In this document: positions 1 to 4,564 of the stretch, one piece after another | How positions within the stretch are numbered: the stretch's first letter is position 1 | Layout of the letters: every line of letters starts with the position of its first letter | IMG/VR virus record: IMGVR_UViG_2609459824_000008 | Source: a virus | Taxonomy: Duplodnaviria; Heunggongvirae; Uroviricota; Caudoviricetes | DNA length: 4,564 nucleotides | Direction: 5' to 3' (one strand) | Notes under the pieces: model-generated | The model's database searches: none | What the model was told of the DNA's origin: nothing | Seen by the model: the letters and a program-made list of their open reading frames with translations, nothing else | Program-made: the position numbers and the translations under genes

Positions 1-222
1 TTTACCCCGATGGTCTTCAACGAGATGCCACGATGCCTCATCACTGTTGAAAACAGCCACAAAGCCAGCAGGAATATCTGGTGGTGCAATATCGGTACTG
101 TTTGCTGGCAGACCTGTATGAGGCGGAATATATGCGTCACCTTCACCAATAAATTCATTAGTTCCGGCCAGCAGATTATAAATTTTTATGGTCCGTGCTT
201 GTTCACTCATTCTGAATGCCAT
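1..222 (-). CDS. tfa: Tail fibre assembly protein Tfa, N-terminal 74 codons; the 3' end of the gene lies beyond the window start
   Basis: Minus-strand ATG at 222-220. Hand translation of the reverse complement of 1-222 gives [74 protein letters not shown], open to the window edge. This matches the lambda Tfa N-terminus as I remember it almost residue for residue. The start overlaps the stf stop as TAATG. It is absent from the supplied ORF track because it has no in-window stop. Confidence 0.9.
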
Positions 223-3200
223 TATGCAAGCCTCACAATATAGTTAAATGCGATGTTTTTGACGGTGTTTTCCGCGTTACCCGCAGCGTTAACGGTGATG
301 GTGTGTCCATGTGAACCAATCGCAACGGAGTGCGTATGCGCACCAATACCTACAGTATGTGCATGTGCGCCAGAACTTGCTGCAGTACCAGACAGCGAGT
401 GGGTATGAGCACCTGCTGACTGTGTCTGAATACGTTGATAATACGATCTATAGGAAGAAGTCTCCGGGCTTACTTGATACTGTGAATTCTGGACATAAGT
501 GAACCCACCGCCATCATAAAATGCTAACGCAGAACCGCCGCCTCCTGGCCAACGAATACCATTACCATGAGTATGAACACCGGCAGACCCCGTAGAGCCA
601 CTCAGACTGTGCGTATGCGCCCCGGTGTTATTCGTGGATTTAGTGCCGTAATCAAACGACGATGTGGTTTTCGTCCCCAAATCCGTACTGGATGCGCTGG
701 CGCTGTGGGTGTGCGATTTAATGCCGTCCTGTTCCTGAGACAATACGGCCCGGCCACTGGCGGGGTTGCCCTTGATTGTCCAGCCGCGCATATCTGGAAT
801 AACACCTGAAGGATAGGCAATAGCCAGTTTCGGATATGCTGCCTTATCAAACGTCTGCCCCTGCATGATTGCATAACCTGCAGGTGGTGTATCTGATGGC
901 CACGGCAGCGGAACACCTGGCGGAAACGCTTCAATATTTGCCGAGCCGTCAAATTTTACGCCGTTAATTGTCCTTGCAGTTTGCAATTTGGTTGCTGTGC
1001 TTGCATTACCCGATAAAGATCCAGTGATACCACCACTCGCGTTTAATTTAGTTGCAATTGTAACATTGCCAGTATGGTTACTAATTATAAACGGCCTTAA
1101 GCTATTGTGCGTACCAAGACTGTTACCCGAATCTGTCAACATAAAATATGTGTTTGATCCATCATTTCGGATAAAGAATCCATAGTTGCCATAGGCAATA
1201 CGCAGACCATTTGCTGACCTTGAAATAACCTCACCAGCAGCAGTTAAACCACCTGAAAGAGTCCCTCCAGTTAATGCCAATGCCCCAATATTTGAAGGGG
1301 TCAATGTGATATTTGCACTACCATCAAATGACACACCGTTAATCGTTCTGGCTGCCTGAAGTTTCGTGGCGGTCGCAGCATTACCTGTAGTGTTTTGATT
1401 ACCGGTAGCGTTGACTCCAGGCAAGTTGATATCTGCCGATCCATCAAATGCCACGCCCCCAATCTTACGTGCTGTCTTGATCTTGGTCGCAGTATCTGCG
1501 TTTCCGGTCAAATTACCAGTAACACTACCACCAACTTTTAGTCCATTACCGATGGACACCAACCCTGATCTTAAGTTTATAGAGAATGGTCTTAATGAAC
1601 CGATGTCTCCATTTTCCCCCTCCCCTTCATTAGTCGGAATAAGATGAAGATGATCTTCGGAACGCCTAAAAATAAGGCCAAAGGCTTGGTTGAATATTCG
1701 AAGAGCATTTATCGTGCTGATTTTTAACTGCCCTCCCATTGTGTCGCCAGTTTTTTGAACTGAACTATCTTTAACAGTTTTAACTGCCTTTGGCGTTGCC
1801 GCCAGCTTTTCACTGGTGCTGTTTGTTGCACTGCTGAGCTGTACTATCCCCTTTTTCGTCGTGCTCGCATCCTCCAGCGCCACGGCGGATGCAATATCCT
1901 CTGCCCGTTTTGCTGCTGTCTCGGCGCGCGTTGCCGCGGATTCAGCAGCAACTTTGCTCTGAGATGCAGCCGTCGCACTGCCTGCCGCCTCTGATGCTTT
2001 CGTTGTTGCTGTCGTGGCACTACCTTTCGCTGCTGACGCTTGTCTGGTCGCCTCATCTTTTGAAGCAGACGCAGATGATGCCGATGACGCCGCTGAACTG
2101 GCTGACGATGCGGCTGCCGCCTTAGAGGAAGCAGCATTGTCTGCTGAAGTCTTTGCATTTGTTTCAGAGGTTTTTGCTGCAGAAGCAGACCTCGCTGCTG
2201 CAGTGGCTTGCTCAGTGGCTTTGCCAGCCTTCGTTGTGGCTGTTGAAGCGGATGATGCGGCGCTTTCTGCCGATTTTCCGGCGGCGGTGGCACTGGCTGA
2301 GGCCTGCCCGGCACTTGTTGACGCGGCACTGGCAGATAATGCAGCCGCTGTTTTTGAACCTGCCGCAGCTGAGGCGCTCTGTCCCGCTGCTGTTTCAGAA
2401 GACTTAGCGTTCGTCTCGGACGTTTTTGCCGCCTTCGCGGAATTTCCTGCCGCCGTTGCCGAGGAAGCTGCGCTGCTGGCGCTCGAGGCTGCGCTCGTTT
2501 CTGATGATTTTGCCGCCTCTTTTGAAGCTGACGCATCCCGGGCTGAGGTGGCAGCTTCTGACGCTTTCGTGGTCGCGGTGGATGCAGAAGTGGCTGCTGA
2601 TTGTTGTGACGCTGCCGCATTCGTTTCTGACGTTTTCGCCGCAGCGGCACTGGTGGCCGCCGCGCTTTTTGAGGACTCTGCAGCGGCAGCACTTTTTTCC
2701 GCTTCAGTGGCCTTTGTTGATGCCGTTCCTGCGCTGGAAGACGCTGACTGAGCCGACGACGCGGCCTGTCCGGCTGACGTGCTGGCTGCGCGTGCTGAGC
2801 CTGCAGCATCAGTCGCATGGGTTGCCGCCTCACGGGCTGATGTGCCGGCATCGCTGGCTGACTTCTTCGCGGCTGCCGTGTTCTGTGCCACCGCGGACGC
2901 GTTACGCGCCACCTCTTCCACCATCAGTTCAAAACGGCGCAGAGCCTCAGGACGGGCATCATCCTCTGTCATGGCACCGAGAAAATCATTCAGCGTACCG
3001 GGTTGAGAATCTTCATACACGGTAATGGTCCCGGCATGTGATGGCGGGAATCCCTCCACCAACAGACTGACGCTGTACTGACCATACTCGACGTCCATTG
3101 TGTAACGCCCGGCTTCATCCGGGTTTTCTGAGGCCACTGTGTTCACCACCACCGTGGTGCTGTTGCGCCTGGCCTTTAGCTGAATGGTGCAGTTTTGTAT

Positions 3201-3248
3201 CGGCTTACCTGCGCCATCTTTCAGTACACCTGAAATCCGTACTGCCAT
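222..3248 (-). CDS. stf: Side tail fibre protein Stf, intact 1008 aa: lambda-like N-terminal domain, Ala/Ser/Thr-rich shaft, tail-fibre repeat modules, His-x-His C-terminal tip
   Basis: Single uninterrupted ORF in the track. N-terminus [36 protein letters not shown] and C-terminus ...[40 protein letters not shown] match lambda Stf and E. coli prophage StfR-type fibres from memory. Minus-strand ATG at 3248-3246 is preceded by a G-rich Shine-Dalgarno-like run (GGGGGG, plus coordinates 3252-3257). Stop TAA at 224-222. Gene order lom-stf-tfa is as in lambda. Confidence 0.95.
303..713 (-). other. C-terminal tip region of Stf carrying seven His-x-His motifs (predicted metal-binding trimeric needle, as in T4 gp37 and lambda Stf)
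   Basis: HxH pairs at residues 846/848, 878/880, 892/894, 948/950, 962/964, 971/973 and 980/982 (SHTHS, GAHTHS, VHTHG, GAHTHS, AHAHT, AHTHS, SHGHT). On the plus strand these appear as recurring gtg/atg-rich blocks, for example gtgcgtatgcgc at 330-341 and 609-620. Confidence 0.7.
927..1010 (-). repeat. Tail-fibre repeat unit 3 within stf ([28 protein letters not shown], residues 747-774)
   Basis: Same 28-aa motif. DNA 946-1010 (gccgtcaaattttacgccgttaattgtccttgcagtttgcaatttggttgctgtgcttgcattacc) aligns by eye with 1321-1385. Confidence 0.8.
1302..1385 (-). repeat. Tail-fibre repeat unit 2 within stf ([28 protein letters not shown], residues 622-649)
   Basis: Same 28-aa motif. The DNA copy begins exactly 120 nt from unit 1 (1321 vs 1441, both starting ccatcaaatg). 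Confidence 0.8.
1422..1505 (-). repeat. Tail-fibre repeat unit 1 within stf ([28 protein letters not shown], residues 582-609)
   Basis: 28-aa motif G-N-A-x-T-A-T-K-[IL]-x-x-A-R-x-I-x-G-V-x-F-D-G-S-A-x-I present three times in Stf. The plus-strand DNA 1441-1505 (ccatcaaatgccacgcccccaatcttacgtgctgtc...) is visibly similar to 1321-1385. Confidence 0.8.
1869..2891 (-). repeat. Low-complexity Ala/Ser/Thr/Lys-rich shaft-coding region of stf (about residues 120-460) with recurring AAKTSETNA-like motifs
   Basis: The translated Stf is dominated by A, S, T, K, E over about 340 residues. KTSETNA occurs three times (residues ~205-211, ~275-281, ~359-365). The GCN/TCN/ACN codon periodicity explains the long shadow ORFs in other frames and on the plus strand (2014..2751 +, 1844..2851 -). 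Confidence 0.8.
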
Positions 3249-3257
3249 ATTCCCCCC

Positions 3258-3285
3258 ACAAAAAAGCCCGCCTGAACCGGCGGGC
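3258..3285 (-). terminator. Rho-independent terminator between lom and stf (minus strand)
   Basis: Minus-strand sequence GCCCGCC-GGTTCA-GGCGGGC followed by TTTTTTGT. The 7-bp GC-rich stem is at plus 3266-3272 / 3279-3285 with a 6-nt loop; the U-tract corresponds to plus 3258-3265. It lies downstream of the lom stop (3313-3315) and ends about 10 nt before the stf start codon. Confidence 0.65.
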
Positions 3286-3312
3286 TGTCATAACACTGTG
3301 TTACCTGGCTAA

Positions 3313-3912
3313 TCAGAATTTATAACCGACACCAACGATGAAACTGTTGGTACGCCAGTCACCGCTGCCGGAGCCTTCATAAGCAATATCAATGGCCACG
3401 GATTCGGTCGGGTTAAACTGCACGCCAGCTCCCCACGCCAGAGACGTGTTGCTGTGGCGACCGTCATCACTTCCGGTCAGCACGTCGTGCGTTTTCCCCT
3501 TGTTGTCAGTTACGCGGAGATAATCCCCGGAGAAAGTCGACACACGGCTGTAAGCCACACCCGCCATCGCATACGCGCTGAACCATTCATTCACGCGCAC
3601 AGACGGCCCCGCCATCACGCTGAACCAGCGGTTACGAACGGAATCTTCATGCCAGCGGGTATCGCTGTAACGGGTAAGCTGGCGATTCTTGTCTCCTGCA
3701 TAGCTGAATGACGTCACCATCCCCAGTGTGTCCGTAAACTCATAACGGTATTTCACGTTAATCCCGTTCAGATCATCGCTGCCGGGAACGTTCGTCGAGG
3801 CATGAAGATACCCCGCGCTCAGCGTGGACTGATGTTCAGATGCCCATGCAGGCGCACCGGATACGGCCAGACAAATGGCTGCGGACAAAATTGCTGCACA
3901 AACTTTACGCAT
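3313..3912 (-). CDS. lom: Lom outer-membrane beta-barrel protein (Ail/Lom family), 199 aa with N-terminal signal peptide
   Basis: Complete [42 protein letters not shown]...FIVGVGYKF, which matches lambda Lom from memory. It has a signal-peptide-like N-terminus with an AWA-SE cleavage context and a C-terminal aromatic residue (YKF) typical of outer-membrane barrels. Shine-Dalgarno GAGAGG (plus 3918-3923) sits 5 nt upstream of the ATG at 3912-3910; stop TGA at 3315-3313. Confidence 0.93.
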
Positions 3913-3933
3913 AATTACCTCTCGCTTTTCTGC

Positions 3934-3960
3934 AATAAAAAAGGCGTCATTCCTGACGCC
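3934..3960 (-). terminator. Rho-independent terminator between J and lom (minus strand), possibly weakly bidirectional
   Basis: Minus-strand sequence GGCGTCA-GGAA-TGACGCC followed by TTTTTTATTG. The stem is at plus 3943-3949 / 3954-3960 with loop 3950-3953; the U-tract is plus 3934-3942. It lies 23 nt downstream of the J stop. On the plus strand the stem is followed by ctttattgg, which is T-rich enough that weak opposite-strand activity is possible. Confidence 0.6.
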
Positions 3961-3982
3961 CTTTATTGGGGTTATAAATATT

Positions 3983-4564
3983 TCAACGAATACTGATGCC
4001 GGAAGCGGCTTTTTTGGTCACAATCACCGTACAGTCGGTGATATTGCCTGCCCCCTGATTGCCTTTCTGGAAAATCTTAAACTCCAGAGTGACGCTTCCC
4101 CTGCCACTCGGCATATCAATAACCGCACTGTAGCTACCGGGAATGGCCCCTTTAGTTTCTCTGGATGCGATTAATACGCCGTTTTTGCGAACTTCAAAAC
4201 CATAACCCGTGTATCTTGTACCTCCCGGGTTATTACCACTTCCCGGATCGCTATACGCTATTCCGTTAAAGATAATGGGCGGAATAATAATTTGACGGTC
4301 AAAGTTATGATCATCGCTGATGGTGACTGTAACCGTCCCGTTTGGTGTTTCCGTATTACCCCACGTACCAGCCTGTTTCGGGAATGATTTGGATACAGCT
4401 TTAACGAAGTCACCTCTGACCTGAGTCGCCTCCAGCATGCCCTTAATCGTACAGTTTTCATTTACCGTGACATTGTTGAGCGTCCCGGCGTTCGCATTCA
4501 CACTGCCACTGATATCCGCATTTTTAGCGGTCAGCTTTCCGTCCGGTGTCAGGGAAAATGCCGG
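3983..4564 (-). CDS. J: Tail tip / host specificity protein J, C-terminal 193 codons; the 5' end of the gene lies beyond the window end
   Basis: The reading frame is open from the window edge (4564) to the TGA stop at 3985-3983. Hand translation upstream of the track ORF gives ...PAFSLTPDGKLTAKNADISGS-VNANAGTLNNVTVNENCTIKG..., matching the lambda gpJ C-terminal region (GKLTAKNADISGSVNANAGTL) from memory. The track's M at 4501 is an internal GTG (Val), not the true start. Confidence 0.9.
   Translation of the reverse strand, partial: PAFSLTPDGKLTAKNADISGSVNANAGTLNNVTVNENCTIKGMLEATQVRGDFVKAVSKSFPKQAGTWGNTETPNGTVTVTISDDHNFDRQIIIPPIIFNGIAYSDPGSGNNPGGTRYTGYGFEVRKNGVLIASRETKGAIPGSYSAVIDMPSGRGSVTLEFKIFQKGNQGAGNITDCTVIVTKKAASGISIR

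Follow-up and report, generated by a model that had tools for sequence, protein, structure and literature searches.

The side tail fibre gene of phage lambda, stf, is the best described relative of the gene considered here. Wild stf genes are normally intact, and the frameshift in lambda is a mutation of the laboratory strain. It is likewise established that lambda, T4, P2, Mu and P1 have exchanged tail-fibre segments horizontally. The lambda record NC_001416 annotates the split gene as orf-401 and orf-314, as the original prediction had stated, and the joined frames give the reconstructed Ur-lambda Stf of 774 aa (UniProt P03764; lambda PaPa orf-401 plus orf-314). The architecture of Ur-lambda Stf and its binding to OmpC have been described, with a proximal coiled coil at residues 102-393 (PMC12617516). 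Functional Stf chimeras have been fused at lambda R393 and S528 (PMC11338833), and the collar, needle and head tip of T4 gp37 carries seven di-His motifs (PMC12609058).

The stf locus

The DNA analysed, which we call the window, comprises one entire contig (4564 bp) from a draft assembly of Escherichia/Shigella type, and it ends inside J and inside tfa. Its minus strand, which carries all of the features described below, has the canonical late-operon order of J 3' end, lom, stf and tfa, with stf placed after J and lom and directly before tfa, as is typical of lambda-type stf genes. The stf gene (222..3248) is complete, with 1008 codons plus stop, an ATG start and zero internal stops in the ORF listing and translation. 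The single uninterrupted frame that had been predicted is thus present, with the correction that it is coded on the minus strand. A Pfam search matched the product to PF08400, PF21446, PF07484 and PF03335, while an NCBIfam search gave no family for Stf.

The J end (3983..4564), cut by the contig end, encodes the C-terminal receptor-binding domain of the central tail fibre (PF12421 Ig_GpJ_C, E=5e-27) and is 47% identical to lambda J, 51% to the J of SCU-313 and 99% to the J of B1-56. The upstream neighbour lom (3313..3912) encodes an Ail/Lom outer-membrane beta-barrel (PF06316, E=2e-121) with 44% aa identity to lambda Lom. In the gap between lom and stf, 17 nt ahead of the stf start codon, a pattern scan found a terminator-like GC-rich hairpin with a T-run (3265..3286), having an 8-bp stem with 7 GC pairs and the tail TTTTTGTGGG. 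Downstream, the first 74 codons of tfa (1..222; PF28596 Caudo_TAP_N in public gene calls) precede the contig end. The tfa start overlaps the stf stop (TAATG), indicating translational coupling, and Tfa residues 1-74 have 98.6% aa identity to lambda Tfa. We considered and rejected a fibre with an invertible segment of the Mu gin, P1 cin, e14 pin or Rac pinR type, as a scan of the window for inverted repeats gave none reaching 16 nt. The window ends inside tfa; in the closest complete genomes, SCU-313 and 203740, the 3 kb that follow tfa have no annotated invertase.

Resemblance to lambda Stf had been expected over the first ~125 and last ~230 residues. It is in fact wider than that, with aa 1-303 collinear with lambda at 85.9% nucleotide identity, aa 405-490 at 76.6%, aa 774-892 at 76%, and aa 950-1008 together with tfa at 80-94%. 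In this comparison aa 304-404 form an insertion, and aa 491-773 and 893-949 have no nucleotide match to lambda. For the most part the shaft shares its ancestry with that of lambda, being only lengthened by 15 heptads, and it is the medial cassette and the head that are foreign.

Modules of the fibre

The first module, aa 1-134 (2847..3248), is an N-terminal tail-attachment domain of the lambda gpStfN type. PF08400, the prophage tail fibre docking domain, covers it at full length (1-134/134, E=2.4e-71), and the N-terminal lambda Stf chain solved in the tail complex 9e7m aligns over its entire length with residues 1-94 (E=2e-50). As in Ur-lambda, this domain (aa 1 to ~100) would attach the fibre to the tip of the tail.

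The Ala/Ser/Thr-rich shaft, aa 135-465 (1854..2846), is recognised by composition, heptad periodicity and homology to lambda. The predicted Ala/Ser/Thr/Lys character is borne out over aa 135-470 (A 38%, S 23%, T 12%, K 7%). Over aa 130-470 the periodicity is strictly seven residues, giving ~48 heptads, with an autocorrelation of ~0.4 at every multiple of 7 versus ~0.18 elsewhere and an Ala period of 3.5 residues. The shaft is collinear with, and homologous to, the proximal coiled coil of lambda (PMC12617516), and would likewise form a trimeric coiled coil, an alanine zipper serving as a spacer of ~50 nm, which would exceed the lambda shaft by some 15 nm. The additional length lies at aa 304-408 (2025..2339), a segment of 105 aa, exactly 15 heptads, that is absent from lambda in the alignment to Ur-lambda Stf; the distance between anchors is 382 aa here versus 277 aa in lambda, measured with fuzzy anchors since strict ones failed for most homologues. 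Among the 11 distinct sizes of indel between relatives, 6 are multiples of seven residues (p=0.002), a tendency and not an absolute rule, as sizes of -1, -22, -23, -34 and -43 are also seen. A conserved hinge or linker motif follows at aa 466-498 (1755..1853), ending at the equivalent of lambda R393. It is common to lambda Stf and residues 82-150 of the phage Mu fibre protein S (PDB 5yvq/8ju3), and would connect the coiled coil to a medial cassette with two gp34-like beta domains.

This cassette, aa 499-773 (930..1754), spans 275 aa in place of lambda aa 394-528, and its edges (aa 498/499 and 773/774) map to lambda R393 and S528. PF21446 (Gp34_trimer), the gp34 trimerization domain, matches at aa 620-722 (E=1e-26), and T4 gp34 structures match as well (4uxe, E=2e-17, aa 557-753; 5nxf, E=2e-15), as does Mu S (5yvq, E=3e-30). 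The second gp34-like copy, aa 500-612, is recognised solely as a paralogue of aa 666-772 (z=25 versus shuffles). A motif of ~27 aa, GNAxTATKLxxARxIxGVxFDGSAxI, occurs three times, once after each gp34-like copy and once between the copies. The duplicated modules that had been predicted therefore exist in the protein but not in the DNA, where we found no direct repeats of at least 30 nt, only a trivial 12-nt tandem repeat, indicating that the internal duplications are old and visible in the protein alone. Self-BLASTP of the medial region gave nothing below E=1e-3; the duplication surfaced in local alignments with shuffles. The cassette has no nucleotide match to lambda, PhiR26_1, ev099 or B1-56, and is present at full length in ~423 of the 5426 E. 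coli genomes that are complete. None of 50,697 sequenced phage records has it at more than 65% aa identity.

The distal tip is of the gp37 type, a collar followed by an HxH needle with outgoing and returning strands, and aa 743-1008 align to the T4 gp37 tip 2xgf (E=6e-79). The collar (PF07484 at aa 778-825) and the outgoing half of the needle with HxH motifs 1-3 occupy aa 774-892 (573..929). Within the collar, K828N is a private change in the otherwise invariant motif TIKGKP. The returning half with HxH motifs 4-7 and the conserved C-terminus occupies aa 950-1008 (225..401), which is 92-100% identical to all relatives. The HxH motifs start at 846, 878, 892, 948, 962, 971 and 980, the fourth lying on the boundary between the head and the returning needle; all seven align to HxH motifs of T4 in 2xgf, and the needle would bind iron. 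Between the third and fourth, aa 893-949 (402..572) form a hypervariable segment, the putative head, placed by its position in the 2xgf alignment, where it aligns with gaps and little identity. It is presumed to be the receptor-contacting part. Its column identity is 21-26% to lambda, K-12 StfR, B1-56 and PhiR26_1, and 95-100% to FDAARGOS_1297 and SCU-313, and it differs from both of the OmpC-binding tips, lambda's and T4's. The head segment is present in 719 E. coli genomes, but in only two of the 50,697 phage records, both prophage-derived.

The product would be a long homotrimeric fibre, with Tfa, from the overlapping downstream gene, probably acting as assembly chaperone. We infer that the gene is expressed and its product trimeric and assembled; by homology to Ur-lambda (PMC12617516), trimers would assemble on the virion and speed adsorption, the fibre giving fast reversible attachment before J engages its own receptor. 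The original prediction took the intact reading frame as a sign of a functional fibre. Since wild stf genes are normally intact, and the position of the lambda frameshift is occupied by different sequence in this allele, intactness alone is not remarkable. Function is nonetheless plausible from the substitution pattern, with a dN/dS of 0.11-0.25 in the alignable parts, indicating purifying selection (the value for the last 59 codons against lambda was left out as unreliable, there being a 9-aa lambda insertion there). This ratio, together with the 1008-codon frame without lesion and the coupling of the tfa start to the stf stop, argues against the gene being an intact remnant in a defective prophage, a reservoir of modules for incoming phages with no use in virions. 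Such a fate, which we consider unlikely, is suggested by the many E. coli lambdoid prophages that are defective and by K-12 Rac, which keeps a full-length stfR beside an IS5-disrupted lomR; in addition, K828N falls in a conserved motif, and the sequence at hand spans 4.5 kb of prophage. Although the gpJ beside stf is annotated as frameshifted in SCU-313, the closest complete genome, the window has an open J C-terminus and an open lom, which share 99-100% identity with their counterparts in B1-56, and the annotation of B1-56 gives J as intact.

Old and recent exchanges

We consider it very probable that the gene is the stf of a lambdoid E. coli/Shigella prophage and is mosaic on two time scales, old and recent. 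The modular recombination proposed in the original prediction is well supported by sharp breakpoints, a two-parent site pattern, and independent assortment of tip and cassette. Breakpoints were mapped against lambda, PhiR26_1, ev099, B1-56, 13P477T and SCU-313, and the nearest relatives are discordant from block to block. The sharp breakpoints against lambda, K-12 StfR, PhiR26_1 and further Stf proteins of E. coli prophages coincide with one another, at the borders of the modules. Uniform identity to one stf over the whole length is excluded. As the head occurs in 719 genomes and the full-length cassette in 423, the two assort independently. In the older exchanges relative to lambda, cassettes would have been swapped at the hinge (R393) and the collar entrance (S528), the head tip replaced, and 15 heptads gained in the shaft.

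The recent exchange is visible at 117 informative sites, of which 31 consecutive ones are SCU-313-type and the following 86 are B1-56-type, with no exceptions (Fisher p=5e-29). Sites of the SCU-313 type extend up to nt 2040 and those of the B1-56 type begin at nt 2472, leaving a crossover interval of 431 nt (2041..2471) that is identical in the window, B1-56 stfR and SCU-313 stf. Compared with complete E. coli genomes, the gene is, as judged from these sites, a clean two-parent recombinant with a single crossover. One parent would have supplied J, lom and the 5' part of stf from a B1-56/StfR-type prophage (0 mismatches over 1.9 kb) and the other the distal stf-tfa cassette (1 mismatch over 2.4 kb), which is nearly invariant in ~420 E. 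coli genomes, with a single homologous crossover inside the shaft, between nt 2040 and 2472. Some 80 database proteins of 1008 or 1009 aa support this picture: most have 1-8 differences from the window protein in aa 283-1008 (the closest 1-2), and all have 12-30 in aa 1-282, apart from three outliers with ~175. The same junction was found in 0 of 5426 complete E. coli genomes, the best match being 96.9% over nt 1600-2800, and a search of 5.8 billion protein clusters gave none above 98.2% identity among the best-scoring full-length matches listed. With no match to the junction in those genomes and no exact match to the protein elsewhere, the recombinant has so far been seen in this contig only, which is reported for 2 samples, possibly not independent.

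This rarity, and the near-complete identity of each flank to its "parent", as expected of a chimera, raise the question of an assembly artefact, in which a source with both B1-56/StfR-type and SCU-313-type prophages had the two joined over the shared 431 nt. The older mosaic would still be real in that case. The number of places in an E. coli genome that match the window has a median of 3 and reaches 17, and this draft contig of 4564 bp ends in the repeated genes J and tfa; yet, though broken at other repeats, it runs on through the shared 431 nt, where an assembler halted by repeats should have broken off had that stretch been present in two copies, and it is reported for 2 samples. Complete genomes join many proximal alleles to the same distal cassette and vary patchily in aa 283-403, suggesting that natural crossovers in the interval are frequent, and recombinants of lambda stf with the prophage stfR of Rac have been obtained experimentally (PMC3945230). 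On balance we regard an artefact as improbable.

The original prediction had also pointed to a shift in composition along the gene, which is confirmed (GC 0.58-0.63 in the shaft versus 0.41-0.50 distally). The GC-richness of the shaft is due to its amino-acid content, as it resides in the second codon position (GC2 0.79) and not the third (GC3 0.46), and we therefore rejected the GC shift alone as proof of a foreign origin for the shaft. That the gene was inherited as a unit, its composition shifts reflecting only amino-acid content (GCN-rich Ala codons), is nevertheless refuted by the block-wise identities and informative sites and has next to no probability, given sharp breakpoints with different nearest relatives per block, the different distributions of tip and cassette across genomes, and a GC3 that still ranges over 0.32-0.60 between blocks, lowest in the two without lambda homology (cassette 0.35, head 0.32).

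A mosaic gene with a recent crossover is thus the reading we retain. A further step, possible in our view but somewhat short of probable, would be that the crossover represents a fresh host-range swap, its two sides showing zero divergence, in which a near-invariant distal stf-tfa cassette is sweeping by homologous crossover through lambdoid prophages that are otherwise ~10% divergent, with the shaft as a register-preserving recombination adaptor. The gene itself is an ordinary intact side-tail-fibre gene built from interchangeable modules. Mosaicism of stf genes is already well documented textbook knowledge and this architecture is common in E. coli, occurring in about 423 of the 5426 genomes; the gene matters mainly as a clean, well-resolved example and changes no concept. 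At lambda R393 and S528, its natural module boundaries coincide with the fusion points chosen in engineering lambda particles for new targets. Because the cassette and head are rare in phage records and common in E. coli prophages, they could be mined as ready-made, putative receptor-binding modules.

Comparison with known fibres

Like Ur-lambda Stf, the window gene sits in a J-lom-stf-tfa locus and encodes the N-domain (89% aa identity), hinge, collar, HxH needle and C-terminus. Its shaft is of lambda's heptad coiled-coil type at lower identity, 82% aa over 135-282 and 78% over 404-490. It is unlike lambda Stf in that the shaft is 105 aa longer, the cassette is unrelated to the lambda residues that it replaces, and the head is unrelated as well (23% column identity). 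There are seven HxH motifs here versus eight in lambda, and the needle is without lambda's SFDYGTKTTG and IGAHQHPVV segments, in the outgoing and returning strands respectively.

The tip resembles T4 gp37 residues 785-1026 (2XGF) in its collar, six-stranded needle, seven aligned HxH motifs and C-terminal end, and a downstream chaperone is needed in both cases, gp38 in T4 and Tfa here. The window fibre differs in that its head between HxH motifs 3 and 4 is longer and lacks conservation, that it has no relationship to the remainder of gp37, and that it sits on a siphovirus tail via a lambda-type N-domain. The similarity to T4 gp34 (PF21446; 4UXE, 5NXF), with which aa 557-753 of the cassette align, and to Mu S (5YVQ), which aligns over aa 670-751 and over the hinge (aa 432-499), is distant and in sequence only; unlike either protein, the window fibre has two tandem diverged copies, preceded by a coiled coil and followed by a tip of the gp37 type.

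Closer relatives are the StfR proteins of K-12 Rac (b1372, 1120 aa) and B1-56 (WP_115209014.1, 1133 aa), which are 92-100% identical in N-domain, shaft and hinge and also have the 15-heptad shaft segment; B1-56 has 100% nucleotide identity over stf aa 1-403 plus lom. Their medial region is different and longer, with no nucleotide homology for window nt 906-1778, and their head is unrelated (25-26%). The nearest known proteins are the 1008-aa Stf of E. coli/Shigella sonnei prophages (WP_169062210.1 from SCU-313; WP_126123377.1 from 203740), titled "prophage tail fiber N-terminal domain-containing protein", which have the same length, architecture and flanking lom and tfa, and are 98% identical overall. 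In these, aa 283-1008 are identical to the window protein except for K828N, while every database member has 12-30 differences within aa 1-282 (~10% at the nucleotide level); unlike the 1008-aa prophage proteins, the 5' part of stf, lom and the J end of the window belong to the B1-56/StfR-type lineage.

The J-lom-stf-tfa locus

The window is the entire 4564-bp contig JNPR01000092.1 of the draft assembly GCA_000703825.1, and every gene on it lies on the minus strand. In the canonical late-operon order of lambda, we find the 3' end of J (193 codons; 3983-4564, minus strand; PF12421), a full-length lom encoding an Ail/Lom beta-barrel (3313-3912, minus strand; PF06316, E=2e-121), stf (222-3248, minus strand) and the 5' end of tfa (74 codons; 1-222, minus strand), whose ATG overlaps the stf stop (TAATG). 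The ORF listing and translation confirm the position and uninterrupted frame of stf given in the original prediction (1008 codons, no internal stops), and place it on the minus strand. The lom/stf gap holds a strong terminator-like hairpin (3265-3286, minus strand; 8-bp stem with 7 GC pairs, followed by a T-run) 17 nt before the stf ATG. Antitermination of late transcription is presumably needed for stf to be expressed. The contig termini (positions 1 and 4564) fall inside tfa (codon 74) and J, sequence common to multiple co-resident prophages, a pattern typical of repeat-induced breaks in short-read assembly.

The window Lom has 44% amino acid identity to lambda Lom, and most of its length has no nucleotide match to lambda. 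The C-terminal receptor-binding end of J is 47% identical to lambda J, 51% to the J of E. coli SCU-313 and 99% to that of E. coli B1-56 at the amino acid level, and nucleotide homology between the window and SCU-313 disappears within nt 4021-4440; thus, the central fibre tip is itself a swapped module. This J tip probably differs from that of lambda in its manner of receptor use.

Domain architecture of Stf

Four Pfam families match Stf: the prophage tail fibre N-terminal domain (PF08400, aa 1-134), the T4 gp34 trimerization domain (PF21446, aa 620-722), a collar (PF07484, aa 778-825) and the fibre repeat PF03335. Solved structures assigned by sequence match are the lambda Stf N-terminal chain in the tail complex (9e7m, aa 1-94, E=2e-50), T4 gp34 (4uxe/5nxf, aa 557-753), Mu fibre protein S (5yvq, aa 670-751 and the hinge at 432-499) and the receptor-binding tip of T4 gp37 (2xgf, aa 743-1008, E=6e-79). 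All of the defining features of the family of lambda Stf and StfR (the Stf of the K-12 Rac prophage) that can be tested from sequence are present, and the window Stf is a member of this family with a T4-gp37-type tip. Many auto-annotated proteins of E. coli and Shigella share 98% identity with it.

The shaft (aa 135-470; Ala 38%, Ser 23%, Thr 12%, Lys 7%) keeps a heptad period without a break, with an identity autocorrelation of about 0.4 at lags 7, 14 and so on to 56 and about 0.18 elsewhere, and an Ala period of 3.5 residues. These values identify it as an alanine-zipper coiled coil, about 48 heptads long, and it shares homology with the proximal coiled coil that PMC12617516 describes in Ur-lambda Stf. 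Its 105-aa insertion relative to lambda is exactly 15 heptads. Shaft length (aa 84-466, window 1851-2999) also differs among homologues (proteins P0001-P0120): six of the 11 distinct size differences fall exactly on a multiple of 7 (-112, -105, -49, -42, -28 and -7 aa; p=0.002), four of the others (-1, -22, -34 and -43) lie within one residue of such a multiple, and -23 is two away. The GCN-rich heptad shaft also contains long stop-free ORFs in alternative frames (2014-2751, plus strand, and 1844-2851, minus strand in another frame; 245 and 335 aa), one of which is called as a gene in the public record of the contig (L005, 1814-2551). This called gene is almost certainly spurious, analogous to lambda 'orf206b'.

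The suspected module duplication is real, as aa 500-612 align to aa 666-772 (z=25 relative to shuffles), and a motif of about 27 aa (GNAxTATKLxxARxIxGVxFDGSAxI) occurs in three copies. No DNA repeats of at least 30 nt are left in stf, and the duplications are old. The shift in base composition along the gene likewise holds. The high GC of the shaft is a second-codon-position effect (GC2 0.79, GC3 0.46). Even so, GC3 varies between blocks as well (N-domain 0.60, collar 0.54, medial cassette 0.35, head tip 0.32).

In T4 gp37, the six-stranded needle carries seven iron-binding di-His motifs along its length, and its chain turns back in a small receptor-contacting head (PMC12609058). All seven HxH motifs are present and aligned in the window tip. 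Lambda Stf has eight, along with two extra segments (10 aa in the outgoing strand, 9 aa in the returning one) that the window tip lacks; the window needle is therefore shorter by one layer. The presumed head, a hypervariable segment (aa 893-949), lies between HxH 3 and 4, and its column identity is 21-26% to lambda, K-12 StfR, B1-56 and PhiR26_1, while it is 95-100% identical to the head tips of SCU-313 and FDAARGOS_1297. A private K828N change (window 765-767, minus strand) falls within the TIKGKP collar motif, where lambda, T4 gp37 and all of about 80 close relatives have K; either a sequencing error or a slightly harmful substitution could account for it.

Mosaicism and a probable recent crossover within the shaft

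In lambda, NC_001416 annotates orf-401 and orf-314 at the stf locus, as the original prediction states, and the two frames joined across the junction give the 774-aa Stf. DNA comparison and protein alignment with lambda divide the window gene into blocks: aa 1-303 (85.9% nucleotide identity), an insertion at aa 304-404, aa 405-490 (76.6%), aa 491-773 with undetectable nucleotide homology, aa 774-892 (76%), aa 893-949 without nucleotide homology, and aa 950-1008 together with tfa (80-94%). In the medial cassette, aa 499-773 (275 aa) replace lambda aa 394-528 (135 aa). Both cassette boundaries are equivalents of lambda R393 and S528, the fusion points of functional lambda-P2, -K1F, -K5 and -KL106 Stf chimeras (PMC11338833). 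The frameshift of laboratory lambda PaPa lies two codons past R393, in sequence absent from the window allele. Because stf genes in the wild are intact as a rule, 'intact versus frameshifted' is not a meaningful contrast here, and the intactness of the gene, which had been singled out, is not a notable feature.

A block-by-block identity table shows that the closest relative changes from block to block, and two complete E. coli genomes give the decisive comparisons. SCU-313, whose 1008-aa Stf has the same architecture, differs from the window by one mismatch over nt 1-2400 and by about 8-13% over nt 2472-3400. B1-56 (1133-aa 'stfR') has no mismatches over nt 2041-3946 and five in the J end, about 10% divergence over nt 1782-2040, and no homology below nt 1779. 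At the 117 sites where these two genomes differ, the window follows SCU-313 at the first 31 and B1-56 at every one of the remaining 86 (Fisher p=5e-29). The pattern puts a single, recent crossover within nt 2040-2472, in the part of the heptad shaft encoded by stf codons 259-403. Among about 80 database proteins of 1008 or 1009 aa, most differ from the window at only 1-8 positions in aa 283-1008 (1-2 in the closest, K828N being one of these), while aa 1-282 differ at 12-30 positions in all but three outliers (about 175) and comprise several distinct proximal alleles; shaft crossovers are therefore recurrent in nature. Crossovers between lambda stf and Rac stfR have also been obtained experimentally (PMC3945230).

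The crossover evidence comes from one short contig of a draft assembly, and two co-resident prophages might have been joined artificially across a 431-nt identical stretch. We consider such a chimera unlikely, as the contig is unbroken at this stretch yet broken at other repeats, and natural recombinants are common in the crossover interval. Inheritance of stf as a unit, with no recombination, is refuted by the identity breakpoints, the discordant relatives of the blocks and the two-parent site pattern, all of which support the modular recombination between fibre genes originally predicted.

Distribution of the modules and comparison with known fibres

Of 5426 complete E. coli genomes, 422 have matches that span 80% or more of the window. 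A full-length medial cassette occurs in 423 genomes (counting every record with some match to it, 431 reach 99% identity or more) and the head-tip segment is found in 719; the latter is also borne by other fibres, such as the 1035-aa Stf of FDAARGOS_1297. The exact crossover junction was found in none of the complete E. coli genomes, the best match being 96.9%. None of 50,697 phage genome records carries the medial cassette at above 65% amino acid identity, the top matches being a presumed SSU5-like phage-plasmid and then phage 9g, and only two carry the head tip, both prophage-derived. The best match to the cassette in the phage collection is Escherichia phage CMS-2020a (107.6-kb record, 64.8% amino acid identity), which we take to be the SSU5-like phage-plasmid. 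Parts of the cassette match at 127 plasmid places; one sampled, on the ~100-kb plasmid NZ_CP090337.1, is 83% identical over 205 nt and annotated 'tail fiber protein'. Phage-plasmids may draw on the same module pool.

The SCU-313 (locus L001) and FDAARGOS_1297 (locus L008) prophages adjoin an OmpW gene annotated as partial or incomplete, near trpA-yciEFG, and, 3' of tfa, have a SAM-dependent methyltransferase gene together with the remains of another tfa and of a DUF4376 gene. The gpJ of SCU-313 is annotated as frameshifted.

By homology, we infer a fibre of three Stf chains, whose N-terminal domains would become part of the collar that surrounds the tail tip. The coiled coil, about 50 nm long and about 15 nm longer than that of lambda, would project the distal part, in which the hinge motif and gp34-like domains would form a jointed rod. 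The gp37-type needle, its tip folded with the aid of Tfa, would offer the head to an outer-membrane receptor, and head binding would provide fast reversible adsorption ahead of J engaging its own receptor. Purifying selection is evident in comparable parts of stf (dN/dS 0.11-0.25). The practical value of the gene is modest: it offers uncharacterised, putative receptor-binding modules. The finding is ordinary, a new recombinant allele of a known fibre type; according to the references cited in PMC3945230, it has been clear since about 1989-1994 that lambda, T4, P2, P1 and Mu exchange segments of their tail fibres in modular fashion.

Follow-up and report, generated by a model that had tools for sequence, protein, structure and literature searches.

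The side tail fibre protein Stf, encoded by a lambdoid prophage in a 4,564-nucleotide stretch of DNA (the window), very probably ends in a true homologue of the tip of T4 gp37, that is, in a metal-stacked trimeric needle bearing an exchangeable head. This assignment rests on comparison of sequences; we infer the trimer geometry, the binding and identity of the metal, and the receptor of Stf from what is established for T4. The presence of an HxH (His-x-His) needle in the tip of a lambdoid Stf is a correct but already known, ordinary feature, since the relationship of lambda Stf to gp37 and the HxH iron needle have both been published and a Pfam repeat family exists. That lambda-type Stf and gp37 are related has been recognised since the 1980s. 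The observation carries little weight as a discovery, and its value is practical, for annotation and for engineering. Stf can now be divided into a collar, the ascending strand of the needle, the descending strand and a head cassette at window 408–566 (Table 1), and the combination of an invariant needle scaffold with a freely exchanged head provides information for the design of chimeric fibres and for the prediction of prophage host range.

The Stf tip and the needle of T4 gp37

Seven HxH motifs lie towards the C-terminus of Stf, and re-translation of the reading frame recovered them exactly where the initial annotation had placed them (window 303–713). All 14 histidines within the last 165 residues of the protein reside in these seven pairs. 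In 100,000 shuffles of the same 165 residues, the mean number of HxH motifs was 1.1 and the maximum six, so that none reached seven. The earlier count of exactly seven is correct for the C-terminal 165 residues, the stretch to which it referred; Stf as a whole has a further motif, HLH, at residues 533–535 (window 1644–1652), in the shaft and far upstream of the gp37-like tip. T4 gp37 likewise possesses an isolated upstream motif, HYH at residue 742.

Table 1. Features of the window, with positions given on the whole 4,564-nucleotide stretch
Feature	Window position	Strand	Stf residues	Basis or remark
J, C-terminal part of central tail fibre	3983 to beyond 4564	minus		PHROG families matching the lambdoid J C-terminus
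lom	3313–3912	minus		PHROG: Lom
stf, side tail fibre of lambdoid prophage	222–3248	minus	1008 aa	ORF, stop codon 222–224; Pfam; PHROG tail fibre families
tfa, first 74 codons, tail fibre assembly chaperone	1–222	minus		PHROG 105 tail fibre assembly, E = 1e-35
Receptor-binding tip (collar, needle, head)	225–932	minus	773–1008	2XGF homology
Collar domain	774–917	minus	778–825	PF07484 Collar; aligns with T4 D10 collar
Ascending needle strand, HxH 1–3	567–713	minus	HxH at 846, 878, 892	Spacing 32, 14 as in T4 883/915/929
Head cassette, 53 aa	408–566	minus	895–947	Hypervariable; only region diverging from, and longer than, T4
Descending needle strand, HxH 4–7	303–407	minus	HxH at 948, 962, 971, 980	Spacing 14, 9, 9 as in T4 966/980/989/998
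C-terminal 26 residues, back to collar	225–302	minus		Near-identical in T4, lambda and window
HxH 1, SHTHS	705–713	minus	846	ORF translation
HxH 2, AHTHS	609–617	minus	878	ORF translation
HxH 3, VHTHG	567–575	minus	892	ORF translation
HxH 4, AHTHS	399–407	minus	948	ORF translation
HxH 5, AHAHT	357–365	minus	962	ORF translation
HxH 6, AHTHS	330–338	minus	971	ORF translation
HxH 7, SHGHT	303–311	minus	980	ORF translation
12-nt repeat, copy 1	330–341	plus	970–973	Minus-strand codons for AHTH
12-nt repeat, copy 2	609–620	plus	877–880	Minus-strand codons for AHTH
Shaft motif copy	933–1010		747–772
Shaft motif copy	1308–1385		622–647
Shaft motif copy	1428–1505		582–607

A match to the needle of T4 gp37 had been proposed from these motifs, and alignment to the structure of the T4 tip bears this out. 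The C-terminal 266 residues of Stf align with chain A of PDB entry 2XGF, the tip of T4 gp37, with an E-value of 9e-81 (query 27–292 against chain residues 2–242); this is the one solved structure which these residues match strongly, and they do so over nearly its full length. The structure, with its HxH iron needle, was reportedly solved by Bartual et al. in 2010. Sequences of T4 gp37 and of the lambda Stf C-terminus were taken from public records and aligned with the tip encoded in the window. Residues 785–1026 of gp37 share 64.3% identity with the Stf tip over 241 aligned residues, and the gp37 motifs at 883, 915, 929, 966, 980, 989 and 998 pair one-to-one with the seven of Stf. The distances between consecutive motifs, and from the last motif to the C-terminus, are 32, 14, 37, 14, 9, 9 and 29 residues in T4 and 32, 14, 56, 14, 9, 9 and 29 in Stf. 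Gaps in the alignment of the HxH-bearing needle are confined to the interval between HxH 3 and HxH 4 and, as the spacing is equal everywhere else, both needle strands have the same register in the two proteins.

Judged by sequence, T4 gp37 has the same collar–needle–head architecture as the Stf tip, and the C-terminal 16 residues of the two proteins are identical. The Pfam Collar domain is found ahead of the needle in Stf (PF07484, E = 3.7e-10, 40 bits against a cut-off of 24), and a 14-residue Pfam 'Phage tail fibre repeat' (Phage_fiber) falls on the His motifs at residues 873–886. The head, by contrast, is 19 residues longer in Stf than in T4 (56 versus 37 residues between HxH 3 and HxH 4) and unrelated in sequence, so that the distal end may pack differently from that of T4. 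A chaperone gene of the gp38/Tfa family lies downstream of both gp37 and stf, and alignment of T4 gp38 with the full-length Tfa encoded in the closest genome shows 30% identity (E = 2e-18). The two fibres differ in their wider setting: T4 is a myovirus, whereas the Stf tip belongs to a siphovirus prophage, where it is joined to the shaft and N-terminal domain of a lambdoid Stf.

In T4, the tip consists of the D10 collar, a six-stranded needle in which each chain runs out and back, and a small head which contacts the receptor, with seven irons disposed along the needle and coordinated by histidines from three chains (PMC6957217, PMC12609058, PMC11705849). The figure of seven ions, which the initial annotation had given, is the one reported in all three of these papers. 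The D10 collar includes residues 1010–1026, and the substitution H929A or H931A in gp37 is lethal, with no plaque formation (PMC6957217).

By analogy, three chains of Stf would fold with the aid of Tfa, the counterpart of gp38 encoded downstream. Each chain would proceed from the collar to a small distal head and then return, and the three together would make an intertwined beta needle of six strands. Every HxH motif would contribute two imidazoles per chain, and hence six histidines from the three chains would surround one metal ion in each layer. These ions would lie on the three-fold axis, where the corresponding metal in T4 is iron, and seven of them are predicted to stack along the needle and make it rigid. 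The 53-residue segment between HxH 3 and HxH 4 would then constitute an exchangeable head setting receptor specificity. An AlphaFold2 model of a monomer covering residues 743–1008, built from a 37-sequence alignment, had a mean pLDDT of 42.4 and a pTM of 0.19, the needle being nearly without secondary structure, and was set aside as structural evidence. A poor monomer model would be expected of an obligate intertwined trimer which depends on a chaperone for its folding.

Lambda Stf and more distant relatives

Stf of phage lambda (Ur-lambda) shares with the window the gene order J–lom–stf–tfa and the phage_tail_N domain at its N-terminus. The tips of the two proteins are 73.6% identical, and the N-terminus of lambda Tfa is almost identical to that of Tfa in the window. 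The resemblance of lambda Stf to gp37 is established, its tip having been modelled on 2XGF (PMC7291167). That paper cites Montag et al. 1989 for the finding that parts of lambda Stf and Tfa are interchangeable in function with T4 gp37. The HxH motifs are conserved in lambda (PMC11705849), albeit in different number, with eight in lambda Stf compared with seven in the Stf tip of the window. The descending strand of lambda has an extra nine residues, GIGAHQHPV, and its ascending strand an extra ten, SFDYGTKTTG, containing an SFDYGTK unit. Such paired extra units are what would be expected if one layer were added to a needle whose chains run in both directions. Lambda Stf differs furthermore in its head cassette and in being shorter (774 residues, PMC7291167, versus 1008 in the window). 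The tip of phage 9g resembles that of lambda in this respect, with eight HxH motifs and an extra GxGAHxH unit paired with an extra SFDYGTK unit.

The arrangement of collar, HxH needle and head recurs in the fibres of Felixounavirus (Bas63, typing phage 1), 9g, P2-like and Vibrio phages, at a lower identity of 28–57% and with between five and nine HxH motifs. Yersinia phage X1 has five, a P2-like phage six, Citrobacter phage Moon seven, lambda and 9g eight each, and the Felixounavirus fibre and that of Vibrio phage JSF39 nine each. The number of motifs follows the length of the tip in these distant relatives, in agreement with the report on Bas63 that it is proportional to needle length (PMC12609058). 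Since relatives have from five to nine, the number seven belongs to the particular needle length that Stf and T4 have in common, and the fold itself does not dictate it.

The spikes of P2 (gpV) and phi92 (gp138), together with other HxH spikes, also coordinate iron through HxH motifs on the trimer axis. In these the spike is beta-helical and has one site, at its apex, in contrast to a stacked multi-site needle, and it serves to pierce membranes as opposed to binding a receptor; no sequence relationship between these spikes and Stf is detectable.

The head cassette and alternative explanations

A protein search returned 2588 relatives of Stf at an E-value of 1e-5 or better. The comparison of complete tips comprised 114 sequences, namely the window's own Stf and 113 of the best 120 of these 2588 matches. 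All 114 have seven HxH motifs with a spacing of 32, 14, X, 14, 9, 9 and 29, where X ranges from 35 to 56 residues, and every His column is invariant in the 37-sequence alignment. The flanks of the third gap in the 114 tips have mean identities to the window of 93% and 97%, whereas the segment between HxH 3 and HxH 4, 35–56 residues long, separates into no fewer than 17 clusters unrelated in sequence. A similar discontinuity is seen at the DNA level in comparison with the phages PhiR26_1 and PhiR29_1, where identity is about 100% over window 1–330, about 40% over 390–570, and 95–100% over 600–750. The position of this variable segment between near-identical flanks, together with the collapse of DNA identity there, establishes the head as an exchangeable, hypervariable cassette bounded by HxH 3 and HxH 4 within a conserved needle. 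In 718 complete E. coli genomes, 80% or more of the tip DNA is matched, and in 348 records the identity reaches 99% or above.

The cassette presumably contacts the receptor. T4 gp37 binds OmpC/LPS, and lambda Stf binds OmpC. The 53-residue head cassette of the present Stf has no counterpart in either T4 or lambda, and it may, as a tentative suggestion for which we claim rather less than even confidence, recognise a receptor other than the OmpC/LPS of T4 and the OmpC of lambda, the invariant seven-HxH needle acting as a universal scaffold for at least 17 unrelated heads. Were this the case, the needle of E. coli prophages would represent a natural, ready-made platform for the retargeting of fibres.

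The sequences encoding the His motifs are themselves repetitive. The 12-nt exact repeat GTGCGTATGCGC, described in the initial annotation, is present in both copies where it had been located (Table 1), and a third, imperfect copy lies at 399–413, so that a repeat of 12–15 nt is common to three His boxes. The GAHTHS unit in the protein had been described as duplicated; it is indeed repeated, but occurs three times, at residues 876–881, 946–951 and 969–974. The initial annotation ascribed little statistical weight to the 12-nt repeat by itself, and this judgement stands: by our own estimate some 0.6 exact 12-mer repeats would be expected by chance in a window of 4.5 kb, although this specific 12-mer is expected only 0.04 times in shuffled sequence. 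As its two copies encode the same AHTH residues with identical codons in two of the boxes, the repeat is regarded as part of the motif repeat and was rejected as an independent signal.

This repetition allows a different reading, in which the His boxes act at the level of DNA as GxHxH-coding patches of homology for the recombinational swapping of head cassettes, the repeats being kept for the purpose of exchange. In T-even gp37, 'His boxes' were reportedly put forward as sites of recombination by Tetart, Krisch and co-workers; a literature search for 'His box' recombination in gp37 found nothing. Such a role would fit the location of HxH 3 and HxH 4 at the borders of the variable cassette, with the drop in identity from 95–100% to about 40% between roughly 390 and 570, the occurrence of at least 17 unrelated cassettes within near-identical flanks, and the repeat shared by three boxes. 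We nevertheless consider it unlikely to account for the motifs. Exact repeats of 12–15 nt are short for homologous recombination, and the conserved flanks reach well past the boxes, so that breakpoints cannot be pinned to them. Furthermore, the histidines are retained in the protein despite differing codons and neighbouring residues, as in the fibres of Moon, Vibrio JSF39 and Yersinia X1, and T4 fails to form plaques when alanine replaces H929 or H931 (PMC6957217). A contribution of the boxes to recombination is compatible with metal binding and does not exclude it; given that relatives keep the histidines in the protein and that T4 requires them, the two roles do not compete.

If the needle binds metal as proposed, the metal might still differ from that in T4. 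The fold could be T4-like with zinc or nickel in place of iron, or with some of the seven sites empty, as octahedral sites formed by six histidines accept several divalent cations and the sequence does not specify which. We regard this as improbable, because the residues of the sites and their spacing equal those of T4, for which the metal has been assigned as iron (PMC11705849, PMC6957217, PMC12609058), and because the T4 and Stf proteins both assemble in the cytoplasm of E. coli. That the motif count is a by-product, devoid of any specific role, of a low-complexity, repeat-rich fibre has a negligible likelihood, and chance was rejected as its source: the composition of Stf is biased (about 68% Ala, Ser and Thr in residues 101–500) and several internal repeats are present, but none of the 100,000 composition-preserving shuffles reached seven, none of the 14 His columns varies, the spacing does not change across 114 sequences, and the motifs align with the metal-binding residues of a solved structure, 2XGF.

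Gene context and the shaft of Stf

The minus strand carries all genes of the window, and stf lies between lom and tfa, so that PHROG matches and existing annotations together give the lambdoid Stf context J–lom–stf–tfa on a single strand. Residues 1–134 of Stf form the N-terminal domain of prophage tail fibres (PF08400, phage_tail_N, E = 2.4e-71), and two stretches resemble the Pfam family Gp34_trimer, the better at residues 620–722. Considered as a whole, the window matches E. coli prophages, with 422 complete genomes covering at least 80% of it at a best identity of 97%, and also 257 phage records headed by lambdoid phages, in which the gene is named side tail fibre Stf. Homologues of stf in E. 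coli genomes and phages are annotated as prophage tail fibre or side tail fibre. The domains, gene families and prophage and phage matches of the window thus place the HxH motifs in the tip of a lambdoid Stf, and every feature of a lambdoid Stf and of a gp37-type tip which sequence allows to be checked was found.

The stop codon of stf and the start codon of tfa overlap as TAATG on the minus strand (window 220–224), an arrangement that would fit coupled translation of the fibre and its chaperone. GC-rich, terminator-like hairpins with runs of T are present at 3265–3286 (minus strand), just 3' of lom and ahead of stf, and at 3943–3960, within the intergenic gap between J and lom. Their positions suggest that lom forms a unit of its own within the tail-fibre block, with separate termination.

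Within the shaft, a 26-residue motif, GNAxTATK(L/I)xxAR(T/K)IxGVxFDGSA(N/D)I, occurs three times and overlaps the Gp34_trimer matches. Ahead of the collar (window beyond about 780) the shaft diverges from PhiR26_1 and PhiR29_1, which argues that Stf is mosaic in the shaft as well. A low-complexity stretch rich in Ala, Ser and Thr extends over window 1866–2888, corresponding approximately to residues 121–461 of Stf; the composition of residues 101–500 is 35% Ala, 21.5% Ser and about 12% Thr. This stretch is probably responsible for the 10% or so of the window left uncovered in megablast matches. It also yields long open reading frames in other frames and on the other strand, at 1844–2851 (minus, 335 aa) and 2014–2751 (plus, 245 aa), which are taken to be spurious.

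The closest complete genome is that of E. coli SCU-313. In this strain (locus L009, positions 5479–7545) the neighbouring gpJ is annotated as frameshifted, and a second tail fibre assembly gene, a truncated pseudogene, is located nearby, so that the prophage copy in SCU-313 may be defective.

Follow-up and report, generated by a model that had tools for sequence, protein, structure and literature searches.

A T4 gp37-type tip as the candidate receptor-binding segment of a lambda-type side tail fibre

The locus studied here raises the question of whether a segment that interrupts the regular array of HxH motifs near the end of a tail fibre protein is the part which decides on the host range of the phage. 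A preliminary description had proposed this for positions 408-566 of the analyzed DNA, a stretch of 4,564 nucleotides (in the following called the window). All genes of the window are located on the minus strand in the order of the lambda late operon, J, lom, stf and tfa, as inferred from open reading frames, a Pfam match of Lom and the annotations of matching phages and genomes (Table 1). The ATG of tfa overlaps the stop codon of stf (TAATG). Within Stf, Pfam disclosed the N-terminal attachment domain of prophage tail fibres (PF08400, residues 1-134, E=2.4e-71), the phage fibre repeat PF03335, a gp34-like trimerisation domain (PF21446, residues 620-722) and the Collar domain (PF07484, residues 778-825), which precedes the needle and gave E=3.7e-10 and 40 bits at a cutoff of 24. 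By its PF08400 N-terminus and the order J-lom-stf-tfa, the protein can be classified as a lambda-type side tail fibre (Stf). The window is similar to many lambdoid phages and E. coli prophages, each time as a mosaic, and its best match among complete genomes reached a coverage of 90% at 97% identity.

Positions 408-566 correspond exactly to Stf residues 895-947 on the minus strand. The tip of Stf contains seven HxH motifs, whose first residues are 846, 878, 892, 948, 962, 971 and 980, and the segment indeed lies between the third and the fourth of them, as had been described. This array is not a chance pattern, since the region matches the crystal structure of the receptor-binding tip of T4 gp37 (2XGF). 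The last 237 residues of Stf gave E=4.6e-81 (phmmer, query 23-259 versus chain 26-242), with near-complete identity in the collar, the two stem strands and the C-terminus. The insert, which stands opposite T4 residues 932-965, is the sole stretch that HMMER could not align to 2XGF. According to the summary of 2XGF by Islam et al. 2019 (PMC6957217), the collar domain D10 of T4 gp37 comprises residues 811-881 and 1010-1026, and the stem of this protein spans 882-931 and 960-1009. The stem harbors seven histidine-bound iron ions, and residues 932-959 constitute the distal pole of the fibre (PMC6957217). Purified T4 needle binds OmpC and LPS, and by alanine scanning the metal-binding histidines as well as almost the whole tip surface were found to be required for infection via LPS or OmpC (PMC6957217). 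The previously assumed T4-type layout, in which the receptor head is inserted between HxH repeats, was corroborated by the fact that the segment is homologous in position to T4 gp37 932-965. On the grounds of homology, the HxH array, the collar, the variable insert and the adjacent chaperone gene, the C-terminus of Stf can be assigned to the T4 gp37-type receptor-binding tips with the 2XGF fold.

An AlphaFold2 single-chain model of residues 771-1008 (79-sequence alignment) reached a pLDDT of 48 and a pTM of 0.19, values too low for the model to be of use for what is presumably an interdigitated metal-bound trimer. When the insert and its HxH flanks were compared to PDB sequences, no chain was obtained at E<=10, S16 gp38 included. 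A pattern composed of I-x-x-W-x-G-x-G and SYR, which the insert shares with the T4 tip, was discarded as a chance similarity (Smith-Waterman versus shuffles, z=-0.03).

The composition of the segment had been regarded as unlike that of the remaining tip owing to Gly runs, Tyr, Ser and Gln. This holds true for Tyr, which amounts to 11% in the segment and 2% in the rest of the needle (p=0.015), and for Gln (11% versus 0%, p=0.001); in addition, His is absent from the segment (p=0.005 versus the rest of the needle). It does not apply to Gly (19% versus 12% in the needle, p=0.24, not significant) and Ser (13% versus 15%, not significant), which do not set the segment apart because the needle itself is rich in Gly, Ser and Thr. 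If the T4 domain borders are applied, the segment ends with six residues, TQSAGA (942-947), that are part of the returning stem. On the DNA level, the allele-specific block extends from approximately window position 410 to approximately 594, corresponding to residues 886-946, and includes HxH3 together with the preceding TGSAG.

Table 1. Positions of genes, fibre domains and motifs in the window
Feature	Window position	Strand	Basis
tfa, tail fibre assembly chaperone, first 74 codons	1..222	minus	DNA identity to annotated tfa of ev099 and lambda
stf, intact side tail fibre gene, 1008 aa, stop codon included	222..3248	minus	ORF and Pfam
Collar domain, C-terminal part, residues 992-1008, corresponding to T4 1010-1026	225..275	minus	2XGF alignment, PMC6957217 borders
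Returning stem strand, residues 942-991	276..425	minus	2XGF alignment; identity 0.97 among homologues
HxH7, HxH6, HxH5 and HxH4, in returning stem strand	303..311; 330..338; 357..365; 399..407	minus	
Flagged segment, residues 895-947	408..566	minus	HxH positions, coordinates checked
Tip subdomain proper, residues 895-941, allele-specific insert, candidate receptor-binding, corresponding by position to T4 gp37 932-959	426..566	minus	Unaligned block versus T4 932-959, identity 0.30, 40 distinct inserts
Micro-variable patch, residues 920-933	450..491	minus	71 same-allele sequences; variants also in protein clusters
Outgoing stem strand, residues 845-894	567..716	minus	2XGF alignment, HxH positions
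HxH3, HxH2 and HxH1, in outgoing stem strand	567..575; 609..617; 705..713	minus	
Residue 891 (V/D/A), three-state polymorphism directly before HxH3	576..578	minus	Same-allele sequences
Collar domain, N-terminal part, residues 774-844, corresponding to T4 gp37 D10 811-881	717..929	minus	2XGF alignment, borders from PMC6957217
lom, Ail/Lom outer-membrane protein; context as in lambda gene order	3313..3912	minus	PF06316, E=1.9e-121
Gene J, 3' end, tail tip host-specificity protein, cut by window edge	3983..4564	minus	Annotation of matching phages/genomes

Homologues were compared using a set that consisted of the query and the best 120 of 2,542 homologues. In all 121 sequences the HxH motifs are spaced by 32, 14, X, 14, 9 and 9, where only X, the distance between HxH3 and HxH4, is variable (35-56). 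All 14 HxH histidines are invariant in the 79-sequence alignment. The mean identity to the query was 0.82 in the collar, 0.91 in the region of HxH1-3 and 0.97 from HxH4 to the end, but merely 0.30 in the insert (residues 895-947). Thus, the homologues diverge above all in the segment, just as the preliminary description had anticipated. Its further expectation that this part would be the likeliest to differ between related prophages agrees with 40 distinct inserts of 32-53 residues that occur in the query and the best 120 of 2,542 homologues; the segment as a whole is not invariant. By pairwise alignment versus shuffled controls, the inserts form roughly ten families. No significant similarity was revealed between the insert of the query and those of T4, lambda and the other insert families (z<=2.1), and for this reason contact residues known from T4 or lambda cannot be transferred to it.

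The mosaic is also visible in the DNA of individual phages. ev099 is approximately 100% identical to window positions 1-360, random at about 421-600 and again 87-100% identical at 601-750. Lambda shows near 100% identity from position 1 and about 73-80% from position 301, followed by the same random (about 421-600) and conserved (87-100%, 601-750) stretches. Phage 204576 is 97-100% identical over 1-750 with the insert and divergent beyond, while the P2-like phage P24A7b matches (97-100%) over the collar block at about 750-960 and is different elsewhere. Judged by these alignments, the tip is a cassette that circulates among sipho- and myoviruses and has conserved HxH-coding DNA at both borders. 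A site-specific boundary of the cassette at window position 594/595 was also considered. Three IMG/VR contigs join unrelated genes, encoding an stf shaft, an S49 protease and a Nu1-like protein (small terminase), to the same nucleotide just upstream of HxH3. As all three junctions were absent from the 5,426 complete E. coli genomes, this boundary was rejected; the junctions are probably draft-assembly chimeras at the edge of the allele-specific DNA.

The conserved 3' flank was detected at 6,592 places in 3,860 of the 5,426 complete E. coli genomes. The insert of the query was found at 809 places in 723 of these genomes (approximately 13%), among them an O104:H4 strain. Only two deposited phage records contain it, neither of which is annotated or linked to receptor data. 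Among 1.84 billion representative proteins, no diverged relatives of the insert were identified, the only copies being at least 92% identical; two other matches (P0129 and P0130) turned out to be summed weak matches to repeat proteins. In terms of sequence, the query insert is a common yet uncharacterised tip variant that stands without diverged relatives.

Variation within this insert family was analyzed in 69 IMG/VR loci, six chromosomal copies of E. coli and phage 204576. After removal of truncated and rearranged copies, 71 sequences representing 36 haplotypes were left, covering residues 811-1008. The minimum numbers of nonsynonymous and synonymous changes in these related sequences were 10:1 in the insert, 11:18 in the stem and 7:17 in the collar. 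By Fisher's test, in which the 71 sequences are not independent, the insert differed from the stem (p=0.004) and from stem and collar combined (18:35, p=0.0007). The pN/pS values of the collar (0.03) and the stem (0.15) indicate strong purifying selection. The ten changes of the insert are confined to six codons, each of which was hit two to three times (P=0.002 if uniform over 53 codons). Four common polymorphisms, all of them amino-acid-changing, were found at residues 920 (Q/K/H), 921 (N/D), 929 (E/G) and 933 (Y/R/S), and a rare one at 927 (S/R, 3 of 71 sequences). Residue 891, which precedes HxH3, behaves as the insert polymorphisms do. Haplotypes occurring in nature include V-QN-E-Y, D-QD-G-R and A-KD-G-S. 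On the other hand, residues 895-919, the half containing the Trp and the Gly run, and residues 934-947 were essentially invariant in the 71 sequences, together 39 of 53 residues. This pattern would fit a fixed scaffold with a small contact patch under diversifying pressure, whose changes mostly affect charge. The possibility of a target of a diversity-generating retroelement was dismissed because substitutions in the variable codons are not confined to adenine but affect T, C and G as well (GTT/GAT/GCT, TAT/CGT/AGT, CAG/CAT/AAG); neither a reverse-transcriptase ORF nor a repeat of the segment was found within the window.

We propose, with a probability of roughly 85%, that positions 408-566 encode the distal tip subdomain of a trimeric lambda-type Stf, whose last ~235 residues constitute a T4 gp37-type receptor-binding module. 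The homology, the position of the insert, the variability of the cassette and the substitution pattern were all observed. The trimer and metal geometry that we infer is the following: each chain would leave the collar and run outward in a thin stem that is stabilised by seven metal ions, every one of them coordinated by the HxH motifs of three chains, form the tip at the far end and return through HxH4-7 to the collar. As to receptor contact, the 47-53 residues between HxH3 and HxH4 would form the cell-contacting surface and determine the receptor used in the first, reversible adsorption step, whereupon J would make the irreversible contact. The conserved HxH-coding flanks may act as homology arms, by which whole tip cassettes would be swapped among lambdoid, P2-like and T4-like phages. 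Selection would presumably have diversified residues 920, 921, 929, 933 and 891, more rarely 927, most likely tracking receptor polymorphism among E. coli strains, and the invariant Trp/Gly-rich first half of the insert would serve as scaffold. Precedents suggest a polymorphic outer-membrane porin or the LPS core as receptor; the aromatic-rich composition and the mostly charge-switching polymorphisms would fit either.

Other explanations of the same data have to be weighed. The insert might be a tolerant turn or spacer at the end of the needle hairpin, weakly constrained and carried along by recombination, with receptor choice residing elsewhere, in J or in other parts of Stf. The ratio of 10:1 is formally no different from the neutral expectation of about 3:1 (not significant alone, p about 0.2 by a binomial estimate), the insert families are mutually unalignable, as expected of unconstrained sequence, and lambda forms plaques even without its side fibres (PMC12617516). 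Nevertheless, we regard this explanation as quite improbable. It is the clustering of the changes and the multiple hits per codon that exclude relaxed constraint, for which the 10:1 ratio alone would be insufficient, and the large invariant portion of the insert is likewise unlike relaxed constraint. Moreover, the equivalent T4 segment is intolerant of single alanine changes or insertions (PMC6957217), and the insert has been preserved as an intact, in-frame sequence at hundreds of chromosomal places. That stf belongs to a cryptic prophage and is in decay, so that its polymorphism reflects loss of function and not adaptation, would be suggested by many homologues that are truncated or fused ORFs, combining terminase, Lom, ClpP or ParB domains with the tip, by a locus in which an IS3-family transposase-like ORF (recognized by eye) interrupts the insert and by another one in which a frameshift fuses stf to tfa. 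We find this scarcely credible for a window whose stf is intact with 1008 aa and embedded in the order J-lom-stf-tfa, the more so as collar and stem are under strong purifying selection. Over residues 811-1008, the reading frame is uninterrupted and unshifted in all 71 same-allele sequences of the final set, from which stop-bearing ones had been removed at the outset.

A third explanation assigns specificity to Tfa, which, in the manner of gp38 of T2/S16-type phages, would stay attached to the end of the fibre, act there as an adhesin and use the insert as a docking platform. Assembly proteins are retained on the fibres of some phages (Mu/P2-type Tfa, S16 gp38), which counts in its favour, tfa follows directly after stf with overlapping stop and start codons, and the Gly runs of the insert bear a superficial resemblance to the Gly-rich motifs known from gp38 adhesins. 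The data on Tfa leave this model with very little probability. Per 30-nt window, the 5' end of tfa is 93-100% identical to the annotated tfa of ev099 and lambda; Pfam gave no match when the 74-aa fragment of the window was searched alone. Full-length Tfa of same-allele loci comprises 190-194 aa and closely resembles the Tfa proteins of lambda and ev099, most residues being identical by eye. Since nearly the same Tfa serves the unrelated inserts of lambda and ev099, it is without allele specificity and seems to recognise the conserved stem. That Tfa does not co-vary with the tip argues against a mechanism of the gp38-adhesin type. An adhesin of T2/S16-type gp38 was also rejected on the grounds that the Gly runs are inside the fibre protein itself, that the downstream gene encodes a lambda Tfa-type chaperone and that the insert matches no solved structure at E<=10, including S16 gp38. 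Finally, the fibre is of the T4 type, where gp37 itself binds the receptor.

The distal tip reading can be compared with known systems. T4 gp37 and the query have in common the collar, seven HxH motifs of the same order and spacing, a near-identical stretch of the C-terminal 60 residues, a variable HxH3-HxH4 segment and a dedicated downstream chaperone gene. They differ in the length of the tip (28 residues in T4, 47 here) and of the HxH3-HxH4 interval (34 versus 53), and their tips have no significant similarity. Furthermore, T4 gp37, whose receptors are OmpC and LPS glucose, belongs to the long fibre of a myovirus, whereas the query is the side fibre of a siphovirus with a PF08400 N-terminus. 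The principle of a specificity segment between conserved flanks reportedly dates back to studies by the Henning and Krisch laboratories, which dealt with His boxes and with recombination between conserved motifs. With Stf (orf-401/orf-314) and Tfa of Ur-lambda, the query shares the order J-lom-stf-tfa, the N-terminal attachment domain, collar, stem and HxH scaffold, and the near-identical first 74 codons of tfa. The inserts are unrelated, however (lambda TSGLRMNSSGWSQYGTATITGSL..., z=-0.3), and the shaft of the query Stf is longer and Ala/Ser-rich, so that 1008 aa compare with 774 aa in lambda Stf. Lambda Stf binds OmpC. Ur-lambda Stf has been modelled as a gp37-like protein docking into OmpC (PMC12617516).

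For the T4/lambda/PhiNP family, Magaziner & Salmond (2022) described a receptor-specific domain of about 30-70 aa between conserved domains of the distal tip, with conserved flanks (812-931 and 966-1026) around the specificity domain 932-965 (PMC9659904). As in this family, conserved flanks surround the putative receptor-specific domain of the query, and a gene for an assembly protein adjoins the fibre gene; unlike its characterised members, which use OmpC, OmpF and LamB, the insert family of the query is not represented there (PMC9659904). Gifsy-1 Stf of Salmonella, a lambda-like side tail fibre which mediates primary adsorption, binds Gal II of the LPS core (PMC12312913), so that the receptors of Stf proteins can be LPS core sugars besides porins. 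In papers on engineered lambda STF chimeras, no receptor data for the allele of the query were found.

Our data support the host-range reading of the segment given in the preliminary description, a principle that has already been published (PMC9659904). New is an uncharacterised tip variant, which is a new member of an established tip design. The gp37/Stf tip is among the best-understood modular host-range determinants and is used for retargeting lambda-derived delivery particles and therapeutic phages. To this, the query variant adds a short list of residues apparently under diversifying pressure, which helps in the choice of swap boundaries and mutagenesis targets; the general understanding of such fibres is unchanged. 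It is possible, if rather doubtful at present, that the orphan cassette recognises a receptor other than the OmpC/LPS-glucose pair of T4 and lambda, with residues 891, 920, 921, 929 and 933 (rarely 927) as a natural specificity code that tracks receptor alleles among E. coli lineages. If true, lambda-based delivery vectors, in which this scaffold is already in use, would gain a small host-range switch amenable to engineering.

The side tail fibre gene stf is composed of segments that follow different phage lineages. Its collar-coding block exhibited 97-100% identity to the tail fibre gene of Peduovirus P24A7b, a P2-like myovirus, while the adjoining tip and the chaperone gene tfa follow another lineage, that of phage 204576. 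It follows that stf is a three-way mosaic, whose breakpoints are situated near window positions 750 and 960.

Upstream of the collar, a motif of approximately 28 amino acids, GNxxTATK(L/I)xxAR(T/K)IxGVxFDGSxxI, occurs in three copies interspersed with globular segments, and the region harboring these copies overlaps the match to PF21446, a gp34-like trimerisation domain. The fibre also contains a long shaft region of low complexity, rich in Ala, Ser and Thr, owing to which long spurious open reading frames, such as 2014-2751 (245 aa), arise in alternative frames as well as on the plus strand. Among prophages possessing the same allele, the length of Stf ranged from 944 to 1137 aa, and the shaft is a candidate site of these differences. 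Two GC-rich hairpins followed by T runs agree with terminators annotated at the same places in mEp460 and Ayreon.

Features of the stf region and their coordinates
Feature	Window	Stf residues	Strand	Remark
Ala/Ser/Thr-rich shaft	~1800-2900	~115-480		
~28-aa motif region, three copies	~930-1500	~585-772		
Collar-coding block	~750-960	~763-833		match to P24A7b
Junction in L036, L049 and L056	594/595 (equivalent)			locus position ~1474/1475
GC-rich hairpin with T run	3265-3286		(-)	following lom, shortly before the stf start
GC-rich hairpin with T run	3943-3960			between J and lom

In three IMG/VR contigs (L036, L049 and L056) the left partners are unrelated to one another, being the stf shaft in one, an S49 head protease gene in another and, in the third, an open reading frame resembling the small terminase Nu1 by eye. 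All three are joined at exactly one common nucleotide directly preceding TACGGGGTCTGCCGG (TGSAG-DHTH). A scan of 5,426 complete E. coli genomes disclosed none of these junctions, which are probably chimeras of draft assemblies.

Altered copies of stf occur at some loci that carry the insert family of this fibre tip. At locus L079 (locus position ~1400-1580) the insert copy is truncated at about residue 921, and a putative transposase gene, likened by eye to the IS3 family, lies directly upstream of it. At locus L054 a frameshift near the stf stop codon merges stf and tfa to a single open reading frame of more than 800 aa, which could be due to a sequencing error or could represent a genuine fusion, the latter eased by the overlapping TAATG. 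The insert family is also carried by a prophage of E. coli O104:H4 FWSEC0009 from Germany (NZ_CP031902.1, locus L006), there with the haplotype D891/H920/D921.

In many homologous open reading frames that contain the tip (e.g., P0068, P0012, P0014, P0019, P0078 and P0083), the tip is preceded by N-terminal Pfam domains of unrelated phage proteins, namely terminase GpA, Lom, tail protein L, ParB, Nu1 and ClpP. P0068 was present in 480 contigs, complete chromosomes among them. These genes look like deletion derivatives located in cryptic prophages, which have kept the tip together with tfa.

Follow-up and report, generated by a model that had tools for sequence, protein, structure and literature searches.

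Does the side tail fibre gene of this phage carry repeats that recombine with one another and in this way change the length of the fibre shaft? The DNA analysed here, a window of 4,564 nucleotides from a virus record of the class Caudoviricetes, contains a long open reading frame in which an earlier note, made from the sequence alone, described a 28-residue tail-fibre repeat occurring three times, a duplicated module of about 85 residues around it, and direct repeats at the DNA level that could serve as substrates for unequal recombination. We asked whether these repeats are real, what they are, and what their DNA copies do in related genomes.

The side tail fibre gene and its surroundings

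All genes of the window lie on the minus strand in the order J-lom-stf-tfa, on which Pfam annotation and the annotated locus agree:

3983-4564, minus strand: J, tail-tip protein, C-terminus (PF12421, Ig_GpJ_C)
3313-3912, minus strand: lom (PF06316, Ail_Lom)
222-3248, minus strand: stf, side tail fibre gene, 1008 aa (open reading frame list, Pfam, PDB matches, annotated locus)
Downstream of stf, minus strand: tfa, lambda-like, of which only the N-terminal start lies in the window; its own ATG overlaps the stf stop codon

The window has the same sequence as an annotated prophage locus in E. coli strain AR_0006, where the Stf protein is WP_000216486.1 and the prophage carrying it adjoins potAB/pepT. 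Based on the J-lom-stf-tfa order, the Pfam domains and the matches to solved structures, the 1008-aa open reading frame is the lambdoid side tail fibre gene stf. More specifically, PF08400 (prophage tail-fibre N-terminal domain; tail collar) covers residues 1-134 with 238.4 bits against a cut-off of 26.6, and residues 1-94 match the N-terminus of lambda Stf (PDB 9e7m, E=1.8e-50). The other Pfam regions are PF21446 (Gp34_trimer, residues 620-722), PF07484 (Collar, residues 778-825) and the HxH repeats of PF03335 (Phage_fiber repeats), and residues 743-1008 match the T4 gp37 tip (PDB 2xgf, E=5.8e-79). A search of NCBIfam with the whole Stf protein gave zero matches. The Stf of Ur-lambda comprises a collar, a coiled coil, a hinge, a distal domain and a receptor-binding tip; its side tail fibre is a trimer on the virion and confers faster adsorption through OmpC (PMC12617516). 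From the proximal coiled coil to the tip, the present protein can be laid out as follows:

1884-2945, minus strand: Ala/Ser-rich stretch, residues ~102-455, equivalent of the Ur-lambda Stf proximal coiled coil (indel positions, DNA repeat spacing, domain map in PMC12617516)
1506-1754, minus strand: prism part of module 1, residues 499-581, putative divergent gp34 P4-like beta-prism with flanking strands (BLASTP against module 2)
1422-1505, minus strand: unit 1, residues 582-609, 28 aa (in-register mapping, unit profile)
1386-1421, minus strand: 12-aa linker, residues 610-621, which completes with unit 1 the canonical 40-aa period and holds the mosaic breakpoint of relative P0106 (modal spacing, breakpoints)
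1302-1385, minus strand: unit 2, residues 622-649, 28 aa, with the breakpoint of relative P0108 at its third codon (mapping, profile, breakpoints)
1011-1301, minus strand: prism part of module 2, residues 650-746 (PF21446, PDB matches; domain limits from PMC5537660)
927-1010, minus strand: unit 3, residues 747-774, 28 aa, standing alone (mapping, unit profile)
225-926, minus strand: Collar domain and gp37-like receptor-binding tip with HxH repeats, residues 775-1008 (PF07484, PF03335, 2xgf)

Repeat units and prisms in the protein

The three 28-residue motifs described earlier were recovered by exact mapping at residues 582-609, 622-649 and 747-774, with a pairwise identity of 68-82% (19/28, 19/28 and 23/28). 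With a profile derived from 38 diverse units, exactly three copies were detected in Stf (i-Evalues 1.6e-22 to 5e-22) and no fourth significant one; all three follow the core consensus G-N-A-x-T-A-T-x-L-x-T-A-R-x-I-x-G-V-x-F-D-G-S-x-N-I. Units 1 and 2 form a two-copy array of the canonical repeat with a spacing of 40 aa (starts at 582 and 622), and unit 3 follows unit 2 at 125 aa. Within the limits originally given, the two larger modules align by BLASTP with E=2e-20 and 45% identity; when extended (501-607 against 667-772) the alignment spans 107 aa at 42% identity, and its E-value of 1e-22 rules out chance or a compositional artefact behind the protein repeats. The duplication is thus real, but the length of about 85 aa proposed for the module has to be corrected: since the alignment extends over 107 aa, the true module is longer, and its start lies near the motif TG(D/G)T(M/L)xGxL. 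With this correction, the Stf domains and the module alignment agree with the description of a set of tail-fibre repeats inside a duplicated module.

The identity of the larger part of the module comes from its second copy. PF21446 matches residues 620-722 with 94.1 bits, above the Pfam gathering score of 27, and this is the single stretch found in Stf at E<=0.1, module 1 having no match to the model. In the PDB, module 2 matches T4 gp34 (4uxe and 9x3r, E ~1e-17) and the Mu tail fibre S (5yvq, E=1e-25), and the portion aligned with the P4 beta-prism of gp34, and with residues 268-349 of Mu S, is Stf ~678-735. In the crystal structure, gp34 P4 has an antiparallel sheet of five strands, builds a triangular trimer and lies between thin stretches of triple beta-helix (PMC5537660). 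Module 1 (499-581) appears to be a divergent copy of the module 2 prism; this assignment derives from the BLASTP alignment with module 2 (E=1e-22), a direct Pfam match being absent. An AF2 monomer model of residues 495-790, of low confidence (mean pLDDT 51.6; below 50 in the units), places four to five strands in each module, in a pattern that recurs from one prism to the other, and gives every unit a short helix over TATKLQ(T/A)A. Taken together, each module is predicted to consist of a beta-prism like P4 of T4 gp34 and, after it, one or two copies of the 40-aa-period repeat.

The repeat unit belongs to a large family. A homologue search with an 85-aa stretch of two units returned fragments of at most 150 aa, which fed the unit profile and were not used for copy counts. 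Searched against 1.84 billion representative proteins (clusters at 50% identity), the unit profile matched 20,107 of them at E<=0.001, with at most 20 matched stretches in one protein. When the best 150 of these 20,107 proteins were recounted, they held 4-15 copies each, and the spacing from one unit start to the next had its mode at exactly 40 aa (265 of 874 pairs); the canonical repeat thus consists of a core of 28 aa and a linker of 12 aa, PGVNxxGNQxT. Named phages with the unit include P1/P7 (protein S), Goslar, SSU5, 9g, Acinetobacter and Shewanella phages, and cyanophages.

Neither Pfam-A nor NCBIfam contains a family model dedicated to this unit. PF03406 (Phage_fiber_2) was considered as a candidate and rejected: it has no matches on residues 577-774 even at E<=10, and in homologues it maps to 461-504 and never to the GNAxTATK units, a related motif lying at ~459-493 of this Stf. 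Comparison of the repeat with known tail-fibre families, as the earlier note had proposed, thus places the prism in PF21446 but leaves the unit outside PF03406, Pfam-A and NCBIfam. Against PDB sequences the unit profile gave two marginal matches only, 8vbx (PhiM1 fibre gp47) and 6e3c (phage L Dec); we found no clearly resolved experimental structure of the unit, and the papers on 8vbx and 6e3c give no description of the fold of the segment. In the 6e3c paper, the C-terminal stalk of phage L Dec shows disorder in the monomer, and a trimeric beta-helix was modelled for it.

DNA resemblance, length variation and the probable origin of copy number

Whether the copies can recombine depends on the DNA, in which four short elements are of interest:

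1441-1450, plus strand: 10-mer ccatcaaatg, unit 1 copy (exact repeat search)
1321-1330, plus strand: 10-mer ccatcaaatg, unit 2 copy, coding for S/A-F-D-G on the minus strand (exact repeat search)
1485-1492, minus strand: 8-bp microhomology CTGCGACC, unit 1 copy, 114 nt from the unit 2 copy (exact repeat and alignment with relative P0100)
1371-1378, minus strand: 8-bp microhomology CTGCGACC (coding strand), unit 2 copy (exact repeat and alignment with relative P0100)

Both copies of ccatcaaatg, cited as evidence for direct repeats at the DNA level, are present at 1321 and 1441, but the resemblance around them is weak and close to that of shuffled controls. The DNA of the units is 63-65% identical (35-37% divergent), with third codon positions alike in 11-12 of 28; the 10-mer is the sole exact repeat of at least 10 nt between the copies, so that the longest common exact run is 10 nt, and codon-shuffled controls contain a mean of 0.71 repeats of this kind. 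In a self dot-plot of the DNA, a check suggested in the earlier note, the three best diagonals fall at the expected offsets of 120, 375 and 495 nt; their 22-23 matches in 30, however, do no more than equal the maximum of 200 shuffles (shuffle mean 19.5). Neither a generic repeat search (seed 7) nor Tandem Repeats Finder reported the unit copies in the DNA, and identity was therefore computed in register. Where two units have identical residues, their codons agree in 7, 8 and 8 cases, against 6.6, 6.6 and 8.4 expected from an independent draw of codons. The likeness of the copies at the DNA level thus appears to be a by-product of selection on the protein. Synonymous sites are randomised. The duplications are old, and for this reason the copies probably do not act as substrates for homologous recombination within the gene.

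For efficient pairing, RecA is quoted as needing a segment of at least 31-34 bp and Red-beta one of 23-27 bp, and phage recombinases, too, drop about 100-fold at 12% divergence (PMC3945230). The exact identity tract of 10 nt between the copies lies below this pairing minimum of 23-34 bp. We also looked for recombination products in 5,426 complete E. coli genomes, counting a junction probe as present if it matched over at least 80% of its length. The in-register 120-nt deletion and duplication junctions, both running through the 10-mer, were found in 0 of the 5,426 genomes, and the parental allele (both halves) in 425. Among the records of complete E. coli genomes, 431 contain an 801-nt stretch around the repeats with an identity of at least 99%.

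Comparison with homologues separates two kinds of variation. Close homologues are 896-1008 aa long, and their indels (7, 22, 23, 28, 34, 42, 49, 84 and 105 aa) fall within the Ala/Ser-rich stretch, at residues about 130-420, where DNA repeats are spaced by multiples of 42 nt. Close relatives have three units and others 1, 2 or 4, and 108 of the 120 best homologues keep three; about 105 close homologues hold the 40/125-aa spacing. Among Stf relatives, some have one unit after one prism and others two to three tandem units, and in lambda Stf both unit and prism are absent; entire modules are thus gained and lost across the family. The comparison of stf length across relatives that had been proposed therefore gives a divided answer: unit number does vary (0-4), but among close homologues the differences lie in the Ala/Ser coiled coil, and it is this coiled coil, not the repeat units, that is the length-variable part of the fibre.

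A deletion within the repeats was seen once. P0100 (L002), on one 103-kb metagenome scaffold, lacks 38 aa; apart from this, its DNA does not differ from the window in the aligned part. The deletion removes 114 nt, exactly between the two copies of CTGCGACC, and leaves the hybrid unit GNADTATATKLQ. The two copies are 2 codons out of register and the deletion lies between 8-bp microhomologies, which argues for slippage and not for homologous exchange. The P0100 deletion thus looks like a signature of microhomology slippage, although, as it comes from a single scaffold, it could be an assembly error. Its 114-nt junction was found in 0 of 5,426 complete E. coli genomes; an off-centre probe reached a best coverage of 88%, and no match extended past the 8-bp repeat. 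Two further relatives are mosaics. Up to the linker/unit-2 start, the genes of P0106 and P0108 match the window at 100% identity; beyond it, identity is about 73% and other distal domains follow. Their breakpoints are separated by about 20 nt. P0108 has three tandem units, and P0106 is of the window type upstream and of the P0118 type downstream. The clustering of the breakpoints in these two relatives could reflect selection for junctions that fold, or a preference of recombination.

We consider it likely that the region is an ancient structural part of the shaft, with two old copies of a module and no unequal homologous recombination within the gene. It would form the distal shaft stretch of a trimeric lambda-type fibre, between the Ala/Ser coiled coil and the gp37-like tip, laid out as prism, unit, linker, unit, prism, unit. 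Each of its two ancient module copies would be a knob-like gp34 P4-type beta-prism with one or two repeat copies behind it as a thin spacer; judging from position and homologues, the modules most likely lengthen the fibre and give it defined joints. Copy number would change mainly when parts are exchanged with other fibre genes, the junctions falling at the conserved boundary between linker and unit, and more rarely, as seen once, through slippage between 8-bp microhomologies. The reading first offered for the repeats, that their DNA copies undergo unequal homologous recombination and so alter shaft length in present-day populations, is in our view improbable. It would account for the range of copy number (0-4 in Stf homologues, up to 20 elsewhere) and for the one natural variant in which 38 aa are missing between units 1 and 2. 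The copies are, however, too dissimilar (63-65% identity, with a longest run of 10 nt against pairing segments of 23-34 bp; PMC3945230); the in-register junctions and the 114-nt junction occur in 0 of 5,426 complete genomes; the sole deletion, 2 codons out of register between 8-bp microhomologies, points to slippage; and about 105 close homologues retain the 40/125-aa spacing. In sum, our data support the recombination interpretation only weakly: the one 114-nt deletion between 8-bp microhomologies and the two unit-2 breakpoints favour a weaker form of it, and the low identity, the 10-nt run and the 0 of 5,426 junctions are against it.

Exchange between different fibre genes is another matter. 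That linker plus unit is a preferred crossover point between fibre genes, the repeat being kept partly because it makes distal parts swappable, is a reading to which we give somewhat less than an even chance. In two independent mosaics identity falls from 100% to about 73% within about 20 nt at the linker/unit-2 start, P0106 combines a window-type upstream part with a P0118-type downstream part, and the unit is common to unrelated phages; motif-mediated shuffling of fibre genes is also a long-standing idea, attributed to Sandmeier (in 1994), which we counted in its favour. Yet these are two cases, the available parental types have in common an identity tract of only a few nucleotides at the junction, and selection for correctly folding junctions gives the same pattern. 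A function beyond the shaft, with units or prisms serving as secondary binding modules (e.g., for surface carbohydrate), seems highly improbable to us, even though the phage L Dec paper speculates that the unit-bearing C-terminal stalk could bind carbohydrate and the prism domains resemble the triangular domains of tailspikes. The receptor-binding tip is a separate gp37-like domain, and the sequence of the unit is highly conserved across E. coli, Acinetobacter and cyanobacterial hosts; conservation across such different hosts argues against a host-specific ligand.

The repeats are real, old and widespread protein building blocks in a gene that is already annotated, and as such the finding is ordinary and already known. 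Repeats and mosaicism in fibre genes have reportedly been recognised since the early 1990s, in work attributed to Haggard-Ljungquist (in 1992) and Sandmeier (in 1992 and 1994). The discovery value of an annotated prophage fibre that recurs without change in over 400 complete E. coli genomes is limited. Mildly new is an abundant 40-aa unit that has no curated model in the libraries searched and for which we found no clearly solved structure. A bolder proposal, which we hold as doubtful, is that the 28+12-aa unit is a distinct, undescribed and abundant building block whose linker is perhaps a general in-frame joint for the exchange of distal parts; if this is true, the present locus offers a convenient and well-populated example, with a microhomology deletion and two mosaic junctions. 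In practical terms, the domain boundaries are now set for the insert by which this fibre differs from that of lambda, and the 40-aa unit with its linker provides natural, tolerated splice points that are useful for the engineering of chimeric fibres.

Comparison with known fibres

The closest overall counterpart is the Stf of lambda (Ur-lambda), with which the present fibre shares its position in the J-lom-stf-tfa order, a near-identical N-terminal collar domain (9e7m, E=1.8e-50), an Ala/Ser coiled coil and a gp37-like tip; in both, the gene for the Tfa chaperone overlaps the stf stop codon. Lambda Stf differs in having no 28-aa unit (0 copies) and no gp34-like prism: where it has a short distal segment, the Stf described here has an insert of about 275 aa (499-774).

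For this insert, the relevant comparisons are with other fibres. The C-terminal region of T4 gp34 (P3/P4; 4UXE, 5NXF, 5NXH; PF21446) resembles module 2, with Stf ~667-745 aligned to gp34 ~1039-1115; the two proteins have in common a block of 16 aa followed by ...G..N.LRP, which is also found in Mu S, and both alternate knobs with thin segments. In contrast to Stf, gp34, a different protein that belongs to the long fibre of a myovirus, has no recognisable GNAxTATKLxTARxIxGVxFDGSxNI unit. The strongest solved match to module 2 is the Mu tail fibre S (5YVQ), in which residues 268-350 align with Stf 670-751 and which shares the upstream motif GIVQL..AT....LAAT.KAVK; unlike in Stf, no unit follows the prism of Mu S in that alignment. 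The same consensus with its 12-aa linker is found in P1/P7 S, the Goslar 'tail fiber repeat protein', the fibres of SSU5, 9g and cyanophages, and the C-terminus of phage L Dec. PF03406, the alpha-beta fibre repeat of gp12/gp34, also has a period of about 40 residues, yet it is not the Stf unit. Finally, whereas other repeat proteins carry up to 20 units in tandem, this Stf carries three, one of them isolated.

Length variation in the side tail fibre

What really varies in length in the fibre is the Ala/Ser-rich stretch of stf, the side tail fibre gene.

1884-2945, stf residues ~102-455: Ala/Ser-rich stretch

In close homologues this stretch carries deletions of 7, 22, 23, 28, 34, 42, 49, 84 and 105 aa, the majority of them multiples of 7 aa, and its DNA contains direct repeats with spacings of 84-294 nt, every one a multiple of 42 nt. 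Both the deletion sizes and the repeat spacing are consistent with a heptad-periodic coiled coil. Outside the stf frame, the stretch is overlain by long ORFs of 199-335 aa, on the antisense strand as well as on that of stf:

1844-2851, minus strand: long overlapping ORF
2014-2751, plus strand: long overlapping ORF
2426-3025, plus strand: long overlapping ORF

These look like by-products of the biased, repetitive codons of the stretch; an antisense ‘orf206b’ similar to them is annotated at the corresponding place in the lambda record.

Within the 28-aa repeats, a natural stf variant was found at 2480-2720 of the metagenome scaffold L002 (ENA ERZ28642227 scaffold_31), where 114 nt have been cleanly deleted between two CTGCGACC repeats, so that units 1 and 2 (residues 582-609 and 622-649) are joined two codons out of register. 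This variant is a single sighting from a metagenome assembly, and the deletion was found in none of 5,426 complete genomes. Among the proteins recovered from the representative library with the unit profile (P0241-P0390), those with the 40-aa unit (core plus linker) reach 4,485 aa, with a maximum of 20 matched stretches; some terminate in a Peptidase_S74 intramolecular chaperone domain, and weak, sub-threshold matches to DUF6948 overlap the units.

Signals and genes around stf

Two terminator-like elements, each a GC-rich hairpin with a T run, were located in the window:

3265-3286, minus strand: between lom and stf, immediately upstream of the stf start
3943-3960: between J and lom

Given the lom-stf hairpin, stf transcription would need read-through or a start of its own. 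At the other end of the gene, the stf stop and tfa start codons share one base (TAATG, 219-224); this overlap points to translational coupling between the fibre gene and that of its assembly chaperone.

The part of the prophage that follows tfa and adjoins potB is seen in the E. coli prophage locus L001 and in L002:

L001 3693-4766 and L002 4369-5363: segment downstream of tfa

In both, a gene for a SAM-dependent methyltransferase is encoded on the other strand, accompanied by a remnant second tail-fibre-assembly gene, with potB adjacent. The methyltransferase gene looks like cargo, and the remnant like what is left of a fibre cassette exchanged earlier.

An alpha-beta fibre repeat upstream of the units

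One further motif lies upstream of the units.

~1770-1874, stf residues ~459-493: alpha-beta fibre repeat motif

It occupies the position where homologues match PF03406, and is an alpha-beta fibre repeat of the gp12/gp34 type, present once. Residues 83-150 of Mu S align with this motif, and its position is that of the hinge in lambda.

Follow-up and report, generated by a model that had tools for sequence, protein, structure and literature searches.

In phage lambda, RNA polymerase modified by the antiterminator Q is resistant to terminators throughout the late operon. The genes lom, stf, and tfa are considered part of a Q-dependent late transcript of 27 genes (PMC10695390), a figure that, by our own count, is reached only if these three genes are included. 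Morons, a class of genes of which lom has been cited as an example, carry terminators of their own (PMC3594210). Expression of lom in lysogens has been reported (PMC7067206, PMC1151598); in one array study, lom was not detected in lysogens (PMC2147009), and its promoter is described in the literature as little known. The idea that terminators in the late operon silence stray transcription of the prophage is attributed to Juhala 2000, as cited in PMC1151598.

The window, i.e., the whole stretch of 4,564 nucleotides analysed here, represents the right-hand end of a late operon of the lambda type, with the 3' end of J, lom, stf, and the start of tfa all encoded on the minus strand (Table 1). In near-identical prophages of E. 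coli, the RefSeq names for these genes are gpJ, Ail/Lom family protein, prophage tail fibre N-terminal domain protein, and tail fibre assembly protein. Q, qut, and pR' lie outside the 4.5-kb window, and the assignment of the genes in Table 1 to a Q-controlled operon is based on the gene order J-lom-stf-tfa together with the literature.

Table 1. Features of the window; t-lom and tJ denote the terminators that follow lom and J, respectively.
Feature	Positions	Strand	Description
stf (side tail fibre, 1008 aa)	222..3248	-	Gene downstream of t-lom
stf translation initiation region	3249..3257	-	Shine-Dalgarno-like G-run GGGGGG (3257-3252) and AAT before the ATG
t-lom, remaining U-tract (TTTTT G T)	3258..3264	-	With T3265, six T's in a row abutting the stem
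t-lom hairpin	3265..3286	-	5' arm AGCCCGCC (3286-3279), loop GGTTCA (3278-3273), 3' arm GGCGGGCT (3272-3265)
lom 3' untranslated spacer, 26 nt	3287..3312	-	Kept in nearly all variants
lom (Ail/Lom family outer-membrane beta-barrel, 199 aa)	3313..3912	-	45.5% identical to lambda Lom
lom leader, 21 nt, with ribosome-binding site	3913..3933	-	GCAGAAAAGCGAGAGGTAATT; left end of the lom cassette
tJ terminator	3934..3960	-	GGCGTCA (3960-3954), loop GGAA, TGACGCC (3949-3943), T-run TTTTTTATT (3942-3934)
J 3' end (tail tip / host specificity protein)	3983..4564	-	Stop codon TGA at 3985-3983

Anatomy of the two terminators that bracket lom

An earlier note on this DNA had described a strong intrinsic terminator at 3285-3258 on the minus strand, and the string that it gave is exact: a stem of eight pairs, seven of them G-C, closes a 6-nt loop and is followed by six T's (3265-3260), G3259, and T3258. 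In a consensus scan of the window, this was the top-ranked terminator-like site. The stem begins after a 26-nt spacer from the lom stop codon (TGA, 3315-3313) on the same strand, and the last T of the run lies 11 nt (GTGGGGGGAAT) from the A of the stf ATG (3248-3246), in agreement with the claim that the hairpin sits about 10 nt before the stf start codon and after the lom stop. The features found are thus those expected of an intrinsic terminator, namely a GC-rich stem (~5-14 bp with a loop of 3-8 nt), an adjoining U-tract, and a position on the sense strand after a stop codon. The plus strand offers no T-run after the hairpin, and t-lom is one-directional. RNA folding, which the earlier note had named as a check, gave -18.2 kcal/mol and z = -4.08 for the hairpin alone (34 nt), and none of 200 shuffles folded as well; in a 76-nt context z was only -1.74, because the flanks of t-lom are unstructured.

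A stricter terminator scan, in which a stem of 7 or more perfect pairs, 5 or more of them G-C, and a tail rich in T were demanded, returned two sites on the coding (minus) strand, t-lom and tJ, one for each of the only two intergenic gaps that exist; the sole further match was the reverse reading, on the plus strand, of the palindrome between J and lom. Across 300 dinucleotide shuffles, the same scan averaged 0.057 sites per window and never returned a stem of 8 bp with 7 G-C pairs. By its sequence features and its non-chance placement, t-lom is therefore a canonical Rho-independent terminator for which termination itself is predicted.

The gene lom is accordingly bracketed by two terminators. 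The upstream one, tJ, folds with -15.5 kcal/mol (z = -6.06) and is annotated as 'terminator' in the phage 434 record. Among 25 variants of tJ, compensatory double changes were found in three of the seven stem pairs, with wobble intermediates and with 99.4% of cells paired, and slid controls for this covariation collapsed, which together provide good evidence that the predicted structure of tJ is under selection. Owing to the A's upstream of it, tJ is nearly palindromic and may act bidirectionally. In four loci (L017, L019, L034, L040) the loop of tJ is reverse-complemented (GGCGCCA-TTTC-TGGCGCC instead of -GAAA-; loop at 3950-3953 in the window), as though an in-place inversion of the palindromic hairpin had occurred.

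For t-lom, no compensatory double change was found among 19 variants; 95.3% of cells were paired, shuffles did equally well, and there was little divergence. The single changes across these variants were wobbles mixed with a few breaks. Identity to lambda (L002) is 54-72% upstream of ~3400 and 84-92% from there on, in a block that comprises the last ~85 nt of lom, t-lom, and the 5' end of stf; thus, t-lom belongs to a segment that is swapped as a unit with the start of stf. Since there is no covariation beyond that of shuffles, the conservation of t-lom may simply mirror the 84-92% identity of this whole block. The mosaic junction at ~3400 falls inside lom, such that alleles with 45.5% identity in protein share their 3' end and their terminator.

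Several further observations were made in the sequences that adjoin t-lom and in stf. The lom 3' spacer contains a perfect 13-nt palindrome (TAACACAGTGTTA, 3303-3291, minus strand) just before t-lom, which is present in nearly all relatives, where it shows substitutions in single arms without compensation. The stf initiation region reads GGGGTGAAT or GGAGTGAAT in relatives or includes an 11-G run (L015), and the Shine-Dalgarno G-run itself (3252-3257 in the window) occurs as GGGGTG, GGGGGG, GGAGTG, or 11 G's; the run could be slippage-prone, or the 11-G run in L015 could be a sequencing artefact. On the plus strand, isrG of Rfam was matched three times at 1907-2673, each time below threshold (23-26 bits, where the gathering score is 100) and antisense to an Ala/Ser/Thr-rich repetitive part of stf where long spurious open reading frames occupy other frames. 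These are probably an artefact of composition or repeats.

The lom cassette and its relatives

The 86-nt lom-stf junction is ubiquitous: it was found at 12,172 places in 4,315 of 5,426 complete E. coli genomes (~80%), with up to 13 copies per genome, and it matched 203 phage records. Lambda DNA at ~1x coverage was also encountered in assemblies of unrelated bacteria, including Pseudomonas, Shewanella, Bacillus-like genera, and Kitasatospora (L085-L101, L104, L106, L107, L109, L113, L115, and L117), where the N-terminus of Stf is ~90% identical to that of the window and the hairpin is of the lambda type. These loci are almost certainly laboratory contamination with lambda.

Three loci (L028, L102 from E. 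ruysiae, and L103) lack lom. They have the same tJ and the same left flank, which are followed directly by TGTGGAGTGA(A/G)TATG and stf. A pattern for this junction matched 92 IMG/VR stretches, and of the 96 matches examined, which are loci from both collections, all but one (L201) have the lom-less arrangement J-tJ-stf. The sequences of the window and of these lom-less relatives begin to differ precisely at the end of the tJ T-run, and identical tJ variants adjoin the lom leader in some contigs and the stf ribosome-binding site in others. The difference between genomes with and without lom is one clean indel, which starts with the 21-nt leader (GCAG at 3933) and continues over lom, the 26-nt spacer, and the hairpin as far as the T-run. 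This cassette fills the interval from the tJ T-run to the stf ribosome-binding site, and t-lom therefore takes the place that tJ has in lom-less relatives; conversely, tJ abuts the stf ribosome-binding site in these relatives, and a terminator therefore stands before stf with or without lom. Insertions of IS200-like and IS21-like elements and a ybcW-like junction were seen just upstream of stf or inside lom-stf in the IMG/VR contigs L065, L026, and L003, each of which keeps the junction of T-run and ribosome-binding site. These three loci were considered as independent examples of sequence upstream of stf and were rejected as insertions, rearrangements, or assembly problems.

Terminators in such positions are also found elsewhere in the late operon. 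Phage 434 is annotated with additional terminators shortly upstream of the E and J ribosome-binding sites and with another behind tfa. In this genome (L333), the hairpins at D|E, at I|J, and after tfa were confirmed and a further one was found at E|FI. These GC hairpins, at 6079-6136, 7160-7203, 15445-15507, and 21237-21300, mostly have T-runs, and each is separated by a few nucleotides from the ribosome-binding site that follows. As far as can be read from the sequences, intrinsic terminators in intergenic gaps are a general trait of the Q-controlled late operon and are not specific to lom. The earlier note had proposed that the hairpin serves as a dedicated switch that separates lysogenic expression of lom from lytic expression of stf. 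That claim is not upheld, given that tJ holds the same place in lom-less relatives and that phage 434 has hairpins before E, FI, J, and lom and after tfa. What was proposed as a switch is thus the standard model of a moron with Q-dependent read-through; in lom-less phages, tJ would fill the same role.

Association of a terminator with lom itself is suggested by distant lom genes that are not beside stf. In three 933W-like lineages (the 933W/phi24B type of short-tailed Stx phages), the encoded Lom proteins are 37-41% identical and the genes are followed, 22-24 nt after the stop codon, by AACCCGC-TGTGATG-GCGGGTT and a T-run. A Salmonella homologue (30% identical) has no such hairpin and T-run after its gene. 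As far as comparison can show, t-lom belongs to lom and travels with it. In phi24B, a clear hairpin and T-run lie behind lom on the lom strand (L332, 2078-2100; HM208303, about 45577-45599). A 2015 paper on the 24B_1 RNA found no Rho-independent terminator in the phi24B lom region (PMC4426718); that search may have sought a terminator for an RNA of the opposite strand.

With regard to the status of lom as a moron, the gene lies between conserved neighbours and is missing in close relatives, and it has a terminator of its own downstream, as does the 933W-type lom with its analogous hairpin and T-run. A promoter of its own upstream was not found in the 21 nt that are available between the tJ T-run and the lom ATG. 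The GC content of lom is 0.54-0.585, compared to 0.435-0.49 for the 3' end of J and about 0.55 for the 5' end of stf.

Transcription of lom and of stf-tfa

A tool scan of the minus strand of the window detected no sigma-70-like promoter, and in a weight-matrix scan for promoters of lom or stf the best score was 8.05, against a median shuffled maximum of 10.4. Between t-lom and the stf ATG there is neither room for a promoter nor a match to one: the gap of 11 nt has no promoter-like site, just as the earlier note had argued. Upstream of lom (3913-4564, minus strand), no recognisable sigma-70 promoter was observed either, with 21 nt from the tJ T-run to the ATG and with nothing above chance in the 3' end of J. 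A non-canonical or activator-dependent lom promoter is possible. Of the interpretation given by the earlier note, the terminator features, the promoter-less gap, and a stop linked to lom hold, whereas a switch specific to lom does not, and no lom promoter was detectable.

The sequences show the anatomy, non-random placement, and ubiquity of t-lom, the indel of the lom cassette, and the terminators linked to distant lom genes. We consider it likely that t-lom works as a Rho-independent terminator of the canonical kind, with which the lom cassette ends and which is one of a series in the late operon, and that Q-modified polymerase reads through it into stf-tfa. In this model, unmodified polymerase, arriving from lysogenic transcription of lom or from stray initiation, would pause on the U-tract of t-lom, the GC hairpin would form, and the transcript would be released around 3258-3262; because of this release, stf-tfa would stay silent. 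Polymerase from pR' that has been modified by the late antiterminator Q would ignore t-lom and continue into stf-tfa. We infer the termination event and its efficiency, the Q-dependent read-through, and the start of the lom transcript.

Published transcript ends were also consulted. The consulted supplements of a K-12 Term-seq study (PMC7815308) list no 3' end near lomR-stfR of Rac; nothing can be drawn from this, since IS5 interrupts lomR, which may go untranscribed. In a Term-seq paper on the EHEC strain Sakai (PMC7547250), whose data are deposited in GEO, neither lom nor tail genes come up in the text. Papers on the Pas sRNA (a preprint), riboswitch entropy, IS5, and RpoZ ChIP likewise contained nothing that bears on t-lom.

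Two points concern gene expression in these prophages. In thousands of E. coli prophages, stf-tfa has no promoter of its own and lies behind one or two intrinsic terminators; expression of the side tail fibre is for this reason expected to depend strictly on late antitermination. As for lom, it is boxed in by terminators and has no visible promoter from which lysogenic transcription could start. It might be proposed that the lom cassette is 'transcript-shaped', as it begins with a 21-nt leader, stops with the final U of its own terminator, lacks a promoter, and is inserted precisely where the tJ T-run ends. Morons would then be gained at the T-runs of terminators, by illegitimate recombination directed by the T-run or even by an RNA-mediated route, and/or lysogenic transcription of lom would depend on something else than a promoter in the cassette, for example on leakage through tJ or on an activator-dependent promoter that overlaps tJ. 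This proposal is quite unlikely to hold; if it did, the pair of terminators, and not t-lom alone, would define the expression of lom.

Other functions of the hairpin can be weighed against termination in the lysogen. One is that t-lom acts as a partial attenuator also during lytic growth, where incomplete Q-dependent read-through of two stacked terminators would lower the dosage of stf-tfa relative to J. By analogy, the 'ant moron' that directly precedes the tailspike gene of P22 is described as influencing the frequency with which polymerases from the late promoter get to that gene (PMC2629481), and tJ and t-lom do stand in series before stf. Lom-less phages, however, manage with a single terminator, and the resistance to terminators that Q confers in lambda extends across the whole late operon. 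We consider a role as attenuator unlikely. Another proposal is that t-lom is mainly a stabiliser of RNA 3' ends or a processing barrier, which would shield J-lom from 3' exonucleases after endonucleolytic cleavage of the late transcript, with termination as a side effect. No sizeable gap of the phage 434 late operon lacks a GC hairpin, and at E|FI the accompanying T-tract is weak; in a Q-antiterminated transcript the hairpins cannot terminate, so a second role is plausible. Nevertheless, a perfect six-T run abuts the stem at t-lom, at tJ, at D|E, and at the 933W-type lom terminators, and a hairpin for stability needs none, which makes it quite improbable that stabilisation is the main function.

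The hairpin and U-tract might also take part in initiating translation of stf, either by offering a U-rich standby or S1 site or by setting the ribosome-binding site apart structurally. Regardless of which terminator precedes stf (tJ, t-lom, or, in L065, a hairpin associated with an IS), its T-run is always followed directly by TGTGG(G/A)G(T/G)GA(A/G)TATG. This junction is, however, simply the conserved 5' end of the stf block, and minimum-free-energy folds leave the ribosome-binding site unsequestered; a translational element is thus very improbable. It is extremely unlikely that the lom 3' untranslated region (26 nt and the terminator) is released to give a small RNA that derives from the end of the lom mRNA and binds Hfq. 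In favour of this, Hfq modules usually consist of a terminator hairpin and a U-tail, the lom 3' spacer is conserved, and there are sub-threshold Rfam matches to RyhB and Trp_leader. However, the Rfam scores are far under the gathering thresholds and come from the hairpin alone, and a literature search found no small RNA reported at lom-stf. The 24B_1 small RNA of phi24B, 'between lom and vb_24B_43' (PMC4426718), was rejected as an equivalent of t-lom, as it lies ~100 nt past the hairpin of the phi24B lom itself, on the opposite strand, and in a different context. None of these four alternatives (attenuator, stabiliser, translational element, and small RNA) found positive support.

Comparison with described terminators and morons

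By way of Rfam, t-lom can be compared with the attenuator of the trp operon (RF00513, Trp_leader). Membership of t-lom in an Rfam family was rejected, since all matches (Trp_leader, with 27.3 bits where the gathering score is 41, as well as RyhB and CRISPR-DR28) are sub-threshold and caused by the hairpin. The Trp_leader match arises because the arms of t-lom are almost those of the trp attenuator hairpin (AGCCCGC...GCGGGCUUUUUU). The t-lom hairpin is the stronger of the two (-18.2 against -14.0 kcal/mol). Unlike the trp attenuator, t-lom has no leader peptide and no alternative antiterminator pairing, and only the terminator part aligns confidently.

The likeness to the 'ant moron' of P22 (PMC2629481) is one of position. 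There, too, a moron lies just 5' of the gene for a receptor-binding fibre or spike at the end of the late operon, and late transcription must cross it, but the genes and regulators involved (mnt, arc, ant, and sar) are different. Lambdoid morons (Juhala et al. 2000; Cumby et al. 2012, PMC3594210) are, like lom, extra, non-essential, prophage-expressed genes between conserved late genes, which close relatives lack and which have a factor-independent terminator of their own. In the case of lom, however, the upstream promoter that defines such morons is not detectable, and the GC content differs from that of the J 3' end but not from that of stf.

Within the lambda-type late operon, the terminators at D|E, I|J, and J|lom resemble t-lom in that a GC hairpin and a T-run lie shortly before the next ribosome-binding site with no promoter between them. 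These terminators follow structural genes, whereas t-lom follows a prophage-expressed gene, and the terminator of J shows clear compensatory covariation while t-lom shows none. The closest counterparts are the lom-stf terminators of lambda, phage 434, and Rac of K-12, which are alike in position and flanks and in which the hairpin is the same or nearly the same. The stem-loop is identical to t-lom in phage 434 and in Rac (lomR-stfR), and in lambda (AGCCCGCCG-GAAC-CGGTGGGCT) the top of the stem and the loop are slightly different; otherwise, only the G-run of the ribosome-binding site (GGGGGG vs GGGGTG) and the upstream lom allele differ. In the curated record of phage 434 (OL657226), t-lom is annotated as 'terminator' (19615-19642), with the stf ribosome-binding site directly after it. 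The hairpin is thus already known and annotated, and it is an ordinary member of the terminators of the lambda-type late operon.

Follow-up and report, generated by a model that had tools for sequence, protein, structure and literature searches.

The window, by which we mean the whole stretch of 4,564 nucleotides analyzed here, carries on its minus strand, in this order, the C-terminal part of J, a hairpin followed by six U residues (T1), a Shine-Dalgarno (SD) sequence, lom, a second hairpin followed by six U residues (T2), stf and tfa. All features described below lie on this strand unless stated otherwise. Positions 3983..4564 hold the 3' part of J, the tail-tip/host-specificity gene, which ends with the stop codon TGA at 3985..3983. 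It encodes a C-terminal receptor-binding Ig domain (PF12421 Ig_GpJ_C, E=5.4e-27), and RefSeq labels the corresponding segment gpJ in E. coli genomes that are 99% identical. The gene lom is found at 3313..3912 and is followed by the side tail fibre gene stf (222..3248; 1008 aa). The 5' part of the tail-fibre assembly gene tfa (1..222) runs past the window edge; tail fiber assembly is the annotation at this place in close relatives.

The 199-aa product of lom matched the Pfam family Ail_Lom (PF06316) with E=1.9e-121 and 403.6 bits at a gathering cut-off of 23, and the match covered residues 1-199 of 199. A second match was obtained with PF13505 (E=2.8e-22). Inspection of the translation by eye revealed a Sec-type signal peptide at the N-terminus, with the mature part starting at SEHQ, and the C-terminal residues VGVGYKF, an aromatic end typical of beta-barrel outer-membrane proteins. 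Judged by these features the lom product is a predicted precursor of an 8-stranded outer-membrane beta-barrel of the Ail/Lom family. Proteins 96-100% identical to it are encoded at 80 viral loci; lambda-type Lom alleles, those of imm21 and E26-Berryhill among them, are 45.5% identical to it. The lom junction was matched in 4730 of 5426 complete E. coli genomes, at a median of two places per genome; among lambdoid prophages the gene is a standard marker. Decayed forms of the gene were also observed. In phage D2 (L124, 1178-1387) a lambda-type lom is reduced to its final ~55 codons, which are fused behind a J fragment and followed by an intact T2. In several prophage loci (L221, L115, L150, L165, L174), one of them in Shigella flexneri, lom is cut to 81-174 codons.

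The Pfam domains of Stf are phage_tail_N (PF08400, E=2.4e-71), Gp34_trimer, Collar and Phage_fiber repeats, the further matches being PF21446, PF07484 and PF03335. Residues 135-458 (1875-2846) form a long Ala/Ser/Thr-rich low-complexity stretch with a GC content of 0.60 and a very high GC2. This stretch gives rise to large spurious open reading frames of 335, 245 and 199 aa in other frames or on the other strand, and antisense to it the Rfam family isrG matched below threshold, reaching 23-26 bits where the gathering score is 100. The stf stop codon and the tfa start codon overlap as TAATG (220-224) with no hairpin at this position, unlike the J/lom and lom/stf junctions. An overlap of this kind agrees with coupled translation of the fibre protein and its putative assembly chaperone. 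A scan with the Stf N-terminus over one genome per species returned ~48-kb or tiny contigs of ~1x coverage and little diversity (L085-L103), assigned to Leeuwenhoekiella, Pseudomonas, Shewanella, Oceanobacillus, Desulfosporosinus, Kitasatospora and other genera. Nearly all of these matches were 88-90% identical to the query, and the Stf N-terminus of lambda itself is 90.3% identical. To judge from the matches, such assemblies almost certainly carry contaminating lambda control DNA.

J and lom are separated by a spacer of 70 nt, which reads TGA-AATATTTATAACCCCAATAAA-GGGCGTCA-GGAA-TGACGCC-TTTTTTATTGCAGAAAAGCGAGAGGTAATT-ATG from the J stop codon to the lom start codon. The T1 hairpin within it (3934..3963) consists of the stem GGCGUCA/UGACGCC (3954-3960 / 3943-3949) and the loop GGAA and is followed by U6 AUU, the U6 run lying at 3937-3942. 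With 7 bp (5 of them GC), a loop of 4 nt and U6, T1 has the form of an intrinsic terminator, and an A-tract 5' of the stem lengthens the helix. Its folding energy is -15.5 kcal/mol (z=-5.5), and none of 200 shuffled sequences folded as well. The lom leader (3913..3933) follows directly and contains the SD sequence GAGAGG (3918-3923), 5 nt 5' of the ATG.

The lom leader was compared in 182 occurrences from viral contigs, representing 156 distinct contexts and 25 distinct spacer variants. Three variants of the T1 stem were found, all of them perfectly paired (GGCGTCA/TGACGCC, GGCGCCA/TGGCGCC and GGCACCA/TGGTGCC), and mismatched intermediates were rare. Among 22 distinct sequences two of the seven base pairs showed double compensatory changes (G-C to A-U and C-G to U-A, or the reverse), and 98% of the cells were paired. 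The covariation score was reached by none of 500 shuffles, and all slid registers collapsed. This covariation shows selection on pairing, of the RNA or of the DNA, in a role that the covariation as such does not tell apart. The leader and the U-run together form a block of 33 nt with no variation among 24 of the 25 spacer variants; the remaining one has T5 in place of T6. The 30-nt scan pattern within this block is invariant by construction, and the 22 aligned variants all have T6. A terminator reading of T1 on the plus strand, antisense to lom, was also listed by the scan. It was rejected because the minus-strand T6 is kept in 24 of the 25 variants and the plus-strand T-run is not conserved among them.

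Between the J stop codon and T1 lies the TTATAACCC box (3969..3977). This box is nearly invariant across the 25 spacer variants, occurs on at least three J C-terminal alleles and is absent from lambda. It was the sole conserved non-hairpin element found upstream of the lom leader; possible roles are those of a linker for recombination and of a regulatory element.

The spacer of 64 nt between lom and stf includes AGCCCGCC-GGTTCA-GGCGGGCT-TTTTTT-GTGGGGGGAAT-ATG. Here T2 (3259..3286) is formed by the stem AGCCCGCC/GGCGGGCU (3265-3272/3279-3286) with the loop GGUUCA, followed by U6, and the stf SD sequence GGGGGG (3252-3257) is located directly 3' of the U-run. T2 likewise has the form of an intrinsic terminator (8 bp, 7 of them GC, loop of 6 nt, U6) and was top-ranked in the terminator scan. 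Its folding energy is -18.2 kcal/mol (z=-3.75; 0/200 shuffles as good). Variation of T2 among relatives is slight and restricted to single wobble-preserving changes; compensatory support is therefore confined to T1. Seven terminator-like sites were found in the window against 4.2 ± 2.0 expected, a total that is not significant, with T1 and T2 as the top-ranked sites and both of them intergenic. A search of Rfam at a permissive E-value returned nothing above the gathering scores at T1 or T2. The sub-threshold matches were at chance level, with Trp_leader over T2 (27 bits, cut-off 41) and STnc40 and STnc420 over T1.

The observations on which the initial annotation of this locus was built are thus sound. 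It had recognized lom as an Ail/Lom-family outer-membrane protein gene, which the full-length PF06316 match bears out, preceded by a strong SD sequence. It had also placed a hairpin on each side of the gene, and both indeed fold far better than shuffled sequences, T1 with covariation in addition. Of the coordinates it gave, 3934-3960 are correct and 3258-3285 are right within 1 nt.

The view of Lom as a lysogenic-conversion protein encoded by a moron is textbook knowledge. Lambda Lom is listed among the moron-encoded proteins by Cumby et al. 2012 (PMC3594210), who also summarize the moron concept of Juhala et al. 2000. The lom gene in the window could be read as a self-contained, horizontally inserted moron that has a cryptic promoter of its own and T2 as its own terminator, that is expressed independently in the lysogen, and upstream of which T1 ends the J transcript. 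Several findings speak for this reading. In Fels-1 the J-stf junction has no lom, which is what is expected of an accessory gene. Close relatives show a point of exchange in the spacer between J and lom, in that identity values of the J C-terminus are bimodal (at least 90% in 66 contexts, below 70% in 89 contexts) and lom is 78-100% identical across the same contexts. Finally, Lom-family genes with a classic moron layout occur in other slots. One is located between M and L in Fels-1, behind a spacer of 126 nt with a GC content of 0.32; the gene itself has a GC content of 0.46, compared with 0.56 and 0.58 in its neighbours, and is followed by a strong terminator. The lom of Stx phage 24B has an upstream spacer of 90 nt (GC 0.24) and a terminator downstream. 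A small hairpin with T5 was additionally seen ~28 nt 5' of the ATG of the Fels-1 gene (L122, 1118-1130).

However, the terminators do not delimit lom as this reading demands. A hairpin with U6 does follow lom, but a like element precedes stf where lom is missing. In Fels-1 only 43 nt separate J from stf, and they contain a single T2-like hairpin (AGCCGC-GTAA-GCGGCT) with T7, then the SD sequence and the ATG; the stf N-terminus is 83% identical in protein to that of the window. PhiR12_2_star and 1720a-02, which also lack lom, have other filler 3' of J, yet a hairpin with T7 and SD adjoins stf. Conversely, 15 loci with the same lom allele have an unrelated spacer of 120 nt from the first base past the lom stop codon, without the AGCCCGCC hairpin, and stf in these loci has yet another hairpin with T7 and SD upstream. 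The six stf 5' regions that were aligned share this constant layout of hairpin, T-run (T6-7) and SD. Since the arrangement precedes stf without lom, and the AGCCCGCC hairpin is missing behind lom in 15 loci, T2 apparently belongs to the stf start whether or not lom is present, and is not assignable to lom. T1, by the same comparison, appears to travel with the lom leader. The difference between loci with and without lom would consequently correspond roughly to an indel of T1, SD, lom and ~26 nt, which could represent either a gain of lom or its loss in Fels-1.

A promoter of its own was not recognizable for lom either. A consensus scan found no sigma70-like site anywhere on the minus strand of the window, in agreement with the initial annotation. 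A sigma70 position weight matrix (PWM) was run over 400 nt of upstream sequence from each of 156 related contexts and gave a mean best score of 7.2 bits against 8.7 ± 1.8 bits in shuffled sequences. Both scans operate at the sequence level with the sigma70 consensus or PWM, and a real non-canonical promoter could escape them. Furthermore, T1 ends 30 nt before the lom ATG, so that there is no room between the two for a sigma70 promoter plus leader. Candidate elements were also inspected by eye and rejected. The TATAAC in the TTATAACCC box resembles a -10 element, but it has no usable -35 partner, and the PWM scan yielded no promoter that involves it; a transcript from this -10 would begin right before a terminator, T1. 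A TTTATT 3' of the hairpin, taken as a -10 element, and a PhoP half-site were likewise without a usable partner element.

For lambda, transcription of lom in lysogens has been reported (PMC1151598), and Owen et al. 2020 list lambda lom as a gene with expression in lysogens (PMC7067206); these reports, too, are in favor of a moron expressed on its own. An array study did not detect a lysogenic transcript of lambda lom and remarked that knowledge of the lom promoter is scant (PMC2147009). Lysogenic transcription of lom in lambda needs a promoter that is not placeable by sequence analysis here. Because no sigma70 promoter is recognizable and the gap from T1 to the ATG is too short for one, any expression of this lom allele in the lysogen would have to stem from a weak, non-canonical or activator-dependent promoter, or from leak-through. 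Such a promoter would overlap T1 or lie upstream of it.

In the comparison with lambda, the limits of the divergent DNA do not coincide with the hairpins. The identity is ~100% in J down to ~4480, low from ~4440 to ~3400 and 85-100% again from the last ~90 nt of lom. The block that diverges from lambda thus comprises the receptor-binding end of J, T1 and ~85% of lom; high identity resumes within lom and continues through T2 into stf. With boundaries inside J and inside lom, the hairpins are sometimes near breakpoints but are not the limits of a unit. Base composition provided no contrast. The initial annotation had proposed a comparison of lom with its flanking genes; GC/GC3 values are 0.55/0.60 for lom, 0.56/0.60 for the stf N-terminus and 0.49/0.50 for the J C-terminus, so lom shows no anomaly beside stf. 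Lambda is likewise without contrast (GC 0.54 for lom, 0.56 for the J end and 0.57 for the stf N-terminus).

A tandem duplication with 94% identity was observed in L161 (4001-4952 and 5497-6448), which consequently has two lom genes. The duplicated unit consists of ~240 nt of the J C-terminus, T1, lom and the first half of T2; behind the duplication lie a truncated stf N-terminus and then an IS21-like transposase. The first junction contains an N, so an assembly error is possible. A unit that takes in the J C-terminus and just half of T2 does not agree with a cassette ending at T2. The comparison with lambda and this duplication prompted the idea of a functional coupling between the J receptor domain and lom. 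It was rejected: allele association (AMI) was 0.26 for J and lom 5', 0.33 for lom 5' and lom 3' and 0.32 for lom 3' and the stf N-terminus, and it decays with distance as in plain linkage. The main lom allele was found with three J classes.

Taken together, the self-contained moron is an unlikely explanation for lom in the window. The initial annotation had described the gene as a cassette of this kind, bracketed by two terminators. This does not hold, with no recognizable promoter, a T2 that goes with stf, boundaries inside J and lom, and no GC contrast. Of the hallmarks of a moron, the accessory nature of the gene stands, given the Fels-1 J-stf slot that lacks it; a recognizable promoter and a distinct composition were not found. 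Its interpretation is therefore partly supported: lom is accessory and of moron type, but not a self-contained cassette. At the family level, the comparisons suggest that Ail/Lom genes move as morons and that the hallmarks were lost from, or never present in, the copy between J and stf. A caution applies to this locus: when a gene lies in a late operon under Q antitermination, a terminator on each side does not by itself make it a mobile, self-expressed cassette.

Instead, we regard lom as probably a long-resident accessory passenger in the Q-antiterminated late (tail) operon, whose flanking hairpins would be read through during lytic growth and would be insulating in the lysogen. After induction, Q-modified RNA polymerase would pass T1 and T2, as expected from lambda, and J, lom and stf/tfa would be transcribed together. 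Unmodified polymerase would, again by analogy to lambda, halt at T1 and T2 as long as the prophage is repressed. T1 would then shield lom from transcripts begun upstream, on the J side, and T2 would bar lom transcripts from stf/tfa. Co-transcription of lom with the tail genes fits the strong expression of Lom reported for the lytic cycle (PMC9836094). The late operon of mEp460 (L246), a phage that encodes a Q-type late regulator, contains further hairpins of this type. Its GenBank annotation and our own scan revealed strong and equally good sense-strand hairpins with T-runs at 6334-6353 and 8751-8774, directly 3' of the protease/scaffold (capsid) gene and of the major tail protein gene, respectively. 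Such intra-operon "terminators" thus appear to be a general feature of these phages, which also counts against the cassette reading of lom.

Rather than a lysogenic-conversion gene with independent transcription, lom in the J-stf slot could also be a Q-dependent late gene with a role at the envelope during lytic growth, for which T1 and the TTATAACCC box would serve as a regulated attenuator or 5' stabilizer that permits no more than conditional expression in the lysogen. The missing promoter is compatible with this possibility, as is the position of both hairpins immediately 5' of an SD sequence (T1-SD-lom and T2-SD-stf), a layout that lom shares with stf, a gene of the essential operon. The strong lytic expression and the reported co-transfer of holin and lom (PMC9836094) are compatible with it as well. 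One version of it links lom specifically to the receptor-binding domain of J; the allele associations do not support this link, and as a whole we consider the proposal quite improbable. We also give little credence to the view that the hairpins act mainly at the RNA level, as 3' stem-loops against 3' exonucleases or as processing sites, and so set the relative levels at which J, Lom and Stf/Tfa are made from a single message: the mEp460 hairpins, located where transcription must go on, and the covariation of T1, which reveals selected pairing in an unspecified role, would agree with it, but the invariant U6 after both stems is the signature of intrinsic termination and would not be needed for protection from exonucleases. 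The two roles are not mutually exclusive, and in the passenger reading that we prefer a secondary role of the hairpins in RNA stability is possible.

The arrangement of lom in the window is an ordinary one that is already annotated, and the accessory status of the gene as well as both flanking terminators are on record; beyond annotation, the arrangement of lom and terminators matters little. In mEp460 (JQ182728) and Ayreon (MF807953), which are ~94% identical in DNA over the J end, lom and the stf N-terminus, a terminator is annotated on each side of lom, under the label "rho-independent terminator" in mEp460. The C-terminal part of stf differs in both phages, and the alignment is limited to the first ~2.1 kb of the window in minus-strand reading.

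Terminators distal to J in the late operon of lambda may already have been described as t'J. A literature search for a 1980s paper on these lambda late-operon terminators gave no match. Lambda itself (NC_001416, 18.9-19.7 kb) has the gene order J-lom-stf(orf401) and the same layout of hairpin, SD, lom, hairpin, SD and stf as the window. In lambda PaPa a laboratory frameshift splits stf into orf401 and orf314. Lambda and the window are nearly the same in T2 and over the final ~90 nt of lom, and the stf N-terminus has 85-95% DNA identity. In contrast, lambda lom is a different allele (206 aa versus 199 aa), the receptor-binding C-terminus of J differs, and T1 is different and weaker (CGUCCG/CGGGCG, -9.7 kcal/mol).

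Ail of Yersinia, PagC/Rck of Salmonella and OmpX of E. coli resemble Lom in belonging to PF06316, in having a signal peptide and in ending with a C-terminal Phe. Adhesion or serum resistance would be a candidate phenotype of this allele. Lom, unlike these proteins, is phage-borne and encoded within a tail operon. The Lom-like gene between M and L of Fels-1 and the lom of 24B are, like lom in the window, accessory Ail/Lom-family genes among structural genes, with a terminator on the 3' side, and are not present in all relatives. The small hairpin upstream of the Fels-1 gene echoes the T1-SD-lom layout with an unrelated sequence. The AT-rich spacers of these two genes comprise 90-126 nt with a GC content of 0.24-0.32, whereas the 70-nt spacer of lom in the window is mostly filled by its terminator.
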